A DNA stretch of 64,000 nucleotides, taken from positions 10,439-74,438 of the forward strand of contig JBBQXQ010000001.1 in the NCBI GenBank assembly GCA_038209515.1, written 5' to 3'. Every line of letters starts with the position of its first letter. Within the stretch, counting starts at the first letter, position 1. This document shows, in pieces, positions 1 to 64,000 of this stretch. This DNA comes from Gemmatimonadales bacterium (GTDB lineage: Bacteria; Gemmatimonadota; Gemmatimonadetes; Gemmatimonadales; GWC2-71-9). The notes under the pieces are model-generated. The model saw only the letters and a list, made by a program, of their open reading frames with translations, was not told the origin of the DNA and did not search any database. Made by a program: the position numbers and the translations under genes.

Positions 1-1
1 G

Positions 2-940
2 AGCACCGTGGCGGCGGTGGCCCTGCCGAGCGACGAGATGAAGGGCCGGATTATCGGGCGGGAGGGGCGGAACATTCGAGCGTTCGAGACCGCCACCGGG
101 GTGGACGTGATCATCGATGACACTCCGGATACGGTAATCATCTCCTGTTTCGACCCGATCCGCAGGGAAGTCGCCCGCCGTTCGCTCGAAGCCCTCATCA
201 CCGACGGTCGCATCCACCCCGGGCGAATCGAGGAGGTCGTCCTCAAGATTCAGCAGGAGCTCGATGCCCAGCTGATCGAGCTGGGAGAGCAAGCCGCTTA
301 CGATACCGGAGTGCACGGCCTCCATCCGGAGGTCATCAAGCTGGTGGGCCGGATGCGGTACCGGACCTCCTACGGGCAGAACATTCTGGACCATTCCAAG
401 GAAGTGGCCTGGCTCGCGGGGATGATGGCGTCCGAGCTGCATGTGGATGTGGCGCTGGCCAAGCGAGGTGCTCTGCTCCACGACATCGGGAAGGTGCTCA
501 CCCATGATAACGAGGGCACCCATGTGGAGCTCGGCGTGGAGGTAGCGCGGAAGTACGGCGAGAGTGGGCCGGTGATCAACTGCATCCAGGCCCATCATGA
601 CGACGTCCCCCATGAATCCACCGAGTCGGTGCTGGTCCAGGCGGCGGACGCGATCAGCGGCTCCCGCCCGGGTGCCCGGCGGGAGGCGTTCGAGAGCTAC
701 GTGAAGCGGCTGACCCGGCTGGAGGAGATCGCGAACGCATTCCCCGGAGTGGAGAAGAGCAACGTCATCCAGGCGGGACGGGAGATCCGGGTGGTGGTGA
801 CCCCTGACCGCATCGACGACGGCGCCGCGGCGCAGCTTTCAGAGTCGATTGCTCGAAAGATCGAGGGCGAGCTGCAGTATCCCGGCCAGATCAAGGTAGT
901 CGTGATCCGGGAAACCCGAGCGGTGGACTTCGCTCGGTGA
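2..940 (+). CDS. rny: Ribonuclease Y, C-terminal ~310 aa (5' end outside window)
   Basis: The reading frame is open to the window edge. KH motif [13 protein letters not shown]; HD-domain motifs LLHDIGK and AHHDD. The stop overlaps the folD start (GTGA). Confidence 0.9.
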
Positions 941-1836
941 GCGCCAGAATCCTCGACGGTACTGCCATCGCGAAGGCGATCCGCCAGGAGGTCGCGGCCG
1001 AGGTGTCTCGTCTCCGGTCCAAGGGACGGAAACCAGGTCTCGCAGCGGTCCTGGTTGGAGAAGACCCGGCCAGCGCGGTCTACGTTCGCTCGAAGGGAAA
1101 GGCGTGCGAGGAAGCGGGAATGCACTCGGTCACCATACGGCTCCCGGCAGACACCCCCGAAGCCGAGCTCCTGGACACGGTAGATCGTCTCAATGCCGAC
1201 CCCGAGATCAATGGGATCCTGGTACAGCTCCCGCTGCCCAAGCACATCAACAGTGAGAAGGTGCTTCGTCGGATCGACCCATCGAAGGATGTGGATGGAT
1301 TTCATCCGGTCAATGTGGGCAAGCTGGTAACCGGCGACAAAACCGCCTTTCGGCCGGCGACACCCTACGGCGTGCAGCAGCTGCTCGTCCGTTCCGGCAT
1401 CGAGACCAAGGGCGCGCACGCGGTCATTGTGGGTCGGTCAAACATCGTGGGCAAGCCCATGGCCAGCCTGCTGATCCAGCAGGGTCCCGGCGGCGACGCC
1501 ACCGTGACAATCTGCCATTCACGCACCCGCGACCTGCCGTCAGTCACCCGCCTGGCCGATATCCTTATCGCCGCGATCGGCAAACCCGAGTTCGTGACCG
1601 CGGACATGGTGCGCCCCGGCGCCGTCGTGATCGATGTCGGGATCAACCGGGTGGACGATGCCTCCCGGCCCAGGGGATACCGCCTGGTAGGGGACGTCGC
1701 CTATGACTCGGTCGCGCAGATCGCCTCCGCGATCACGCCCGTACCTGGGGGTGTGGGACCGATGACGATCGCGATGCTGCTCCAGAACACGTTACAAGCC
1801 ATGCAGCAGGCGGAACGTGGTGAAGTTTTCGCCTGA
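937..1836 (+). CDS. folD: Bifunctional methylenetetrahydrofolate dehydrogenase/cyclohydrolase
   Basis: 299 aa. Motifs [26 protein letters not shown] and [10 protein letters not shown]. Confidence 0.92.
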
Positions 1837-1857
1837 GCCGCGATTGATAATCCATCT

Positions 1858-3009
1858 ATGACCTTATCGCTCTCCTTCAGCATTCCCTCTCCAACGGATC
1901 AAGTCTGGTCCGTCGGCCAGCTCAGCACCATGGTCAAGCACCTGATTGACGGTTCATTTATGCCGGTCTGGGTGCGCGGCGAGGTGGTGCAGTGCAAGGT
2001 CTGGTCGAGCGGGCATTGGTACTTCACCCTGCGCGACAAGCGCAGTCAGGTGAAATGCTGCCTGTGGAAGCTGAACGCCGTCAGGGCGGGGAAGCCGCCG
2101 CCCGACGGTACCGATGTGTTCGTGCTCGGAAAGCCTGGGCTCTACGAGGAGAAGGGCGAATTCCAGTTCATCGTTCAGCGCATCATTCCGACCGCAGCCG
2201 TGGGCCGGCAGCAGCAGGAGCTGGAGCGGGTCAAAGCGGCGCTGCAGAAGGATGGTCTGTTCGAGCCCGGTCGAAAGAGGAAGGTGCCGGCCTATGCCTG
2301 CACGGTGGCGCTGGTCACCAGTCCGGACGGGGCTGCGATCCATGATGTCGTCACCGTCACCCGGAAGCGGTGGCCCTGTGCCAGGATTTTGGTCATCGGC
2401 GCCCGGGTTCAGGGCGACGGGGCGGTGCAGGAGCTGGTGCGGGCTCTCAGGCTGGTGAACAGTATCCCGGGCCTCGACGTCTGCATTGTCGGCCGGGGGG
2501 GTGGTGGACGTGAGGACCTGGCCGCGTTCAACAGCGAAGCGGTCTGCCGCGCCCTCGCAGCCGTGCGGGTGCCCACCATATCGGCGGTAGGGCACGAGAC
2601 CGACATTTCGCTCACCGATCTCGTTGCCGACATCCGCGCGGCAACGCCGTCCGCGGCGGCCGAGCTCGCGGTGGCGGACCGGCGTGACGTGCTTCGGCTG
2701 GTGGACGACCTCTCGATTCGCCTCGCAGCGGGGCTCAGCGGCCGAACCCGGCTCGCCTCCGAGCGCTTGGCCCGCACCGGTGACCGGATTCAGGCGGGCA
2801 TCGAGACTGTCCTCGAATCCCGGCGTAATCTGATGAACCGGCTCGGCGCACAGCTGGACGCCCTGAGCCCGCTCAAGGTGTTGGGCCGCGGGTACGCCGT
2901 GCCCATGGCGTATGATGGCCGGGTGCTGAAGGGTCAGGCCGACTTCGTGACCGACCAGAGGTTTCGTTTGCGGGTAAGCGATGGCGATGTTCGCGCCCGC
3001 GTGGAGTGA
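1858..3009 (+). CDS. xseA: Exodeoxyribonuclease VII large subunit
   Basis: 383 aa. N-terminal OB-fold (VWVRGEVVQCKVWSSGHWYFTLRD) and catalytic core GRGGGGREDL. It is followed by xseB, as in the classical operon. Confidence 0.9.
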   Translation: MTLSLSFSIPSPTDQVWSVGQLSTMVKHLIDGSFMPVWVRGEVVQCKVWSSGHWYFTLRDKRSQVKCCLWKLNAVRAGKPPPDGTDVFVLGKPGLYEEKGEFQFIVQRIIPTAAVGRQQQELERVKAALQKDGLFEPGRKRKVPAYACTVALVTSPDGAAIHDVVTVTRKRWPCARILVIGARVQGDGAVQELVRALRLVNSIPGLDVCIVGRGGGGREDLAAFNSEAVCRALAAVRVPTISAVGHETDISLTDLVADIRAATPSAAAELAVADRRDVLRLVDDLSIRLAAGLSGRTRLASERLARTGDRIQAGIETVLESRRNLMNRLGAQLDALSPLKVLGRGYAVPMAYDGRVLKGQADFVTDQRFRLRVSDGDVRARVE

Positions 3010-3013
3010 GACG

Positions 3014-3259
3014 ATGCCCAAGCCTACTGTGGCGCCCCTGGACCAGCCCCCCTTGGCCGATGAGCTCGCCCGGCTGGAGGAGATCGTGCGCAAGCTCGAG
3101 GCGGATGACGTGGAGCTGGATACCGCGCTCGCGCTGTTCGAAGAGGGTGTCGCCCGGCTCCGCGCGGCGCGTGAACGCCTCGCGGACGCCGAGATCAAAG
3201 TCCAGGCCGTTCTCGAGGCCGCCGACGGCGACATCAGGCTGACCGACCTCGATGGCTGA
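3014..3259 (+). CDS. xseB: Exodeoxyribonuclease VII small subunit
   Basis: ATG at 3014, just after the xseA stop. Helical small protein with LARLEEIVRKLE...LDTALALFEEGVARLR. The track ORF begins at 2981, but that start overlaps xseA. Confidence 0.85.
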   Translation: MPKPTVAPLDQPPLADELARLEEIVRKLEADDVELDTALALFEEGVARLRAARERLADAEIKVQAVLEAADGDIRLTDLDG

Positions 3260-4166
3260 GACGGCTGCCGGCGCGAAGGCGACGGACCTGCTGTTGGAAG
3301 CACGAGAGGCGATCGACACGCTCCTGGGCGACTGGTCGGAGCGCCTTGGCGTCGAGATCGGGGGGCGCGATGGCCAGGCGCTGGCGTACGCCCTCAGGAC
3401 GCCGGGAAAGCGGATCCGTGCGGCGCTGCTGCTCGCGGCCTATCGATCGGTTGGAGGCCAGTCCCCGGGCATCGCCGGCATTGCCGCCGCAGTCGAAACG
3501 GTGCACGCCTACTCGCTGGTGCACGACGACCTGCCCTGTATGGACGACGACGATCTCCGCCGTGGCCGTCCCACCACCCATCGAGCCTTCGACGTTCCCT
3601 CGGCCACCCGAGCCGGCTACCTGCTCGTACCGGTTGCTGCCCGATTGCTCGCGGTCGGCGCCGCGGAGCTGGACCTTTCCCCCGGGTCCCTAAGCCGCAT
3701 GGCGGCAGAGCTCTTTCGCGCGGGCGGTGCGGAAGGCATGGTCGGGGGCCAGTGGCTCGATCTCGAGGCGGAGCGGCGGGCGTTATCGCTCTCCGAGCTG
3801 ATCGAAGTTCACCGGGGGAAAACCGGCGCCTTGATCCGGGCTGCGTGCGTGCTGGGCGGCATGGCGGCTGAGGCCGAGGCGGAGGCCTTGGCCGGCCTCA
3901 CCGCTTTTGGAGACGACATCGGACTCGCGTTCCAGATCGCCGATGACGTGCTCGATGCCACCGGCACGAGCGAGGAACTAGGGAAACCCGCCGGCCGCGA
4001 TGTCGAGCTGAAGAAATCCACGTACGTGGTTCTCTGCGGCATCGACGGGGCTCGCCGAGAGGCCGAGCGGCTGGCCCGGAGCGCCGTGTCCCACCTGGAC
4101 CGCGCAGGCGTGCCGTCCGGGGCACTGGGGGCCCTGGCCGGATATATTGTACACAGGACGTCATGA
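3252..4166 (+). CDS. ispA: Polyprenyl (farnesyl/geranylgeranyl) diphosphate synthase
   Basis: First Asp-rich motif LVHDDLPCMDDDDLRRG and second motif FQIADDVLD. Sits in xseB-ispA-dxs order, as in E. coli. Confidence 0.88.
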   Translation: MAETAAGAKATDLLLEAREAIDTLLGDWSERLGVEIGGRDGQALAYALRTPGKRIRAALLLAAYRSVGGQSPGIAGIAAAVETVHAYSLVHDDLPCMDDDDLRRGRPTTHRAFDVPSATRAGYLLVPVAARLLAVGAAELDLSPGSLSRMAAELFRAGGAEGMVGGQWLDLEAERRALSLSELIEVHRGKTGALIRAACVLGGMAAEAEAEALAGLTAFGDDIGLAFQIADDVLDATGTSEELGKPAGRDVELKKSTYVVLCGIDGARREAERLARSAVSHLDRAGVPSGALGALAGYIVHRTS

Positions 4167-4212
4167 GAGTAGTCGTGCGCAGCTGACACCTTATCCTCAT
4201 CCCGAGCGCAGC

Positions 4213-4258
4213 GAGGGACCTAGCCAGCGGGCTCCGGAAATCCGCTGGTAGGTCCCTC
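4213..4258 (+). promoter_or_regulatory. Long hairpin in the ispA-dxs spacer, ending 13 nt before the dxs ATG
   Basis: GAGGGACCTAGCCAGCGG / CCGCTGGTAGGTCCCTC gives 17 bp with one bulged G and an 11-nt loop. There is no U-tract. Confidence 0.5.
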
Positions 4259-4271
4259 GGCGCGAACCGCC

Positions 4272-6167
4272 ATGTCCTTGCTCGCTACGATCAAGTCGCC
4301 CCAAGATCTCAAGCGCCTCCGTCGCGACCAGCTCCCCGAGCTGGCCCAGGAAATCCGCGACCGCCTCATCGAGTGCTGCTCGATTACCGGCGGTCATATC
4401 GGGGCCAGCCTGGGCGTGGTCGAGCTGAGCATCGCTCTCCTCTACGAGTTCGACTCACCGGCCGACAAGATTGTCTGGGACGTTGGGCATCAGGCCTACG
4501 CCTGGAAGCTCCTGACCGGCCGGAACGAGCCATTCCCCACCCTGCGGCAGCGCGAGGGGATCTCCGGGTTCCTCAAGCGCAGCGAAAGCGAGCACGATCA
4601 GTTCGGCGCCGGTCACGCGGGCACCGCCATGTCGGCGGCGCTCGGCATGGCCACCGCGCGGGATCTCAAGGGCGAGCAGCACAAGGTGGTGGCCGTCGTG
4701 GGCGATGGCGCGCTCACCTGCGGGCTCTCCTACGAGGGGATGAATAACGCGGGTCACTCCGAGCGGGACATCGTTCTGATCGTAAACGACAATGGGATGT
4801 CCATCTCGCCCAATGTGGGTGCCATGCCCAAGATGCTGGGCCGCATCGTCGCCGATCCCCGGACCAACAAGCTCCGCGAGCGGATCAAGGGGATGACCTT
4901 TGCCCTGGGTGGAGTCTTCGGCGAGGGACTGGTGGAGTTCGCTCGCAACGTAGAGGAGAGTGTCAAGAATCTCTTCTCGCCCGGAATGCTGTTCGAGGAG
5001 CTCGGCTTCCGCTATTTCGGCCCGATCGATGGGCACGATCTCCCGAAGCTCTGTGACACACTCAGGTTCGTGGGTGGCATGGAAGGACCCCGGGTGATTC
5101 ACGTGATCACCCAGAAGGGGAAGGGGTTCTCTTTTGCGGAATCCAACCAGGAGAAGTGGCACGGACTCGCCGCGTACGACCCACTGACCGGTGAGGCACG
5201 AAAGAAATCGAGCGGTCCGCCGACCTGGACCCAGGTCTTCGGAGCCGGCCTCACTGCGCTCGGGGGCGAACATCCCGAACTGGTGGCGATCACCGCCGCG
5301 ATGCCCTCGGGGACCGGTACCAGTGTGTTTCAGGAGAGATACCCCGAGCGCTTCTTCGATGTTGGGATCGCCGAGGGCCATGCGGTGACCTTCGCCGGGG
5401 GCTTGGCCACCCAGGGTATCCGCCCGGTCTGCGCGATCTACAGCACGTTCCTCCAACGGGCCTACGACAACGTCATCCACGACGTGGCCGTGCAGCATTT
5501 GCCAGTGATCTTTGCCATGGACCGCGCGGGGCTCGTAGGCGAGGACGGTCAGACCCACATGGGGCTGTACGACATCGCCTATATGCTGGCCGTCCCCGGC
5601 ATGACCGTGACCGCACCAAAGGACGGCGATGAGCTGATCGGGCTGCTCCGCGCCGCGCTCGCCCATGACGGCCCGTTCTCGACCCGATACCCTCGTGACA
5701 AGGCGCCGGCGGAGCCTCGCCCCGCGTCCGAGATTCCGGCAGTGCCATACGGCACCTGGGAACAACTGCGCCGGGGAAAGGACGTGGCGATCCTGGCCGC
5801 GGGTACGATGGTACTCCCCGCGGTGCAAGCGGCCGAGCTCCTGGCCGACGACGGTGTCGACTGCGCAGTGGTGAACTGCCGGTTTCTCAAGCCGATCGAC
5901 TCGGTGATGCTCGAGGCCCTGACCCAGCAGCACCGGACCCTGGTGACAGTCGAGGAGGGCACGATCGTCAATGGATTCGGCGCCCACGTGGCCGAAACGC
6001 TCCAGACCACCCATCCCGAGGTGCGCGTCGTTGCCCTTGGCGTGCCTGATCGTCTCATCGAGCAGGCCCCCCGTGCCGAACAGCTCGATACCTATGGCCT
6101 GTCTGCGGCCGGCATCGCACGGCGCATTACGGCGTTGCAGCACGAGGAGAGCCTCGAGGCCCGATGA
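4272..6167 (+). CDS. dxs: 1-deoxy-D-xylulose-5-phosphate synthase
   Basis: 631 aa. GGHIGASLGVVELSIAL and ThDP motif GDGALTCGLSYEGMNNAG; transketolase-like C-terminal domains. Confidence 0.95.
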   Translation: MSLLATIKSPQDLKRLRRDQLPELAQEIRDRLIECCSITGGHIGASLGVVELSIALLYEFDSPADKIVWDVGHQAYAWKLLTGRNEPFPTLRQREGISGFLKRSESEHDQFGAGHAGTAMSAALGMATARDLKGEQHKVVAVVGDGALTCGLSYEGMNNAGHSERDIVLIVNDNGMSISPNVGAMPKMLGRIVADPRTNKLRERIKGMTFALGGVFGEGLVEFARNVEESVKNLFSPGMLFEELGFRYFGPIDGHDLPKLCDTLRFVGGMEGPRVIHVITQKGKGFSFAESNQEKWHGLAAYDPLTGEARKKSSGPPTWTQVFGAGLTALGGEHPELVAITAAMPSGTGTSVFQERYPERFFDVGIAEGHAVTFAGGLATQGIRPVCAIYSTFLQRAYDNVIHDVAVQHLPVIFAMDRAGLVGEDGQTHMGLYDIAYMLAVPGMTVTAPKDGDELIGLLRAALAHDGPFSTRYPRDKAPAEPRPASEIPAVPYGTWEQLRRGKDVAILAAGTMVLPAVQAAELLADDGVDCAVVNCRFLKPIDSVMLEALTQQHRTLVTVEEGTIVNGFGAHVAETLQTTHPEVRVVALGVPDRLIEQAPRAEQLDTYGLSAAGIARRITALQHEESLEAR

Positions 6168-7033
6168 AGGTCGGCGTGGTCGGGAATCCGCGGTACGGGG
6201 ACCTCAAGGCAGTCCTGGAGCATCTCGCCATCTCGGCGCCGGATCGGGGCATCACCCTTTATAGTGAGCCCCGCCTCCAGCCGTTCTGGAACCGGGATGT
6301 CCCCTCCTTCGAGAGCGTCGGCCTGGACGCGCTCCTCACCTTCGGGGGGGACGGGACGTTGCTGCGTGGGGCCCGTCTGCTCGGCGCGCGCGAGACACCG
6401 ATCCTCGGCGTCAACCTGGGCCGCGTCGGATTTCTCACCACCGCCACCCGCGACTCCCTCGATCCCGCGCTGGATGCGCTGGTGGCCGGACGATACGAGA
6501 TCGAGAAGCGCCAGGCACTCCGCGCCGCCATCCGCGACCCCGAGGGAGAGACCCGGGCCACCCAGATGGCGGTCAACGACGTCGCGGTGCACAAGGGCGG
6601 CGTGGCTCGCGTTATCCGGGTGAACGTCTTCATTCAAGGCGAGAACGTCGGGCCCTATAGCGCGGATGGCATCATCGTCGCCACTCCCACCGGTTCTACC
6701 GCTTACAGCCTGAGCGCAGGCGGCCCGATCGTCGTACCTGGGGTGGAAGCGATGGTCGTCACTCCGATTGCAGCGCATACACTCGCCGTACGGGCGCTCG
6801 TGGTTCCCGCCACGTATCGCATCGTGATCGAGCCGATGGCCGGGTGGGCCGACGATCTGCTAGTCTCGTTCGATGGCCAGACCGGTACCACGCTCGCGCC
6901 TGGCGAGAGTGTAGACGTCTGCCGCGCCGATCATCGGGTATGCCTCATCCGCCTCGGCGGAGAGGGATTCTTCGAGCGGATGCGGCAGAAGCTCCACTGG
7001 GGTGATCTCTCCGGTAGGGAAATCAAGGACTGA
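6164..7033 (+). CDS. nadK: NAD(+) kinase
   Basis: GGDGTLLRGARL motif and ATPTGSTAYSLSAGGPIV. ATGA overlap with the dxs stop. Confidence 0.9.
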   Translation: MKVGVVGNPRYGDLKAVLEHLAISAPDRGITLYSEPRLQPFWNRDVPSFESVGLDALLTFGGDGTLLRGARLLGARETPILGVNLGRVGFLTTATRDSLDPALDALVAGRYEIEKRQALRAAIRDPEGETRATQMAVNDVAVHKGGVARVIRVNVFIQGENVGPYSADGIIVATPTGSTAYSLSAGGPIVVPGVEAMVVTPIAAHTLAVRALVVPATYRIVIEPMAGWADDLLVSFDGQTGTTLAPGESVDVCRADHRVCLIRLGGEGFFERMRQKLHWGDLSGREIKD

Positions 7034-7036
7034 CCG

Positions 7037-8710
7037 TTGCTCGCTGAACTCCGCGTTCGAGACCTCGCCACCATCGCCGACGTCACGCTCCAGCTCGGCC
7101 CCGGCCTCAACGTCCTCACCGGTGAGACCGGCGCGGGGAAATCCATGCTGGTGGATGCCCTTGCGCTGCTCCTGGGGGAGCGGGCGGCGAGCGGCGGCGT
7201 CCGCCCGGGCGCCACAAAGTCCGTGGTAGAGGGCGCGTTCGAGGGGATCGATGCCGGTACCCGCCGGCAGATCGAGGAGCTGGGGCTCGACGTCGAAGAG
7301 GGCCGGGTGGTGGTGCGGCGCGAAGTCTCCGCCGAGGGGCGATCGCGAGCGTGGGTCAATGGCAGCCCGACCACCGCGGCAGTGCTGGCGGATCTCGGTG
7401 CACTGTTGGTCGATCTCCACGGACAGCACGAGCCCCAATCACTGCTGCATACCGAAGCTCAGCGGGACATCCTCGATGCATTTGCGCACGCCGAGGTAGA
7501 GCGGGGAGCCGTGGCTGAGGCGCACGCAACCGTGGCGGCGCTCGGGGCCGAGCAGTCGGCCCTCGCGGCGCGGCGCGATGAGGTGCGCCGCCGGGCGGAC
7601 TACCTGCGCCATGTTGTGGATGAGATCGACGCCGCCAGGATCCTCCCGGGCGAGGATGAGACGCTTCAGACAGAGGCGCGACGCCTCAGTCAGGCCGGGG
7701 CATTGGTCGAGCAGGCACAGCGGATCGTCGAGGCACTCGAAGGGGAGAGTGGCAACGCGCTTGGGGCGCTCGGTGTGACAAATCGGGCGCTCGCGGGTCT
7801 GGAGAAGGTAGACCCCACGACCGGTGAATGGCGCGAGCTGCTGGATGGCGCGTACGCCAATCTTTCCGAGCTGAGCCGGCTGGCGACCGAGTACGCCGGC
7901 TCCGTCCAGGAGGACCCGGACCGGCTGGCTGGGGTCGAGCGGCGTCGCGACCTGTTGTTCCGGCTCACCAGCAAGTATGGCGCGACGCTCGAGGCGGTGT
8001 CCGCAACCCGCGAGGAGGCGGCCGCCGAGCTGGACCTGCTGGACACCGCGGACACCGATTTGCGCGCCCTGGCGGCCCGCCGGGACGCAACCGAAGCAGC
8101 CCTCAGGGCCGCGGCCGATGGGTTGAGCGCCCGGAGGGCTGAGGCGTCGGATCGGCTGGCGCGCGGAGTAAACCGGTTGCTGCCTCAGCTGGGGCTGGCC
8201 GGCGGGAAGCTGTCCGTCCTGCTCACTCCGCTGGAGGAGCCTGGCCCACACGGACGAGAGAGAGTGCAGCTGCATGTCCAGCTCAACGTCGGGCTGGAGG
8301 CCAAGCCGCTGGCTAAGGTGGCGTCAGGCGGCGAGCTCTCCAGACTTATGCTCGCGCTCAAGGTCGTGTTGGTGAAGCACGATGCCATCGCGACACTGGT
8401 GTTCGACGAGGTGGACCAGGGAATTGGCGGCGAGACCGGTGCCCAGGTGGGATCAGCGCTGGCCGAGGTCGCGGAGCGGCATCAGGTGCTGGTCATCACC
8501 CACCTACCGCAGATCGCCGCCCGAGCGGATAGCCATCTGGTAGTTTCGAAAGAGGCACGGCGCGGGATCGCCACCAGCGACGTACAGGTGCTTCATGGCG
8601 AGGACCAGATCAACGAGATCGCGCGTATGCTTGGCGATGCGGAGGGCGAGGCAGCACGGCGGCATGCCCAGGCGTTGTTGCGAAGCCCCGCGGTAGCAAA
8701 GCGACGGTAG
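7037..8710 (+). CDS. recN: DNA repair protein RecN
   Basis: TTG start. Walker A GETGAGKSMLVDAL, long coiled-coil middle, signature SGGELSRLMLALK and Walker B LVFDEVDQG. Confidence 0.93.
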   Translation: MLAELRVRDLATIADVTLQLGPGLNVLTGETGAGKSMLVDALALLLGERAASGGVRPGATKSVVEGAFEGIDAGTRRQIEELGLDVEEGRVVVRREVSAEGRSRAWVNGSPTTAAVLADLGALLVDLHGQHEPQSLLHTEAQRDILDAFAHAEVERGAVAEAHATVAALGAEQSALAARRDEVRRRADYLRHVVDEIDAARILPGEDETLQTEARRLSQAGALVEQAQRIVEALEGESGNALGALGVTNRALAGLEKVDPTTGEWRELLDGAYANLSELSRLATEYAGSVQEDPDRLAGVERRRDLLFRLTSKYGATLEAVSATREEAAAELDLLDTADTDLRALAARRDATEAALRAAADGLSARRAEASDRLARGVNRLLPQLGLAGGKLSVLLTPLEEPGPHGRERVQLHVQLNVGLEAKPLAKVASGGELSRLMLALKVVLVKHDAIATLVFDEVDQGIGGETGAQVGSALAEVAERHQVLVITHLPQIAARADSHLVVSKEARRGIATSDVQVLHGEDQINEIARMLGDAEGEAARRHAQALLRSPAVAKRR

Positions 8711-8719
8711 GACCTCTCC

Positions 8720-10288
8720 TCACCAGATCCCGAAATACGCCCTGAACTGCGCTGCTAACCTGTGGGTGTCGGGCACCCTCCCGCCGCCGGCCCGCAGCAC
8801 CCGCTCGTAACTCCAGCTCGCATCCACCGGCAGTCCGGTCCCGCCCGGCCGCAGCCCGCCGGGGTTGGCGTAGGTTATTCCGACCGAGAGCACCGTAGCG
8901 TTCGCGCTGCTCTCTTCTGCCAGCACGCTCGGGTCAACTCCAGGGATCGCCCCGCTCGGTGTGGCGTACGCAACCACGTCGGACTTACGAGACCAGTGCT
9001 CCAGCCCCGCCTGGAGTGCAAGCGTTCGGGCCAGCCGGTAGAAAGGCCGCACGCCGACAGCCAGGATGTCACCGGGATTACGTCGCACGAGGGCGAGCCG
9101 CTCGGGACCAACCAGCGGCTGGCTTGGAGCAGTCACCCGGTCCAGGATGTTCGAGGGAAGCTGTCGCACGTAGCTGCCGCTGAGCCTCGCGCCCAGAGAT
9201 CCCGAGCCAATGTCAGTCGTCACGTCCACCTGGATGTCGGTCTGCCCGTCGCCAGTCCCGATGTCGAGTGGATGATCACTCCGGGCGCGACGACCGGTTG
9301 GAAAGCGAACCAGGCCGGAGATCACCGTCCGAAAGCCGCCACGATGCGTGCCGAGGTCCCAGTGATCAATCAGGGTGACGGCCGCTCCTGCTTCGGCGTC
9401 ACCGCGAAAGGTCAACGGTCTGTTGTCGAGCCTGAGGGCGAGAGGGCCCGTGAGGAATTGGTCAAAACCGGCCTGATCCAGCACGGCGTCCGGGAGCGCT
9501 GGAAGAGCGGTGAAGCCCGGCACGTTCAGATTCGTCTCGAGCGTGCTCTGAAGGGTCGTCACCCGCGCGTCGAGCGCGGTTCCGGCGCCACTCGTCGCTG
9601 TGGGTACAAAAGGGGAAGCGGTGGCCGGATCGGCGAGGATACCGAACAGGTCGCCCCTGAGCGCCGTAGCGTCGGCCAGCGTTGCTACTGCCAGTGCCCG
9701 CTGAGTCGGATTGGCGTCGTAGTCGCCAGCTGCAAGCTTGCTCCCGAGATCGGCTAACGCCGCGTCGAAGTCCGCGAAGAATGAAAGTTGGTTGATCTGG
9801 CCGGGGTTGACGCCGGCATCCGCCGACGCGGGATCCAACTGCATCCGCGACTGCACCCGCGTCCGGACCAGGGGTACTCGTCCGAAGATCGTGATCGCGT
9901 TGGTAATGCCGAGACTCAGGCCGAGAAACCCGGTCCCGACGTCGGCATGCGCATCGGTCGTCAACGCGCCTAGATTGATCCGGTAGCCTGGGTTCCCGAT
10001 GACACGGCCGATCAGCACATCGGCATTGGCGAGGCTGGGGATGCGGTCACTGCCCAGAGCCCCGCTGGAGAGATCGGCCGCATAACTCTCCAGATGCCCG
10101 GCACGGAAGCGCCGGTCGAACGTCTCCAGCGAGCCGTCGAGCTCCAGCCGCACCACGCCGCTCGGCACTCCGACCGGAACGAGCTGCGCCCACACCCGCG
10201 CTGGTACGATCAGGCAGGCGATAAAACCGAGGCGCCGCACGCAATGCCCCACAGTCCCTCCCAAGAGAAGACGGCCAGCGTCAAACAC
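8720..10288 (-). CDS. Putative outer-membrane beta-barrel protein (hypothetical)
   Basis: N-terminal signal-like segment RRLGFIACLIVPARVWAQ. Alternating beta-strand-like composition and an aromatic C-terminus YFGIW. The true start may be GTG at 10240. Confidence 0.6.
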   Translation of the reverse strand: MFDAGRLLLGGTVGHCVRRLGFIACLIVPARVWAQLVPVGVPSGVVRLELDGSLETFDRRFRAGHLESYAADLSSGALGSDRIPSLANADVLIGRVIGNPGYRINLGALTTDAHADVGTGFLGLSLGITNAITIFGRVPLVRTRVQSRMQLDPASADAGVNPGQINQLSFFADFDAALADLGSKLAAGDYDANPTQRALAVATLADATALRGDLFGILADPATASPFVPTATSGAGTALDARVTTLQSTLETNLNVPGFTALPALPDAVLDQAGFDQFLTGPLALRLDNRPLTFRGDAEAGAAVTLIDHWDLGTHRGGFRTVISGLVRFPTGRRARSDHPLDIGTGDGQTDIQVDVTTDIGSGSLGARLSGSYVRQLPSNILDRVTAPSQPLVGPERLALVRRNPGDILAVGVRPFYRLARTLALQAGLEHWSRKSDVVAYATPSGAIPGVDPSVLAEESSANATVLSVGITYANPGGLRPGGTGLPVDASWSYERVLRAGGGRVPDTHRLAAQFRAYFGIW

Positions 10289-11431
10289 GCGTCATCGGCG
10301 AGGCTGGCAACTTCGCTGTTTACAAGCAGCTTTGCCAGCAGCCCCACGGTGATCGCGTCGGCACCGGGCCGGGTCAATCTGATCGGGGAACATACCGATT
10401 ACAACGGTGGTCCCGTGCTGCCGGTCGCGGTCGAACGCCGCACCGCCGCGGCCGCGCGAGTCGCGGACCGGTGGCTCTTAGTCTCCGACACCGAGCCTGA
10501 TGTCCAGGACGTCGCGATCGACACGCCGATGCGCCGGGGGTGGACCGACTACGTCGTCGGTGTGGTTCGCGAGCTGCGTTCGCTGGGCGCGGCGCCGGCC
10601 GGGGCGGAGATCGCCGTTGCCACGACGCTCCCGATCGGTGCCGGTCTCTCCTCATCGGCCGCCCTGACCGTCGCCCTGGCAAGGGCGCTGAGCCTGTTGG
10701 CCGGCCGGCGACTCTCGCCGGCGCAGGTGGTGCAAGTGGCGTTTCGGGCGGAGTACCACCAGGTCGGAGTGCGCTGCGGCCAGATGGACCAGACCGTCGC
10801 GACCCACGCTGAGCCGCGCACCGCGCTCTTGTTCGATGCGGCCACCGGAGCACTGCGGCGGGTGCCATTCCCGGGGCGGCTCTGGGTCATCGAAACCGGC
10901 GTCTCCCACCGGCTCACCGGCGGCGCTCTCAATCAACGACGCCGGGAATGCGAGGAAGCACTGGCCTTCTGCCGCGAGTGGCGTCCTGCACTCCAGCACC
11001 TCGCGCAGCTCTCGCCATCGGATCTGCCCGAGATGGAACGGCGACTACCGCCACCACTGGTGCCGCGGGTTCGCCATGTCGTCACCGAGACCGCACGTAC
11101 GCGTCTCGCCGCCGACGCCCTCGCCACTCATGATCTGACTCGGCTAGGCCAACTTCTGGTGCAAGGCCACCAGTCCCTGCGAGACGATTATCAGTCCACC
11201 ATTGCGGAAGCGGATTTCATCGTGGCTTCCGCGCTGGCGCATGGGGCGTATGGCGCGCGGCTCACTGGAGCGGGCTGGGGTGGCGCCGTCGTGGTACTCG
11301 CTCCCCTGGAGCGGGAAGCCCGGGTCGTGGCGGAGATCGGGGGAGACTTCACGGCGCGCTTCGGGCGCCATCCGGCGATATGGAGCACGCGGGCGTCCGG
11401 CGGCGTCCGGCGGGAGACGGTTCCGGCGTAG
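10244..11431 (+). CDS. galK: Galactokinase
   Basis: Signature GRVNLIGEHTDYNGG and GHMP motif PIGAGLSSSAAL. ATG at 10244 chosen; the track start at 10094 runs antisense into the neighbouring gene. Confidence 0.85.
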   Translation: MPHSPSQEKTASVKHASSARLATSLFTSSFASSPTVIASAPGRVNLIGEHTDYNGGPVLPVAVERRTAAAARVADRWLLVSDTEPDVQDVAIDTPMRRGWTDYVVGVVRELRSLGAAPAGAEIAVATTLPIGAGLSSSAALTVALARALSLLAGRRLSPAQVVQVAFRAEYHQVGVRCGQMDQTVATHAEPRTALLFDAATGALRRVPFPGRLWVIETGVSHRLTGGALNQRRRECEEALAFCREWRPALQHLAQLSPSDLPEMERRLPPPLVPRVRHVVTETARTRLAADALATHDLTRLGQLLVQGHQSLRDDYQSTIAEADFIVASALAHGAYGARLTGAGWGGAVVVLAPLEREARVVAEIGGDFTARFGRHPAIWSTRASGGVRRETVPA

Positions 11432-11456
11432 CGCGGTATATTCCCCTCGCCGATGG

Positions 11457-11540
11457 GCTCCGGTGGCGAAATGGCAAACGCTGCGGACTTAAAATCCGCT
11501 GGGAGATTCTCCCTTGTGGGTTCGATCCCCACCCGGAGCA
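11457..11540 (+). tRNA. tRNA-Leu, anticodon UAA (type II, long variable arm)
   Basis: Hand-folded cloverleaf. Acceptor GCTCCGG/CCGGAGC; D stem GCG/CGC; anticodon stem GCGGA/TCCGC with loop CTTAAAA. Variable arm GGGAG-ATT-CTCCC; T arm GTGGG-TTCGATC-CCCAC; discriminator A. CCA is not encoded. Confidence 0.9.
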
Positions 11541-11544
11541 CTTT

Positions 11545-11595
11545 GAGCTGGGAACTGCCAACCCCCTAAGCTCCCAGCTGGCTGACTCCCAGCTC
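11545..11595 (+). terminator. Hairpin with two alternative 3' arms just after tRNA-Leu
   Basis: GAGCTGGGA (11545-11553) can pair with TCCCAGCT (11572-11579) or perfectly with TCCCAGCTC (11587-11595). Confidence 0.35.
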
Positions 11596-11909
11596 ACTGC
11601 CGCGGCACCGACCAGGTGATCTCCTCGCCCATCGTTACCGGAAATGGCTCGCTCACGACCGGCTGGCCCGAGGAGCGGACCGGCTTGGCCTCAAACCGAA
11701 CCCATGACGCCGGCGGTGAGACTGGGCGGCAGGGCAAAGACGGTGGTCCCGCCTCCCGGTAGAAAGCCCAGGCGGCTCGCCCGGCCATCAGGGACTCTCG
11801 CTACTGAGGGCTCGTTCTCCCGAACCTAGCCTGTCGGTGCCGCGGGCTCCAGGAGGGCAACTCGATCAGCGATACCGTGATCTACTGAGCAACAGCTAAA
11901 CTGGAGACC

Positions 11910-12428
11910 GTGCTGCACTATCCCGCTAATGAGCGGCGCTGGCGGACCGCCCTTACCGTAGTTCTGGCCGTGTACGGCTGGCTTTGCCTGATATCGCCGG
12001 ACACCTACCGTTGGATCGACAGCCTCGATCTCGCGATTCACGAAACCGGTCATCTGGTGTTCGCCTTCGATGGAGAGATCCTGGCCGTCCTGGGTGGAAC
12101 CCTCTTCCAACTCGTTGTACCAGCCGTGTTCCCCGTGGCGCTGTGGCGTCGCGGCGACCGCCACGGCGCCACGGTGCCGCTCTGGTGGCTGGGCCAGAAC
12201 TGCTGGAACATCTCCGTCTATGTGCGAGACGCCCGTGCCCAGGAATTGCCGCTGGTCGGCAGCGGCGAGCATGACTGGGCCTTCCTCCTCGATCATGCCG
12301 GCTGGCTCGAGCGGGATCAGATCGTCGGCGGGGCCGTGTACCTCACGGGTGTCGTGCTGTACGCGATCGCCATCGTCGCCGGGTGGATCTTTCTCCGCTC
12401 CCGCGAGGCACCGGCCGACGAAGCATGA
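11910..12428 (+). CDS. Membrane protein with HExxH zincin-like motif (hypothetical)
   Basis: 172 aa with several hydrophobic helices and motif AIHETGHLVF. GTG start preceded by GGAG. Confidence 0.6.
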   Translation: MLHYPANERRWRTALTVVLAVYGWLCLISPDTYRWIDSLDLAIHETGHLVFAFDGEILAVLGGTLFQLVVPAVFPVALWRRGDRHGATVPLWWLGQNCWNISVYVRDARAQELPLVGSGEHDWAFLLDHAGWLERDQIVGGAVYLTGVVLYAIAIVAGWIFLRSREAPADEA

Positions 12429-12787
12429 AGCCTCGCCGCTGGTCGGCATTTCTCATCGGCCTCATCCTTGGTGCCTCCATCTGGTTGCTGTCGCCGTGGA
12501 TGACCGGACACTCCGAGCCGTGGGACGCGGAGGGCGGCTATTACGCTGCAGCGCTGCTCGCTACCGGAGCGCTTGGCGGTCTCCTGATCCCGCTCCACTG
12601 GCCCGCCGTGGCGCTGGGGATCTTTACCGGACAGGTACTCGTCATCCTCGGCGGGGTGCTGGCGGATCCGGCGAGTGGCGGCCTCTGGCCCTTGGGCCTC
12701 GTCTTTCTGGGCGTCTATTCGGTGTTGGCGTTAGTCGGAGCATTACTGGGCGCCGCCCTCCGGCGCGGTCGCCCCCGAAACGAGTAG
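12425..12787 (+). CDS. Small integral membrane protein (hypothetical)
   Basis: ATG at 12425 overlaps the upstream stop (ATGA). About 120 aa with 4 predicted TM helices. Confidence 0.55.
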   Translation: MKPRRWSAFLIGLILGASIWLLSPWMTGHSEPWDAEGGYYAAALLATGALGGLLIPLHWPAVALGIFTGQVLVILGGVLADPASGGLWPLGLVFLGVYSVLALVGALLGAALRRGRPRNE

Positions 12788-12794
12788 GGAAACC

Positions 12795-13196
12795 ATGGCG
12801 ATTCGAATCGTGCGGCTGGGAGCCCCGCGCGAGTCCGGGGAAGGACCGCGCTTCGGTACCGTACGCCGTCCGCCGCGCGGGGTGCGGAGGGAGGATTACG
12901 CTCGCCTGGACTATTTCGATCTATGGCTTCCGGACTTGGCCCCCAGCGCTCCGCTGGTATCCTACGCGAAATCCCAGCCCTTGACACCCGCGCGATGGCA
13001 AACCTACGCCCGTCGCTATCGTTCCGAGATGCGTGCGCCGGCGGCCCGCCGGTTGCTGGCGACGCTCGCGGCGTTGTCGGCTCAAGCAAACTTCTCGGTC
13101 GGGTGCTATTGCCCCGATGAATCCCACTGTCACCGTTCACTGCTCCGGCAGCTTCTGGTCGAGGCAGGTGCTTGCTCCTCGCTGCCCATCAGGTAG
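12795..13196 (+). CDS. DUF488 family protein
   Basis: 133 aa. Typical DUF488 layout ending in GCYCPDESHCHRSLL. Confidence 0.7.
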   Translation: MAIRIVRLGAPRESGEGPRFGTVRRPPRGVRREDYARLDYFDLWLPDLAPSAPLVSYAKSQPLTPARWQTYARRYRSEMRAPAARRLLATLAALSAQANFSVGCYCPDESHCHRSLLRQLLVEAGACSSLPIR

Positions 13197-13289
13197 AGTT
13201 GAAAGGTCGGCCTTTGGAGTAGCAACCATCGAAGGGGGGTGCTCCAAGCGCCGCTCTGCAGGTCGGGCCTCCCAGGCCAACACGGAGGC

Positions 13290-13637
13290 ATGGCGGACGC
13301 ACCACCAGAGCCTCACCCCGGAGGTATCGTGCACTATCTGCTTTTCTATGATGTCGTGGACGACTATATCACCCGCCGCGTGCCACTCCGGTCGGCACAT
13401 CTGGACCACGCGCAGCCCTTCGTCGAGCGCGGGGAGCTGATCCTGGGCGGCGCGCTTGGGGGTCCGGCCGACGCCGCCATCCTGCTCTTCCAGGCGGCTT
13501 CACCCGCACCGGCAGAGGCATTCGCGCAGGCAGATCCTTACGTGACCGCCGGGCTGGTGAGGCGCTGGTGGGTGCGCGAGTGGACCACGGTGGTGGGTCC
13601 GCTAGCCACGGCTCCGGTTCAATCCGGATCGCGTTAG
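13290..13637 (+). CDS. YciI-like protein
   Basis: ATG at 13290 preceded by GGAGG. VHYLLFYDVVDDY...RSAHLDH...GELILGGAL pattern of YCII-related domains. Confidence 0.65.
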   Translation: MADAPPEPHPGGIVHYLLFYDVVDDYITRRVPLRSAHLDHAQPFVERGELILGGALGGPADAAILLFQAASPAPAEAFAQADPYVTAGLVRRWWVREWTTVVGPLATAPVQSGSR

Positions 13638-13656
13638 CGGATCGATCACGCTCATC

Positions 13657-14271
13657 ATGCAGGTGCTACTCGTCCACGGCATGGGCCGCACCCCCCTGTC
13701 CATGCTGCGACTCGGGCGAAAGCTCCGCCGAGCGGGTCACCCCGTCAACCTGCTCGGCTATGTGACTGCGGTGGAGCCGTTCGCCAGGATCGTGCTGCGG
13801 GTGCAAGAACGCTTCGCCAGAATTGCGGCTCGGGGACCCTATGTCGTGGTGGGGCACTCGCTGGGTGGGTTGTTGACGCGTGCCGCTCTCGGAAGACCCT
13901 CATCGTCGTTCACCGAACCCGCGCGTCTCATCATGTTGGGCACACCCAACCGACCACCCCGCCAGGCGCGTCGCTACGGGAAGCTGATGGCATATCGGTG
14001 GATCAACGGCGAATGCGGCCAGCTTCTTGGACAGGAGGACTTCTTTGCGCGGCTCCCACCGCTGTCGGTTCCATACACGATCGTTGCCGGCACCCGTGGT
14101 GGGCCCGACCGGAGTGCCTTTGGCGACGAGCCTAACGACGGCGTCGTCGCGGTCAGCGAAACCCTGGTAACACCGTCTGACACGCCAATCATCGTACCCG
14201 CCCGGCACACGTTTATGATGAACGACAGCCGGGTGTTGGCTGCCATCCTTCAGGTTCTCCAGCGCATGTGA
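13657..14271 (+). CDS. Alpha/beta-fold hydrolase (esterase/lipase-like)
   Basis: 204 aa. LLVHGMG oxyanion region and nucleophile elbow GHSLGG. Confidence 0.7.
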   Translation: MQVLLVHGMGRTPLSMLRLGRKLRRAGHPVNLLGYVTAVEPFARIVLRVQERFARIAARGPYVVVGHSLGGLLTRAALGRPSSSFTEPARLIMLGTPNRPPRQARRYGKLMAYRWINGECGQLLGQEDFFARLPPLSVPYTIVAGTRGGPDRSAFGDEPNDGVVAVSETLVTPSDTPIIVPARHTFMMNDSRVLAAILQVLQRM

Positions 14272-14364
14272 GAAGTAACGATGACAGGACTGGCAATCGG
14301 CCGGTGCTGACGTCACTCTTCCTGGGGTGGGTGGCACCGTGCCGCCCGACACAGGAGGGCTCCA

Positions 14365-14598
14365 ATGGCTCGATGTGAGGTCTGCGGTAACGACTACTAT
14401 CTATCGTTTCAGGTGATCGCTGCCGGCCACACCCATACGTTCGACAGCTTCGAGTGCGCGATTCACAAACTGGCCCCGGTGTGCCAGCACTGCGAGTGCA
14501 GGATCATCGGCCACGGTATCGAGGCAAAGGGAACATTCTACTGCTGTGCCCACTGTGCCCGGGAGCAGGGCGTCACGGCGGTGGCAGACCACGTTTGA
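14365..14598 (+). CDS. Cys/His-rich small protein, putative metal-binding (hypothetical)
   Basis: 77 aa with 9 Cys and 8 His (CEVC, FECAIH, CQHCEC, YCCAHC). Strong RBS AGGAGGG 5 nt upstream. Confidence 0.7.
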   Translation: MARCEVCGNDYYLSFQVIAAGHTHTFDSFECAIHKLAPVCQHCECRIIGHGIEAKGTFYCCAHCAREQGVTAVADHV

Positions 14599-14655
14599 GG
14601 TACGCCCCAGCCCTGGAGCACGTTTCCAGGCCGGGGCGTCGCGGTCAGGTTGGTA

Positions 14656-15699
14656 TTACTGCCTACAGGATGTCTTGGCGTGAGCTTTGGCTTTCAGCGA
14701 CATGTCGGCAAAAGCGGCCTTGATATCCGAGCGACCGAAGTATGTGGCGTCATACTGCCACATGTTGTATGCGCACGAGTAACTCTCATTGAGCAGCGTG
14801 GTTCCATAAGACTTGATCTCGCTGGCGCTCATGGCATACTTGCCGCTGGTCGAGCCGCGAATACCGCTCGAGCCGTTGCCGCCATCAAGCACGTTCAACC
14901 CTACCGCGAGCCCGAGGCCTTTACTTTTCGCCGCTGCAACCTCTGCCGCGAGGAGCTTCGCCACATCGCCCTTCCCCGACGCGTACTGCAACCAGCCCGC
15001 GTCAAGATAGGTGTAGGTGATCGAGGCGCTGGCCAGCCAGCTGGGCACCACCCGGACGAAGGTGGTCATTCCGGGCCAGATCTGCTTGCTGTATTGGGCC
15101 ATGGCCTCCAGCGTCGCTTGAGGAATAACCTTGCCGCCCCACTTCGCTGCCCGCTGAGGCTCATCGATCATGAAGTGGCCCACAATGGTACCGTCAGTGA
15201 TGTAGGGGCCCAGGCCGACGGTCCGGTAGCGATCCACCAGTGATTTCCATTTCGTGAAGCTGAAGGTTCCATCGGCATTCTTTACAAAGTCGTCCCGGCC
15301 CATGCACAGCTTGATAAAGAGGCGACCGCCTTTGGCCCGGGTCGCGGATAGGATGGTCAAAGCATTCGACGGGCTTACCTCGCCGGCGACCTGCGTGCCG
15401 GTATACACGCTATTAAGGAGCGCGGTGGGCAGGTGGACTGCGGCAAACACGATACCCGGCAGCGAGCCGGTCAGGCCCGAAACGCCAACCGTGTCACCGG
15501 AAAGGGAGTCAGTCGGGATCGTCGTCGAATCGGTCGGAGCCGCGGCTGGACCCCCTGGGGCGGGCCCGTCCACCGGGGTATTGGTAGAAGGGTTAAGCTG
15601 GCCTTCGCTGCCGCAGCCACCGAGAAGCAGGAGGACCAAACCGAGCGCAGAGGCTCGGCTCAACGCCCTCCGGCTTGATGAAACTGAATGGTGAGCCAT
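14656..15699 (-). CDS. Lipoprotein, hypothetical (possible glycoside-hydrolase-like fold)
   Basis: Lipobox LLLLGGC after a basic N-terminus. ATG at 15699 preferred over GTG at 15708. Confidence 0.6.
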   Translation of the reverse strand: MAHHSVSSSRRALSRASALGLVLLLLGGCGSEGQLNPSTNTPVDGPAPGGPAAAPTDSTTIPTDSLSGDTVGVSGLTGSLPGIVFAAVHLPTALLNSVYTGTQVAGEVSPSNALTILSATRAKGGRLFIKLCMGRDDFVKNADGTFSFTKWKSLVDRYRTVGLGPYITDGTIVGHFMIDEPQRAAKWGGKVIPQATLEAMAQYSKQIWPGMTTFVRVVPSWLASASITYTYLDAGWLQYASGKGDVAKLLAAEVAAAKSKGLGLAVGLNVLDGGNGSSGIRGSTSGKYAMSASEIKSYGTTLLNESYSCAYNMWQYDATYFGRSDIKAAFADMSLKAKAHAKTSCRQ

Positions 15700-15886
15700 T
15701 ACACGCACGCTTTCTCTCCCGGAAACAGGAGGTGAGGACCGACTCTTCTCGTCGCAAGGAGCGCGCTACGGTCATACGGGCAGGGCCGAGACGGCAGCAG
15801 GCTGACCAGGATGGTCACGAGGCTATACCCCTCTGGGGTATGAACAGACCAAGGCCCGAGCAGGTTCCTGGGCTCGGATACCAAAA

Positions 15887-15912
15887 TGAAACAAATGTTA
15901 TAAGTGGTTTCA
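15887..15912. promoter_or_regulatory. Operator-like palindrome TGAAAC-N14-GTTTCA in an AT-rich patch of a divergent spacer
   Basis: Perfect 6-nt inverted arms at 15887-15892 and 15907-15912. They lie inside the only AT-rich stretch of the ~490-nt spacer between the lipoprotein and cupin genes. Confidence 0.3.
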
Positions 15913-16190
15913 GCCGTGCCGGTTACGGCCACGGATCGCGATGGAATGTACGCCCGGTCAGCGCCATCTCGTCATCTAGGGCTCGCGACGGGGAACAAGA
16001 TTGCCCTTGGCTGGTCGTCTGTCAACCATTCCGGTTGGGCGGTGTCATAGTCGAGGACCCCAGAGGCGGAAGGCAAATTGGCCGCGTTTTGAGCCGCCAT
16101 CGCGCCCTAGGCTGTGAGCTGCTGCGCCCGCGCTCGGCTGGTGAGGGGTGCTGCCGGATGGAGTGATACAACCTGTACGCAGGAGGAGCT

Positions 16191-16568
16191 GTGGCTGACA
16201 CATCCCCCTATCCCTACGCGACCCACCTCAACGTTCTGTTTGACGGGCTGGAGCGCATCGATGTACCCGCTCTGGTGGACGCGTGCACCGATCAGTGGTA
16301 CAACCAGAGCCTCTGCCAGGTAAACGATTCCATCGTGCGGCTGGGCGTCGTCCGCGGAGAGTATCACTGGCACAAGCACGACGCAGAGGACGAGTTCTTT
16401 TACGTCGTGGATGGTCGCTTGCTCATCGACCTGGAAGGACAGACCGTAGAGCTCTCACCCCGCCAGGCCTTCGTCGTGCCGAAGGGAGTGGTGCACCGAA
16501 CCCGGGCCCCGGTGCAAACTGTGATGCTCATGGTAGAGAAGGCGACGGTGGTGCCTACCGGGGATTGA
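16191..16568 (+). CDS. Cupin domain protein
   Basis: 125 aa. GEYHWHKHDAEDEFFYVVDG and VVPKGVVH cupin motifs. RBS AGGAGGAG upstream of the GTG start. Confidence 0.75.
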   Translation: MADTSPYPYATHLNVLFDGLERIDVPALVDACTDQWYNQSLCQVNDSIVRLGVVRGEYHWHKHDAEDEFFYVVDGRLLIDLEGQTVELSPRQAFVVPKGVVHRTRAPVQTVMLMVEKATVVPTGD

Positions 16569-17442
16569 CGGCGGCCGGGCGCGCGTTGCCGCCGTCGGTG
16601 AGAAATCGAATCGGGCGGCCCGGAGGGCGGATCCACACGGTCAGATATTTGGAATAGGTCGGCTCCCCCGTCTCCGGCTTGATGACCGCCTCACCCGCGG
16701 TCCAGCCGAGGTCACCCGTTCGAGACGACCCGGCGGCAACAGGGTGCCAACGCCACACCGCGGGGCCGGCAACTCCGCTCGCGATGGCATCGGGCCCTCG
16801 GGTGAGGAGGCCGGATCCACCGGAGACGATTGCCTCCGGTGCCGCCCAAGTCCGAAATGCAGCCACCGCACCGCTGTCACCGGCTAACCGTGCAAAGGCC
16901 AGGTCTGCTGCCACGAAATGGCTGGCCGGCCCGGTCGCCCGCGCAGGTGACCTCGAGAGGGGGATGCCCGGAGCCAGGCTGGTGCCGACCGGCTTCACGC
17001 CCGTGAAGAGGAGCGCGGAGATAGTCCACCGGCCGGCGCCACGCCGCCACGCAGCCGTGTAGCGGCCAATGTGTGGTGCGCCGGGTGTGAGCCTGGACGT
17101 GATCACGGCAACCCCCCAGGTAACGCCCAGCGTCGAATCACCAGCCAGCTCGACACCGAGCGGCTGCCAGGTAAGGCGCATCGTGTCGGGAGCCGATATC
17201 GCCGCCATCAGCCGCTTTGCCTCCTCAGCTCCGACCACTACTGGGGCGCCGGGCCAGAGCAGCACGCCATCCGGGTCCAGTGATTTCCCCAATGCGGCAA
17301 CCAATCCGGAGTCGCTGCTCAGGGCCGAGGCCGTCCGGTCTGAGGCCAGGAGCTCGGCCCCGGCGCCTTGGGCCATGAGGCGGAGCGGTAATAGCAGAAG
17401 AGAAAGTGAGACGCCGGCCAGGACCGTGAGTCGAATCCGCAT
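16555..17442 (-). CDS. Secreted protein with two NTF2/SnoaL-like (DUF4440-like) halves (hypothetical)
   Basis: ATG at 17442 gives signal peptide MRIRLTVLAGVSLSLLLLPLRLMAQG. The two halves each end in W-rich strands. Confidence 0.5.
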   Translation of the reverse strand: MRIRLTVLAGVSLSLLLLPLRLMAQGAGAELLASDRTASALSSDSGLVAALGKSLDPDGVLLWPGAPVVVGAEEAKRLMAAISAPDTMRLTWQPLGVELAGDSTLGVTWGVAVITSRLTPGAPHIGRYTAAWRRGAGRWTISALLFTGVKPVGTSLAPGIPLSRSPARATGPASHFVAADLAFARLAGDSGAVAAFRTWAAPEAIVSGGSGLLTRGPDAIASGVAGPAVWRWHPVAAGSSRTGDLGWTAGEAVIKPETGEPTYSKYLTVWIRPPGRPIRFLTDGGNARPAAVNPR

Positions 17443-17655
17443 CGTGCCCTCGTGGGAGACGGAAACCAGCTCGCTGCTCTCCCTACGTGAGCGGCTGGTG
17501 CGGGATTCGAAGGGGAGCCAGGAAAGTTCCTCCGGTGTGGCCGGACGGAAGAGCAAGTCGAAGGCCAGGAAGAGTGTGTAGCCCTGGTCCCCACGCTCGA
17601 GCGGAAGCCCGCCTGACCGGACGCCCCCGCACCACGGTATTTCGCTCCGCGCTGC

Positions 17656-18225
17656 CTACTGATTCGTGCGTGCTCTGCTGTCTTGCTGGTGGGCCTCGAC
17701 GAACCACAGCCACTTGTCGATACCACGGGTGATCTCGGTCAGAATGTCCGCCGTGGCCGGGTCACCTAGCTCGTCCGCTTCGTTGATGGCCACCCTGGTG
17801 CCGTGGCTGAACGTTGCCAGGGCCGACGAGAGCGCATCCACGTGCTCCTGCCCCTTGGTCAGATCGGGGTACTCCTCGAGTCTCGAACGCGAGGCCACGG
17901 CCCGAGCCGTACCCTCGGCCACGCCGCCGAGCTGGACGATGCGCTCGGCTAGCAGGTCCACGTACTCCTCGACGTCCTCATTGACCTCGTCGAAGAGCTT
18001 GTGCAGGGCGATGAAGCTGGGGCCCTTCACGTTCCAGTGAGCCTGCTTGCATTGGGTCTGAAGATCGATACAATCGGCCAGACGCTGGTTGAGCAGCTCC
18101 GAGACCTGCCCCCGGGTGCTCGGCGAAAGGTCGTTCTTGGTGGCAAAGAGCTGCGCGGCCGCACCGTCGCGGCTGGGACGGGTCGAGCGTTGTGCCTGGG
18201 GCGGGGATGCTGTTCTGGTTGTCAT
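17656..18225 (-). CDS. dps: Dps family DNA-protection/ferritin-like protein
   Basis: Ferroxidase motif HWNVKGPSFIALHKLFDEV...D..AERI. Confidence 0.88.
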   Translation of the reverse strand: MTTRTASPPQAQRSTRPSRDGAAAQLFATKNDLSPSTRGQVSELLNQRLADCIDLQTQCKQAHWNVKGPSFIALHKLFDEVNEDVEEYVDLLAERIVQLGGVAEGTARAVASRSRLEEYPDLTKGQEHVDALSSALATFSHGTRVAINEADELGDPATADILTEITRGIDKWLWFVEAHQQDSRARTNQ

Positions 18226-18311
18226 GGTACTTTTTCTCCATTCGAGTGTGCGCTTTCCTTCATCGACTCTATCCGGGTGACGCGGGAAAGGGAAGCAAGC
18301 CGGGGAAACCG

Positions 18312-18875
18312 ATGCACCCTCGTCTAGCCGAGCTGGTTGATTACGCCACCGCCCAACGGACGGCGCTCCAGGTCGCGGTGTCCACAGTTCCGGAGCCGCT
18401 CCGAAATGAGCGGATACACGCCGGCACCTGGTCCGTCGCGGAAGTGCTGGAGCATCTGCATCGGGTGGAGAGCGGTATCGCTCGGCTGCTGGTGCGGACC
18501 ATCGAGCGCAGGCAGCAGGCGGGAATTCCCGAGGAGCGGGAGACCGGTTCGTTGCTCAACAGTCTGGACGCCTACGATCTTACCCGGCGCGATCGGCGCC
18601 TCGTAGCGCCCGACCCGGTGGCGCCCCGCGGAGGTTACACCGCGGCGCAGGGACTGGCAGCGCTGGCCCTGTCGCGAGAAGCGCTGCTGGCCGCGATTCA
18701 ATCCGCCGATGGGCTGGCGCTGGGTGGGCTCACATTTCCGCACCCGCTGTTTGGGTCGCTCGACATGTATCAATGGATCCTGTTCGTGGGCCAGCATGAA
18801 GCGAGGCATACGGCGCAAATCGCAGAGATCGGCCGCGCTCCGGCCGGGCCTGGCCCGGCAACCCGATCGCCATAG
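18312..18875 (+). CDS. DinB-family protein
   Basis: ATG at 18312. WSVAEVLEHLHRVE and C-terminal GQHEARHTAQI His motifs of the DinB four-helix bundle. Confidence 0.7.
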   Translation: MHPRLAELVDYATAQRTALQVAVSTVPEPLRNERIHAGTWSVAEVLEHLHRVESGIARLLVRTIERRQQAGIPEERETGSLLNSLDAYDLTRRDRRLVAPDPVAPRGGYTAAQGLAALALSREALLAAIQSADGLALGGLTFPHPLFGSLDMYQWILFVGQHEARHTAQIAEIGRAPAGPGPATRSP

Positions 18876-18889
18876 ATTCGGGGGCCGAA

Positions 18890-19423
18890 TTGGCGAAACG
18901 CGAGCAGAGCCGCGGCGGGCGGCGTCCCGTCATCGGGATTATGGGGGCGGGTCAGGCCAGTAGCGGGAGCCTGGCGGCGGCTCGCGAGCTCGGCGCACTC
19001 GTGGCTGAGCGGGGATGGATCGTTCTGACCGGCGGCCGACCCGCGGGCGTCATGGCCGCGGCCTGTGCCGGCGCCAAGCAGGTTCGGAACAGCTTGACGC
19101 TGGGCATTCTTCCCTGGGCCGACGGTGCCGGCTCCGATGTCGACATCGCGGTTTTCACCGCGATGGGTGACGCCCGGAATGCGATCAACGTGCTCACCAG
19201 CGATGTAGTCGTGGCCTGTGGAGTGGAAGGGCCGGGCACCGCCTCGGAGGTCTCGCTGGCGCTCAAGGCAGGGAAGCCGGTCATCCTCCTTGCGGCTGCG
19301 CAGGCCGCGCGCGTCTTCTTTGAGAGCCTGAAGGCCCGTGGCCGGCTGATCGGTGCCGATGCTCCGATCGATGTCGTGCGGCTGATCGAAGTGGATCTCG
19401 CCATTCCTCGCTGGAGCCCATAG
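18890..19423 (+). CDS. TIGR00725/LOG-like (SLOG) Rossmann-fold protein
   Basis: IGIMGAG...IVLTGGRPAGVMAAA...GPGTASEVSLALKAGKPVILL pattern. TTG start. Confidence 0.65.
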   Translation: MAKREQSRGGRRPVIGIMGAGQASSGSLAAARELGALVAERGWIVLTGGRPAGVMAAACAGAKQVRNSLTLGILPWADGAGSDVDIAVFTAMGDARNAINVLTSDVVVACGVEGPGTASEVSLALKAGKPVILLAAAQAARVFFESLKARGRLIGADAPIDVVRLIEVDLAIPRWSP

Positions 19424-19436
19424 CCGGGAGCGACAC

Positions 19437-19751
19437 ATGCTGGTATGTCAGTGGAATCTCGACATCGTATACGGCAAGCAGGCCGACGCGCTGCGGGTGA
19501 TGCGAGCGTGGGGGGCGGAGAAGTTCGCCAGCTCGGAGTTCCGCCGTGCCCGCGGGAGCCGTCTACTCGCGGGGTTCGTCGGGGCCTCGGCGTCGCACAT
19601 CATCGACGAGTACCTGTTCGAGTCGCTGGCCGACTTCGAGGCGGCGCTCGCGGGGATGGCCGCTCCTCAGTTCCGCGCTCATTCCGATGGGCTGGCGCCC
19701 TTCATCGTACCCGGGTCGCAGCAGTGGGTGGTGTACCGGGTGCTCGAGTAA
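19437..19751 (+). CDS. Hypothetical small alpha/beta protein (NIPSNAP/Dabb-like?)
   Basis: 104 aa. RBS GGGAG 6 nt upstream and coding-like composition. The family assignment is only a guess. Confidence 0.5.
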   Translation: MLVCQWNLDIVYGKQADALRVMRAWGAEKFASSEFRRARGSRLLAGFVGASASHIIDEYLFESLADFEAALAGMAAPQFRAHSDGLAPFIVPGSQQWVVYRVLE

Positions 19752-19753
19752 TC

Positions 19754-21622
19754 CTAACGAGCCTCCTCGACGACGTAGGCCTCCATCGCGAAGTACTCGG
19801 CTAATCCCAGCCGGTCGAGCTCCGCGGCGGTCCCCTGGTTCCGCGCCTCGACTCGCTGCCAGAACTCACGCTCGTCGGGGCCGGGAAAGGGAGCGGTGTC
19901 CTTCTGGGACTGATGCTTGAAGATTGCCTGGATCTTGAGCCGCAGTTCCTCCTGCGACAGCGGGACCAGCCAGGTGGCCTCGGTGACCGGCCATTCCTGC
20001 CAGGCGCCGCGATAGAGCCATACCTCCGGCCGGCTCCCACCGGCGGCCACGTATGCCTCCAGCGCGCGATCGATTGCTTCCTTGCAGACCCGATGCGTCC
20101 CGTGGGGGTCGGAGAGGTCCCCGGCAACAAACACGAGATCGGGGCTCAGCTCCTCCAGCATGCTCCGCACGATCGCCACGTCGGGTGGCCCGATCGGGTC
20201 TTTCCTCACCTTTCCCGTCTGGTAGAACGGCAGATTCAGGAATCGTGCGGCCTGGTCGTCCAGGCCGAGTGTGCGGATGCCGGCTACTGCCTCCGACTCG
20301 CGGATGATTCGTTTGGTGTCCTGAACCTCCTGGGTGTCTACGTCGCCGGCGCGTTTGTGCGAGAGGAACTCGTTGATCCTCTGCCCCAGCTCCGCAGCCG
20401 CGGCCGCGGGGATGTGTCGCTCTCCGGCGAGCCGCCGGATGAAGTCGATGTGGCGGCGGACATCATGATCGAACACGGCCAGGTTGCCGCTGGTCATGTA
20501 CGCCACGGTGATCTGGTTCTCATTGATTGCCAGCTTGTGAAGGATGCCTCCCATCGAAATGACGTCGTCATCGGGGTGCGGCGAAAAGCAGATGATACGC
20601 TTGCCCCGGGGCAACTTGGACCGGCCCCGGATCTTCGCCCCGAGCGCGTTGAACACCTCACCATTGAGCGCGCCGGGAGAGCCATACCGGGCCACCAACG
20701 ATGACAGGTGGTGCTCGGCGTAGTCCCCCTGAGTCAGCTTCAGGATGGCCTTACCGGTCTGATGAGAGAGCCAGACGACGGCCCGCACTACGAGGTGCTG
20801 ACTCCACTCCACCGGACCGAGAAGCCAGGGTGTCGCTTGCCGGGTCAGGGCCGCCGCCGCCGGGCGGTCGAGGTAGAAAGTCGTGTTGGCGTGATGCTGG
20901 AGGAACGTGGCCGCCACCTCGTGGTCTACCTCCCCTTCGACCGCGCGGCGCACGATCTCCCCCTTGTGCTCGCCCGTGGCGAGGATCAGGATCTCCCGCG
21001 CCTCGAAAATCGTCTCCACTCCCATCGTGATCGCTTCCCGGGGTACGTTCTCTTCACCGAAGAAGTCAGCGGCAGTGTCCTGTCGGGTGACGAGATCAAG
21101 GGTGACCGCTCGCGTCCGGCTTTCGGCTCCCGAGCCGGGCTCGTTGAACCCGATGTGACCAGTCCGTCCGATGCCGAGGATCTGAAGGTCGATACCGCCG
21201 GCCGCGCGAATCGCCGCTTCATACTGCCGGCACTCGGCCTCGACCTGATCGCGCGGGAGATCACCCCGGGGGACGTGGACGTTCGCCGCCACGATGTCCA
21301 GGTGGGAGAACAGATTCTCCCACATGAATCGATGGTACGAGTGGATGCTGCCGGGCTCCATCGGGTAGTACTCGTCCAGATTGAAGGTGACCACCTGGGC
21401 AAAGGTCAACCCCTCCTCGCCGTGCATCCGGATGAGCTCGCGATACACACCGATCGGCGTCGAACCAGTGGCAAGGCCCAGGACGACGCGGTCTTTTGCC
21501 CGGATCAGCTCGGCGATGCGGCGCGCCACGAGCCGGCCCATCTCCTCATGGTCATTTACGATGACCGTTCGGATCCGCTCCGAGCCGGCGCGGCGGTCAG
21601 GACGGGGTGAGCTGGATGTCAT
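19754..21622 (-). CDS. nagB: Glucosamine-6-phosphate deaminase fused to an LmbE/PIG-L-like deacetylase domain
   Basis: N-terminal half is NagB-like (GLATGSTP, DEYY, GIGRTGHIGFNEPGS). C-terminal half has PHPDDD and HRV motifs. ATG at 21622 preferred to the R/P/G-rich extension to 21769. Confidence 0.8.
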   Translation of the reverse strand: MTSSSPRPDRRAGSERIRTVIVNDHEEMGRLVARRIAELIRAKDRVVLGLATGSTPIGVYRELIRMHGEEGLTFAQVVTFNLDEYYPMEPGSIHSYHRFMWENLFSHLDIVAANVHVPRGDLPRDQVEAECRQYEAAIRAAGGIDLQILGIGRTGHIGFNEPGSGAESRTRAVTLDLVTRQDTAADFFGEENVPREAITMGVETIFEAREILILATGEHKGEIVRRAVEGEVDHEVAATFLQHHANTTFYLDRPAAAALTRQATPWLLGPVEWSQHLVVRAVVWLSHQTGKAILKLTQGDYAEHHLSSLVARYGSPGALNGEVFNALGAKIRGRSKLPRGKRIICFSPHPDDDVISMGGILHKLAINENQITVAYMTSGNLAVFDHDVRRHIDFIRRLAGERHIPAAAAAELGQRINEFLSHKRAGDVDTQEVQDTKRIIRESEAVAGIRTLGLDDQAARFLNLPFYQTGKVRKDPIGPPDVAIVRSMLEELSPDLVFVAGDLSDPHGTHRVCKEAIDRALEAYVAAGGSRPEVWLYRGAWQEWPVTEATWLVPLSQEELRLKIQAIFKHQSQKDTAPFPGPDEREFWQRVEARNQGTAAELDRLGLAEYFAMEAYVVEEAR

Positions 21623-21975
21623 CGGCACACTGGAAGAAATGGGGGAGTCGAGAAGCCGCCAAGCATGCAATCCATGGGCCAGGGTCTGGCCGGCGCCTCG
21701 AGTTGCTGGACTGGGGTAGCCGGGGCGGCCGACGGGTCGCCGGTTCCCAAATATGCGAGTCTGCCGCACCGAGGTCTGTCATGGGTCCCCGAGGCCCTCG
21801 GGCTGCGGCGACTCAAATCGCCCCTTATCGTCTCATTCGGCAGCCGAACCGGCTCGTAACAGCCGGCGCGGCTGAGCGGGGCGTTCCCGAAGCGGGGGAA
21901 CGCACGTAAGATGGAGCGGGATCGGGAGCCGCGTCGTGGCGACTCGACGCCAGGCCAGATGACGAGTGAGGAATA

Positions 21976-22422
21976 GTGGAACCAGAACCATCACTTCATA
22001 CCGCCGAAGACGCATCACCCCGCGAGCTGTGGAAGGCGAGCTGGAGGCTCCTCCTGATGCTCGCTATCCTCGGGCTGCTCGTCGTGCCGCTGATTCGCGA
22101 GCTGCCGCTGGGACAGAGTACCCAGACCGGATTACTGGCCTGGGTGCTCGTGGGCCTCGCGCTCTACTGGCTCTACGCGGGGATGGGCTACCGTCCGTTG
22201 CTGCTGCTCCAGCTCATGCTCTTCTCCGGCGCCGCCGCTCTGCTGAGCGCCAAGCTGCTGCTTGTCGCGGCGGACGTCCACCGTCTGACCGTGCTCCGGT
22301 ACGCCGCGCGAGGCTTGATCCTGGTGGGCGCCGGGTGCGCCATGGCCAATCTCATTGCCATGCTCCTGCTCCTTTGGCGGAAGTCCCGTCCCCGTACCCC
22401 GGCGCACGGGGGGCACACCTGA
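21976..22422 (+). CDS. Integral membrane protein (hypothetical)
   Basis: 148 aa with about 4 hydrophobic helices. GTG start after GAGGA. Confidence 0.5.
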   Translation: MEPEPSLHTAEDASPRELWKASWRLLLMLAILGLLVVPLIRELPLGQSTQTGLLAWVLVGLALYWLYAGMGYRPLLLLQLMLFSGAAALLSAKLLLVAADVHRLTVLRYAARGLILVGAGCAMANLIAMLLLLWRKSRPRTPAHGGHT

Positions 22423-22434
22423 TCGGGGCGCGGC

Positions 22435-22881
22435 ATGGATGATTCACCCATCGAGGTCTGTCACGGTGAGGTGGTCATCTCGACCGACCGCACGCGTATC
22501 GACCCCGATGCCGCACTGGGGCTCCTTCGAGCGACTCACTGGGGCACAGGGATGAGCCGCGAGACCCTGACCCGAGCTATCGCCAACTCGATCTGCTTCG
22601 GAGTGTATCAGGGCAGCGAGCTAATCGGGTTGGGCCGGGCGGTCACCGATCTGGCCACCTTCGCCTATTGGACCGACGTGGTGATTGCCCCGACGCATCG
22701 CGGCCGGGGATTGGGTCGCCGGCTTTCGGACTGCATGCTGACTCACCCCGAGTTGCAGAGTCTGCGACGGGTGGCGCGGCTGACGCGGGATGCCGCCGAT
22801 TTGTACACACAAATGGGGTTCTCGCAGGGTCCCGGTCCGCTCATCTACATGGAGCGCAAACCGCCGGGGAACGCTGTGTGA
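22435..22881 (+). CDS. GNAT family N-acetyltransferase
   Basis: Acetyl-CoA binding motif HRGRGLGRRL within an alpha/beta GNAT-like layout. Confidence 0.75.
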   Translation: MDDSPIEVCHGEVVISTDRTRIDPDAALGLLRATHWGTGMSRETLTRAIANSICFGVYQGSELIGLGRAVTDLATFAYWTDVVIAPTHRGRGLGRRLSDCMLTHPELQSLRRVARLTRDAADLYTQMGFSQGPGPLIYMERKPPGNAV

Positions 22882-23327
22882 CGGCTCGATGGCTCGCCGC
22901 ATCACTTCATCTACTTGCGCTTGGCATCGGGTTGGGAGCGGTGTGGGCTCGCGGCCGAGCCCTCCGATCGTCGCTGGAGGCCGGGACTCTCCGGGAGGTC
23001 TTCTTCGCGGATACGCTGTGGGGCCTTGCAGCCGTCCTCTGGATCAGCACAGGACTCTGGCGACTACTTGGCGGACTGGAGAAGGGAACCGGCTATTACC
23101 TGCAGAACCATCTCTTCCTGACAAAGATGGCCTTGCTGGCTCTGGTTCTGCTGCTCGAGATCCGACCGATGATCACGCTGATCCGGTGGCGCAAGACGCT
23201 GTCGCGGGGAGAGGCCCCGGACACCAAGGCGGCTCCGCTGTTGGGTCGCATCAGCTTTGTGCAGGCCTGGTTGATCGTGCTGATGGTCTTTGCCGCGGCG
23301 GCAATGGCTAGGGGGATGGGTATGTAG
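22878..23327 (+). CDS. DUF2214-like membrane protein
   Basis: GTG at 22878 overlaps the GNAT stop (GTGA). About 149 aa with 4 TM helices. The upstream part of track ORF 22668.. is out-of-frame overlap with the GNAT gene. Confidence 0.55.
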   Translation: MTARWLAASLHLLALGIGLGAVWARGRALRSSLEAGTLREVFFADTLWGLAAVLWISTGLWRLLGGLEKGTGYYLQNHLFLTKMALLALVLLLEIRPMITLIRWRKTLSRGEAPDTKAAPLLGRISFVQAWLIVLMVFAAAAMARGMGM

Positions 23328-23562
23328 TCAGCTGAAGTACCTTGTTAATCAAACTTTGTAGTAAATTGCCATATCGCGACTTACCAGTTGATCCTCAGGT
23401 TGGGTATGAAGCTACGTTCCAGCCGTGGGCGGCATTGTTCGGGATGTGGTGGTTCAGGATGAGGCTGTGGACGGGAGCTGCGGCGATAGCGGGATGTTGT
23501 TGGCCGAGGGGCACCCGTAGCATCTTTCGTCGAGACCCGACACTCTGAGTCGTGGAGGATCG

Positions 23563-23916
23563 ATGGCGGAACCGAGCCTGATCGAGCAGGTCGGCATTCT
23601 CAACTCAACGCTGACGGCAATTGAAGGCCGGCTCGCACGGGGGCAAGCGCCGGTCGAGGGCTTGGAGGATTTCAAGAGCTCACTCGACGACATGCGGCTG
23701 CGGCTCTGGGGGCTTCTCAGCGCGGCTGGTGGTGATGATTACAAGGGATTTCAGGAGCGATTCCGGATCCGGCGCGCCACCGAGATGTGTCGAGGGCTGA
23801 GTGGAGACCTCCGAGCCGGCGGTGTGAGCGGGCGGCACGCGGAGCTCTCCGGCTTGTACGATGCTGCCGCCGAGTTGGGCAAGAGCATCGATCAGGCCCG
23901 CCAGCACGCGTTCTAA
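23563..23916 (+). CDS. Hypothetical helical protein
   Basis: 117 aa. RBS GGAGGA upstream and high third-position GC. Confidence 0.55.
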   Translation: MAEPSLIEQVGILNSTLTAIEGRLARGQAPVEGLEDFKSSLDDMRLRLWGLLSAAGGDDYKGFQERFRIRRATEMCRGLSGDLRAGGVSGRHAELSGLYDAAAELGKSIDQARQHAF

Positions 23917-23955
23917 ACGGAGCGGGTTTCTGTCGAATTCTCATCTGGAGGCGCG

Positions 23956-24132
23956 ATGTCGAAGCGTGAAGACGCCCGTATAGCAGCGTTGGCCAAGAAG
24001 AATGCGGAGAAGGTCGTGCCGCCCAAGCGCGACAAAGCCGCGCAGTTCGACTCTACGCTCCGGCAGCGCTCCGAGGAAGAGGAGCCGGAGACCCGGCGTC
24101 TGTTCAAGGAAATGAAGCGCCGGGAGTTCTGA
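23956..24132 (+). CDS. Small highly charged protein, 58 aa (not in the ORF track, below its cutoff)
   Basis: ATG at 23956 preceded by GGAGG. Translation: MSKREDARIAALAKKNAEKVVPPKRDKAAQFDSTLRQRSEEEEPETRRLFKEMKRREF. The stop lies 7 nt before the next gene. Confidence 0.5.
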   Translation: MSKREDARIAALAKKNAEKVVPPKRDKAAQFDSTLRQRSEEEEPETRRLFKEMKRREF

Positions 24133-24139
24133 GCACGGT

Positions 24140-24769
24140 ATGGCGCCATCACGGCCTAGACGGCCGGTCACCGCGGTTGCCGTTTCCTTCCTTCTTTTCG
24201 TCGGGGCTCTTCTTCTCATCGGTGTTGCCGCCCAGCACCTGCTGCCGCTCGCCCGCAGGGCGCTGCCGGGCCAGGGCCAGACGACGGTCACGCAGGGTGT
24301 GGTGGTCGAGAAGATGCGTGCCGTCGCCAAGCTCGTCACCAGCGAGACCACCGTCCGCGATGTCGTGGTGTACCAGAACCGGCGTCTCGGATCGACCAAG
24401 CGCTCGCTCGTGGTCGTGACCGGAACGATCCTGGCCGGGATCGACCTCGATGCGGGAACCCAGGTGGACATCGACCACCGAGCCCGCCAGGTGCATATCG
24501 TCCTCCCACCTGCGAAGGTGATCGGCGTCGAGGTAACGCAGCTTCGGACCTATGACGAGCGTAGCGGATTGTGGAATCTTTTCCGTCCGGAGGACCGCGA
24601 CACGATCTTCCAGCTCGCCCGGGATCAATTGGTCGACGCAGCCGGAGAGTTGGGCGTGACGGCCCACGCCCAGGAAAGCGCCCGTCGTCTGCTGGGCGCG
24701 CTGATAAATCCGGACGGCTACACTGTAGACGTCGCGTTTTCAGAGCACCCGAGGGGCGCCGACCGCTAA
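24140..24769 (+). CDS. DUF4230 domain protein (N-terminal membrane anchor)
   Basis: 209 aa. TM helix followed by a KLVTSETTVRDVV...VVVTGTILAGIDL pattern typical of DUF4230. Confidence 0.65.
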   Translation: MAPSRPRRPVTAVAVSFLLFVGALLLIGVAAQHLLPLARRALPGQGQTTVTQGVVVEKMRAVAKLVTSETTVRDVVVYQNRRLGSTKRSLVVVTGTILAGIDLDAGTQVDIDHRARQVHIVLPPAKVIGVEVTQLRTYDERSGLWNLFRPEDRDTIFQLARDQLVDAAGELGVTAHAQESARRLLGALINPDGYTVDVAFSEHPRGADR

Positions 24770-24781
24770 ATCAAAGGCCTC

Positions 24782-25000
24782 ATGAAACAGCTAAGTCTGG
24801 AACATCGGGGAAAGCAGATCACGGCCGCACTGGGAGGCGAGCCTCCGATGTGGTACGTCACCATAGGCGGCACCGCGCTGACCAAGTTCCCGGCCCGACC
24901 GGACGACACGGAGGCCTCGGTTCGAGGACGCGTGCTCGCCTGGCTGGAGGCCAACCCCGATATGCTCGACCGGGATCAGATCGTTCTCGGAGGAGGCTGA
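24782..25000 (+). CDS. Small hypothetical protein, MWY-motif paralog 1
   Basis: 72 aa. Shares an ungapped motif block with the next ORF (HRG...MWY..G...P..P....G.L.W). Confidence 0.55.
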   Translation: MKQLSLEHRGKQITAALGGEPPMWYVTIGGTALTKFPARPDDTEASVRGRVLAWLEANPDMLDRDQIVLGGG

Positions 25001-25041
25001 CTGCGGTTACATTTCTCCCCGTCCATTCCAGCGAGTTCTCC

Positions 25042-25311
25042 GTGAGTAGCCATAAAGTCGAGCAGCGCCGCCTCAGTCACCGAGGCCGTGAGTTTCACTT
25101 CGTCTCCTACGAGGCCCAGGTGGCCAACGAACGCCGCGGCCAGCCGGCGATCCCGGCCATGTGGTACCTGATGAACGAAGGGAAGCGTCGGCCTGTCCTG
25201 CCCCACGTCCCGGGTCAGGAGCCGATCGAGCTCGACGGGGCGCTCTTGCGCTGGGTGGACGAGCAGGTCTTTGGGGGCACGCTTCAGGCCAGGCCGGCGC
25301 GGCGGAGATGA
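25042..25311 (+). CDS. Small hypothetical protein, MWY-motif paralog 2
   Basis: GTG at 25042 is the first start-type codon after paralog 1, in the frame of track ORF 24571... About 89 aa with high GC3. Confidence 0.5.
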   Translation: MSSHKVEQRRLSHRGREFHFVSYEAQVANERRGQPAIPAMWYLMNEGKRRPVLPHVPGQEPIELDGALLRWVDEQVFGGTLQARPARRR

Positions 25312-25333
25312 GGCGCGCTTCGGATCTGGCCTG

Positions 25334-25816
25334 ATGAACTTCGACCCGCTCAACCCGGAGACGCAAACATTCTGGCTCCGTCTCGGGACGGCCATCCTCT
25401 GCGGCGGCATTATTGGCCTCGAGCGGCAACTGCGGGGCAAGGCCGCGGGGATCCGCACCAGCATTCTGATCTGCCTTGGCACACAGCTGTTCGTGGGGTT
25501 GGGCGCCTCGTTTTCGGGCGATCGGGTGGACCCGACCCGGGTCCTCGCCCAGGTCGTCACCGGCATCGGCTTTCTGGGCGGTGGAGTGATCCTGGCGCGT
25601 GAGGGCGCCGTCGTTGGAGTCACCTCTGCCGCGGTCATCTGGGTGCTGGCTGCGCTGGGATCGCTTATTGGCCTGGGGCACCTGGCGGCCGCTATCGTAC
25701 TCACTCTGGTGACAGTTGGACTGCTCATCGGGGTCGAGCTCCTGGAGTCGGTCTTTCGTCGGCTGCGGCAAGGGGCGACGGAGCGGGAGCTGGAGCGGAT
25801 CGACCTCGAAGAATGA
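25334..25816 (+). CDS. MgtC/SapB family membrane protein
   Basis: ATG at 25334. LRLGTAILCGGIIGLERQLRGKAAGIRT signature. Confidence 0.8.
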   Translation: MNFDPLNPETQTFWLRLGTAILCGGIIGLERQLRGKAAGIRTSILICLGTQLFVGLGASFSGDRVDPTRVLAQVVTGIGFLGGGVILAREGAVVGVTSAAVIWVLAALGSLIGLGHLAAAIVLTLVTVGLLIGVELLESVFRRLRQGATERELERIDLEE

Positions 25817-26340
25817 GTCGCCGCACCCTGTCGGCGCGCGCCGCCCTATTCCTGACGATGCTCCTGGCCGCGTGCAGCGACCGGGCCGCGGTCCAGTCCC
25901 GCACCCATTCCCCGCCCGCATCACCCGACGATAGCGCCTTCGCCCAGGTACAGACCCGAGGTCACGTGGCCATGGGCGTGGACCAGTACACCTCTACTCA
26001 CCACTTCGAGCCGTTGCCTGACGGCGGGCGCATCACCCTGGTCCGTGACAGCGATGATCCAGCCGGGGTGACTCAGATCCGGGCTCACATGGCGGAGATC
26101 GGCGCGGCCTTTCGGCGGGGGGATTTCACCGTCCCCGGCTTCGTGCATGATCGCACGGTCCCCGGGACGGCGATCATGGCGGCGCGCCAATCCCTGATCA
26201 ACTACATCGCGGATACCGTGCCGCACGGTGGCTCGCTTCGAATTCATTCCACCGACTCCGCGGCAATCGCGGGGATCCACCAGTTCCTCGCCTTTCAGCG
26301 CCAAGACCATCGGTCGCCTCATGCCGACGCCTCGCACTAA
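25813..26340 (+). CDS. Lipoprotein, hypothetical
   Basis: ATGA overlap with mgtC-like gene. Lipobox MLLAAC. Confidence 0.6.
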   Translation: MSRRTLSARAALFLTMLLAACSDRAAVQSRTHSPPASPDDSAFAQVQTRGHVAMGVDQYTSTHHFEPLPDGGRITLVRDSDDPAGVTQIRAHMAEIGAAFRRGDFTVPGFVHDRTVPGTAIMAARQSLINYIADTVPHGGSLRIHSTDSAAIAGIHQFLAFQRQDHRSPHADASH

Positions 26341-26860
26341 GCAGCCGGAACAGGTGGTGGCGCTTGCGGCCATGCTCGACCGGGACCTTGCAACGCTCCG
26401 GCGCGAGGTCGAAGCCTACCCCGACGAGCGGGATCTGTGGCGAGAGATACCTGGCGTCGCGAATGTCGGCGGCACGCTGGTCCTGCATCTCACCGGCAAT
26501 ATCCAGCATTATTTCGGCGCCCGGCTGGCGGGCACCGGCTACGTGCGCGACCGGCCCGCCGAGTTCGCCCGCCGGAACGTGCCTCGGCCAGAGCTGCTGA
26601 GGGGGATCGATGCCGCGCGCGCAGCGGTCAAAGCCGCATCCACTGCCGTGGGCGCGGCGCAGCTGGCAGCCGATTTTCCCGAGTTGGTCGCCGGCTCCCG
26701 GGTCAGGACGGGTGACTATCTCGTGCACCTCGCGGTCCACTTTGCGTACCATCTCGGGCAGCTCGACTATCATCGGCGGGTCGTGACCGGCATGAACACG
26801 AGTGTGGATGCCGTGCGGCCAATAGAGCTGAGCTCGGCGCGCCCGGCCGGAGAGCGCTGA
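26321..26860 (+). CDS. DinB-family (DinB_2-like) protein
   Basis: ATG at 26321. LVLHLTGNIQHY and HFAYHLGQLDYHRR His motifs. Confidence 0.65.
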   Translation: MPTPRTKQPEQVVALAAMLDRDLATLRREVEAYPDERDLWREIPGVANVGGTLVLHLTGNIQHYFGARLAGTGYVRDRPAEFARRNVPRPELLRGIDAARAAVKAASTAVGAAQLAADFPELVAGSRVRTGDYLVHLAVHFAYHLGQLDYHRRVVTGMNTSVDAVRPIELSSARPAGER

Positions 26861-26894
26861 CCCCCTGAGCTAGCCCACACAGGAAGGCGTCGAG

Positions 26895-27119
26895 ATGATT
26901 CTCCTGCTCCTCCTGAAAAGGGAAGTACTTCTGCTGGTCGCGCTGGTGCTCGTGCTCGACGCCGTGTTCGTGGCCATTTACTTCATGGGTAACGTCCGGG
27001 GCGCATCTGACCCAGCCAAGGTGGTGTTTACCGCGGTCTGGACTCTGGCCATTCTGGTCATTGCCGTCCGCGGGCTGTCGAGAATACGGAGTGCCCGCCT
27101 GCACAAGCCGCTGGACTGA
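26895..27119 (+). CDS. Small two-TM membrane protein (hypothetical)
   Basis: 74 aa with two hydrophobic helices. RBS-like AGGAAGG upstream. Confidence 0.45.
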   Translation: MILLLLLKREVLLLVALVLVLDAVFVAIYFMGNVRGASDPAKVVFTAVWTLAILVIAVRGLSRIRSARLHKPLD

Positions 27120-27170
27120 GCCCACACCGTTGAAGGCTGCGCTCCCACCATCACCAAGGGACGCTCGCGC

Positions 27171-29315
27171 GTGAGGCGGGCGCGGCCCGGCGCTCCGGCC
27201 CCACTCGGCGCCACGTGGGATGGCGAGGGGACCAATTTCGCTATCTACTCGGGGCACGCGACCGGGGTGGAGCTCTGCCTCTTCAACGACGCCGAGGATG
27301 CGGTCGCCGCCGAGCGTATCGCACTTCAGGAGCGGACCGACCAGATCTGGCATGCATATCTGCCGGATGTTCGTCCGGGCCAGGCCTACGGGTACCGGGC
27401 TCATGGTCCGGACGCCCCCAACGAGGGACACCGCTTCAATCCCGCCAAATTGCTGCTCGATCCCTATGCGAAGGCCATCAGCGGTACCATCGGGTGGAGC
27501 GACGTTCTCTCGAGCCATCCCGAGCGCACGGCAGATCCGAACCGCGACCTGGTGATCGACAACCGGGACAGCGCCGGAGCCATGCCCAAGTGCCTGGTTA
27601 TCGAGCCCGGTCTCAGTTGGGAAGGCGACCAGCCTCCGCGAACCCCGTGGCACCGCACTCTGATCTACGAGTGTCATGTGAAGGCCATGACCATGCTGCA
27701 CCCGAATGTTCCGGCGCAGCTGAGAGGAACCTATCTCGGGCTGGCGAGCGACCCCATCATCGATCACCTGACGCGTCTCGGGGTGACGGCGATCGAGCTC
27801 CTGCCGGTGCATCAGATGTTCACCGAACGCAGGCTCGCCGAGATGGGGCTGACCAACTATTGGGGTTACAGCTCGATCGCCTATTTCGCTCCCGATATAC
27901 GGTTTGCCACGGCCTCCGGTATGCCTGGGCGCCAGGTGGCCGAATTCAAGACCATGGTCAAGCGGTTCCACCAGGCAGGGATCGAGGTGCTGCTCGACGT
28001 GGTGTACAATCACACCGGCGAGGGGAATCAACTCGGACCGACGCTCAGTTTCCGCGGCCTGGAGAACAGCGCGTACTACTGGCTCAACCCGGAGAACCGC
28101 CGGCTGTACACCGATTTCACCGGCTGCGGCAACACCGTGGATCTCAGACACCCGCGCACGCTCCAGCTGGTCGTGGACAGCCTCCGGTACTGGGTGAAAG
28201 AAATGCACGTGGACGGATTCCGCTTCGATATCGCCCCAGTGCTGGGGCGAGGCGATCACGGCTTCAATCCGGCCGCGGAGTTTTTCGAGCTGGTACGCCA
28301 GGATCCGCTGCTGTCCCAGGTCAAGTTGATCGCCGAGCCCTGGGATCTCGGGCCTGACGGGTATCAGGTGGGACGGTTCCCGGGGGGCTGGAGCGAGTGG
28401 AACGGCAAGTACCGTGATACCGTTCGCCGCTTCTGGCGAGGCGATACGGGGCAGGTGGGCGAACTGGCTTCTCGGCTGTCCGGCAGCAGTGATCTATACG
28501 GGCACAACGGCCGCGGGCCCCAGGCCAGCGTGAACTTCGTCACCTGCCATGACGGGTTCACCCTGCATGATCTCGTCAGTTATGAGACCAAACACAACGA
28601 GGCAAACGGCGAGGACAATCGCGACGGAACCAATCAGAGCTGGAGCCGCAATTGGGGGGTGGAGGGACCCGCGGCAGCCACACCCATCGTGCGGATGCGG
28701 GAACGAATCAAGCGAACGCTGCTGGCCACCCTCGCCTTCGCGCAGGGGGTCCCCATGATCTCACACGGGGACGAGCTGGGCCGGACCCAGTCGGGCAATA
28801 ACAATGCGTACTGCCATGACGGGCCACTGACCTGGATCGACTGGAAGCTCGAGCCGTTGGACCGTGAGCTGCTGGAGTTCACCCGTACCGTCTTCGCCAT
28901 CCGTGCCGCCAATCCGGTGCTCCGACGGCGCACCTTCTTCAGCCATGAGCCGGCGGGGCTCGAGCACACCAGGGATCTCACCTGGCTTCGGGCGGAGGGC
29001 GGAGAGATGACCGCGGCTGAGTGGGAGGATCCGGCCAATCACCTGTTGGGGATGCTGATCCGAGGGGAGGCGTCAGACGAGACCGGCCAGCAAGGCCGCG
29101 GGCTCAACGGCGACCCGATCCTCCTCCTGCTGAACGGGGGAGGCCGGACAAAGTGGTTCACCCTGCCCGCCATCGGACGCCCGGGCATGTGGACCGAGCT
29201 GATCGATACCGCGCATCAGATGCCCCGGCCAGTGCAGGAGGACAGGGTGAGCCTGGTGCCGCATTCACTCGTACTGCTCCGGTACGGGTCTACCCTTCCA
29301 CCCGCTCTCCGATGA
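27171..29315 (+). CDS. glgX: Glycogen debranching enzyme (GH13)
   Basis: 714 aa. LGATWDGEGTNFAIYS, VVYNHTGEG, GFRFDIAPVL, AEPWD and FVTCHDGFTLHDL. Confidence 0.92.
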   Translation: MRRARPGAPAPLGATWDGEGTNFAIYSGHATGVELCLFNDAEDAVAAERIALQERTDQIWHAYLPDVRPGQAYGYRAHGPDAPNEGHRFNPAKLLLDPYAKAISGTIGWSDVLSSHPERTADPNRDLVIDNRDSAGAMPKCLVIEPGLSWEGDQPPRTPWHRTLIYECHVKAMTMLHPNVPAQLRGTYLGLASDPIIDHLTRLGVTAIELLPVHQMFTERRLAEMGLTNYWGYSSIAYFAPDIRFATASGMPGRQVAEFKTMVKRFHQAGIEVLLDVVYNHTGEGNQLGPTLSFRGLENSAYYWLNPENRRLYTDFTGCGNTVDLRHPRTLQLVVDSLRYWVKEMHVDGFRFDIAPVLGRGDHGFNPAAEFFELVRQDPLLSQVKLIAEPWDLGPDGYQVGRFPGGWSEWNGKYRDTVRRFWRGDTGQVGELASRLSGSSDLYGHNGRGPQASVNFVTCHDGFTLHDLVSYETKHNEANGEDNRDGTNQSWSRNWGVEGPAAATPIVRMRERIKRTLLATLAFAQGVPMISHGDELGRTQSGNNNAYCHDGPLTWIDWKLEPLDRELLEFTRTVFAIRAANPVLRRRTFFSHEPAGLEHTRDLTWLRAEGGEMTAAEWEDPANHLLGMLIRGEASDETGQQGRGLNGDPILLLLNGGGRTKWFTLPAIGRPGMWTELIDTAHQMPRPVQEDRVSLVPHSLVLLRYGSTLPPALR

Positions 29316-29667
29316 GCGCGCGGGAGACCTGCGTGGGGAAGTTCCGAATGTCGATGGGCTTGGTGATGTACCCGTCGAACCCCGCCTCGAGCGCCCGCTC
29401 GCGATCCCCGGTCATGGCGTGCGCCGTCAGGGCAACGACCCGCAGCGCGGAGAAGGGTGACTGTCTGATCTCCCGCAGCAGCGCGAAGCCGTCTTGACCC
29501 GGTAGCTGGATGTCCATGAGCACCAGCTCGGGAGTCGTACGCTCGATGGTCTCGAGCAGACCCTCGCCCCCCGGCAGGCCGGTCACCTCGTGACCCTTGA
29601 GGGTGAGCACGGTCCGGAACAGCTTCATGTTGTCCGGACTGTCTTCGACGACGAGGATCTTGGGCAC
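29290..29667 (-). CDS. Stand-alone response-regulator receiver protein (CheY-like)
   Basis: 125 aa. ILVVEDS, phospho-acceptor context LVLMDIQLPGQDG, and conserved K in GYITKP. The 3' end overlaps the glgX 3' end by 26 nt. Confidence 0.85.
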   Translation of the reverse strand: MPKILVVEDSPDNMKLFRTVLTLKGHEVTGLPGGEGLLETIERTTPELVLMDIQLPGQDGFALLREIRQSPFSALRVVALTAHAMTGDRERALEAGFDGYITKPIDIRNFPTQVSRALIGERVEG

Positions 29668-29796
29668 GCGTAAGTCCGTTGAGAATCGGGTGTCATATCA
29701 GTACAATCTTCAGGCACGTCCGGCAACAGCGACAGCGACGGCAGCCTCCCCCTGGTCATCGGATGGGCCCTTGAAGTACTCTCTCCCCAGCGACTC

Positions 29797-30645
29797 GTGC
29801 GCCCGGCTTCGCTCGCTGTAATCGGGTTGGGGGCGATCGGAGGCTCCCTCGCCTGGCAGGCGCGGCTGGCCGGTGTGGCCCGGGTGATGGGCTATTCTCC
29901 CGAGCCGGCCGAAGGAATTCAGGCACTCAAGGCGGGCGCCGTGACCGATCTGGCCGACACCGCTCCCCGTGCCGTACGCGGTGCGGAACTCGTCGTGCTC
30001 GCCGTACCCCCCCGGGCCACCATCGATCTGATCACAACACTGGCCTCCCAGCTCGAGCCTGGAGCCATCCTGACCGATGTATGCAGCGTCAAAGCGCCGG
30101 TGGTCGAGGGCGCCGTGACCGCAGGGTTGGGCGATCGGTTCGCGGGCGGCCACCCTCTCGCCGGCACTCATGAATCCGGATTCACCTCGGCTCGTCCCGA
30201 CCGCCTCCGCGGCTGCGTGGTGTACATCTGCGAGACCGGGACCGCGGAAGGCCATCGTGCGGCGCAGAGCGTGTCCGGTTTCTGGGAGCACACCCTGGAA
30301 GCCTCACCGGTTCGCATCGACGCAGAGGCCCACGACCGCCAGCTGGCCTGGACCAGCCACCTGCCGCAGGCGGTTGCCTACGCCCTCGCCAGGACGCTCG
30401 CCGCCCAGGGGCTCGGTGGCGTGTCGTTCGGCGCCGGGGCCAAGGATACCACCCGGATCGCGGCCAGCAGTCCCGATTTGTGGCTCGACATTTTCCTCTA
30501 CAACCGACGGGCGGTGAGTCTGGCCCTGGAGCGGACCGAGGCGAGCCTGGCCGAGCTCCGGCGAGCGATGGAGAGCAGCGATCTCCCGGCGCTGCAATCC
30601 TACCTCCGAACTGCCCAGGCGTTTCGGCGGGGCATCGACCGGTGA
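29797..30645 (+). CDS. tyrA: Prephenate dehydrogenase
   Basis: GTG start. NAD fold VIGLGAIGGSLA, GGHPLAGTHESG, and helical C-terminal domain. Confidence 0.85.
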   Translation: MRPASLAVIGLGAIGGSLAWQARLAGVARVMGYSPEPAEGIQALKAGAVTDLADTAPRAVRGAELVVLAVPPRATIDLITTLASQLEPGAILTDVCSVKAPVVEGAVTAGLGDRFAGGHPLAGTHESGFTSARPDRLRGCVVYICETGTAEGHRAAQSVSGFWEHTLEASPVRIDAEAHDRQLAWTSHLPQAVAYALARTLAAQGLGGVSFGAGAKDTTRIAASSPDLWLDIFLYNRRAVSLALERTEASLAELRRAMESSDLPALQSYLRTAQAFRRGIDR

Positions 30646-31907
30646 GAGTTGCGGGCACTGTCCAGGTTCCGGGCGATAAGAGCATCACCCACCGGGTGCT
30701 GCTGCTGGCGGCGCTGGCGCGCGGCATGAGCCGGATTACCGGCGCGCTCACCTCGCTCGATGCCCGCTCCAGCGCCCGAGTCCTCCGGCAGCTAGGTGCC
30801 GGCGTCTCACCGCTTCGCCAAGGTGCTGTGGCCCTGGTGCAGGGACGGGGCAGCTTCCGCCGGCCGATCGAGATTCTGGACTGCGGGAACTCGGGAACCA
30901 CCACCCGGCTGCTATTGGGCCTCCTTTCGGCTCACCAGTTCTCCGCCACGCTCACCGGCGACCGGTCGCTGCGCCGCCGGCCGATGCGCCGAGTTACGGC
31001 ACCGCTGTCCACGATGGGAGCGCGGTTTATCGAGCGCAACGGCGATGGCCTACCCCTCACAGTCGAGGGCGCCCGCCTCCAGCCGCTGAGCTACGAGATG
31101 CCGGTGTCCAGTGCGCAGATTAAGAGCGCCATTCTGCTCGCCGGCGTGGCGGGCGACGTGCCGGTGTCTGTGCGGGAGCCGCATGGACGCTCACGCGACC
31201 ACACCGAACGACTGCTCCGCTCCTTTGGCTACGGAGTGGCGGAGGGTGATGGCTGGATCCGCTTCTCCCCGGAGGGGCGGATCGAGCCATTCGATATTCA
31301 CGTCCCCGGCGATCCCTCCTCTGCGGCATTTCTGGTCGGGGCGGCCATTCTCGCGGAGCGAGGCGAGCTCCGCATTTCGGGTGTCGGGATCAATCCGACC
31401 CGCATCGGTTTTCTGGAAGTCCTCCGCCGGATGGGAGGCCGGGTCGAGATAGCCAACACCACCACGAGCTTCGGTGAGCCGGTCGGCGATCTCTTGGTGC
31501 GTCCCGGCGCGCTCCGCGCGACTGAGGTGGCTGCCGGGGAGATTCCCGGACTGATCGATGAGATCCCGCTTCTGGCGGTTCTCGCATCACGGGCGGAGGG
31601 CATTACCGCGTTCCGACAGGTCGGCGAGCTCCGGGTGAAGGAGAGTGACCGCCTCGGGTTGATCGCGGAGAACCTCAGAGCCGTTGGCGCACGCGCGGAG
31701 GTGGTCGGTGATGACCTCATTGTGGAAGGCCGTCACCGGCCACCTCGGGGAAGGGTGCGGACCGCGGCCGACCACCGGCTGGCCATGGCGTTCGCGGTGC
31801 TCCGGACTCTCCCGGGAGCCGAGATCAGAATCGACAACATGGCGTGCGCCGCCGTGAGCTTTCCGGGGTTTCCCGAGACGTTGAGGAGGATTCGTCGCCG
31901 ATCCTGA
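30642..31907 (+). CDS. aroA: 3-phosphoshikimate 1-carboxyvinyltransferase (EPSP synthase)
   Basis: GTG at 30642 overlaps the tyrA stop (GTGA). VPGDKSITHRVLLLAAL and LDCGNSGTTTRLLLG. Confidence 0.9.
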   Translation: MRVAGTVQVPGDKSITHRVLLLAALARGMSRITGALTSLDARSSARVLRQLGAGVSPLRQGAVALVQGRGSFRRPIEILDCGNSGTTTRLLLGLLSAHQFSATLTGDRSLRRRPMRRVTAPLSTMGARFIERNGDGLPLTVEGARLQPLSYEMPVSSAQIKSAILLAGVAGDVPVSVREPHGRSRDHTERLLRSFGYGVAEGDGWIRFSPEGRIEPFDIHVPGDPSSAAFLVGAAILAERGELRISGVGINPTRIGFLEVLRRMGGRVEIANTTTSFGEPVGDLLVRPGALRATEVAAGEIPGLIDEIPLLAVLASRAEGITAFRQVGELRVKESDRLGLIAENLRAVGARAEVVGDDLIVEGRHRPPRGRVRTAADHRLAMAFAVLRTLPGAEIRIDNMACAAVSFPGFPETLRRIRRRS

Positions 31908-32216
31908 TCAGGGGCCTCCACCCTGCGGCAGCCTTGGCTCGACCAGGCTCAGGAGAAGGACTCCGAAGACGGCCCCCGCCGCACCAGCGAAGAAATCCCA
32001 CCAGTCCGCGTCTCGGTAGGGCAGGAACCACTGCACCAGCTCGATTCCCGCCGCGAACGCGAACGAGATGAGGAGCGTCCACACCGGCTTCGATGCACGG
32101 TCGATATGAAGGAGCAGGGCAAACCCCGAAAAAACTGCAAAATGGACCAGCTTGTCGAGGTGGTTTGCCTCCGCGAGCGGAATGGTGCGCACCGGCACTA
32201 GAAAAACCAGCACCAT
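31908..32216 (-). CDS. VanZ-like membrane protein
   Basis: 102 aa. DKLVHFAVFSGFALL and GIELVQWFLPYR motifs. Its stop abuts the aroA stop. Confidence 0.65.
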   Translation of the reverse strand: MVLVFLVPVRTIPLAEANHLDKLVHFAVFSGFALLLHIDRASKPVWTLLISFAFAAGIELVQWFLPYRDADWWDFFAGAAGAVFGVLLLSLVEPRLPQGGGP

Positions 32217-32434
32217 GACGACTACATAGCCGACGAAGATGCCGTGACGCCACTGGCGGGCTGAGCGGTCAGGGAGTCTCGTAAGGATTGTTTGTTCCTA
32301 TCTCAGTGAGGCGAAGGATTGAGGCGACGGATTATAATCCTTCTCGCCGCGGATAGAATGCCGCGGCTGCCAGCCGGCCGCCCGGGCAGGGGGACCCCGC
32401 GAATGGACCAACATCTCGGCCGATCGAGGCTCAG

Positions 32435-33142
32435 TTGAGCGGCGGTGTCATCGCCATCGACGGGCCAGCGGCCTCGGGAAAGTCGAGTACCGCGCGCGCC
32501 GTGGCCGAAGCGCTCGGTCTTGCCCACCTCGATTCGGGCTCGCTCTACCGGGGGGTGACCCTCGTTGCCCTGCGAGAGGCGGCAAGGCGGGGGCTTCAGA
32601 CTGACGACCTCAGCACTCTCAGTCCTGAAACGATTTTGAGGGCCGCCGAGGATCGCGGCCTGATGCTTCAGCCGGACGAGGCCGGGTTCGCCGCGTATCT
32701 CGAAGGTGAGCCGGTGGACCTGGAGATCAGGAGCGCGAGGGTCACCGCGCAGGTCTCCGCCATCTCGGCTATTCCGGTGGTGCGCGAATGGATCAATGCC
32801 CGGTTGCGAGCCCTGGTTCGCGCGGGTCAGGACGTCGTGGTGGATGGACGGGATATCGGCACGGTGGTCTTTCCCGACGCCGACCTCAAAATCTTTCTGA
32901 CTGCGTCGCCTCAGGCTCGAGCGGGCCGCCGCATCAGCCAGCGCGGCATACCGGTACAGCCCGAGGGCCTCGATGCCGAAGCCGCCGCTCTGGCGGCGCG
33001 TGACCACGCCGATTCGACCCGGGCCGTGGCCCCGCTTCGGGCCGCCAGCGACGCGGTTCACCTTGACACCACCACCATGGACTTTGTCGAGCAGGTTCGC
33101 GTCATCGTGGACCGCGCCCGGCCGATCTTCTCCCGCCGCTGA
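32435..33142 (+). CDS. cmk: Cytidylate kinase
   Basis: TTG start. P-loop IAIDGPAASGKSS, plus DSGSLYR and VVDGRDIGTVVFPDA. Confidence 0.92.
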   Translation: MSGGVIAIDGPAASGKSSTARAVAEALGLAHLDSGSLYRGVTLVALREAARRGLQTDDLSTLSPETILRAAEDRGLMLQPDEAGFAAYLEGEPVDLEIRSARVTAQVSAISAIPVVREWINARLRALVRAGQDVVVDGRDIGTVVFPDADLKIFLTASPQARAGRRISQRGIPVQPEGLDAEAAALAARDHADSTRAVAPLRAASDAVHLDTTTMDFVEQVRVIVDRARPIFSRR

Positions 33143-33162
33143 GCTGACCCCACACCTCAAGC

Positions 33163-33174
33163 CCCAACCGATTG
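33163..33174. repeat. Left copy of flanking direct repeat CCCAACCGATTG
   Basis: Identical 12-mer at 35555-35566. Confidence 0.8.
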
Positions 33175-33290
33175 GCGCTGGTCCAATAAAGTTGTTACAA
33201 AGGAGGGATAGTGGGTCCTAACCCGCCACTTTGGCGAGCTTTGGGCAGTATTCGGCTTGTGCTTGAGCGTTCTGGAACACACATTCCGGC

Positions 33291-33668
33291 ATGGCCGAGG
33301 CTCCCCAGTCCATTTCCATTGTCTACGAAGAGCAGGACGTCCGTCCCACGATCCCCGTCAACGGGGCGATTGGGGGACCCTCTGTTGATGGCACCCTCGT
33401 CTTTATGCATGTCTATTCTGAGTTTGGCACCATTCCAGCGATGGAGGAGCATGAGGTGGGGCCAGGCGGACAGGTGGATGTGTCCAAGGGAAACATCATC
33501 AAACGAGGCACTCTTACCCGAAAAGTGCTTGCTACTCTGGTTCTTTCTCCCGAAGCCAGCGTGGTTGTCGGTAAATGGCTTCTTGAAAGAGCTGAGGTGG
33601 CGCGGCAGACTCGAACTCAGTACCAGGCTCATATGGATAAGCAGGCTAAGGCGGAGAAGCAGAAATGA
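33291..33668 (+). CDS. Passenger ORF1, hypothetical (DUF3467-like by eye)
   Basis: 125 aa. Beta-rich N-terminal half, then KVLATLVLSPEASVVVGKWLLERAE and a Lys/Gln-rich tail. This is the only protein-like frame here. Confidence 0.55.
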   Translation: MAEAPQSISIVYEEQDVRPTIPVNGAIGGPSVDGTLVFMHVYSEFGTIPAMEEHEVGPGGQVDVSKGNIIKRGTLTRKVLATLVLSPEASVVVGKWLLERAEVARQTRTQYQAHMDKQAKAEKQK

Positions 33669-34060
33669 GCAGCGCAGCGGCGGCGACCGCGTCGGCCAAG
33701 TGGCTTCGGCACACACCCCTGTCGTATACAACACTTGTGCGCCCACAAGCTGCTCCAGTGCCTGAGGCTTCCTCGCCGCCGGCGAGCATCCCAGGGCCAC
33801 TAGCCGGGCTTACGGTCCACCCGGGCCGACCCATCATCCGCCTTCATAAAGAGCCGTTCTTCGTGGAGCGGGACGGTGATACTGTCTACATCCGGCATGA
33901 GCGGTGGAGCCTTCTGGGCGCGGGGGAAACCCTTACGGCTGCATACAAGGATTTGCTGTCAGAGGCTTCCGACCTTGCGCCCGTTTTGGGTGCCATGCTA
34001 TTGAGCACATTCGACCAGGACGCTATGGATCTTTACCAATTCGTCCTTCGTATCGCATAG
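33665..34060 (+). CDS. Passenger ORF2, hypothetical (HicB/UPF0150-like C-terminal half)
   Basis: ATGA overlap with ORF1. FFVERDGDTVYIRHERWSLLGAGETLTAAYKDLLSEA resembles the HicB N-domain. The N-terminal ~55 aa are low complexity, so the start is uncertain. Confidence 0.5.
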   Translation: MSSAAAATASAKWLRHTPLSYTTLVRPQAAPVPEASSPPASIPGPLAGLTVHPGRPIIRLHKEPFFVERDGDTVYIRHERWSLLGAGETLTAAYKDLLSEASDLAPVLGAMLLSTFDQDAMDLYQFVLRIA

Positions 34061-34063
34061 GCA

Positions 34064-34375
34064 ATGCCTAGGGAACGTGCCGCGATTGTCTCCTCGCTTA
34101 CTTCCAAGGGTTTCGCACTTCGCCCGGGCAACCGGGACCACGATTACTACTTCTTTTCGCACGCAGGACTTACCCGCGCGGTCTTTACTAAGGTTTCGCG
34201 CGGTACGGCATTTCGGGAATACAACGATGGCTTGCTTAGTAAAATGAGTCGTCAACTCCAGCTTACACGCTCCCAATTGAATGACCTTATAGACTGTCCT
34301 TTGGATAGCCCTGGATACGTGACGGCCCTGACAGCTCGCGGAGTAATCCGGCCCTTGTCCCAAGGCGGTCAATGA
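34064..34375 (+). CDS. Passenger ORF3, hypothetical (HicA/YcfA-like)
   Basis: 103 aa starting 3 nt after ORF2. SLTSKGFALRPGNRDHDYYFF...TKVSRG...DGLLSKMSRQLQLTRSQLNDL parallels HicA toxins. Confidence 0.5.
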   Translation: MPRERAAIVSSLTSKGFALRPGNRDHDYYFFSHAGLTRAVFTKVSRGTAFREYNDGLLSKMSRQLQLTRSQLNDLIDCPLDSPGYVTALTARGVIRPLSQGGQ

Positions 34376-34623
34376 TGCATACTGGACGTATGCCTAAACG
34401 GTCAAGTAAGCCACCTACGGACCCCAACGAGGCCGCTTTCCGGGCCGTTGCTCGCTTGACGGGCACCGATCCCGATGCTGACGCACGGAGCCAAGCAGCG
34501 AGGCTGCTGGGCAGCCTGGGGGGCCGAATAGGAGGCCCGGCCCGGGCAAAGGTGCTCAGTGCCAAGCGACGAAAAGCCATCGCCAAAAAAGCGGCTCAGG
34601 CTCGCTGGCATAAGAAGGGCTAG
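34372..34623 (+). CDS. Passenger ORF4, small basic protein
   Basis: ATGA overlap with ORF3. C-terminal motif GGPARAKVLSAKRRKAIAKKAAQARWHKK. Confidence 0.5.
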   Translation: MMHTGRMPKRSSKPPTDPNEAAFRAVARLTGTDPDADARSQAARLLGSLGGRIGGPARAKVLSAKRRKAIAKKAAQARWHKKG

Positions 34624-34647
34624 GGCAGCCACCTAGCCCTCTTTCTT
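34617..34647 (+). terminator. Rho-independent terminator of the passenger cassette
   Basis: GGGCTAGG-loop(7)-CCTAGCCC followed by TCTTTCTT. The ORF4 stop codon lies in the stem. Confidence 0.65.
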
Positions 34648-34652
34648 GGCCC

Positions 34653-34681
34653 TTGCATTCTTGACCGCTCAAGCATAGATT
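34653..34681 (+). promoter_or_regulatory. Sigma-70-like promoter for the transposase (TTGCAT-17 nt-TAGATT)
   Basis: The -10 hexamer ends 7 nt before the ATG at 34689, which implies a leaderless or near-leaderless mRNA. Confidence 0.45.
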
Positions 34682-34688
34682 ATCTAGC

Positions 34689-35546
34689 ATGAATCGCCTC
34701 TCGCCAGCCGTACGCGGTACAGCCCTCCGGTGCTTGACGGACGGGATGAGTGTTCGGGCCGCCTCTCGGGTGGCTGGGATCAGCAAGGGTGCGGTCCTCC
34801 GGCTGCTGGCTGAGGCTGGGGAGTTTTGCTCGGCTTACCACTGCTTGCGGATGCGGAACCTTCCCACGGTCCGGGTCGAGGCAGATGAGCAGTGGAGTTT
34901 TTGCGGGACCAAGCAGAGGAATGCCACGCTACCGGGGCACGGCGACATTTGGACCTTCGCCGCAATAGATGCCGACACCAAGCTAGTCATCTCCTACCTG
35001 GTCGGCGCTCGGAATAACGAAAACACCTTCGCGTTCATGGAGGACCTGGCTGGCCGGGTCAAAGGACGTATCCAGCTCACCACGGACGGATGGCTCGGCT
35101 ACGTCACCGCCGTGCGCCATGCATTCGGGTTTGCCCGTTGCGACTTCGCCCAGCTTGTGAAGCAGTACGCTGTCTCGATAGACGAGGAAAGCCGTCGTCG
35201 CTACAGCCCGCCCATGTGCACCGGGGCAATGAAGATCCGGGTGATCGGTCGGCCCGACATGGACAAGGTGTCAACCTCCTACGTTGAAAACCTCAACCTC
35301 AACACCCGGCAGCACTGCAAGCGGTTTGCGAGGCTGACGATTGCCCATTCCAGGAAGGCCGAGAACCACGTTCACGCCGTCGCCCTCAACTTTTTCGTGC
35401 ACAACTTCATTCGGGTGCACTCCACTCTGACCAGCGAGCGGAAGGCTAAGACAACCCCGGCTATGGCTTCTGGCCTGACGGACCGCCCGTGGACGGTGGA
35501 CGACCTGCTAATTCTGATGGACCCGAAATCTGTTACAGTCAAATAG
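34689..35546 (+). CDS. IS1 family transposase (single ORF, no frameshift)
   Basis: 285 aa. N-terminal HTH; catalytic-region motifs ADEQWSF, TTDGWLGY and YVENLNLNTRQHCKRFARLTIAHSRK. The last matches the IS1 InsB signature [25 protein letters not shown]. Confidence 0.85.
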   Translation: MNRLSPAVRGTALRCLTDGMSVRAASRVAGISKGAVLRLLAEAGEFCSAYHCLRMRNLPTVRVEADEQWSFCGTKQRNATLPGHGDIWTFAAIDADTKLVISYLVGARNNENTFAFMEDLAGRVKGRIQLTTDGWLGYVTAVRHAFGFARCDFAQLVKQYAVSIDEESRRRYSPPMCTGAMKIRVIGRPDMDKVSTSYVENLNLNTRQHCKRFARLTIAHSRKAENHVHAVALNFFVHNFIRVHSTLTSERKAKTTPAMASGLTDRPWTVDDLLILMDPKSVTVK

Positions 35547-35554
35547 ACCCAGCG

Positions 35555-35566
35555 CCCAACCGATTG
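35555..35566. repeat. Right copy of flanking direct repeat CCCAACCGATTG
   Basis: Identical 12-mer at 33163-33174. Confidence 0.8.
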
Positions 35567-35699
35567 ATAGGCCTTGCGTTGTGGGGCTTCGGCCACTATC
35601 CTCATGGGCTCCCCACAGGCACTCCCGCCTGTGGCGCGACATGACTCTGGCCCGCGGCTTCCCCGGCGCGGCACTTTAATAAGGACGGCACAGCTTCGC

Positions 35700-37421
35700 A
35701 TGCTTGACCAACTCAATCCCTCAACCGACCACTCAACCGACCAGTTCATCTCCCCCACCGGCCTCCGCGTTCGGCAGGACCTCTACGACGAAGACTACAG
35801 CGACTCTGACTACGAGCAGATGCTCTTGATGTACGAGGGCACCATGTCGCAGATCGTTGAAGGTGAGATCGTCAAATCCAAGGTCCTCCGGGTCACAGAC
35901 AATGCGGTAATTCTCGACGTAGGCTTCAAGTCCGAGGGGTCGGTCCCACTGGATGAGTTTAAGGACCCCCACTCGCTGAAAGAGGGCGACGAGGTCGAGG
36001 TCTTCCTCGAGCACCTGGAGGATCAGGAAGGCGCCGTCGTCCTGTCGAAGAAGAAGGCCGACTTCATGCGGGTCTGGGAAAAGATCCGCGTGGCGCACGA
36101 GAGCGATCAGCCGGTCGAGGGCACCCTGGTCAAGAAGATCAAGGGCGGTGTGGTAGTGAATCTCATGGGGGTGGACGCGTTCCTTCCGGGGAGCCAGATC
36201 GCGCTCCGCCGGGTGCCGAATATCGACGAGCTACTGGGCCAGACCTACGAATTCAAGATCATCAAGCTGAACAAGCGGCGCCGGAACATCGTGGTCAGCC
36301 GGCGGGTGATTCTGGAAAACGAGCGGGCGCACAAGCGCGAGCACCTGATGAAGGAGCTCGCTGTCGGCCAGGTACGAAAGGGCGTGGTCAAGAACATCAC
36401 CGACTTCGGCGCCTTCATCGACCTGGGCGGCGTCGACGGCCTGCTGCACATCACCGACATGTCGTACGGCCGGGTCTCCCATCCGACCGAGATGGTCGCC
36501 ATCGGCAAGGAAGTCGAGGTGAAAATCCTCGATATCGACTGGCAGCGCGAGCGCATCAGCCTCGGCATGAAGCAGCTCCAGTCCTACCCCTGGCAGAACG
36601 TGGCGGCCAAGTATCCGGTCGGCACCCGCGTCCAGGGCAAGGTCGTATCGATCACCAATTACGGCGCCTTCGTCGAGATCGAGCCCGGCATCGAAGGCTT
36701 GGTGCACATCTCCGAGATGAGCTGGACCCGCAACGTCCGGCATCCCTCGAAGATCGTCAGCATCGGTGAGACCATCGAGGCAGTGGTGCTCAAGGTGGAC
36801 GAGGCGGAGGAGAAGATCTCGCTCGGCATGAAGCAGACCGAGCAGGATCCCTGGATGGTGCTTCCACTCAAGTACCCGGTGGGCACTCGCATCAACGGCA
36901 AGGTGCGGAACCTGACCAGCTTCGGCGCCTTCGTCGAGATCGAGCCGGGGATCGATGGCCTCATCCACATCTCCGACATGTCCTGGACCAAGCGGGTCCA
37001 GCATCCGTCCGAAGTGGTCAAGAAGGGCGACGCGGTGGACGTTGTGATCCTCAACATCGACGCGGAGAACAAGCGGATCTCGCTCGGGCTCAAGCAGGCG
37101 GAAGAGGATCCCTGGCTCAAGATCGGTGAGACCTATCCCATCGGGATGGAGCTTCGCGGCCGGGCCGTGCGGCTGATGGACAAGGGCGTGGTGGTCGATC
37201 TGGGCAACGATATCGAGGGATTCGTCCCGATGTCCCAGCTGGGCGTCCCCAACATCGAGAACCCCGGCGAGGCAGTGAAGGAAGGCCAGGTCCTCGATCT
37301 CAAGGTGCTCGAGGTGGACCCGATCCATCACCGGATCGTGCTCGCCGTCATCGGGTACCCCGACGAGCCGATCATTCCGCCCGTGAAGCCGGCGTTCGAG
37401 GAGACAACGGTGACGGAATAG
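35700..37421 (+). CDS. rpsA: 30S ribosomal protein S1
   Basis: ATG at 35700 (AAGGA upstream). Six S1-domain repeats with recurring G.V..I..FGAFV.L..G..GL.H.S motif. Confidence 0.93.
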
Positions 37422-37422
37422 G

Positions 37423-37517
37423 CGGAGAAGACGGAAGCGGACGGAGAGGGCGGTGGGATCGGGGAGATCCAGCCGCCCTTTCGCATTTTCCTCATTTCCA
37501 TCGTTTCCGTCTTCTCC
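37423..37517. repeat. Nested inverted repeat with a purine-rich left arm and pyrimidine-rich right arm
   Basis: Outer 14-bp perfect IR: CGGAGAAGACGGAA (37423-37436) / TTCCGTCTTCTCCG (37504-37517). It encloses the inner terminator hairpin. Confidence 0.6.
37448..37490 (+). terminator. rpsA terminator hairpin
   Basis: GGGCGG-T-GGATC-GGGGA-GATCC-AG-CCGCCC followed by TTTCGCATTTTC. Confidence 0.6.
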
Positions 37518-37549
37518 GTTCTCTCCCGCCGCCTTATCTTCACGCCACC

Positions 37550-39103
37550 ATGCCCGATCCTCGTAAGCTCCTCGACCAGCTGCATCATCGGCAGGGCCTC
37601 GCCGAGCAGGGCGGGGGAGCCGATCGAGTCGCCCAGCAACACAAGAAGGGCAAGCTCACCGCCCGGGAGCGACTCGACCTTCTACTGGACGAGGGCAGCT
37701 TCCTCGAGCTCGACCGTTACGTCACTCACCGGTCAACCGACTTCGGATTGGACCAGCAGGTCTTTCCCGGTGACGGGGTGGTGACCGGCTCGGGCCGGAT
37801 CGACGGCAGGCTGGTCTACGTGTTCTCCCAGGACTTCACCGTGTTTGGCGGGTCATTGTCCGAGGCTCATGCCGAGAAGATCTGCAAGGTCATGGACCTG
37901 GCGCTCAAGACCGGCGCGCCCGTGATCGGCCTCAACGACTCGGGCGGCGCCCGGATCCAGGAAGGCGTGGCCTCGCTCGGCGGCTACGCCGACATCTTCC
38001 TCAGAAATACCCTCGCTTCAGGCGTCATTCCCCAGATCTCGGCCGTCCTCGGGCCATGTGCGGGTGGCGCGGTGTACAGCCCGGCCATCACCGACTTCAT
38101 CTTCATGGTTCGCGGGGTGAGCTACATGTTCGTCACCGGGCCGAACGTGGTGAAGACGGTGACGCACGAAGAGGTGAGTTTTGACGAGCTGGGCGGTGCC
38201 GATACTCATGGGGGAACGTCCGGCGTCGCCCACTTCGTGCACGACTCCGAGCCCGAGTGTATTCAGGCCATCCGGGAACTGTTCGGATTCCTGCCCCTCA
38301 ATAACCTCGACGAGGCGCCGCAGCGGGCCACCCTCGATCCCGCTGACCGGCGGGACCAGGCTCTGTTGGACCTCATCCCGGACACACCCAACAAGCCGTA
38401 CGACGTGCACGGCGTGATTAGCAGGGTGGTGGATGAAAGCGCCTTCCTGGAAGTACAACGTGGCCACGCGGACAACATCGTGGTGGGCTTCGCCCGGTTG
38501 GGCGGGGCTCCGGTCGGCATCATCGCCAATCAACCGGCGGTGCTGGCTGGGGTCCTCGACATCAATGCCTCCGTCAAGGCGGCGAGATTCATCCGCTTCT
38601 GCGATTGCTTCAACCTGCCGGTGGTGACCTTCGTCGACGTGCCCGGGTTCCTCCCCGGCGTGGCGCAGGAGCATGGCGGGATCATTAAGCACGGGGCCAA
38701 GCTGCTCTATGCCTACTGTGAGGCCACGGTGCCCAAGCTGACCGTGATCACCCGAAAGGCCTACGGCGGAGCCTACGATGTCATGAGCTCGAAGCACATC
38801 CGGGGCGACATGAACCTGGCGTGGCCCTCGGCCGAGATTGCGGTGATGGGACCAAAGGGCGCCGTCGAGATCCTGTTCAAGGAAGAGATCGCCCAGGCCA
38901 AGGACCCTGCTTCCGCCACCGAGCGGCTGATCGAGGACTACACCGAGAAGTTCGCTCACCCGTATGCCGCGGCGGCCCGGGGCTACATCGACGATGTGAT
39001 CGATCCCCGGGATACCCGGCCCCGGCTGATCGAAGCGCTGCGCACGCTTCGAACCAAGCGAGACCGGAATCCGCTGAAGAAGCATGGGAACATCCCGCTC
39101 TGA
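37550..39103 (+). CDS. Acyl-CoA carboxylase carboxyltransferase subunit (propionyl-/methylmalonyl-CoA carboxyltransferase type)
   Basis: 517 aa. Both carboxyltransferase halves present ([24 protein letters not shown]; [13 protein letters not shown]...[13 protein letters not shown]). Confidence 0.88.
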
Positions 39104-39220
39104 GCCCCAGTGTGAGTGACGGATTCACCGGCGTCCCCTAGCCAACTGCTGGGCCCCGAGCCATTTTTGACACACATGTGTCAGGTGAGTTCCTCATGCC
39201 CTCCACGCCCAACTGACCCC

Positions 39221-40195
39221 GTGCGGCGCCTTCTGCGGCAGGGTGGGTTTACGCTCGTGGTGGTGTCGGCGCTGTGGAATGGCGGCGTCCACGCCCAGGC
39301 TGCCATTGACCCGAACGTCGCGCCCCGGGCTGCCGCGCTCGAGCGGAGCGGTGAGCGGCAGATGGCCATCGACCTGCTCGGCCGCTATCTCGCCACTGCC
39401 CCCGACGATGGCCGGGCCTGGTTCCAGCTCGGCCGCTTCTATCTGCTCGATGCGCGTGACTGGCACCTCCAAGGCCACCGGGGCGATCCCGATGGCCCTC
39501 TTTATTTGGACTTCGCCGCGACCGCGCTCGATCAGGCGGTGCGGTTGGCGGTGGACTCCAGCGTCGTGTACCGCGGCCTGGCGGAGCTAGAGCGGTCGGT
39601 GGTGCTCGTCGAGGATTCCGGATGGAGCATCGGCGGTGCTTCGGGCCCGCCCGCGGACGCGCCTGAGATGCCGGGGTTTATCGTGGAGCTTGGAGCCAAC
39701 CTCCTCAGCTCCTGCCCCGCGGGTGGAGTCCTGCTGGTGGGGACCGATCTCGAGGCGTTATCGGTGTGGTACGACGACGGGGATCTGCGTACTCGGGAGA
39801 TCCTGCCGCTACGACCGGACCGCTACGCCACCGATTCTGTCTATCGCCGGCGCATGGCCGAGGCAATGGGCATCGCCCCGGGCCTCCCGGTTCGCAACGC
39901 GCTGGCGGATGTGGCGGCGCGCCGGCCGCTGTGCCTCACGCCGACGGCCGACAGTGCTGCGGCTCCTCCGATCGTCTGGACACCGTTTCGGCTCACCCGG
40001 GTCAGCCGGACGGTCGACGCCGGCCCCGATGCCCTGTCGCTCACCGAGCTGCTCGAGGCGACGCGCCAGGGCGGATCGGTCTGGCTTCGGGACGTGCGCG
40101 GCGTCTACGATAGCGCTGCCCGGTTCAATACCCTCCTTTGTAGCAGCCTCCTGCTGGTCTTCGGAGACGCCCCACCGCCTACGTGTAGGCCATGA
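39221..40195 (+). CDS. Secreted hypothetical protein with one TPR-like segment
   Basis: GTG at 39221 gives signal peptide RRLLRQGGFTLVVVSALWNGGVHAQA. The track start at 39116 and the ATG at 39176 are also possible. Confidence 0.5.
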   Translation: MRRLLRQGGFTLVVVSALWNGGVHAQAAIDPNVAPRAAALERSGERQMAIDLLGRYLATAPDDGRAWFQLGRFYLLDARDWHLQGHRGDPDGPLYLDFAATALDQAVRLAVDSSVVYRGLAELERSVVLVEDSGWSIGGASGPPADAPEMPGFIVELGANLLSSCPAGGVLLVGTDLEALSVWYDDGDLRTREILPLRPDRYATDSVYRRRMAEAMGIAPGLPVRNALADVAARRPLCLTPTADSAAAPPIVWTPFRLTRVSRTVDAGPDALSLTELLEATRQGGSVWLRDVRGVYDSAARFNTLLCSSLLLVFGDAPPPTCRP

Positions 40196-40229
40196 CGGAT
40201 AAGACGGAGAGGGTTTTCGCTTCCGTCCT

Positions 40230-41723
40230 ATGAAGCGGGTCCTCATCGCCAATCGCGGCGAAATCGCTCTTCGAATCATTCGCGCATGTCGTGAAGAAGG
40301 CCTCGAGACGGTTGCGGTCTACTCCGCGACCGATCACGGCAGTCCGCATGTGCGGGCCGCCGACCGCGCGATAGCCATTGGCCCCTCGCCACCGTCCCAG
40401 AGCTATCTCTCGATCGAGCGGCTCATCGCCGCCGCGCACGAGTCCGGAGCCGATGCCGTGCATCCAGGTTACGGATTTCTGGCGGAGCGGGCCGCCTTCG
40501 TGGAGGCGGTCGAAGCCGCGGGTTTGGTGTTCATCGGGCCCCCGGCCGAGGCCATTCGGGCTATGGGTGACAAGACCGAAGCCCGCCGCCGGATGGAGGC
40601 GGCCGGGGTACCGATCGTGCCCGGCGCCGCGCCGGCGGCAAACGACAACCGCGCGGCGAGGGCCGCGGCAGACCGCCTTGGCTACCCCGTGATGGTCAAA
40701 GCAGCCGCCGGCGGGGGTGGGAAGGGGATGCGCCTCGTCCGCGGCCCTGAGGCGCTCGATGCTGGCCTCGACGCGGCCAGGTCCGAAGCGCTCAAGGCCT
40801 TCGGCGACGCCAACGTGTACCTCGAGAAGTTCATCGAGGCTCCGCGCCACATCGAAATTCAGGTGCTTGCCGATCATGAGCGCACGATCCACCTCGGCGA
40901 GCGGGAGTGCTCGATTCAACGCCGCCATCAGAAGCTGGTCGAGGAGGCCCCGTCCATCGCGGTCTCGGCGGAGCTCCGGGAGCACATGGGAGCGGCAGCG
41001 GTGGCGGCAGCGCAGGCGGTAGGATACCGGAGCGCGGGTACCTGCGAGTTTCTTGTGACCGGGGATGGATCGTACTACTTCCTGGAGATGAACACCCGGA
41101 TCCAGGTCGAGCACCCAGTCACCGAGCTGGCATACGGGGTCGATCTCGTCCGGGAACAGCTTCGGATCGGGGCAGGGCTGCCGATGCGGATTCCCTCCTC
41201 AGGCCTCGCCCCGCGAGGCTGGGCGATCGAGTGCCGGATCACGAGCGAGGATCCCGGCAACAACTTCCTTCCTTCAACTGGACGCATCGAGTACTTGCGG
41301 CCTCCGGCCGGTCCGGGAGTCCGGTGGGACAGCGGGGTCGAGACCGGTGACGAGGTGACACTGTACTATGACTCCATGCTCGCCAAGCTGATCGTATGGG
41401 CACCGGACCGCGCTCAGGCTCTCACCCGCATGAGGCACGCGTTAGAGGAGCTGGTGGTCACCGGCGTCGCCACGAATCAGGCGTTCCACAGACGGTTGAT
41501 GGCCGATTCTGCGTTTCAGCGCGGCGAGATCGACATCCAGTTCTTGGAGCGCCGGCCGGATCTCCTCAGGCCGATCAGCTCACCCGAAGCTCTTCACGAC
41601 CTTGCCATCGCTGCAGCGCTGGCGGAACATGAGGTGCGGGAGGGTCGGCGGCCCGCCATGGCTCCCGACGAAGCATCCAACAGCCAATGGACCAGGCAGG
41701 CGCGGAGCGAAGCGCTTCGGTGA
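40230..41723 (+). CDS. accC: Biotin carboxylase subunit of acetyl/acyl-CoA carboxylase
   Basis: ATP-grasp motifs MVKAAAGGGGKGMR and EMNTRIQVEHPVTE. 497 aa, no BCCP domain. Confidence 0.9.
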   Translation: MKRVLIANRGEIALRIIRACREEGLETVAVYSATDHGSPHVRAADRAIAIGPSPPSQSYLSIERLIAAAHESGADAVHPGYGFLAERAAFVEAVEAAGLVFIGPPAEAIRAMGDKTEARRRMEAAGVPIVPGAAPAANDNRAARAAADRLGYPVMVKAAAGGGGKGMRLVRGPEALDAGLDAARSEALKAFGDANVYLEKFIEAPRHIEIQVLADHERTIHLGERECSIQRRHQKLVEEAPSIAVSAELREHMGAAAVAAAQAVGYRSAGTCEFLVTGDGSYYFLEMNTRIQVEHPVTELAYGVDLVREQLRIGAGLPMRIPSSGLAPRGWAIECRITSEDPGNNFLPSTGRIEYLRPPAGPGVRWDSGVETGDEVTLYYDSMLAKLIVWAPDRAQALTRMRHALEELVVTGVATNQAFHRRLMADSAFQRGEIDIQFLERRPDLLRPISSPEALHDLAIAAALAEHEVREGRRPAMAPDEASNSQWTRQARSEALR

Positions 41724-42940
41724 CGGAGCTCCGTATCCTCCGTCTTGCCGCCGGCGGAGATGGGGTGGCGCGGCTGCCCGACGGCAAAACTGTCTTTGTG
41801 CCTCGCACCGCTCCAGGTGATCTCGTCGAGCTGAGCGAGGTTCGCGAGCACAAGCGGTTCGCTCGTGCCCGAGTCCAGCGAGTGATCGAGCCTTCACCTC
41901 TGCGAGTGGACCCTCGCTGTCCCCACTACGCGGTGGACGAGTGCGGCGGCTGCCAGCTCCAGCATCTGGAGTATCAAGCGCAGCTCTCGGCCCGCCAGTC
42001 GTTTGTCGGCGATGCACTCCGCCGTCTCGGCAAGCGCGATGTCCCGGATCCGCCCATTGTACCCGCGGCAAAAATCTACGATTACCGCACCAAGCTGACG
42101 CTGCACGTGAGCGCCGGAGGGCGGCGGATCGGTCTCCATCGCTACGACCGTCCGGATCAGGTGTTCGATCTCGTCTGGTGCCACATTACGGTCCCCGAGC
42201 TGATGACGATGTGGCAAGCGATTAGGAAGCTTCGCACCCTGCTGCCGCCTGCTCTCGAGCAGGTCGTGCTCCGGCTCGATCGGTCCGGCGGCCGGCACCT
42301 GCTCCTGCGAGCGGGAAAGAGCGAGGTATGGTCCGGAGCCCAGCGCCTGCTCCGGGCGATGCAGGGCGACGGCGTCGCCGCCACCATCTGGTGGCAGCCG
42401 GAGGGCGGGGCGGCACGGGCGGTCGCCGGGGCGGGTGAGGCGTACCCGGCTACCGTATTCGAGCAGGTGCATCCGGAGATGGGCGATCGGGTCCGGGAAT
42501 TCGCCGTGCAGCAGCTCGGCGACGTCCCTGGTCGCAAGGTGTGGGATCTCTATGCCGGCATCGGAGAGACCACGGAGAGACTCGTCAGACAAGGTGCGGT
42601 GGTGGAAAGCGTGGAGCTCGATCGCCGTGCCGTGGCGGAAGCCGAGACAAGAGGGCCGGCTGCGCGCCGACACGCCGGGCGGGTGGAGGACGTCTTGCGC
42701 GAGCTGCGGCCACCTGACCTGGTGATTGTCAACCCGCCACGGAGTGGCATGGACGCGCGAGTGACCGCCGAGCTCGAGCGGCTCCTCCCTCGCCGGCTGG
42801 TCTACATCTCCTGCGACCCCGCCACGCTGGCGCGCGATCTCCAGCGGCTTCCGCGCTTCGATTTGAAGCTCACGCAGGCATTCGACCTCTTCCCCCAGAC
42901 GACTCACGTGGAGACGGTGGCAGTGCTGGAGCCGACATGA
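41687..42940 (+). CDS. RumA/RlmD-family RNA (uracil-C5) methyltransferase with TRAM domain
   Basis: N-terminal TRAM, Fe-S Cys cluster CPHYAVDECGGCQLQH, SAM motif DLYAGIGE and catalytic SCDPATLARD. The start may instead be GTG at 41720, overlapping the accC stop (GTGA). Confidence 0.8.
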   Translation: MDQAGAERSASVTELRILRLAAGGDGVARLPDGKTVFVPRTAPGDLVELSEVREHKRFARARVQRVIEPSPLRVDPRCPHYAVDECGGCQLQHLEYQAQLSARQSFVGDALRRLGKRDVPDPPIVPAAKIYDYRTKLTLHVSAGGRRIGLHRYDRPDQVFDLVWCHITVPELMTMWQAIRKLRTLLPPALEQVVLRLDRSGGRHLLLRAGKSEVWSGAQRLLRAMQGDGVAATIWWQPEGGAARAVAGAGEAYPATVFEQVHPEMGDRVREFAVQQLGDVPGRKVWDLYAGIGETTERLVRQGAVVESVELDRRAVAEAETRGPAARRHAGRVEDVLRELRPPDLVIVNPPRSGMDARVTAELERLLPRRLVYISCDPATLARDLQRLPRFDLKLTQAFDLFPQTTHVETVAVLEPT

Positions 42941-43437
42941 AGTACGTGGTGCTGTTGGATGGGCAAACGATCGAGGTCGAGGTGGATGGTGACCGCGTCA
43001 CCATCGACGGGCGAGCTCACAGCGCCACTCTGGCAGCGATCCCGGGAACACCGCTCCGTCAGCTCCTGATCGACGGCAGGCCGTTGACCCTCTCCGTGGA
43101 GGAGGTCGGCCGTGGCCGCTGGACGCTCACCCCCAAGGGCGAGCGATGGGAGATAGAGGTGCTCGATGAGCGGACCCGGCACATTCGCAGCCTGGCCGGC
43201 GGCGGCGATCGGCGCCGTGCCGCTGGAGTGCTGAAAGCACCCATGCCGGGTCTGGTCGTTCGGGTCCAGGTTCAACCTGGAGAGCAGGTGGCTGCCGGTC
43301 ACCCGCTCGTGGTCTTGGAAGCGATGAAGATGGAGAACGAGCTCAAGGCCGGCGCCCCGGGCGTGGTGAAATCGGTGCGGGTTGTCGCCGGTGAGGCGGT
43401 GGAGAAGGGACAAGTCCTGGTGGAGTTCGAGGCTTGA
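42937..43437 (+). CDS. Biotin carboxyl carrier (biotin/lipoyl attachment) protein
   Basis: ATGA overlap with the upstream gene. Biotinylation motif VLEAMKMENEL in the C-terminal barrel. Confidence 0.85.
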   Translation: MKYVVLLDGQTIEVEVDGDRVTIDGRAHSATLAAIPGTPLRQLLIDGRPLTLSVEEVGRGRWTLTPKGERWEIEVLDERTRHIRSLAGGGDRRRAAGVLKAPMPGLVVRVQVQPGEQVAAGHPLVVLEAMKMENELKAGAPGVVKSVRVVAGEAVEKGQVLVEFEA

Positions 43438-43513
43438 CCCAAACCCGGGCTGCTCGCTATCTTGTGAGTCTGTTTCAGTTTGGCCAAGTCCAAAGCCCGA
43501 GGCAGCGGAGTCG

Positions 43514-43966
43514 ATGAAGACATTCACCGCCACACCGGCGGACATCAGCCACGACTGGCACCTGGTCGATGCGGAGGACGTTCCGCTCGGGCGGCTCGCT
43601 AGCCGCGTGGCCCAGCTCATCCGCGGCAAACACAAGCCGACTTACACGCCCCACATGGATGGGGGCGATTTCGTGGTGGTCATCAATGCTTCCAAGGTCA
43701 AACTGACCGGCCGGAAGTTGACCAACAAGATGTATTTCCGCCACAGCGGCTACATGGGCCACGAGCGCTTCACGGCGGCGCGCGATCTGCTCGCGAAGCA
43801 CCCCGATCGGGTCATCGAGAAGGCCGTGTTCGGCATGCTGCCGAAGACGTCGCTCGCCAAGCAGAAGCTTCGCGGCAAGCTCAAGGTGTACGCCGGCCCT
43901 GAGCACCCGCACGCGGCGCAGCAGCCCAAGCCCTTTTCCGTTACCCAGTCCAAGGCGAGCGCATGA
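43514..43966 (+). CDS. rplM: 50S ribosomal protein L13
   Basis: ATG at 43514. WHLVDAEDVPLGRLASRVAQLIRGKHKPTYTPH. Confidence 0.93.
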   Translation: MKTFTATPADISHDWHLVDAEDVPLGRLASRVAQLIRGKHKPTYTPHMDGGDFVVVINASKVKLTGRKLTNKMYFRHSGYMGHERFTAARDLLAKHPDRVIEKAVFGMLPKTSLAKQKLRGKLKVYAGPEHPHAAQQPKPFSVTQSKASA

Positions 43967-44364
43967 CAGCGACACCGCAGTTCCGGTGGCAGGCAGTCGG
44001 CCGGCGCAAGACCAGTGTCGCCCGGGTGTACCTCACCCCCGGCACCGGCAAGTGGGACATCAACGGCCGAACGCTCGGCGACTATTTCCCGAGACCGTCA
44101 CTGGTGCAGCATATCCAGCAATCCTTCACCGCCACGGACACCCTGGGCGCGTTCGACGTCAAGGCGCACGTGAACGGCGGTGGACAGGCGGGACAGGCGG
44201 GCGCCTTGCGGCATGCCATCGCCCGGGCCCTGGTCGAGGCCGATGGTCAGCATCGCCTCAAGCTCCGCGCGGCAGGCCTGATGACCCGCGATCCTCGCGC
44301 GGTGGAGCGCAAGAAGCCCGGCCGGCCGGGCGCGCGGAAGCGGTTCCAGTTCAGTAAGCGGTAG
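43963..44364 (+). CDS. rpsI: 30S ribosomal protein S9
   Basis: ATGA overlap with rplM. GGGQAGQAGALRHAIARAL and C-terminal KKPGRPGARKRFQFSKR. Confidence 0.93.
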   Translation: MTATPQFRWQAVGRRKTSVARVYLTPGTGKWDINGRTLGDYFPRPSLVQHIQQSFTATDTLGAFDVKAHVNGGGQAGQAGALRHAIARALVEADGQHRLKLRAAGLMTRDPRAVERKKPGRPGARKRFQFSKR

Positions 44365-44498
44365 ATCTACGGCGGGGCCGTGACCCCGCTGACCTCGCAC
44401 ATCGCGGGATCCGCCTGTGGGTGCCCCTGCGGGGGTCGCAGCCGGAGATGAACGCGGTGGACGCATAACCCTCAATCGGATCGGAAGTCACTGAACGC

Positions 44499-45398
44499 AT
44501 GGCACAGCCCCGATTGCAGGACCTGCTCGAAGCCGGTGTGCATTTCGGCCACCAGACTCGCCGGTGGAATCCGAAAATGCGGCGCTTCATCTTCGCCGAG
44601 CGCTCGGGCATCTACATTATCGATCTCCAGAAGACCCTCCGGCAGATCACCAAGGCCCAGGAACTTCTCCGGAACGTCGTGCTCAAGGGCGAGGGAGTGC
44701 TCTTCGTCTGCACCAAGAAGCAGCTCAAGGCCATTGTGCAGGCCGAGGCGGAGGCCTGCGCCGCGTACTACGTCACGGAGCGCTGGCTGGGTGGCATGCT
44801 CACGAACTTCCAGACCCTCAAGAAGCAGATTCGCCGGCTTCGGGAGTTGGAGCAGGGCGCGGCCGAGGGCGACTTCGAGAACTACACCAAAAAGGAAAAG
44901 CTGCTCTTCGAGCGGGAGCGGGTAAAGCTCAGCCGGAATCTGGAGGGCATTAAGGGCATGGGCCGGCTGCCGGGCGCGCTGTTCGTGGTGGACGCTAAGA
45001 AGGAGAAGATCGCCGTCGCCGAGGCCAACAAGCTGGGCATTCCCGTGGTGGCCATCGTGGACACCAACGCCGACCCGGACGTGATCACGGTGCCGGTGCC
45101 CGGCAACGACGACGCCATCCGTTCGGTTTCCCTCATCACGGCTGCCCTGTCCGACGTGATCAAGGAAGCGCGAACCCAAATGCCGATGCGTGAGGTCACC
45201 GAGGATCTGGACGCGGAGACCTACAGCACCGACGCGGGGAGCGAAGGCGACGCGGATGCCGATCGCAAGCGCCGTCGGCCCCGCCGGAAGCGGCGGCCGA
45301 AGCCCGAGGCGATCGCAGCCCGGCTCAAGACCGACGCCGATACCGAGGGAGTTGCCGAAGCGGCAGCACCCAGCGCGGCGAGTGACGCTGGCGCGTAA
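44499..45398 (+). CDS. rpsB: 30S ribosomal protein S2 with a ~70-aa charged C-terminal extension
   Basis: LLEAGVHFGHQTRRWNPKM signature. 299 aa. Confidence 0.93.
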   Translation: MAQPRLQDLLEAGVHFGHQTRRWNPKMRRFIFAERSGIYIIDLQKTLRQITKAQELLRNVVLKGEGVLFVCTKKQLKAIVQAEAEACAAYYVTERWLGGMLTNFQTLKKQIRRLRELEQGAAEGDFENYTKKEKLLFERERVKLSRNLEGIKGMGRLPGALFVVDAKKEKIAVAEANKLGIPVVAIVDTNADPDVITVPVPGNDDAIRSVSLITAALSDVIKEARTQMPMREVTEDLDAETYSTDAGSEGDADADRKRRRPRRKRRPKPEAIAARLKTDADTEGVAEAAAPSAASDAGA

Positions 45399-45420
45399 GC
45401 CGCTGAGCCGGAAGCATTCT

Positions 45421-45460
45421 CCGCCGCTCTAGGCCTGTGGGGCCGGGAGCGGCGGCTTTA
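45421..45460 (+). terminator. Hairpin (attenuator/terminator) between rpsB and tsf
   Basis: CCGCCGCTC (45421-45429) / GAGCGGCGG (45447-45455) followed by CTTTA. Confidence 0.45.
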
Positions 45461-45493
45461 CTATTCACCCCTGAGCTGATCGGGTTGGAGATT

Positions 45494-46099
45494 ATGGCAA
45501 GCACGACGATTTCGCCGAAAGACGTAAGCGAGCTGCGGGTCCGCACCGGTGCCGGCATGATGGATTGCAAGCGGGCGCTGGAGGAGTCCAGCGGCGACAT
45601 GGACAAGGCCTCGGAGATCCTGCGCAAGAAGGGGATTGCCAAGGCCGAAAAGCGTACCGGCAAGACGGCCTCCCAGGGGCTGGTGGTGAGCTACATCCAC
45701 CACAACAGCCAGGTGGGGGTGCTCCTGGAGCTCAATTCCGAGACCGACTTCGTGGCCCGCACCGACGACTTTGCCGAGCTGGCGCGAGCGATCGCCATCC
45801 ACATCGCCTCGGCCGATCCGATCGGGGTCAATCCGGAAGACGTGCCCGCCGAGCTGATCGAGCGGGAGCGGCGGATCGCCGAGGAACAGGCGGCCACCGA
45901 GGGCAAGCCGGAGAACATCCGCGCCAAGATCGTGGAGGGCAAGATCAAGAAGTTTGTGGCCGAGCGCAGTCTGCTGGAGCAGCCGTTCGTGCGGGATGAC
46001 AAGAAAACGGTGGGCCAGCTCATCAAGGAAGCCTCCGGAAAGCTGGGCGAGGCAATCTCGGTCCGGCGCTTTGCGCGGTTCAGAATCGGAGAAGTTTGA
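45494..46099 (+). CDS. tsf: Elongation factor Ts (short form, ~201 aa)
   Basis: ATG at 45494 after [26 protein letters not shown]-like N-terminus. Confidence 0.9.
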
Positions 46100-46812
46100 T
46101 GGCTCTCGCCTACACCCGCGCTCTGCTCAAGATCTCGGGCGAGGCGCTGGGAGGCGAGAAGGGCTTCGGACTCGATTTCCAGACGGTCGAGGCCTTTGCC
46201 AAGGAAGTGAAGGCGGTGCACGCCCTCGGTGTGCACCTCGCTCTCGTGGTGGGCGGGGGGAATATCATTCGGGGCACGGCGGCCAGTCAGGAGGGGATTG
46301 ACCGCGTGTCGGCGGACTACATGGGCATGCTGGGCACGGTCATCAACGCGCTCGCGTTGCAGGATGTGCTGGAGAAGATCGGGGTCAACACCCGGGTGAT
46401 GACCGCCATCCGCATGGAATCGGTGGCCGAGCCCTACATCCGCCGCCGCGCCATCCGCCACCTGGAGAAAGGGCGGCTCATCATCTTTGCCGCGGGCACC
46501 GGCAATCCGTTCTTCTCGACCGACACCGCCGGCGTGCTGCGAGCGCTCGAGATCGAGGCTCAGGTGATCCTCAAGGCCACCAACGTGGACGGGATCTACA
46601 CTAACGATCCCAAGAAGGACCCCAAAGCCACCCTCCTCCGGCAGGTCACCTACCAGGACGCAATCGTCAAGAACTACGCGGTCATGGACGCCAACGCCTT
46701 CGGGCTCTGTAAGGCCAATCAGCTTCCCATTGTGGTCTTCAACATCAACCAGCCCGGCGCAATCAAGCGCGTGCTTGAAGGCGATCCGGACGTGGGGACC
46801 ATCGTCCGATGA
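46099..46812 (+). CDS. pyrH: UMP kinase
   Basis: [21 protein letters not shown] and [18 protein letters not shown] at 46099 overlaps the tsf stop by 1 nt (TTG at 46096 also possible). Confidence 0.92.
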
Positions 46813-47363
46813 GCACCATCCCCGAACTGACGAAGCATGCCCGGGATCTGATGCACAAGGCGGTCGAGAGTACCAAGCGCGAGTTCAGCTCCATCCGAAG
46901 CGGTAAGGCCAGCACGTCGCTCCTGGATATCGTGCGGGTGGAGGCGTACGGCGGCCACGTTCCGCTCAATCAGGTGGCGATGGTGGCAGCCCCTGAGCCC
47001 CGGCTGCTGACTGTGCAGCCCTTCGACAAGTCTCTCGCCCAGGCGATCGAGAAGGCCATCCGCGATTCGGATTTGGGCCTCAACCCCGCGACCCAAGGGA
47101 ACCTCATCCGGGTGCCGCTGCCGGCCCTCTCCGAGGAGCGGCGCAAAGACCTGGTCAAGGTGGTGCACAAGCTGGGCGAGGAAGGCCGTATTGCGGTGAG
47201 ACACGCGCGGACCGACACGCTCTCCAAGGTCAAGAAGCTCGAGAAGATCTCCGAGGACGACAAGCGACACGCCGAGAAGGAAGTCCAGAAGCTCACCGAC
47301 GAGCACATCAAACAGATCGAAGCGCTCATCCACGCGAAAGAAGCGGAAATCCTGGAAGTCTGA
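46809..47363 (+). CDS. frr: Ribosome recycling factor
   Basis: ATGA overlap. [12 protein letters not shown] and [15 protein letters not shown]. Confidence 0.92.
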
Positions 47364-47367
47364 GCGG

Positions 47368-48111
47368 ATGAGCAACGACCTGCTTCAGCGCGTTCGAGTC
47401 CATGGGGCCGTACCCGCCCACATCGCGATCATCATGGATGGGAATGGGCGTTGGGCCAAGGGTCGCTCACTTCCCCGGCCCCTGGGGCACCACGCCGGGA
47501 TGAAAGCCGTGCGGGAGGTGGTGGAGGGGTGCCTCGAGGCCGGCGTGGGCGTGCTGACGCTGTTCGCGTTCAGCCAGGAGAACTGGCAGCGGCCCGCCGG
47601 CGAGATCGAGGCGCTGATGAAGCTGCTCGAGGAGTACATTGCCAAGGAAGCGAATGATCTCCGAAGCCAGGGAGTGTCGGTCCGGATCCTGGGTCATCTG
47701 GAGCGCCTCGGGCCGGGCGCTCGCCGCGCCGTCGAGCGGATCATGGCCGAAACGGCCGGAGGCCGGGCGCTGGCTCTCAACCTCTGCATCTCCTACAGCG
47801 CGCGGGCGGAGATTGCCCGGGCCGCACGGCTCCTGGCCGAGTCGGCCGCGGCTGGGCAGCTCGATCCGAAGGACATCGACGAGGGCGCTGTCGGACGGAT
47901 GCTCTACACCGCCGAATGGCCCGACCCCGATCTCCTGATCCGCACGTCCGGCGAGATGCGCATCTCCAACTTCCTGCTGTGGCAGCTCGCCTACGCAGAG
48001 CTCTACGTCACTCCAGTGCTATGGCCGGATTTCACCCGTCGCCATCTGTTCGAGGCAATCCTGGAGTTTCAGCGGCGCGAGCGCCGCTTCGGACGCGTCG
48101 AAGCCGGATGA
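47368..48111 (+). CDS. uppS: Undecaprenyl diphosphate synthase (cis-prenyltransferase)
   Basis: HIAIIMDGNGRWA, LFAFSQENWQRP and RTSGEMRISNFLLWQLAYAE. Confidence 0.92.
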   Translation: MSNDLLQRVRVHGAVPAHIAIIMDGNGRWAKGRSLPRPLGHHAGMKAVREVVEGCLEAGVGVLTLFAFSQENWQRPAGEIEALMKLLEEYIAKEANDLRSQGVSVRILGHLERLGPGARRAVERIMAETAGGRALALNLCISYSARAEIARAARLLAESAAAGQLDPKDIDEGAVGRMLYTAEWPDPDLLIRTSGEMRISNFLLWQLAYAELYVTPVLWPDFTRRHLFEAILEFQRRERRFGRVEAG

Positions 48112-48980
48112 GCATGGATTCGAATCTGGTCCGCCGAGTCGGGTTCGCGGTCATTGCGATCCCCCTCGCGCTTGCCGTAGTGTGGTATGGCGGTCTGCCG
48201 CTTACGCTCTTGCTTGCGGCGACGGGCGCGCTCGGAGCCCGCGAGCTGTTCGATCTGGCTGCCCGCCAGGGCATTCGCGCGATGCGCTCCTTCGGTCTGG
48301 TCAGCGCTGCCGCGCTCGCCCCGATCACCTACGCCGTCCTGGTCGCAGCCAATTTTCGCGCGACTATGCTCGCGGCATGGCCTTATGTCGCGGCGATCTG
48401 GCTCGTCGTCTTGCTCACACTGGTGCTGGCGACCAGGTCCCCGGCAGACAAGCCACTGTCCGCCGCCGCCGTCACGCTGCTGGCGGTTGCCTATACCAGC
48501 GCGCTGCCGGCGTTCCTCATCGCCATTCGTCACAACCGCTATCCGGAGCGATCCTGGGCCGGCGCCTGGTTAGTGTTCTTTCCGCTCGTGGTGACGTGGG
48601 TATGTGATACCGCGGCGATGTTCGGCGGCCGGACCTTTGGCGGGCCCAAGCTCGCGCCGACCGTGAGCCCGGGAAAGACCTGGTCGGGCAGTACAGCCGG
48701 GTTGGTGGGAGGGACGCTGATGGCTCCCCTATTCGGTTCTCTCATCCTGCCCCGGGTCGGACTCGAAGTGCCGCTCTGGCAACTCGTGGTCATCGCGGGG
48801 GTGTTGACCATCATCGGTCAACTCGGCGATCTGGCCGAGTCGCTATTCAAGCGTGAAGCTGGAGTGAAGGATTCGAGCCATTTGATCCCGGGTCACGGCG
48901 GAGTGCTCGACCGCTTCGATTCCCTCTATTTCGTGGTTCCCACGGCTGCGGCGCTGTACCGCTGGTTTGGAGTCATCTGA
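48108..48980 (+). CDS. cdsA: Phosphatidate cytidylyltransferase
   Basis: ATG at 48108 overlaps the uppS stop (ATGA). Multi-TM protein with C-terminal signature GDLAESLFKREAGVKDSSHLIPGHGGVLDRFDS. Confidence 0.88.
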   Translation: MSMDSNLVRRVGFAVIAIPLALAVVWYGGLPLTLLLAATGALGARELFDLAARQGIRAMRSFGLVSAAALAPITYAVLVAANFRATMLAAWPYVAAIWLVVLLTLVLATRSPADKPLSAAAVTLLAVAYTSALPAFLIAIRHNRYPERSWAGAWLVFFPLVVTWVCDTAAMFGGRTFGGPKLAPTVSPGKTWSGSTAGLVGGTLMAPLFGSLILPRVGLEVPLWQLVVIAGVLTIIGQLGDLAESLFKREAGVKDSSHLIPGHGGVLDRFDSLYFVVPTAAALYRWFGVI

Positions 48981-50167
48981 TGAGCGTAGCGCGGACCCAG
49001 TCCCGAGCCCAGGCTTCCGCTCCGAGCGAAGCCGTGCCTCGAGTTCAGCGGGGAGTGGCCCTGCTGGGGTCCACCGGCTCCATCGGCCGCAGCACCCTCG
49101 ACGTGCTGCGCCGACAAGGCGAGCACTTCCGCCTGGTGGCCCTGACGGCGGGGCGGAACCACGACGAGCTGGAGAGCCAGGTGGCTGAATGGCATCCGTC
49201 CTACGCCGGCCTTGCCGGCATCGCCGGTGACGCGAGGTGGCCTACCGGCCCCGAGGTCCTGGTGGAGGCGGCCACCCACCCCGATGCCGACATCGTCGTG
49301 AATGCGGTGGTGGGAGCCGCGGGGCTCGAGGCCACGCTTGCAGCGCTCCGGGCAGGCAAGCGGGTCGCACTGGCCAACAAGGAGACCCTGGTGATGGCCG
49401 GCGACCTGGTGGCTCAGGCGGCCTGCGCCGGCGGCGGCGAGATCGTGCCGATCGATTCGGAGCACAGCGCCGTACTCCAGTGCATCACCGGCCGGAGCGA
49501 CGACAGTCTGGCGCGCCTCATCCTGACCGCTTCGGGCGGGCCGTTCCGCGAATGGCCTGCCGAGCGAGTCTGGCACGCCACTGTCGAGGAAGCACTGAGG
49601 CACCCGACCTGGCAAATGGGCCATAAGATAACGGTGGACTGCGCCACACTTGCGAACAAGGCCCTCGAGCTGATCGAGGCGCATTACCTCTTCCGGCTGC
49701 CCTACGAGGCGCTCGAGGTGGTAGTCCATCCGCAAAGCGTCGTCCATGCATTCGTGGAGTTCTGCGACGGAAGCGTGTTGTCTCAGCTCGGCTTCCCCAG
49801 CATGGAGCTGCCGATCCTGTATGCCCTCTCCCACCCGGAGCGGCTCCCCGATACTGGCGTGCGGCGCTTCGACCCGGTGGCTGCGGGTCCGCTCACCTTC
49901 GAGCCGGTCCGGACAGACGTATTTCGCGCTCTGGGCTGCGGGATTGCCGCCGGTCGGGCCGGCGGAACGGCCCCAGCGGTGTTCAACGCCGCCAACGAGG
50001 TGGCGGTCGCCGGCTTTCTGAGCGGTGCGATTCCGTTCGGCCGGATCAGCGAGACCATCGAGCGAGTGCTCGATGCGCATACGCCGTCAGCCGCCGGCTC
50101 GGTCGAGTCCGTCCGGGCTGCCGACGGCTGGGCCCGCAAGCAGGCCGAGCAGAGTGTGAGGCAATAG
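48980..50167 (+). CDS. dxr: 1-deoxy-D-xylulose-5-phosphate reductoisomerase
   Basis: LLGSTGSIGRSTLDV, LANKETLV, IDSEHSA and NKALELIEA. Confidence 0.93.
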   Translation: MSVARTQSRAQASAPSEAVPRVQRGVALLGSTGSIGRSTLDVLRRQGEHFRLVALTAGRNHDELESQVAEWHPSYAGLAGIAGDARWPTGPEVLVEAATHPDADIVVNAVVGAAGLEATLAALRAGKRVALANKETLVMAGDLVAQAACAGGGEIVPIDSEHSAVLQCITGRSDDSLARLILTASGGPFREWPAERVWHATVEEALRHPTWQMGHKITVDCATLANKALELIEAHYLFRLPYEALEVVVHPQSVVHAFVEFCDGSVLSQLGFPSMELPILYALSHPERLPDTGVRRFDPVAAGPLTFEPVRTDVFRALGCGIAAGRAGGTAPAVFNAANEVAVAGFLSGAIPFGRISETIERVLDAHTPSAAGSVESVRAADGWARKQAEQSVRQ

Positions 50168-51531
50168 TGCCGTTCACGATATTAGCGCTCGTCGTCGTAC
50201 TCGGTGTCCTCATCTTTGTCCATGAGGCCGGGCATTTCATTGCCGCCAAATGGGCCGGGATTTACGTCCATCGCTTCTCTCTCGGCCTCGGTGCACCGAT
50301 TCCCTGGCTGACTTTCCGCCGGGGGGAGACCGAGTACTCGATTTCCTGGCTGCCACTCGGTGGCTACGTGAAGATGGCCAGCCGGGAGGAGGATATCGGC
50401 AGCAGTGCGCTGGAGGGAGGCGCTCCGTCGCAGCCCGTGCCGCCGGACCGGGTCTTCGAGGCGAAGCCGATCTGGAAACGCATGGTAGTCATTCTCGCGG
50501 GCGTCACCATGAACGCCCTGTTCGCCTGGGCCGTGTTCGCGTTTCTCGCCTACAAGAACGGGCGCCAGGTCGATCCAGTCACCACCGTGGGCCGGGTGGT
50601 GGAAGAGCTGGTTCCGCCGGAAGCCGCGGCGCTGAAGGAGATCCGGCCGGGCGCGCGCATCATCCGTGTCAACGGCGACTCAGCAAAGACCTGGGATCAG
50701 GTGGTCTCGACCATCGCCAACACGCCCGACCCGGACGTCCGAATCGAGCTGGCGGATGGATCTGTGCTGGTCCTGCCGATCCATCCCGATGCGTTGGAGG
50801 AACGACTGAAGGCGGCGCAGTCGCTTCAGCCCTTCCGGGCACCGGTCGTGGGTCAGGTGCTGCCTGATAAGCCCGCCGCTCGTGCCGGAATCCAGGAGGG
50901 CGACACCATCGTGGCGGTGAACGGCCGCCGGGTGGAGCAGTGGTACGATCTGCTCGAGGTGCTCCAGTCCAGCCCCGGGCGCGACCTGACGATCGATGTT
51001 GCGCGTGGGGTCCAGCGTTTGAGCTTCAAGCTCCGGCCGTACGTGGACACGATCCCGGGGCCCGATGGCAAGCCACGGGTGGTGGGACGGATTGGAGTGG
51101 GTGTCGGCCCCGCGCTCGCCTCCGAAAAACTCGGCCTGGGCCAAGCCATCGCCGAAGGTGGCAACGCCACCCTCAAGGCGTCCACCCAGATCGTTCGAAC
51201 GGTACGGGGGCTCTTCAGCGGGCGGATCTCGGGGCGAACGGTCGGCGGACCCATTCTGATCGGCCAACTGGCCGGACAGAGCGCGCGACTGGGGCTGGAT
51301 ACCTTCCTCGGCTTCATGGCCCTGATCTCGATCAACCTGGCGATCCTGAACCTGCTGCCGGTGCCGGTCCTCGATGGGGGGCAGTTCCTCTTTCTTCTGG
51401 CCGAGGCCGTCATCCGCCGCCCGCTGCCGGTCAAGCTGCGGGACCGGCTGACCACGGTCGGCCTGGTGCTCATCGTGCTGCTGATGGGGCTCGCATTCTC
51501 CAACGACCTGAGGCGGATATTTGGGGGATAG
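50167..51531 (+). CDS. rseP: RIP (site-2) zinc metalloprotease, M50 family
   Basis: HEAGHF in the first TM helix, PDZ region, and C-terminal NLLPVPVLDGG. Confidence 0.9.
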   Translation: MPFTILALVVVLGVLIFVHEAGHFIAAKWAGIYVHRFSLGLGAPIPWLTFRRGETEYSISWLPLGGYVKMASREEDIGSSALEGGAPSQPVPPDRVFEAKPIWKRMVVILAGVTMNALFAWAVFAFLAYKNGRQVDPVTTVGRVVEELVPPEAAALKEIRPGARIIRVNGDSAKTWDQVVSTIANTPDPDVRIELADGSVLVLPIHPDALEERLKAAQSLQPFRAPVVGQVLPDKPAARAGIQEGDTIVAVNGRRVEQWYDLLEVLQSSPGRDLTIDVARGVQRLSFKLRPYVDTIPGPDGKPRVVGRIGVGVGPALASEKLGLGQAIAEGGNATLKASTQIVRTVRGLFSGRISGRTVGGPILIGQLAGQSARLGLDTFLGFMALISINLAILNLLPVPVLDGGQFLFLLAEAVIRRPLPVKLRDRLTTVGLVLIVLLMGLAFSNDLRRIFGG

Positions 51532-51621
51532 CCAGACTTGCTTCGAGTCACCCTCCTGGCTTATTTTCCCGTGCTACAACGGATTACGACGCGCGACATT
51601 GTACCAGAGGATGCCAGCAGC

Positions 51622-51882
51622 ATGAGCTTTGACAAGCAAAGTGTGGTGGTCCAACACCGGGCCCACGAGACTGACACAGGATCGACCAAGGTGCAGGTGG
51701 CTCTGCTCACCGAGCGGATCAATTCGCTCACGGACCACTTCCGGACCCACTTGAAGGACCACCACAGCCGCCGCGGTCTGCTCAAGATGGTCGGGACCCG
51801 CCGCCGGTTGCTCACCTATCTGAAGCGAAGCGACCTGGCCACCTACCGAGCGCTCATCGAGCAGCTTGGCCTCCGCCACTAG
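51622..51882 (+). CDS. rpsO: 30S ribosomal protein S15
   Basis: ATG at 51622. [22 protein letters not shown]...[20 protein letters not shown]. Confidence 0.92.
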
Positions 51883-51899
51883 GCATCGCGCGTGACAGG

Positions 51900-51940
51900 G
51901 GGCGTCCTGATCGGTGAATCGGGACGCCCTCTCTGTCTTG
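51900..51940 (+). terminator. rpsO terminator hairpin
   Basis: GGGCGTCC (51900-51907) / GGACGCCC (51922-51929) followed by TCTCTGTCTT. Confidence 0.6.
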
Positions 51941-51942
51941 AA

Positions 51943-51990
51943 GGGTCAAGGGTCAACCACTGACGGTGACCACTCACGAGGCCTTGACCC
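51943..51990 (+). promoter_or_regulatory. Long hairpin in the pnp leader
   Basis: GGGTCAAGG (51943-51951) / CCTTGACCC (51982-51990), with further inner pairing GGTCA/TGACC. Confidence 0.45.
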
Positions 51991-52050
51991 TGGACTCCAG
52001 ACCCTAGACTTGCATCAAAGACGCCATCCACAGAGAGAGAGAGAAAAGAA

Positions 52051-54141
52051 GTGACCGCACAACGAATCGAAACCCAGTTCGCCGGACGCCCGCTGATGCT
52101 CGAGACGGGCCGACTGGCAAGGCAGGCCGCTGGTTCCGCCATCGTCCGCTATGGCGATACGATGGTGCTCGCAGCAGTAACCGTTTCCACCAACGTCTCC
52201 ACCCTCCCGTTCTTTCCCCTTACCGTCGAATACCGCGAGAAGACCTATGCCGCCGGAAAAATCCCGGGCGGGTTCCTCAAGCGGGAAGGCCGGCCATCGG
52301 ACAAGGAAATTCTGGCCAGCCGGCTGATCGACCGGTCCATCCGGCCGCTCTTTCCGGAGGGGTTCAAGAATGAGGTGCAGGTGTTCGCCACCGTGCTGTC
52401 GGCGGACCAGGAAAACGATGCCGACGTTCTGGGCGTGGTTGCGGCCGCCAGTGCGCTCGGCCTCTCGACGGTGCCCTGGAACGGCCCGCTGGCGGCGGTA
52501 CGAGTCGGCCGGGTGGAGGGCAACTGGATTTTGAATCCCACCTTCCAACAGCTCGAGTTCTCCAGCGTCGATGTGGTGGTGAGCGGATCGGCGGACTCGA
52601 TCGTGATGGTCGAGGGCGGCTCGCTCGAAATCTCCGAGGCCGAGATCATCGAGGCATTGAAGGTGGCGCAGAAGGGAATTCGCGAGCTTCTCGGCCTCCA
52701 GAAGCGGTTGATCGACCAGGCCGGCCCGGTTCAGAAGATCAAGTGGACCAAGGCCGAGCCCGATCCGGTGTTGCTCGCCAGGGTGCGGCAGCTTGCCGAA
52801 GAGGCCATGGCTCAGGCTATCAACGCTAAGGACAAAGCGAATCGCTCGTCCAACGTAAAGGCGGTCAAGGACCAGATTCTTCAAACTCTGCTCCTCGAGC
52901 ATACGGAGCGGGGACGTGATATCAGCGAGGAGCTGGAGGAAATCGAGTACCGCGTCATGCGGAAGCAAGTCCTGGAGCGCTCCGAGCGGGTCGATGGCCG
53001 GGACCTCGACACCATCCGGCCGATCTCGGTCGAGACCGGCGTGCTACCCCGCACCCATGGGTCGGCGCTGTTCACCAGGGGCCAGACACAGGCGCTGGTT
53101 GCGGCGACGCTTGGTACCAGTGACGACGAGCAGCGGATCGACAGCATCGACGTGGCCGGTGAGACGACCAAGTCGTTCATGCTGCACTATAACTTCCCGC
53201 CGTACGCCACCGGCGAGGTCAAGATGATGCGGGGCACCAGCCGCCGGGAGATCGGTCACGGTGCTTTGGCCGAGCGGGCATTGCAGCCGCTGCTTCCCCA
53301 CTATGACGACTTCCCCTACACCCTGCGCATCGTCTCCGAAATCCTGGAGTCGAACGGCTCGTCTTCTATGGCCACGGTCTGCGGCGGCTCGCTGGCCCTG
53401 ATGGATGCGGGCGTGCCGATCAAGGCAGCCTGTGCCGGTGTCGCGATGGGCTTGATCAAGGAAGGCGACAAGGTGGCGATCCTCACCGACATTCTCGGCT
53501 CAGAGGACCACCTGGGCGACATGGACTTCAAGGTAGCCGGCACGGAGAAGGGGATCACCTCGATCCAGATGGACATCAAGATCCTGGGGCTCGAGCTCAA
53601 GATCATGGAGCAGGCGCTGGAGCGGGCCCGAAAGGGTCGTCTGCACATCCTCCAGGAGATGGCCAAGGCGTTGCCGTCGCCTCGCACCGAGCTGTCGAAG
53701 TACGCGCCCCGCATCTTCACGATGCAAATCAAGCCCGACAAGATCGGCGACGTCATCGGTCCGAAGGGCAAGACCATCCGCGGCATTCAGGATGCGACGG
53801 GCGCCAAGATCAGCATCGAGGACACCGGAATCGTCACGATCTCCGCCGTGGGCGGCGAGGCCGGCGAGAAAGCGCGCGCCATGGTCGCCGCGATCACCAC
53901 GGAGCCTGAAGTCGGCCGGACGTACGAGGGTCCGGTTAAGAGCACCACCGCCTTCGGGGCGTTCGTCGAAATTCTGCCCGGCGTAGAAGGACTGCTCCAC
54001 ATCAGCGAGCTGCAGCACGGCCGCACCGAGAAGACCGAGGATGTGGTCAAGAAGGGCGATATCGTTCAAGTCAAACTGCTCGAGGTGGACGACCGCGGCC
54101 GCATGAAGCTCTCCCGGAAGGCGCTGCTACCCAAGAGCTAG
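52051..54141 (+). CDS. pnp: Polyribonucleotide nucleotidyltransferase (PNPase)
   Basis: GTG start. Two RNase PH domains (ILGSEDHLGDMDFKVAGT), then KH and S1 domains. 696 aa. Confidence 0.95.
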   Translation: MTAQRIETQFAGRPLMLETGRLARQAAGSAIVRYGDTMVLAAVTVSTNVSTLPFFPLTVEYREKTYAAGKIPGGFLKREGRPSDKEILASRLIDRSIRPLFPEGFKNEVQVFATVLSADQENDADVLGVVAAASALGLSTVPWNGPLAAVRVGRVEGNWILNPTFQQLEFSSVDVVVSGSADSIVMVEGGSLEISEAEIIEALKVAQKGIRELLGLQKRLIDQAGPVQKIKWTKAEPDPVLLARVRQLAEEAMAQAINAKDKANRSSNVKAVKDQILQTLLLEHTERGRDISEELEEIEYRVMRKQVLERSERVDGRDLDTIRPISVETGVLPRTHGSALFTRGQTQALVAATLGTSDDEQRIDSIDVAGETTKSFMLHYNFPPYATGEVKMMRGTSRREIGHGALAERALQPLLPHYDDFPYTLRIVSEILESNGSSSMATVCGGSLALMDAGVPIKAACAGVAMGLIKEGDKVAILTDILGSEDHLGDMDFKVAGTEKGITSIQMDIKILGLELKIMEQALERARKGRLHILQEMAKALPSPRTELSKYAPRIFTMQIKPDKIGDVIGPKGKTIRGIQDATGAKISIEDTGIVTISAVGGEAGEKARAMVAAITTEPEVGRTYEGPVKSTTAFGAFVEILPGVEGLLHISELQHGRTEKTEDVVKKGDIVQVKLLEVDDRGRMKLSRKALLPKS

Positions 54142-54149
54142 TCGCCCTC

Positions 54150-55424
54150 GTGGAAACCGCTCGACTCGACGAAGGGTTGCTCAGGACCACGGCCCCAAAC
54201 GGGCTGGTGGTCCTGACAGAACGGCTGCCGGGCGTACGCTCGGCAGCCGTTGGCATCTACGTACGAACCGCCAGCGCGCATGAGCGGCCCCACCAGCTCG
54301 GGATCTCCCACCTCCTCGAGCATATGGTCTTCAAGGGGACAGCGCGCCGCACCGCCCGGGAGCTCGCGCTGGAGCTCGAGGTGCGAGGCGGCGGCCTCGA
54401 TGCATTCACCGGCCGCGACTACACCAGCTACCAGGCCCACATTCTCGACGCCGATCTGCCTCTGGCCGTCGAGATCCTCACGGACCTGGTGCGCCACCCA
54501 CTCCTTCGCCAAACCGATCTCGAGTCCGAGCGGAACGTGGTCCTCGAGGAGATCAACGCGGTCGCCGACACACCGGACGATCTGGTCTTCGAGCTCCATG
54601 CCCGGGCGCTTTGGCCGGAACACCCTTACGGCTACTCGATACTGGGAACCCGCGAAACACTGAACGCAGTCTCCGCGGGCGACCTGCGCGCCTTGCACCA
54701 AGGAGGCTACTACCGGGGAAACTGCGTGATTGCCGCGGCAGGGCAGGTGAGCCACGAGCAGGTGCTCACGGTCCTCGAGCGAGAAGGCTGGTTCGAGGGT
54801 GCCACGCGGGAGGTGCCGCGAGGGCCTGTGGTACCCCAGCCCGGCGTTCGCGGCGCCAGTGTGATCGAGGAACGAGACACGGCCCAGACCCACATCGTCT
54901 TCGGTACCGACACCTTTCCACTGCGCGATCCTCGGCGTTTTCCGCTGGCCATTCTCACCAACGTGTTCGGGGGCGGGATGTCGAGCCGCCTGTTCCAGCG
55001 GGTGCGGGAAGAGCTGGGGTTGGCCTATGGGGTGTTCGCCTTCAAGCAATTCTTCCAGGGATCCGGCCAGCTTGGTGTGTATGTCGGAACCCAGGTCGCC
55101 ACCGCCGACCAGGCGGTCGAGGCCATCCGCGAGGAGTACACCAAAATCGCCCGCGAGGGGCTTCCCCTGGCGGAGCTGACCAACGGCAAGCAGCAGCTCA
55201 AGGGGCAGATCATGCTCTCGCTCGAGAGTCCAGCTGCCCGAATGGGGCGCCTGGCCGGCTTCATCCTGCACGACGACGACTACCGGCCCCTGGACGAAAT
55301 GCTGGCGGAGATCGATCGGGTGACGCCGGAGCAAGTTGCCGCCGTCGCCGGCGAGTTCTTCGCGCCGGAGCGGCAGACCGTTGTACGTTTGGGGCCGCAA
55401 AACAGCGTGAACGGTAAACGGTGA
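54150..55424 (+). CDS. M16 family (pitrilysin-like) zinc peptidase
   Basis: Inverted zincin motif HLLEHMVFKGT. 424 aa. Confidence 0.88.
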   Translation: METARLDEGLLRTTAPNGLVVLTERLPGVRSAAVGIYVRTASAHERPHQLGISHLLEHMVFKGTARRTARELALELEVRGGGLDAFTGRDYTSYQAHILDADLPLAVEILTDLVRHPLLRQTDLESERNVVLEEINAVADTPDDLVFELHARALWPEHPYGYSILGTRETLNAVSAGDLRALHQGGYYRGNCVIAAAGQVSHEQVLTVLEREGWFEGATREVPRGPVVPQPGVRGASVIEERDTAQTHIVFGTDTFPLRDPRRFPLAILTNVFGGGMSSRLFQRVREELGLAYGVFAFKQFFQGSGQLGVYVGTQVATADQAVEAIREEYTKIAREGLPLAELTNGKQQLKGQIMLSLESPAARMGRLAGFILHDDDYRPLDEMLAEIDRVTPEQVAAVAGEFFAPERQTVVRLGPQNSVNGKR

Positions 55425-55490
55425 ACGGGCCGGTCCGCCTCACCCTGTTCACTGTTCACCGTTCACTGTTTACGCTGTTTACCCTTCACC
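55401..55490. repeat. Palindromic array of degenerate heptamers (GTGAACG-type left, NGTTCAC-type right)
   Basis: Left arm: GTGAACG GTAAACG GTGAACG. Right arm: TGTTCAC TGTTCAC CGTTCAC TGTTTAC ..TGTTTAC CCTTCAC. The array spans the last 8 codons of the peptidase gene and the spacer before ald. Confidence 0.7.
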
Positions 55491-55506
55491 TCTTGGAAGA
55501 AGATCG

Positions 55507-56619
55507 ATGAAGATCGGCGTCCCGAAGGAGATCAAGACCAACGAGAATCGGATCGCGCTCGTCCCCGCGGGCGCCGAGGCCCTCGTGGCGGCGGGGCATT
55601 CGGTGGTCGTGGAACAGGGAGCGGGCAGCGGCAGCGGGTTTACCGATGATGCCTACCGGGCAGTCGGCGCCTCGATCCTGCCCACCGCCGACGACGTATG
55701 GCAGCAGGCCGAGATGGTCATGAAAGTGAAGGAGCCGATCGCGATCGAATGGCCCCGCATGCGGCGGAGCCAGGTGATCTACACCTACTTCCATTTCGCC
55801 GCGGCTGAGGACCTTACCCGGGCCGTGATTGCATCGGGCGCGATCGCGGTCGCCTACGAAACGGTCCAGCTCGCAAGTGGCGAGCTGCCGCTGCTGACCC
55901 CCATGTCCGAAGTCGCCGGGCGGATGGCGGTACAGGAAGGCGCCAAATATCTGGAGAAGGTCTTCGGGGGCAGCGGGATACTCCTCGGCGGAGTACCCGG
56001 TGTGGCGCCGGGCGAGGTGGCGATCATCGGCGGTGGCGTGGTCGGGATCAACGCGGCGAAGATGGCTGCCGGGCTGGGCGCCCACGTCACCATCCTCGAC
56101 ATCTCGCTCGACCGGCTTCGCTACCTCAACGATGTGCTGCCGGCCAACGTGGACACGGTCTACTCCAACCGGCATAACATCCTGGACGCGATCCGGCGGG
56201 CGGACCTAGTGGTCGGCGCGGTCCTCCTCCCGGGCGCCAAGGCCCCGCACCTGGTCAAACGGGCGGACCTGAAGCTGATGAAACCGGGGTCGGTCATCGT
56301 GGACGTCGCCGTCGATCAGGGCGGATGCGTCGAGACGATCAAGCCGACCACCCACGAGAACCCCACCTACTTCGTAGGCGGCATTCTGCACTACGCCGTG
56401 GCAAATATGCCTGGCGGGGTGCCTCGAACGTCTACCCTCGCCCTCACCAATGCTACGCTGCCATACGGACTTAAGCTCGCCAAGCAAGGCTGGCGTGCGG
56501 CGTGCAAGTCCGATCCTGCGCTGCGGCTCGGGTTGAACGTCGTCGAGGGGAAAGTGGTCTACCCCGGAGTTGCCGAGGCCTTCCGCCTCCCTCTGACAGA
56601 CGTCAACACCTTTGTCTGA
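55507..56619 (+). CDS. ald: Alanine dehydrogenase
   Basis: MKIGVPKEIKTNENRIALVPAG and NAD fold IIGGGVVGINAA. Confidence 0.92.
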   Translation: MKIGVPKEIKTNENRIALVPAGAEALVAAGHSVVVEQGAGSGSGFTDDAYRAVGASILPTADDVWQQAEMVMKVKEPIAIEWPRMRRSQVIYTYFHFAAAEDLTRAVIASGAIAVAYETVQLASGELPLLTPMSEVAGRMAVQEGAKYLEKVFGGSGILLGGVPGVAPGEVAIIGGGVVGINAAKMAAGLGAHVTILDISLDRLRYLNDVLPANVDTVYSNRHNILDAIRRADLVVGAVLLPGAKAPHLVKRADLKLMKPGSVIVDVAVDQGGCVETIKPTTHENPTYFVGGILHYAVANMPGGVPRTSTLALTNATLPYGLKLAKQGWRAACKSDPALRLGLNVVEGKVVYPGVAEAFRLPLTDVNTFV

Positions 56620-57076
56620 GCGGGTAAGCTCCGAACGTGCGCTCGAGGTGCTGATCGCACGCCTCCCCCTCGCTGAGGGGCTCCCGATTCCGAGCCCCGC
56701 GACGACCGGCTCGGCTGGGTACGACCTGGCCAGCGCCGAGGACGGAGACCTGGCCCCGCTCGAGCGACGGCTGTTCCGCACCGGTTTCAGCATCGCGGTA
56801 CCGGTCGGTTACGAGTGCCAGCTCAGACCCCGCTCGGGTCTGGCGCTCCGCCACGGCATCACCTTGCCCAACACCCCGGCCACGATCGACAGCGACTACC
56901 GGGGCGAGCTAATGGTGGCCCTGGTGAATCTGGGGACCGAGACGTTCAGGGTGACAAGGGGCATGCGCATCGCCCAGATGATCGTCGCGCGGGTGGAACG
57001 AGTGGCCTTTCGTCCTGTCGACGCGTTACCACCGACCGCACGAGGTACGGGTGGATTCGGAAGTAGCGGGAGTTGA
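56612..57076 (+). CDS. dut: dUTP diphosphatase
   Basis: GSAGYDLAS, LRPRSGLAL, IDSDYRGE and C-terminal RGTGGFGSSG. The start (TTG at 56612 or GTG at 56648) is uncertain. Confidence 0.88.
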   Translation: MSERVSSERALEVLIARLPLAEGLPIPSPATTGSAGYDLASAEDGDLAPLERRLFRTGFSIAVPVGYECQLRPRSGLALRHGITLPNTPATIDSDYRGELMVALVNLGTETFRVTRGMRIAQMIVARVERVAFRPVDALPPTARGTGGFGSSGS

Positions 57077-57121
57077 CCTTGTCTATTTACCTTCTCCACC
57101 CATGTGCCTAGCGGCTCCTCG

Positions 57122-58159
57122 ATGAAGCTTCCCCACATGAATTGGATGTCCTGGTTCCCCGCGAACGAAATCGCGGTGGATCTGGGAACGGCCAACACCC
57201 TCATCTATGTCAAAGGGGAAGGCATCGTCCTCAACGAGCCCTCGGTCGTGGCGATCGAAAAGGCGACGGGGAAGATCAAGGGGATCGGGCTCGAGGCCAA
57301 GCGGATGCTGGGGCGGACTCCGGATGGGATTCTGGCGGTGCGTCCCCTGAAGGACGGCGTGATCGCCGACTTCGATGTCACCGAAAAAATGCTGCGGTAT
57401 TTCCTAAAGACGATCATCGACAAGCACGTGTTCCGGGTAAAGCCCAGGGTCATTGTGTGCGTACCGTCGGGGATCACCGAGGTGGAGCGCCGCGCCGTGC
57501 GCGACTCCGCTGAGACCGCAGGGGCCAAGCAGGTGCTGATGGTGGCGGAGCCCATGGCGGCGGCCATCGGTGTGGGACTTCCCGTCGAGACTCCCACCGG
57601 AAACATGGTGATCGACATTGGCGGTGGCACCACCGAGATCGCGGTCATCGCCCTCTCCGGCATCGTCTCCGACACCTCAATCCGCACCGGTGGAGACGAG
57701 CTCGACCAGGCCATTGTGCAGTTCATGCGCAAGAACTACAACCTGCTGGTCGGGGAGCCTACCGCTGAGGCCATCAAGATCAAGATCGGCTCCGCTGCTC
57801 CCACTGGCGACGAGCGGGAGATGGAAGTGAAGGGGCGGGATCTCGTCTCCGGCATTCCCAAGACCGTGCGGGTGCATTCGACCGAGATCCGGGAAGCGGT
57901 GCAGGAACCGATTCAGCAGATCGTGGACGCGGTGCGGCGGGCGCTCGAGATCACGCCGCCCGAGCTGGCCAGCGACATCGTGGATCGCGGCATCGTCATG
58001 ACCGGCGGCGGCGCCCTCATCCGCGGACTCGATCTGCTCCTCGCCCAAGAAACCGGACTGCCGATCCACGTAGACGAGGATCCTCTGACCTGCGTCGTGC
58101 GCGGAACCGGCAGAATCCTCGACGACTTCGAGAAATACCGCAGCGTTCTTTCCTCCTGA
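57122..58159 (+). CDS. mreB: Rod shape-determining protein MreB
   Basis: [24 protein letters not shown] and [12 protein letters not shown]. Several in-frame starts are possible (57104, 57122, 57137, 57146). Confidence 0.92.
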
Positions 58160-58161
58160 GC

Positions 58162-59217
58162 ATGACCTTCGAATCCGATCGTCGTTACACCCGCCGCGAT
58201 ACCGTCTTACTTCTCCTGTGCCTGACCCTGTCACTGGCCGCCCTCTTCTCTCCCGCTGCCTGGGGCAACGACGTTGCGGCGACGCTGCGAGGGACCGTGC
58301 TCTCCCCGCTGGTCTGGCTCCAGGCCCGGGCGGAAGAGGGACGCACCAGCCGGGTTCGCTTCCGCGTCGTGACGACGGAGCGGGACTCTGCCGCTTATCT
58401 GGCCCAGTTCCTTCCGTCGCTCCGCGCGGAGAACGAGCGCCTGAGGCAGCTTCTGCGGCTCAGTCACCGGCTTACCGCCTCCTACGTCGCCGCCGAAGTG
58501 CTGCATCAGCCTCAGGCCACCGATAGTCGCACCTTGCTGCTCAGCGTGGGCTCCCGCCAGGGAGTTGCCCCGTTCAACCCCGTCGTGGCGCCAGAGGGCC
58601 TGATCGGAGTGATTCTCAGCGTGTCTGGTACAAGCAGCATCGCGATGTCGTGGGCCCATCCGGAATTCAGGGTCAGCGCCTTCACCGTCGGCGGCAACGC
58701 GTTCGGCGTCGTGGCACCCTCGATCGAAGGGCGGAACAACGAGGGGGCCCTCGAGTTCCGGGGAGTTCCCTACCGCGACTCGGTGCCGCTGGGCACGCTG
58801 GTGCTGTCCTCCGGCCTGGGCGGCGTGTTCCCCAAGGGCATTCCGGTGGGGACCGTGATCGGCACCGTCCGGGAGGAAGCCGGATGGGAGCGAGTGTACC
58901 GCCTTCGGCCGGCGGCGAACCCCGGCTCCGCGGCACACGTCCTGGTGCTGCTCGGATCCCGCGGCGGCGATCTGGCCCCTGCCTTCCCCAGTGACTCGCT
59001 GCTTGAAGTGCTCCGGCTGGACTCGATCGCGCGGGGGCGCCGCGCGGACTCAGTGGCTCAGGCGGTGAAGGCGGCGACTCAGGCTGTGAGGGCGGCGACC
59101 CAGGCTGTGAAGGCGGCCAGAGCCGCACGGCGCGATTCACTGGCCCGAACCTCACCGATCCTCGGTGGTACCTCGACCGGGCAACCTGCGGTGCAGCCCG
59201 AGGACTCCAGCCAATGA
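58162..59217 (+). CDS. mreC: Rod shape-determining protein MreC
   Basis: Position after mreB, N-terminal TM plus coiled coil, and beta-barrel core (SGLGGVFPKGIPVG). Repeat-containing tail. Confidence 0.85.
   Translation: MTFESDRRYTRRDTVLLLLCLTLSLAALFSPAAWGNDVAATLRGTVLSPLVWLQARAEEGRTSRVRFRVVTTERDSAAYLAQFLPSLRAENERLRQLLRLSHRLTASYVAAEVLHQPQATDSRTLLLSVGSRQGVAPFNPVVAPEGLIGVILSVSGTSSIAMSWAHPEFRVSAFTVGGNAFGVVAPSIEGRNNEGALEFRGVPYRDSVPLGTLVLSSGLGGVFPKGIPVGTVIGTVREEAGWERVYRLRPAANPGSAAHVLVLLGSRGGDLAPAFPSDSLLEVLRLDSIARGRRADSVAQAVKAATQAVRAATQAVKAARAARRDSLARTSPILGGTSTGQPAVQPEDSSQ
59056..59118 (+). repeat. Three in-frame 21-nt tandem repeats in the mreC 3' region
   Basis: gctcaggcggtgaaggcggcg / actcaggctgtgagggcggcg / acccaggctgtgaaggcggcc, encoding (A/T)QAV(K/R)AA x3. 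Confidence 0.8.
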
Positions 59218-59711
59218 GCCCCCGACGGGTCACCCGGGCACAGGTGGCCCTCGTGCTGCTGTTGCTGGTCGTTCTTCAGTTCTATATCCGACCCCGGCTC
59301 TGGAATGCGCGCGTCAGCCCCGACTTCCTGCTGATCGGGCTGATGCTCTTCGCCATGCGCAGCGGGGCAGGGGCAGGCGCCCTGGCCGGCTTCATCGTGG
59401 GATTGATTGAGGATACCCTCACGCCCGCACGGTTTGGAGCGGCGGCGCTGGCGCACACTGTGGTGGGCTACCTGGCCGCGTGGGGCCGGGCGTTGTTCTT
59501 CGCCGACAATATGCTGGTCAACGCCGGGTTCGTCGCGGTGGGCCTCTGGTTACGCGACCTAATCGTGCTGGTGGCGAGTGAAACCGACCACCGACAGCTC
59601 CTCACCGAGCTGACGTTCTACAGCCCCATCCAGGCTCTGACCACCGCCGCGTTTGCGCTGGTGTTGCTGCTGACCTTCCGGGCGGTGTTCTCCGTGCGGC
59701 TCGACGCATGA
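59214..59711 (+). CDS. mreD: Rod shape-determining protein MreD
   Basis: ATGA overlap with mreC. 165-aa polytopic membrane protein in the canonical position. Confidence 0.8.
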   Translation: MSPRRVTRAQVALVLLLLVVLQFYIRPRLWNARVSPDFLLIGLMLFAMRSGAGAGALAGFIVGLIEDTLTPARFGAAALAHTVVGYLAAWGRALFFADNMLVNAGFVAVGLWLRDLIVLVASETDHRQLLTELTFYSPIQALTTAAFALVLLLTFRAVFSVRLDA

Positions 59712-61591
59712 ACTTCGACTCGTATCGCATTCGGGAGCGAGCGGATATCGCGCGCCTCGTGCTCCTGGGCGCGTTTCTGGTCCTGATCGGAGCCTTCTTC
59801 CGGACCCAGGTGCTCCAGCACGAGAAGTTCCAGCTCAAGGCGGAGACCAACCGGCTCCGACCGATTCAGCTCACCTCGCCCCGGGGGAGCATCCTCGACC
59901 GCAAGGGACAGGTGCTGGCCGAGAACGTGCCCGGCTACTCGGTCAAACTACTGGCCCAGTCCACCGACTCACTGCGGTCCGTGCTCGCACGGGTTGCCCG
60001 ATTCGTCCCGCTCGACAGCGCCCGGGTTACCGACATCCTCCAGCGCTACCTCCAGGCCCGCTATCAGCCGGCCCTCGTCTTCGGGGATGCCTCGTTCGAC
60101 GTCATTGCCAAGCTCGAGGAGCACCGCTCGCTGTTGCCGGGTCTGGTGATTCAGGCGGAGCCCAAGCGCCTGTATCCGGCCGGCAAATCCATTGCCCATC
60201 TTGTGGGCTACGTCTCGGAGGTCACCGAGGCCGACCTCAATGCCGACCGCTACCCGGGGGCCGTGCTCGGCTCGATTGTGGGTAAGGCCGGCCTCGAGGG
60301 GGAGTACGACGACACGCTCAGGGGAATCGAAGGCGTCCGCTATATCGAGGTCAACGCGCGCGGGCGTCTGGTGCGGGAGGAGGCGGCCTCTGCCTCGCTA
60401 CCGCCGACTCCCGGAAAGCGCATTGTCACGACGATCGATCTGGACCTTCAGCGCTTCGTGGACAGCATCTGGCCGGCCGGGGTCCGTGGAGCGCTCGTGG
60501 CGATGACTCCCAACGGCGAGATCCGCGCCCTCTACTCGGCGCCGACGTTCGACCCCAACCACTTCGTGGGAGGGATCTCCTCGGCCGAATGGCGGTCGCT
60601 GAACACCGATCCCGCGAGGCCGCTGCTCGACCGGGTCATTCAGGCGCGTTATCCACCCGCCTCTCCATTCAAGCTGGCCATCGCGGCCATGGCTCTCAAG
60701 CGAGGGCTGATCAATCTCAACACGACCATGCCCGAGCCGTGCCGGGGAGGTCTGCGCCTCGGCAACCGCGTGTTCCGCTGCTGGAAGAAAGAAGGACACG
60801 GGACCCTGGACCTCACCGGTGCGGTGGCGGCCAGCTGCGACGTGTACTTCTATCAGCTGGGTCTGCGGCTCGGGCTCGACGCCATCCTTCAGGACGGCGT
60901 CCTGATGGGATTTCGGGACAAGAGCGGGGTCGACCTCGAGAATGAGCTGAGTCCGGTCTATCCGACTTCGCTGGCCTACTTCGACCGTCTCTACGGTCCG
61001 CGCCACTGGAGTGCGCCCGGTACCACACTCAATTTTTCGATCGGGCAGGGCGAGAACACCCAGACCCTGATCAACATGGTGAAGTTCTATCAGGGCCTGG
61101 CCGGCTCGGGCGCTACTATCACCCCGTATATCGTCAAGCCCGCTTCCACCAGGCCGCGGTCCCTCGGACTCACCGCCAGAGAGCTGGATGGGCTCCGCCG
61201 CGCGCTGATCGCGGTGGTGGAGCGGGGTACTGCGTCTGCCAACCGCCGCGCCGACCTCGCGGTGGCGGGGAAGACCGGCACTGCCCAGAACCCCCACGGT
61301 GAGGATCACGGCTGGTTCATCGGCTTTGCGCCGGCCGACAAGCCGGAGCTGGTTGTAGGCGGCATCATGGAGTTTGCCAAGCACGGCACCACGGTGGCGC
61401 CGTATGTCGTGCAGACACTCCGGCGCTACATTCTCGGCCCCGATGTCACCGGTCCGGTGAAGCTCGGCGTGCTCCTGGATGAGACCGTGACGTCCCAGGA
61501 CACCGCGCCCCGCCCGATCGAGCTCGACCCGGATTCAGCGGCCGCGGTCAAGGCGGCGGCGGACTCCGCTCGACGCGCGCCGGCCCAATGA
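59708..61591 (+). CDS. mrdA: Penicillin-binding protein 2 (elongasome transpeptidase)
   Basis: ATGA overlap. SxxK (ASPFK) and KTGT (GKTGTAQ). 627 aa. Confidence 0.9.
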   Translation: MNFDSYRIRERADIARLVLLGAFLVLIGAFFRTQVLQHEKFQLKAETNRLRPIQLTSPRGSILDRKGQVLAENVPGYSVKLLAQSTDSLRSVLARVARFVPLDSARVTDILQRYLQARYQPALVFGDASFDVIAKLEEHRSLLPGLVIQAEPKRLYPAGKSIAHLVGYVSEVTEADLNADRYPGAVLGSIVGKAGLEGEYDDTLRGIEGVRYIEVNARGRLVREEAASASLPPTPGKRIVTTIDLDLQRFVDSIWPAGVRGALVAMTPNGEIRALYSAPTFDPNHFVGGISSAEWRSLNTDPARPLLDRVIQARYPPASPFKLAIAAMALKRGLINLNTTMPEPCRGGLRLGNRVFRCWKKEGHGTLDLTGAVAASCDVYFYQLGLRLGLDAILQDGVLMGFRDKSGVDLENELSPVYPTSLAYFDRLYGPRHWSAPGTTLNFSIGQGENTQTLINMVKFYQGLAGSGATITPYIVKPASTRPRSLGLTARELDGLRRALIAVVERGTASANRRADLAVAGKTGTAQNPHGEDHGWFIGFAPADKPELVVGGIMEFAKHGTTVAPYVVQTLRRYILGPDVTGPVKLGVLLDETVTSQDTAPRPIELDPDSAAAVKAAADSARRAPAQ

Positions 61592-62829
61592 GAAACCCGT
61601 CGATCGACCGCCAGCTCGTCTTAGTCACTTTCGGCCTCATCCTGTTTGGCCTGGCGACGCTGTATTCGGCTGGCCAGACGGATGTTCCCACCCGGGCAGC
61701 GGGCGCCTGGGAGCGCCAGATCATGTGGGTGGGCATTGGGATCATCGCAGGATGGATCATCTTCCACCTCTCCCTTCGAGTCCTCGAATGGCTGGCCCCG
61801 GCGTTGTATGCCTTCAGCCTGCTGCTGCTCGGCATCGTCCTCTTGGTGGGCACCGGCGCGGGCACCGCCGAGAGCAGTCATAGCTGGCTTTCGGTTGGTG
61901 GGCATCAGATCGGCCAGCCATCGGAGCTGGCGAAGGTGGCAACGGTACTGATGCTGGCGCGGTTTCTGTCCGGCCGGAAGGAGCCACCCCGTTCCCTGGG
62001 GGACCTCATCGCGCCGTCGCTCATCGTCGGTGTTCCCTGCCTTCTCGTTCTCAAGCAGCCCGATCTCGGCAGTGCGCTCGTGTTCGTCGGGATCTACTTC
62101 GCGATGCTGTTCTGGACCGGCGTCCGGCCCCGGATGCTTTTTCTTCTGGCTTCGCCGGTCATCAGTCTGCTCCTCGCGTTCAATACGCTAGCCTGGAGTT
62201 TCTGGATGATCATCTTCGTGATCATCCTGATCGCGTGGCGGCCCTACGTCTGGGATTGGGTGGTATTTCTGGCTGCGAACGTGGCCATGGGCGCTGTGGC
62301 GATGCCGCTGTGGAAACGGCTTGCGCCCTACCAGCAGAATCGGCTGCTCACCTTCCTGAACCCTGAAGTGGATCCCCGCGCGGCGGGGTATCACGCCATC
62401 CAGTCCAGGGTGGCAATCGGCTCAGGCGGCTGGTTTGGGACCGGCTACACCGAAGGGCCGCAGAAGCGGCTCGCGTTTCTGCCGGAACAGCACACCGATT
62501 TTGTCTTCTCCGTGGTAGGCGAGGAGCTTGGCTTCGTCGGCGTGCTGGTGGCCCTGAGCCTCTTCCTGGGGCTCTTCCTGGTGCTGCTTCGGATCGCCCG
62601 GCGCGCCACCGATCCCTTCAGCAGCCTGGCTGTGTTCGGCATTGTGGGACTCTTCTTCACTCACGTGTTCGAGAACGTCGGGATGACTGTGAATCTCATG
62701 CCGATCACCGGGATTCCGCTGCCGCTCTTCTCCTACGGTGGGTCTTTCTTCATTATCTGCTCGCTCTGCCTTGGCCTGGCGCTCCGGGTGGCCTGGGATT
62801 CCAGACAATCCGGGTATGCCGATACGTAG
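61588..62829 (+). CDS. rodA: Rod shape-determining protein RodA (SEDS family)
   Basis: ATGA overlap. Multi-TM protein with PEQHTDFVFSVVGEELGF and PITGIPLPLFSYGGS. Confidence 0.9.
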   Translation: MRNPSIDRQLVLVTFGLILFGLATLYSAGQTDVPTRAAGAWERQIMWVGIGIIAGWIIFHLSLRVLEWLAPALYAFSLLLLGIVLLVGTGAGTAESSHSWLSVGGHQIGQPSELAKVATVLMLARFLSGRKEPPRSLGDLIAPSLIVGVPCLLVLKQPDLGSALVFVGIYFAMLFWTGVRPRMLFLLASPVISLLLAFNTLAWSFWMIIFVIILIAWRPYVWDWVVFLAANVAMGAVAMPLWKRLAPYQQNRLLTFLNPEVDPRAAGYHAIQSRVAIGSGGWFGTGYTEGPQKRLAFLPEQHTDFVFSVVGEELGFVGVLVALSLFLGLFLVLLRIARRATDPFSSLAVFGIVGLFFTHVFENVGMTVNLMPITGIPLPLFSYGGSFFIICSLCLGLALRVAWDSRQSGYADT

Positions 62830-62942
62830 CATGGAGTTACTGTTAGGGGCCTAGCGCAGGGGGCAGGGTACGATGAGATTGCATGGGCCTGACCAAGCCC
62901 TTGGACCCCTCATCTCGGACGCTACCTACTTCTATGGCTGTG

Positions 62943-63809
62943 ATGGCATGGTTTAAGAAGGAGCGCAAACCACGGACGTCGCAGCGTGAACGGCTGGAGA
63001 TCCCGGCCGACGCCTGGGAGAAGTGCGACAGCTGTGGCCACATCGACATCCGAGAGAAGTTCGAAAAGGCGCTCAACGTGTGTCCCGAGTGCGGCAAGCA
63101 CCGCCGCATCGGCGCTGAGGATTATATCGAGCTGCTGACCGACCCGGGCACCTGGCGTGAGCTCTATGCCGGCCTCCGCTCGGTCGATCCGCTCCATTTC
63201 GAGCATTACGCTGACCGTCTGAAAGTCGCCCGGGAGAAGGGCGGAGAGGCGGACGCGATCTATGCCGGCACCGCCCGGCTGGATGGCCTGCACTTCAACC
63301 TGGCAGTGATGAATTTCAGGTTCATGGGTGGCTCGATGGGCTCGGTGGTAGGCGAAAAGATTGCCCGTCTTGCGCGGCGCTCGCTGGAGAAGAAGATCCC
63401 GCTAGTCATCATCTCCACATCCGGGGGTGCCCGGATGCAGGAAGGGGTCCTCTCCTTGATGCAGATGGCCAAGACCTCGGCGGCCATCGCACAGCTCCAC
63501 CGGGAATGCATCCCCTACATATCGATTCTGACCGATCCGACGACTGGTGGCGTCTCCGCCTCATTTGCCATGCAGGGTGACGTCGTGCTGGCCGAGCCCG
63601 GCGCCGTGATCGGCTTCGCGGGACAGCGTGTCATCAAGCAGACCATCGGCCAGGATCTGCCGGACGGCTTTCAGACGGCCGAATTCCTGCTGGAGCACGG
63701 CCAGGTGGACGACGTCGTTCCCCGGGCCTCGTTGCGCGACACCACCGCCAGGTTGCTCCGGCACATGCAGGGACAACGGCCTCACGTCGAGCTCGCCGAG
63801 CTGAGCTGA
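62943..63809 (+). CDS. accD: Acetyl-CoA carboxylase carboxyltransferase beta subunit
   Basis: MAWFKK start chosen. Zinc ribbon CDSCGH...CPECGKH and FMGGSMGSVVGEK. Confidence 0.9.
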   Translation: MAWFKKERKPRTSQRERLEIPADAWEKCDSCGHIDIREKFEKALNVCPECGKHRRIGAEDYIELLTDPGTWRELYAGLRSVDPLHFEHYADRLKVAREKGGEADAIYAGTARLDGLHFNLAVMNFRFMGGSMGSVVGEKIARLARRSLEKKIPLVIISTSGGARMQEGVLSLMQMAKTSAAIAQLHRECIPYISILTDPTTGGVSASFAMQGDVVLAEPGAVIGFAGQRVIKQTIGQDLPDGFQTAEFLLEHGQVDDVVPRASLRDTTARLLRHMQGQRPHVELAELS

Positions 63810-63831
63810 GTTCGAGCGACGTGATGCTCCC

Positions 63832-63875
63832 GCGCCCCACCCACAACGGAAGCTGGGTGGGGCGCCGTCGTTCCG
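63832..63875 (+). terminator. accD terminator hairpin
   Basis: 12-bp perfect stem GCGCCCCACCCA / TGGGTGGGGCGC with a 10-nt loop, then CGTCGTTCC. Confidence 0.55.
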
Positions 63876-63918
63876 GAGGCGCCGGCAGGCGGAATCGGTA
63901 CCCATCAATCGAGATCCG

Positions 63919-64000
63919 ATGTCGCTGACCTACGACGAGGCACTCGACTTCCTTTTTCCCCGCACGACCACCATCAAGTTCGGGCTGGCCAACACCCGCG
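63919..64000 (+). CDS. Start of a folylpolyglutamate synthase-like gene (3' end outside window)
   Basis: MSLTYDEALDFLFPRTTTIKFGLANTR resembles FolC N-termini. accD-folC adjacency is common. Only 27 codons are visible. Confidence 0.4.
   Translation, partial: MSLTYDEALDFLFPRTTTIKFGLANTR

Follow-up and report, generated by a model that had tools for sequence, protein, structure and literature searches.

The analyzed stretch of 64,000 nucleotides (hereafter the window) carries an IS1-family element of 2383 bp, window 33174-35556, between intact cmk and rpsA genes. The features of this locus, by window position, are the following:

32435-33142, plus strand: cmk (cytidylate kinase), the intact left flank (Pfam Cytidylate_kin, E = 8e-60).
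33165-33173, no strand: left copy of the target duplication, CAACCGATT, which is present once at the empty site of L007.
33174-33199, plus strand: left terminal inverted repeat, GGCGCTGGTCCAATAAAGTTGTTACA, with a GGnnnTG tip; its equivalents bound the homology in L002, L003, L005, L118, L128-L132 and L134.
33291-33668, plus strand: ORF1, 125 aa, part of a cargo module with ORF2 and ORF3 that is conserved in L005 (and, on inspection by eye, in L118).
33665-34060, plus strand: ORF2, 131 aa, candidate HicB-like antitoxin with a folded domain at residues ~57-130.
34064-34375, plus strand: ORF3, 103 aa, candidate HicA-like toxin with a His26 that is invariant in an alignment.
34390-34623 (alternative start 34372), plus strand: OrfX, a small basic protein encoded by a conserved core gene of the family.
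34616-34640, plus strand: terminator-like hairpin in the interval between the OrfX and transposase genes, a pattern match only.
34689-35546, plus strand: single-ORF IS1-family DDE transposase, 285 aa, with an N-terminal helix-turn-helix and the motifs EADEQW, TTDGW and VENLNLNTRQ.
35531-35556, minus strand: right terminal inverted repeat, complement GGCGCTGGGTCTATTTGACTGTAACA, overlapping the last transposase codons; contig L001 stops exactly at its tip.
35557-35565, no strand: right copy of the target duplication, CAACCGATT.
35574-35602, plus strand: putative rpsA promoter, intact, with -35 TTGCGT (35574-35579), a 17-nt spacer and -10 TATCCT (35597-35602).
35700-37421, plus strand: rpsA (ribosomal protein S1), the intact right flank (Pfam S1, six repeats, E = 8e-96).

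The element starts with GGCGCTGG and finishes with CCAGCGCC, boundaries that were set against other copies. Its ends are 26-bp imperfect inverted repeats with GGnnnTG tips, both reading GGCGCTG, and 17 of the 26 positions match when the arms 33174-33199 and 35531-35556 are counted from the sequence. An earlier, sequence-only reading of this DNA had placed inward-facing inverted repeats just inside a perfect 12-nt direct repeat, which it took for the target duplication. The inverted repeats proved real, with their boundaries shifted to 33174 and 35556 by the comparison with other copies. The 12-mer, CCCAACCGATTG, is likewise present, at exactly two sites in the 64-kb window (33163-33174 and 35555-35566) with one mismatch allowed; shuffled sequences gave a mean of 0.34 matches, and at least two in 5 of 100 shuffles. 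The genuine duplication is nevertheless 9 bp long, CAACCGATT, and the other three bases coincide by chance, the CC of the right copy being the tip of the right repeat and the G of the left copy the first base of the left repeat. Partly coincidental identity had been suspected from the start. G+C content is indeed lower inside the element (58.7% versus 65.4% in the rest of the window), with a smaller contrast than the single sequence lines first quoted for it. Searches of the 64-kb window with the element (blastn and tblastn) found no second copy. Profile searches detected no recombinase domain in any of the five element proteins, and a site-specific integrating island, with a tyrosine or serine recombinase and att-type repeats, was rejected because no integrase domain is present and the element instead terminates in inverted repeats flanked by a 9-bp duplication.

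The transposase scores 47.4 bits against Pfam DDE_Tnp_IS1 (PF03400, cut-off 24.1), in agreement with the initial expectation of an IS1-type single-ORF transposase at the right end that would match this model. It also aligns with InsAB' of E. coli IS1 over the three catalytic motifs (BLASTP, E = 1e-10, 25% identity), its relatives carry the annotation 'IS1 family transposase', and the GGnnnTG tips and 9-bp duplication fall within the traits of the IS1 family, namely GGnnnTG ends and 8-9-bp duplications (PMC10425158, PMC6807381). The score against the NCBIfam IS1 model NF033558 is 70.2 bits, under the cut-off of 100, so the element is a divergent member of the IS1 family. With E. coli IS1 it shares a homologous DDE transposase, in which the IS1 motifs EMDEQW, TDGW and ERHNLNLRQ are aligned, together with the tips and the 8-9-bp duplications. 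However, IS1 measures 768 bp and makes InsA, with an N-terminal zinc finger, and InsAB' by a -1 frameshift, whereas the element in the window has one ORF lacking the Cys-pair region, ~45 more residues separating the second Asp from the Glu, four additional genes and a fixed distance from a promoter. The canonical IS1 layout (740-1180 bp, two ORFs fused by a -1 frameshift, InsA zinc finger) is thus absent from its 2383 bp and single 285-aa ORF. The alignment to InsAB' begins after the Cys-pair region, and the N-terminus is free of CxxC pairs. There, generic HTH_28 and HTH_23 matches alone were obtained (E ~0.01), and a likeness to sigma-factor region 4 was dismissed on that account. No significant match to PDB sequences was found for the transposase. 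It has ~7500 homologues, and its dN/dS of 0.06-0.15 against intact relatives indicates purifying selection.

The left part of the element had been described as four unrelated small ORFs. The ORFs are present, but they are not unrelated: ORF2 and ORF3 resemble HicB and HicA, and ORF4, here named OrfX, is a conserved core gene. ORF1 has no match in Pfam, NCBIfam, PADLOC or PHROGs, and the last three yielded nothing useful for any of ORF1-4. Neither ORF2 nor ORF3 matches Pfam at E <= 0.1, a Pfam scan of 69 ORF2 homologues returned no family, and ORF3, OrfX and an ORF2 profile gave nothing significant against PDB sequences. The AF2 model of ORF2 (mean pLDDT 83.5) is nearest in Foldseek to HicB-type antitoxins, with best matches to the antitoxin 3k6q (probability 0.96) and HicB 6g1n_C (0.82) at weak E values of 0.2-0.3, and also to 6g1c. 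Similarly, the ORF3 model (mean pLDDT 83.7) is nearest to the HicA structures 1whz (probability 1.00, TM 0.78 on target) and 6g26_E, again with a weak E value (4e-3). In these models the two proteins look like a HicB/HicA antitoxin-toxin pair, and we regard them as candidates that may function as such. Type II HicAB systems place a HicA of dsRBD-like fold with a catalytic His beside a HicB-fold antitoxin, and here the genes are adjacent and a His is invariant in ORF3; unlike in those systems, the order is antitoxin before toxin, ORF3 has three extra C-terminal helices, Pfam is silent and the structural E values are weak. OrfX shows the conserved pattern MPKRSSKP..DPNxAAF..V..LTG ... GG..GG.ARA..LS..RR..IA.KAA.ARW. 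It has ~8000 homologues, none with a Pfam domain, and was found, whole or truncated, in every complete family element examined, including those with a transposase 47-56% identical.

Eleven further independent insertions were identified, with the same repeats, lengths of 2.3-3.9 kb and duplications of 8-9 bp, in line with the prediction that other copies would share the inverted repeats and carry duplications of their own. Duplications of 8-9 bp occur in all ten other complete clade elements having both flanks, and also in L092 and L095; a distant subfamily has the tip GGTAGTG. Two viral-contig matches to the right-repeat pattern were set aside as low-G+C chance matches with no transposase. Cargo differs among the 12 elements sharing the same ends and includes a GmrSD-type restriction enzyme, toxin-antitoxin-like pairs and P63C proteins; none of the 12 is cargo-free. 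The concept of a transporter IS (tIS), in which an IS-type transposase travels with passenger genes, has been described (PMC9330008, PMC7986276), and the element in the window resembles it in that its two terminal repeats enclose both passenger genes and a single IS-type transposase. All five genes lie between the copies of the duplication, and the whole unit recurs elsewhere in L005, as expected of a transporter IS. L005 is full-length, lies in another genomic context and has the same terminal repeats at both ends, which bears out the original proposal that the passengers lie inside the element. A minimal transposase-only IS of ~0.9 kb, beside unrelated host genes outside the mobile unit, might be suggested by the homology to L002 and L003, which begins just ~19 bp ahead of the start codon of the transposase gene. 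We consider it extremely improbable: nothing resembling a repeat was found at 34625-34688, as had been noted before, the 9-bp duplication encloses the entire 2383 bp, the L005 copy is complete in its different context, all five genes are missing from the relatives whose site is empty, and 12 of 12 elements carry cargo.

As first proposed, the insertion splits the cmk-rpsA pair. It lies 22 nt past the cmk stop codon, and the rpsA -35 starts 8 nt beyond the duplication, a closeness to the promoter that the first reading had missed. Neither of the two genes is disrupted, nor is the rpsA promoter. The related Gemmatimonadales genome L007 has the empty site, ...GGCAACCGATTGATGGGCCTTGCGTTG..., with one copy of the 9-mer; the predicted empty-site sequence thus held for the single CAACCGATT and failed for the full 12-mer. 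In 10 further relatives the cmk-rpsA spacers are short and without the element. Both rpsA promoter hexamers are conserved in the spacers of the 11 element-free relatives, and we therefore discarded the idea that this promoter belongs to the element. A simple promoter scanner misses it, as TTGCGT matches 3 of 6 positions; the support for this promoter is its conservation. Some relatives have other genes between cmk and rpsA, encoding a response regulator, a beta-lactamase-like protein or a ligase-like protein, and the spacer of L020 holds a relic of a different IS1-type transposase. The case for cmk-rpsA as a general hotspot is weak, since the spacers of most relatives are short and empty. No relatives were seen with the same five genes at cmk-rpsA and no repeats or duplication.

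The insertion had been called relatively recent, a view that finds no support in the comparisons. Identical DNA was found elsewhere in only one contig of 1073 bp, the closest other transposase, at the same site in L002, has a dS of 0.67 (90% aa identity, dN/dS 0.09), and low G+C is family-wide (56-61% in hosts of 62-69%). The L002 element shares the site and the duplication, and its homology to the window element is confined to the first ~43 bp on the left and the last ~1 kb on the right, with a different 2.9-kb cargo between. The element could thus be an old, immobile, vertically inherited resident of cmk-rpsA, common to the L002 genome, whose cargo was later swapped by recombination with family members. 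The ~90% identity of the flanks to those of L002, along with the shared site and closest transposase, favors such a history, as does the mosaic identity with L005 (OrfX 93% and transposase 85% protein identity, ORF1-3 only 56%). On the other hand, strong purifying selection acts on an intact transposase (dN/dS against L002 as above), and the element may be currently active. Given the precise placement relative to the promoter, two separate insertions at the rpsA promoter would share one duplication, and the L131 and L134 insertions described below show that such repetition is possible. There is also a hint of several flanks in the sample that contains contig L001, which terminates precisely at the right tip. 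Altogether, we view vertical residence as a possibility to be taken seriously, with a somewhat less than even chance.

The position of the insertions follows a regular pattern. With promoters predicted from sequence, the best promoter-like match in a range of 110 nt begins 15-17 nt past the right tip at 10 of the 12 independent insertions, and the transposase gene points towards the promoter. Promoter scores of at least 10 were obtained at 7 of 12 sites versus 0.35% of 200,000 random positions, and no left flank, read outward, scored 7 or more. The distance from the right tip to the next gene ranges from 54 to 251 nt. Ten downstream genes were identified, six of them being rpsA, rho, fusA, ffh (ffh-rpsP), rplM (rplM-rpsI) and cspA (cspA-infA). 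In two species, L131 and L134 precede the same gene, whose start is in both cases 54 nt from the right tip; their perfect duplications differ, which indicates independent hits. The pattern has irregularities: -35 hexamers are poor in L131 and L134, the -35 abuts the duplication in L132, and L097, whose transposase gene is frameshifted, has no visible promoter. No promoter was seen beside the distant relatives L092, L093 and L095 (transposase 47-56% identical).

Such a pattern could also arise if an ordinary IS1-type element without target preference landed at random and only insertions in harmless gaps upstream of essential-gene promoters survived to be sampled. In the window, the free space from the cmk stop to the rpsA -35 is only ~31 nt, so selection alone strongly limits the position there. 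The 12 sites were sampled on contigs that assembled through the element, which favors low-copy, long-resident insertions, a bias towards old, single-copy cases that would suit random landing, as would the three distant relatives without promoter adjacency. The loss of disruptive insertions by selection must also contribute to the positional pattern. Yet random landing leaves unexplained the fixed 7-8-nt gap and single orientation at 10 of 12 sites with varying intergenic lengths, as well as the independent arrival of L131 and L134 at one position before one and the same gene; a back-of-envelope binomial estimate, with 3 favored offsets of ~90 scanned, is ~1e-13. We thus rate landing without preference as unlikely. 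The near-constant spot, 8 bases upstream of housekeeping promoters, suggests that the elements aim at promoters, and promoter-directed, orientation-specific targeting by a cargo-carrying IS1-type element is probable.

Overall, the best explanation, which we hold with considerable confidence, is an autonomous, cargo-carrying IS1-family transporter IS whose transposition complex would be directed to a place just upstream of promoters. The DDE transposase would bind the 26-bp terminal repeats and cut at their GG tips, and the cut ends would be joined to the target with an 8-9-bp stagger, giving the duplication CAACCGATT. The HicB/HicA-like pair, as modeled, would probably discourage loss of the element. 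The complex would be brought to a fixed position and orientation upstream of promoters, in a zone of about -45 to -53 on the assumption of the usual -35 numbering; we infer directed targeting because this position is the rule in the clade with tips GGCGCTGG. The feature recognized might be the RNA polymerase holoenzyme, the shape of promoter DNA or the -35 sequence, possibly through OrfX. Reading of the -35 by the transposase itself, conceivable as the right repeat has TTGAC, appears unlikely: the left repeats lack TTGAC, and the inner box common to left and right repeats is TGTWACA. The more specific proposal, that the clade actively targets promoters, possibly via OrfX, by reading the RNA polymerase holoenzyme or promoter architecture, and inserts ~8 bp upstream of the -35 in one orientation with a preference for strongly expressed housekeeping genes, seems to us evenly balanced between true and false.

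Within the IS1 family, the ISfinder table includes an ISMhu11 subgroup of long, one-ORF elements; a literature search for ISMhu11 found no papers. A second conserved core gene such as OrfX and promoter-proximal placement are not known to have been described for that subgroup and would set the present elements apart from it. A literature search on promoter-targeting insertion sequences likewise found nothing relevant. The Pol III-directed retrotransposons Ty3 of yeast and TRE5-A of Dictyostelium insert in one orientation and at a set, short distance ahead of transcription units, sparing the gene, and by analogy the element in the window would reach the same outcome. The machinery differs, as those elements use a retroviral-type integrase or reverse transcriptase instead of a DDE IS transposase, and their tethering to transcription factors has been demonstrated by experiment, whereas contact of the present element with RNA polymerase is only presumed.

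Most insertion sequences choose their targets loosely, and the few precise ones, among them Tn7, CRISPR-associated transposons and IS110 bridge-RNA elements, have become models as well as tools. For a bacterial transposon, the reading of promoter geometry by a DDE element would open a new route to a harmless site. Such an element would constitute a bacterial counterpart of Ty3 and TRE5-A integration, with a safe landing site and natural promoter-guided DNA insertion, and the contact between protein and transcription machinery would become directly testable. Such targeting would also explain the persistence of these elements beside the essential genes rpsA, rho and fusA. Even if selection alone produced the pattern, the family marks natural 'safe harbour' positions upstream of core promoters, and it moves varied cargo in the Gemmatimonadales, a poorly studied group of soil bacteria.

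Five open reading frames, all in the same orientation, lie in the interval bounded by two copies of the 12-mer CCCAACCGATTG (window positions 33163-33174 and 35555-35566), which occurs nowhere else in the window. Imperfect inverted repeats were confirmed directly inside both copies. The genes of the locus are:

32435-33142, cmk, flanking gene
33291-33668, ORF1, 125 aa
33665-34060, ORF2, 131 aa
34064-34375, ORF3, 103 aa
34372-34623, ORF4, hereafter OrfX, 83 aa
34689-35546, transposase, 285 aa
35700-37421, rpsA, flanking gene

The G+C content is 58.7% within the element versus 65.4% outside, and no second copy or fragment was found within the window. The transposase gene is intact, with dN/dS of 0.06-0.15 against seven intact relatives, and its product matched Pfam DDE_Tnp_IS1 at 47.4 bits (cut-off 24.1), while NCBIfam transpos_IS1 gave 70 bits, under its cut-off of 100. 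A BLASTP comparison with InsAB' of E. coli IS1, reconstructed from NC_000913, returned E = 1e-10, with the helix-turn-helix and three catalytic motifs aligned (EADEQW/EMDEQW, TDGW/TDGW, and VENLNLNTRQ paired with the third InsAB' motif). Unlike IS1, the window transposase lacks the InsA zinc-finger region and is ~45 residues longer from the second Asp to the Glu. Homologues number in the thousands; the closest, from metagenome-assembled genomes of Gemmatimonadales, are labelled "IS1 family transposase", and plasmid relatives (44-46% identical) also carry the IS1 family annotation. IS1-family ends read GGnnnTG and duplications measure 8-9 bp (PMC10425158, PMC6807381), which the window tips GGCGCTG and a 9-bp duplication fit. 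We are highly confident in calling it an insertion sequence of the IS1 family that carries cargo, and the sequence-only reading was right to place such an element between cmk and rpsA.

Related elements were obtained from fetched contigs of transposase homologues and one metagenome scan (L-numbers denote contigs or loci). In L005, whose transposase is 85% identical and whose genomic context is unrelated, homology begins at window position 33174 and ends at 35558, and the element is bracketed by the 8-bp duplication CACCTTGC. Because all close relatives share the ends GGCGCTGG...TGTTACA (left) and TGTTACAGTCAAATAGACCCAGCGCC (right), the element was delimited to 33174-35556 (2383 bp), with the 9-mer CAACCGATT as target duplication (33165-33173 and 35557-35565). 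The direct repeat noticed initially is therefore real, but not as a 12-bp duplication: it comprises the 9-mer and three repeat-tip bases matching the flank by chance. The right repeat overlaps the transposase stop codon in every relative other than L139, where ~367 bp separate the two (L139:1043-1410).

Scanning a genome collection with the cmk protein yielded 28 Gemmatimonadales loci, many with a cmk-rpsA spacer of ~170-280 bp without the element. An empty site was found in L007, whose spacer reads ...CAACAGGCAACCGATTGATGGGCCTTGCGTTGTGGGGCG..., that is, the window sequence minus the element and one 9-mer. The insertion lies between the arms of a 17-nt inverted repeat (33148-33164 and 35570-35586, 82% complementary); at the empty site these arms would be ~14 nt apart around the target, overlapping the -35 hexamer. 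In other relatives the spacer contains a gene coding for a response regulator or for a beta-lactamase-like or ligase-like product. In L020, another Gemmatimonadales species, a C-terminal remnant of another IS1-type transposase (47% identical) comes immediately after cmk (L020:6780-7016), with a response-regulator gene between remnant and rpsA.

Twelve independent elements measured 2.3-3.9 kb, and a bare insertion sequence without cargo was not among them. The cargo varies: an ORF1-ORF2-ORF3 module is common to the window, L005 and L118, and other elements carry Trypsin_2, GmrSD and NikA-like genes (L128), a P63C protein (L003, L132), an NYN-domain protein (L002), DUF4760 (L130) or an SDH_protease/NfeD-type protein (L131). 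OrfX was found in every complete element, even where the transposase is only 47-56% identical, and is cut down to its N-terminal motif in three (L003, L128, L132). No Pfam domain was found in it, and its about 8000 homologues are almost all unnamed. Many OrfX matches lie on contigs equal in size to those of transposase matches; together with its presence in every complete element, this favours classing OrfX as a second core gene over calling it a passenger. The P63C proteins of L003 (4862-5875) and L132 (4838-5605, minus strand) start with the OrfX C-terminal motif, GGxARAxxLSxExRxEIAxxAAxxRW, beside the shortened OrfX gene. The ORF3 model (mean pLDDT 84; His26 invariant in the alignment) has HicA-family structures 1whz and 6g26_E as its best two matches; the top matches for ORF2, taken over its folded domain (pLDDT about 95), are antitoxin 3k6q and HicB 6g1n and 6g1c. 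Despite weak E-values, both sets indicate the same system, so that the models are best read as a HicB/HicA-like pair. The description of the small ORFs as unrelated passengers thus did not hold, given this putative pair and the conservation of OrfX across the family.

Reconstructing the target of each independent insertion from its flanks placed a predicted sigma-70-type promoter 7-8 nt beyond the right duplication copy at 10 of 12 sites, with the transposase gene always oriented towards it.

Predicted promoters adjoining the right end (element; downstream gene; gap; -35; spacer; -10)
Window; rpsA; gataggcc; TTGCGT; 17 nt; TATCCT
L118; rho; cagacctc; TTGACG; 17 nt; TAACTT
L129; fusA (after rpsL-rpsG); ataaaggg; TTGACG; 16 nt; TATTTT
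L130; ffh-rpsP-rimM-trmD-rplS; cccttcgc; TTGTCC; 17 nt; TATGCT
L139; rplM-rpsI-rpsB-tsf; ggggctac; TTGACC; 17 or 18 nt; TTAATT (17) or TAATTT (18)
L003; Gcw_chp-domain gene; tggtagcc; TTGACG; 16 nt; TACATT
L128; contig ends downstream; agccgccc; TTGATC; 17 nt; TATACT
L005; gene not named; cttagcc; TTATCT; 18 nt; TATCTT
L134; yggS-like; caggtccc; TTCTAG; 17 nt; TATTTT
L131; yggS-like (by similarity to L134); tccccggc; TCCCTT; 17 nt; TAAATT

The exceptions were L132 (cspA-infA), where TTGACG abuts the duplication, and L097, where no promoter was seen and the transposase gene is frameshifted. TTGCGT and TAnnnT, 16-18 nt apart, are conserved 5' of rpsA in 11 relatives without the element and are interpreted as the promoter of rpsA; the window copy of this putative promoter (35574-35579 and 35597-35602) begins 8 nt past the duplication, and it is undamaged by the insertion, as are cmk and rpsA. 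By a simple weighted score of promoter-likeness, the best hit within 110 nt of the tip begins 15-17 nt from the right tip at 10 of 12 sites. Scores of at least 10 occur at that offset at 7 of 12 sites versus 0.35% of 200,000 random positions in the same loci; left flanks scored in the outward direction all stay below 7. In L131 and L134, from different species, the right tip lies 54 nt from the start codon of a downstream gene that both have in common, and since their 9-bp duplications, both perfect, differ (GACCCTGGC and GCCATCCCT), these are independent events at one position. The L129 element (2761-7879) sits between rpsG and fusA inside the rpsL-rpsG-fusA cluster, all its genes run in the direction of the cluster genes, and upstream of fusA there is a promoter-like site. 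Inside the window element, a terminator-like hairpin comes directly after OrfX (34616-34690 region). Beyond it is a promoter-like pair, TTGACC and TAGCAT with an 18-nt spacer, and the -10 of this pair overlaps the ATG of the transposase gene; the transposase mRNA may be leaderless or have a very short leader.

The element of the related genome L002 (115-3979) shares with that of the window both the cmk-rpsA insertion site and the 9-bp duplication, yet homology is confined to the first ~43 bp on the left and the final ~1 kb on the right; the 2.9-kb interior differs and includes the NYN-domain gene. Possibly, both genomes inherited a single old insertion (transposase dS 0.67) whose cargo was later exchanged by recombination between family members. 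It is also possible that two members inserted independently at the rpsA promoter, as precise targeting would permit. Under either reading the insertion's proposed recency finds no positive support; low G+C is common to all family members, whatever the host. Window and L005 form a mosaic (OrfX 93%, transposase 85% and ORF1-3 only 56% protein identity; 82.6% DNA identity over 34370-35558), which suggests recombination between family members. L001 (Logan SRR19962011, 1073 bp) is 100% identical to window 34484-35556 and stops exactly at the right tip, where a contig would break if that sample contained the element with more than one flank.

A more distant subfamily has GGTAGTG tips, 8-9-bp duplications and cargo (L092:127-3041, transposase 48% identical, OrfX present; L095:4486-6873, 56%). 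Neither these two nor L093, a third relative from this subfamily, show an adjacent promoter, and because of these three the promoter-proximal trait appears to be a property of the GGCGCTGG clade. Selection alone does not readily account for a constant offset and orientation, and active targeting of promoter architecture is the somewhat likelier explanation. The feature read could be the RNA polymerase holoenzyme, the shape of the DNA at the promoter's upstream edge or the -35 element; speculatively, OrfX would be a candidate adaptor. The end-binding domain seems unlikely to recognise the -35 hexamer as well, because TTGAC is missing from the left repeats. A conserved OrfX and oriented promoter-proximal placement set this clade apart and make it worth following up.

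Follow-up and report, generated by a model that had tools for sequence, protein, structure and literature searches.

An IS1-like element of a member of Gemmatimonadales probably captured a tripartite HicAB-like toxin–antitoxin module with a new accessory component. We put the probability of this reading, in which the functions of the proteins are predicted, at about 0.6. The element is inserted between cmk and rpsA in the analysed stretch of DNA (64,000 nucleotides, hereafter the window) and carries four tightly coupled genes, ORF1–ORF4, upstream of its transposase gene. Three of them form the putative module: ORF1 would be the accessory component, ORF2 the antitoxin, and ORF3 the HicA-like toxin. 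The fourth gene belongs to the element itself.

Organization of the gene cassette

The cassette occupies positions 33291–34623 of the window and consists of ORF1 (33291–33668, 125 aa), ORF2 (33665–34060, 131 aa), ORF3 (34064–34375, 103 aa), and ORF4 (34372–34623, 83 aa, pI 11.9), all on the + strand and in the same direction. An earlier note on this DNA had delimited the four genes in the same way. Its description of their coupling was also confirmed by reading the sequence: an ATGA overlap joins ORF1 to ORF2, a 3-nt gap separates ORF2 from ORF3, and a second ATGA overlap joins ORF3 to ORF4. The terminator hairpin, which according to the same note closes the cassette, was present as a 9-bp stem (six G–C pairs) at 34616–34640 followed by CTTTCTT; together with its T-rich tail, the terminator of the ORF1–ORF4 operon extends over 34616–34650 on the + strand. 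The local fold energy of this region was −32.9 kcal/mol, with a fold z-score of just −1.6, and the hairpin was retained in two related elements, L083 and L076.

The four frames are genuine genes, as had been claimed, and not chance open reading frames, which is evident from their own protein families and from purifying selection. An exhaustive search of 1.84 billion representative proteins yielded a separate family for each of ORF1–ORF4; the concatenated query gave 1,739 matches in all at E ≤ 1e-3. In comparison with the syntenic relative L144, dN/dS values were 0.12 for ORF1, 0.22 for ORF2, and 0.11 for ORF3. The ORF4 genes differed by five synonymous and no non-synonymous changes, their products being 100% identical in amino acids. 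All four genes are under purifying selection (dN/dS 0–0.22 vs. L144).

The isoelectric points were 10.1 for ORF3, 4.7 for the core of ORF2, 10.9 for the N-terminal extension of ORF2, and 5.0 for the core of ORF1. A basic ORF3 next to an acidic ORF2 core is the charge pattern typical of toxin–antitoxin pairs.

IS1-like element and its insertion site

The claim that these genes ride on a transposon proved correct, as indicated by the inverted repeats, the 9-bp duplication, the IS1-family transposase, and the matching related element L083. The IS1-family element has a length of 2,383 bp (33174–35556). Its inverted repeats are ~26 nt long: the left one (IRL, 33174–33199, + strand, GGCGCTGGTCCAATAAAGTTGTTACA) matches the reverse complement of the right end (GGCGCTGGGTCTATTTGACTGTAACA), and the right one (IRR, 35531–35556, − strand) overlaps the 3′ end of the transposase gene. 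The target-site duplication is a perfect direct repeat of 9 bp, CAACCGATT, located at 33165–33173 on the left and at 35557–35565 on the right; exact identity of the flanking direct repeats reaches 12 nt (CCCAACCGATTG). The ends of L083, an independent copy, match those of the window element, and L083 has its own 9-bp target duplication. The IRL-type end architecture was found in L083, L076, and L144, and the right junction was identical in L144. In L144, a relative with ~10–12% difference in DNA, the element occupies the same cmk–rpsA site. No contig with a cmk–rpsA spacer devoid of the IS was present in the metagenome collection searched. For both ORF1 and ORF2, the corresponding region of L076 matched in two reading frames, which means either that the cargo can decay or that the assembly has errors.

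The transposase (34689–35546, + strand) is encoded by a single ORF of 285 aa. It passed the Pfam model DDE_Tnp_IS1 (E 3e-12, 47.4 bits vs. a cut-off of 24.1) and failed the stricter NCBIfam IS1 equivalog (70 bits vs. a cut-off of 100). Its identity to the L083 copy was 64% and to the L076 copy 57%, and its dN/dS was 0.09 (vs. L144). A promoter-like site that may serve the transposase gene was located by a consensus scan at 34658–34690 on the + strand (TTGACC, 18 nt, TAGCAT). This site overlaps the near-palindrome CTTGACCGCTCAAG, and L083 and L076 have almost the same sequence here. A candidate operator or promoter, the conserved motif TGCTTGAGCG..., lies upstream of ORF1 at 33260–33277 on the + strand; it is kept in L086 and occurs in a variant form in L083 and L076. 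The segments 33260–33277 and 34658–34675, the latter upstream of the transposase gene, constitute an inverted repeat with 83% complementarity, and in L039 the ORF4 gene lies between the two members of an analogous pair.

Classical IS1 has the insA–insB′ organization with a programmed −1 frameshift. The window element resembles IS1 in its DDE_Tnp_IS1 transposase, in target duplications of 8–9 bp, and in GG...TG-type ends (GGTAGTG in the minimal relative L038). It differs in that the transposase ORF is uninterrupted, with no insA–insB′ frameshift, ORF4 is parted from the transposase gene by a terminator and a promoter-like site, a three-gene cargo is carried, and the NCBIfam IS1 equivalog cut-off is missed.

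Distribution of the triad and position of ORF4

Loci related to the cassette were located by a hand-made degenerate DNA pattern based on the invariant residues of the ORF2 family, F..E(x9)H..WSL.G.G. ORF3 was present downstream of ORF2 in 32 of 39 assessable ORF2-anchored loci, and ORF1 was present upstream of ORF2 in 25 of 36. The conserved unit is ORF2–ORF3, mostly with ORF1 in front. The full triad occurs without the IS in Ignavibacteria, Chlorobiota, Balneolales, a MAG labelled delta proteobacterium, and Gemmatimonadota. No description of the ORF1–ORF2–ORF3 triad was found in the literature on DUF3467, ISMhu11, and tripartite HicA/YoeB systems, and PADLOC-DB 2.0 gave no family at E ≤ 1 for any of the five proteins tested, ORF1–ORF4 among them.

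The earlier note had regarded all four coupled genes as one module and had looked to their recurrence in this order in other genomes. This expectation holds for ORF1–ORF2–ORF3 and fails for ORF4, which was found in just 6 of the 47 loci with a triad or pair. ORF4, a small basic protein, belongs to the IS itself, not to the triad. The DNA similarity to L083 and L076 begins at ORF4 and continues through the transposase gene. Among 57 loci with ORF4 homologues in viral contigs, 30 contained an IS1-like transposase within ~5 kb, in 28 cases downstream on the same strand. In a minimal IS of L038 (1,365 bp), ORF4 and the transposase are the only genes enclosed by the inverted repeats, which are 19 nt long and start with GGTAGTG; this IS is accompanied by an 8-bp duplication.

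ORF4 was not detectably similar to any Pfam family. Its own family comprises at least 8,000 clusters, none of them named or with a Pfam domain. ORF4 represents a very large unnamed family, apparently one of the core genes in an abundant lineage of IS1-like elements, and genome annotation probably overlooks it or annotates it wrongly. In IS1, the InsA gene sits upstream of the transposase gene. Since ORF4 is very basic and occupies the same position, it probably binds DNA and regulates transposition.

HicA-like ORF3 and its partner ORF2

The similarity of ORF3 to HicA toxins, noticed previously by eye, was corroborated by profile comparisons. ORF3 itself had no Pfam HicA match at E ≤ 1. The HicA_toxin model matched 19 of 63 members of the ORF3 family at E ≤ 0.1 (best E 1.5e-5), and it matched the family consensus with E 2.9e-4 over HMM positions 2–57 of 58, the consensus score for PF07927 (21.3 bits) being below the gathering score of 27 bits. 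Comparison of the family with the HicA-family structure 1WHZ by hhalign gave a probability of 62% and E 7.5e-5 over 67 columns. In this alignment, His26 of ORF3, which at least 90% of the family members share, coincided with the His of HicA. The putative toxin consists of the HicA-like residues 1–75 and a conserved C-terminal extension of 25 aa (Cys78, Tyr85), which has an invariant Cys and no counterpart in HicA. Judged by its sequence, ORF3 is divergent and HicA-like.

According to AlphaFold2 modelling and pI, ORF2 is composed of a disordered basic extension (residues 1–55) and an acidic HicB-N-domain-like core (residues 57–130). The core was modelled with a pLDDT of ~95 and the topology bbbb-a-a. 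The top Foldseek matches in PDB were HicB-type antitoxins and dsRBDs, none of them at E ≤ 1e-3; the best was the antitoxin 3K6Q (E 0.087, probability 0.96, rmsd 3.1 Å over 69 columns), and further matches included HicB3 4P78 (E 0.73) and the HicB N-domain 6G1C (E 1.5). The hhalign comparison with E. coli HicB was not significant (E 0.26), and Pfam searches, including that with the family consensus, gave no match for ORF2. The previous comparison of the C-terminal half of ORF2 with the HicB N-domain is thus weakly supported by the HicB-type top structural matches, which do not reach statistical significance. A C-terminal RHH or HTH DNA-binding domain is absent from both the model and the alignment, as the protein ends at residue 131 after the two helices of the core.

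The N-terminal extension of ORF2 had an upper-bound length of 62–108 aa in 25 triads vs. 31–53 aa in 5 ORF1-less pairs. In this set of few and phylogenetically dependent loci with upper-bound start codons, longer extensions go with the presence of ORF1.

In canonical hicAB operons, the toxin gene comes first. For the comparison with HicAB, the HicB structures 6HPB, 4P78, 6G1C, and 3K6Q were taken. ORF2–ORF3 is similar to HicAB in that ORF3 aligns across the whole HicA domain (PF07927, 1WHZ) with the His conserved, the ORF2 core has the b-b-b-a topology with HicB-type proteins (4P78, 6G1C, 3K6Q) as its best structural matches, and the two genes adjoin each other, are coupled, and encode an acidic/basic pair. 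The differences concern all three genes: ORF3 is below the Pfam gathering threshold and bears the extra conserved C-terminal segment; ORF2 has, instead of a C-terminal RHH/HTH domain, a disordered N-terminal extension of 55–100 aa; the antitoxin-like gene precedes the toxin-like one, and a third conserved gene, ORF1, stands ahead of the pair.

In another view, the proteins are not a toxin–antitoxin system at all but a non-toxic RNA-binding or other complex, in which dsRBD-like folds would serve another function of the cell or of the mobile element. Such a view would agree with family assignments that all lie under curated thresholds, with the mixture of HicB and ordinary dsRBDs among the structural matches of ORF2, and with the C-terminal extension of ORF3. 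We nevertheless consider it very improbable, because the His at the catalytic position is so widely conserved in the ORF3 family and aligned with that of HicA, the charge pattern is that of toxin–antitoxin pairs, relatives of ORF1 are tied to bona fide YoeB toxins (see below), and the spread over five differently labelled lineages is patchy, with some copies on a mobile element.

ORF1, a putative accessory component

In the AlphaFold2 model of ORF1 (pLDDT 92), residues 87–124 form a long helix after an antiparallel sheet. The folded core is acidic (pI 5.0) and the last 25 residues are basic (pI 9.8); 69% of the family members have a pI below 7. None of the 134 Foldseek matches of ORF1 in PDB had E ≤ 1e-3, and the ORF1 profile gave 0 matches to PDB sequences. 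The only structural match in BFVD was an uncharacterised phage protein (E 5e-5). Searches of Pfam, NCBIfam, and PADLOC yielded no match and PHROGs no significant one, and none of the ORF1 profile matches bears a precomputed Pfam domain. The identification of ORF1 with DUF3467, proposed earlier by eye, has to be withdrawn: PF11950 matched neither ORF1 (E ≤ 1), nor 48 family members (E ≤ 0.1), nor the family consensus (E ≤ 10). Homology to SecB was rejected as well. SecB did not appear in the best 50 of the 134 Foldseek matches in PDB, and comparison with E. coli SecB by hhalign gave E 0.71. Since neither its fold nor any domain in it is recognised, ORF1 itself reveals no role as a chaperone or as a regulator.

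In three independent loci, ORF1 homologues precede an N-terminally extended protein of ~90 aa, which is followed by a YoeB toxin (identified by Pfam with 8e-31 in one locus, by precomputed Pfam annotation in the second, and by eye in the third). The ~90-aa proteins have no recognisable DNA-binding domain. One of these ORF1-type triads with YoeB is located on a phage-like contig, among capsid genes. In L142, the 122-aa protein encoded after the ORF1 homologue looked RelE/ParE-like by eye; this assignment was unsupported by Pfam and PDB sequence searches, and the protein is left out of account. It is possible, though on balance we doubt it, that ORF1 is the first of an undescribed class of accessory proteins, unrelated to SecB, that would read the N-terminal extensions of antitoxins without DNA-binding domains and be portable between HicA-like and YoeB toxins.

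Omega–epsilon–zeta and paaR2–paaA2–parE2 are three-component toxin–antitoxin systems with a separate regulator. They share with the triad the order accessory–antitoxin–toxin and an antitoxin without a DNA-binding domain. By analogy with them, ORF1 could be a transcriptional autoregulator that supplies the DNA binding for ORF2, rather than a chaperone or adaptor. Its first position in the operon is that of omega and PaaR2, both types of its partners (ORF2 and the ~90-aa proteins before YoeB) are devoid of recognisable DNA-binding domains, its C-terminal 25 residues are basic, and a conserved motif is present upstream of its gene. Nevertheless, we find such a role unlikely: the core of ORF1, like most of its family, is acidic, and Pfam searches and Foldseek against PDB detected no DNA-binding fold or domain in it, be it ribbon-helix-helix, helix-turn-helix, or other. 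Moreover, the TGCTTGAGCG motif is also found 5′ of the transposase gene and around ORF4 in ORF1-less elements and for this reason more likely belongs to the regulator of the IS.

A functional parallel to the preferred reading, a toxin–antitoxin pair with an accessory partner, is TAC, in which a SecB-like chaperone is associated with the HigBA, MqsRA, and HicAB families (Bordes et al., 2016, PMC5105189). Both TAC and the triad are tripartite operons with an antitoxin bearing a variable disordered extension, and in both the third component joins more than one toxin–antitoxin family, here HicA-like and YoeB. In contrast to TAC, the accessory protein had no similarity to SecB in the Foldseek, hhalign, and profile searches, the extension of ORF2 is N-terminal whereas that of the TAC antitoxin is C-terminal, the accessory gene is first and not last, and the antitoxins have no DNA-binding domains.

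Toxin–antitoxin–chaperone systems are reported to act as phage defence (10.1101/2024.02.24.581848, PMC11618068). Together with the phage protein as the sole structural relative of ORF1 and the triad with YoeB among capsid genes, this could suggest an anti-phage abortive-infection module, in which ORF1 senses a phage protein and frees the HicA-like toxin, a mechanism proposed for TAC and CapRel-type systems, the IS just spreading it. We regard this as quite improbable, though less so than a non-toxic complex. PADLOC was blank for ORF1–ORF4, and no defence island was seen in the surroundings: both neighbours of the window copy, cmk and rpsA, are housekeeping genes, and the copy is still at this site in the ~10–12% diverged relative. 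A degenerate ORF1 pattern gave two chance matches only in viral contigs and no true homologue; P0167, searched against viral contigs, retrieved its own contig alone.

Proposed mechanism and significance

We propose that the element is an IS1-family "transporter IS," a term for an IS carrying passenger genes (PMC9330008), with ORF4 and the transposase gene as its own genes. A three-gene operon would have been captured between the left end and ORF4 and would work as a tripartite type II toxin–antitoxin module. ORF3, by its family resemblance, may be a HicA-like toxin, probably a ribonuclease using the conserved His, and ORF2 would neutralise it via the acidic HicB-N-domain-like core. ORF1 is predicted to bind the disordered basic extension of ORF2 and thereby to stabilise or control the antitoxin, in a role analogous, not homologous, to that of the SecB-like chaperone of TAC. 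The module may stabilise the element or the host replicon, or serve as an abortive-infection-type defence.

Lima-Mendez et al. (2020, PMC7157771) describe toxin–antitoxin pairs embedded in Tn3-family transposons. The common feature is a toxin–antitoxin module inside a transposable element beside the transposition genes; the present case differs in that the element is an IS1-like IS and the putative module is tripartite, HicAB-like, and translationally fused to a gene of the IS.

Few kinds of tripartite toxin–antitoxin systems are known, and the best-studied of them is TAC, in which the chaperone can make the antitoxin conditional and can sense phage. If ORF1 does found a class of portable accessory proteins, which we doubt on balance, it would represent a second, independently evolved "antitoxin addiction" to a third component. 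A protein of unrecognised fold that accompanies two unrelated toxin families, together with antitoxins devoid of DNA-binding domains, would be a second solution to the problem solved by TAC, and the triad would provide a clean system for studying the control of antitoxin stability. In Gemmatimonadota, such a module would have been captured by an abundant family of IS1-like elements. The fusion of a putative toxin–antitoxin module to the operon of an IS1-like element is relevant to the question of how transposons of the smallest size gain addiction cargo and benefit from it.

Gene organization of the cassette

Four small open reading frames, ORF1 (33291-33668, 125 aa), ORF2 (33665-34060, 131 aa), ORF3 (34064-34375, 103 aa), and ORF4 (34372-34623, 83 aa), are located on the + strand exactly where an earlier note, made by eye, had placed them. 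Their coupling was also read directly in the sequence: ORF1/ORF2 and ORF3/ORF4 share ATGA overlaps, ORF2 and ORF3 are separated by a 3-nt gap, and a hairpin terminator with a 9-bp stem and a T-rich tail lies at the end of ORF4 (34616-34650). The G+C content of the cassette is 0.52-0.62 vs. 0.65-0.70 in the upstream flank. When the four proteins were joined into one query for an exhaustive HMMER search, each proved to have a separate family, with 1,739 matches in all at E<=1e-3. Compared with the syntenic metagenomic contig L144, the dN/dS values were 0.12 for ORF1, 0.22 for ORF2, and 0.11 for ORF3, while ORF4 had five synonymous changes and no non-synonymous ones; cmk (0.08) and aroA (0.12), in the flank, fall in the same range. 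Because they form separate families and have low dN/dS, ORF1-ORF4 are genes and not chance reading frames.

The IS1-family element

The cassette and a gene for a 285-aa protein (34689-35546) are inserted between cmk (32435-33142) and rpsA. The same insertion is present in L144, where it is flanked by aroA, a VanZ-like gene, cmk, and rpsA. The 285-aa protein passed the Pfam threshold for IS1 transposases (47.4 bits vs. 24.1) and scored under the cut-off of the stricter NCBIfam IS1 equivalog. The whole unit spans 33174-35556 (2,383 bp), with imperfect terminal inverted repeats (left end GGCGCTGGTCCAATAAAGTTGTTACA and its counterpart on the right) and a flanking 9-bp direct repeat, CAACCGATT. L083, an independent copy of the element, occupies nearly the whole of a 2,551-bp contig. 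It contains the same five genes (64% identity for the transposase and 81% for ORF4), ends homologous to those of the window element (GGGACTGGTTCC... and ...GACCCAGTCCC), and a duplication of its own, also of 9 bp, CTGCCCCGC. Other copies or variants were found in a Gemmatimonadales MAG (L076) and in L086-L095, L100, and L117; the longer contigs L086-L091 have an additional opposite-strand gene for a 238-265-aa protein between ORF4 and the transposase. The element boundaries, the IS1 transposase, and the further copies thus bear out the proposal that the cassette rides on a transposon. In the MAG copy (L076:2752-4071), the ORF1 and ORF2 regions each match in two reading frames and ORF3 has no obvious start codon, while ORF4 is intact, as is the transposase up to the contig end. 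Its first three genes represent either decaying cargo or assembly errors.

The four genes had been regarded as a single module, which did not hold in a census anchored on ORF2. A degenerate DNA pattern based on the invariant residues of ORF2 retrieved 47 true loci from genome and metagenome collections. ORF3 was directly downstream in 32 of 39 assessable loci and ORF1 directly upstream in 25 of 36, whereas ORF4 was present at just 6/47 and an IS1-like transposase at 3/47. Triads (ORF1-ORF2-ORF3) whose retrieved locus showed no IS1-like transposase came from Ignavibacteria, Chlorobiota, Balneolales, a MAG labelled "delta proteobacterium," and Gemmatimonadota. In one metagenomic contig (L002, 5400-5500 and 3' end), a triad that lacks ORF4 and transposase lies near a sequence that looks tRNA-like by eye; this neighbourhood may be an integration hot spot.

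ORF4 goes with the transposase instead. Its homologues occurred in 58 viral-collection contigs, in which no homologues of ORF1-ORF3 were detected except for one opposite-strand ORF3-family match about 3 kb from the ORF4 homologue (L023). An IS1-like transposase was located within about 5 kb of the ORF4 homologue in 30 of 57 viral-collection loci, in 28 of them downstream and on the same strand, and most of these transposases matched that of the window at E 1e-60 to 1e-78. Compared as DNA with L083 or L076, the window element is similar from ORF4 on, as far as and including the transposase gene, and its triad region shows no DNA alignment. In addition, L038 contains a minimal 1,365-bp IS (L038:5938-7302) with an ORF4 homologue and a transposase as its sole genes, 19-nt inverted repeats beginning with GGTAGTG, and an 8-bp duplication, CACTGGCA. 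The transposase linkage, the DNA similarity from ORF4 onwards, and this two-gene IS assign ORF4 (pI 11.9) to the element as its own small basic gene. In IS1, the corresponding position is occupied by insA. The triad is therefore cargo between the left end and ORF4, joined to the latter through the ATGA overlap.

The ORF4 family comprises at least 8,000 clusters at E<=1e-3. Among the 120 clusters listed, none had a Pfam domain and all those with a name were "hypothetical protein." The conserved sequence is MPKRSSKPP.DPN...GGxxGGxARAxxLSxxxRxxIAxxAAxxRW. Approximately 20 of the viral-contig loci L004-L061 have an opposite-strand protein of ~370 aa near the ORF4 homologue, located in L008, L019, and L021 between ORF4 and the IS1-like transposase. 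This protein has an XRE-type HTH at the N-terminus and is ImmA/IrrE-like by eye, which suggests that the IS lineage of ORF4 also carries other types of cargo.

ORF3 and ORF2

The likeness of ORF3 to HicA was upheld at the family level. Searches of Pfam, NCBIfam, PADLOC, and PHROGs gave no match for the window protein itself. Pfam HicA_toxin was matched by 19 of 63 family members (best 1.5e-5) and by the family consensus, the latter with E 2.9e-4 across positions 2-57 of the 58-position HMM and a score of 21.3 bits, lower than the gathering score of 27. With hhalign, the family aligned to the HicA-family structure 1WHZ over 67 columns (E 7.5e-5). His26, aligned with the HicA His, is conserved in at least 90% of the family members. 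ORF3 is basic (pI 10.1) and extends at the C-terminus into an additional conserved segment, in which Cys78 is invariant.

For ORF2, a HicB N-domain had been proposed in the C-terminal half. The AlphaFold2 model showed disordered residues 1-55 (pLDDT 50-62) followed by a core (pLDDT about 95) of four strands and then two helices. A Foldseek search of the PDB gave nothing at E<=1e-3. The top matches, all weak, were the putative antitoxin 3K6Q (E 0.087, probability 0.96, rmsd 3.1 Å over 69 columns), HicB3 4P78 (E 0.73, 2.9 Å over 49 columns), and the HicB N-domain 6G1C (E 1.5, 2.8 Å over 47 columns). Many dsRBDs were also among the matches, and the hhalign comparison with E. coli HicB was not significant. 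ORF2 has no DNA-binding domain; its core is acidic (pI 4.7) and its N-terminal extension basic (pI 10.9).

ORF1 and its partners

The AlphaFold2 model of ORF1 is confident (pLDDT 92) and places a 38-residue helix after an antiparallel sheet. Foldseek found no PDB structure at E<=1e-3, SecB was absent among the best 50 of 134 structure matches, and one uncharacterised phage protein in BFVD resembled ORF1 (E 5e-5). The ORF1 profile matched no PDB sequence, and hhalign against SecB was not significant. The initial assignment to DUF3467 was not recovered, as neither the protein nor 48 relatives nor the consensus matched Pfam; the profile-search matches carried no Pfam domain, and all those with a name were "hypothetical protein."

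In three independent loci, an ORF1 homologue precedes a ~90-aa protein and a YoeB toxin. The toxin was identified by Pfam (8e-31) in L143 (and L145), a phage-like contig with capsid genes, by precomputed Pfam annotation in L146, and by eye in the translation of L147. By eye, the middle proteins appear to have an N-terminal extension of ~45 aa and then a Phd/YefM-like toxin-binding tail. The N-terminal extension of ORF2 measures, as an upper bound, 62-108 aa in 25 triads vs. 31-53 aa in five ORF2-ORF3 pairs without ORF1. The acidic ORF1 core (pI 5.0) and the basic ORF2 extension have complementary charges. In view of the YoeB-linked relatives, the extension length tracking ORF1, and these charges, we propose a role for ORF1 as a portable toxin-antitoxin accessory that would act on the N-terminal extension of the antitoxin.

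The main alternative would make ORF1 a separate transcriptional regulator of the kind found in the three-component toxin-antitoxin systems omega-epsilon-zeta and paaR2-paaA2-parE2. The position of ORF1 as the first gene would fit such a role, as would its partner antitoxins, since the ~90-aa proteins, like ORF2, have no recognisable DNA-binding domain; however, the ORF1 core is acidic and no DNA-binding fold was found in it.

At L142:6001-7006, the genes behind an ORF1 homologue encode 87-aa and 122-aa proteins of no recognised family. The latter is RelE/ParE-like by eye, yet matched nothing in Pfam or among PDB sequences; ORF1 may here have a third type of toxin as its partner.

Regulation and history of the element

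The terminator of the ORF1-ORF4 operon is conserved. The transposase has its own predicted, conserved promoter-like site, which overlaps the near-palindrome CTTGACCGCTCAAG. The motif TGCTTGAGCG lies upstream of ORF1 (33260-33277), and its inverse (34658-34675), contained in CTTGACCGCTCAAG, overlaps the -35 of the promoter-like site. The motif is conserved across the related elements L083, L076, L086, and L039, and in L039 an analogous pair flanks ORF4. It could plausibly serve as a shared operator.

The window and L144 have 88-90% DNA identity over 12 kb, and the element has been in the cmk-rpsA spacer since before the two lineages split. Between the copies at this site (33291-35546 vs. L144:6001-8262), dS was 1.19 for ORF1, 1.06 for ORF2, 0.32 for ORF3, 0.08 for ORF4, and 0.65 for the transposase, with about 0.3 for flanking genes. 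This mosaic of synonymous divergence suggests segmental replacement via recombination among element copies. The left junction of the L144 copy (L144:5850-5900) has ~30 extra nt, GGTAGTGGCCAGGCCACTGC and a second CAACCGATTG. This stretch resembles an IS1-type end (GGTAGTG...), possibly as the footprint of another insertion at the same spot.

Relation to known systems

From sequence, predicted structure, and synteny, on which all our functional statements are based, we infer that the region holds a HicAB-like toxin-antitoxin module of three components, one of them an accessory protein not curated before. The module is cargo of an IS1-family element that has ORF4 and the transposase as its own genes. 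The earlier note was accurate as an observation, and its interpretation was supported in part, for HicA and weakly for the HicB N-domain but not for DUF3467 or a four-gene module.

In toxin-antitoxin-chaperone (TAC) systems, a SecB-like chaperone serves several toxin-antitoxin families, HicAB included (PMC5105189). ORF1 would resemble it functionally in going with more than one such family, but its fold is unrelated, the extension linked to it is at the opposite antitoxin terminus, and its gene has the opposite position. Toxin-antitoxin pairs within Tn3 transposons have been described (PMC7157771). Relative to HicAB, TAC, three-component systems, transporter IS, and Tn3-borne pairs, the module is a variant and does not constitute a new category.
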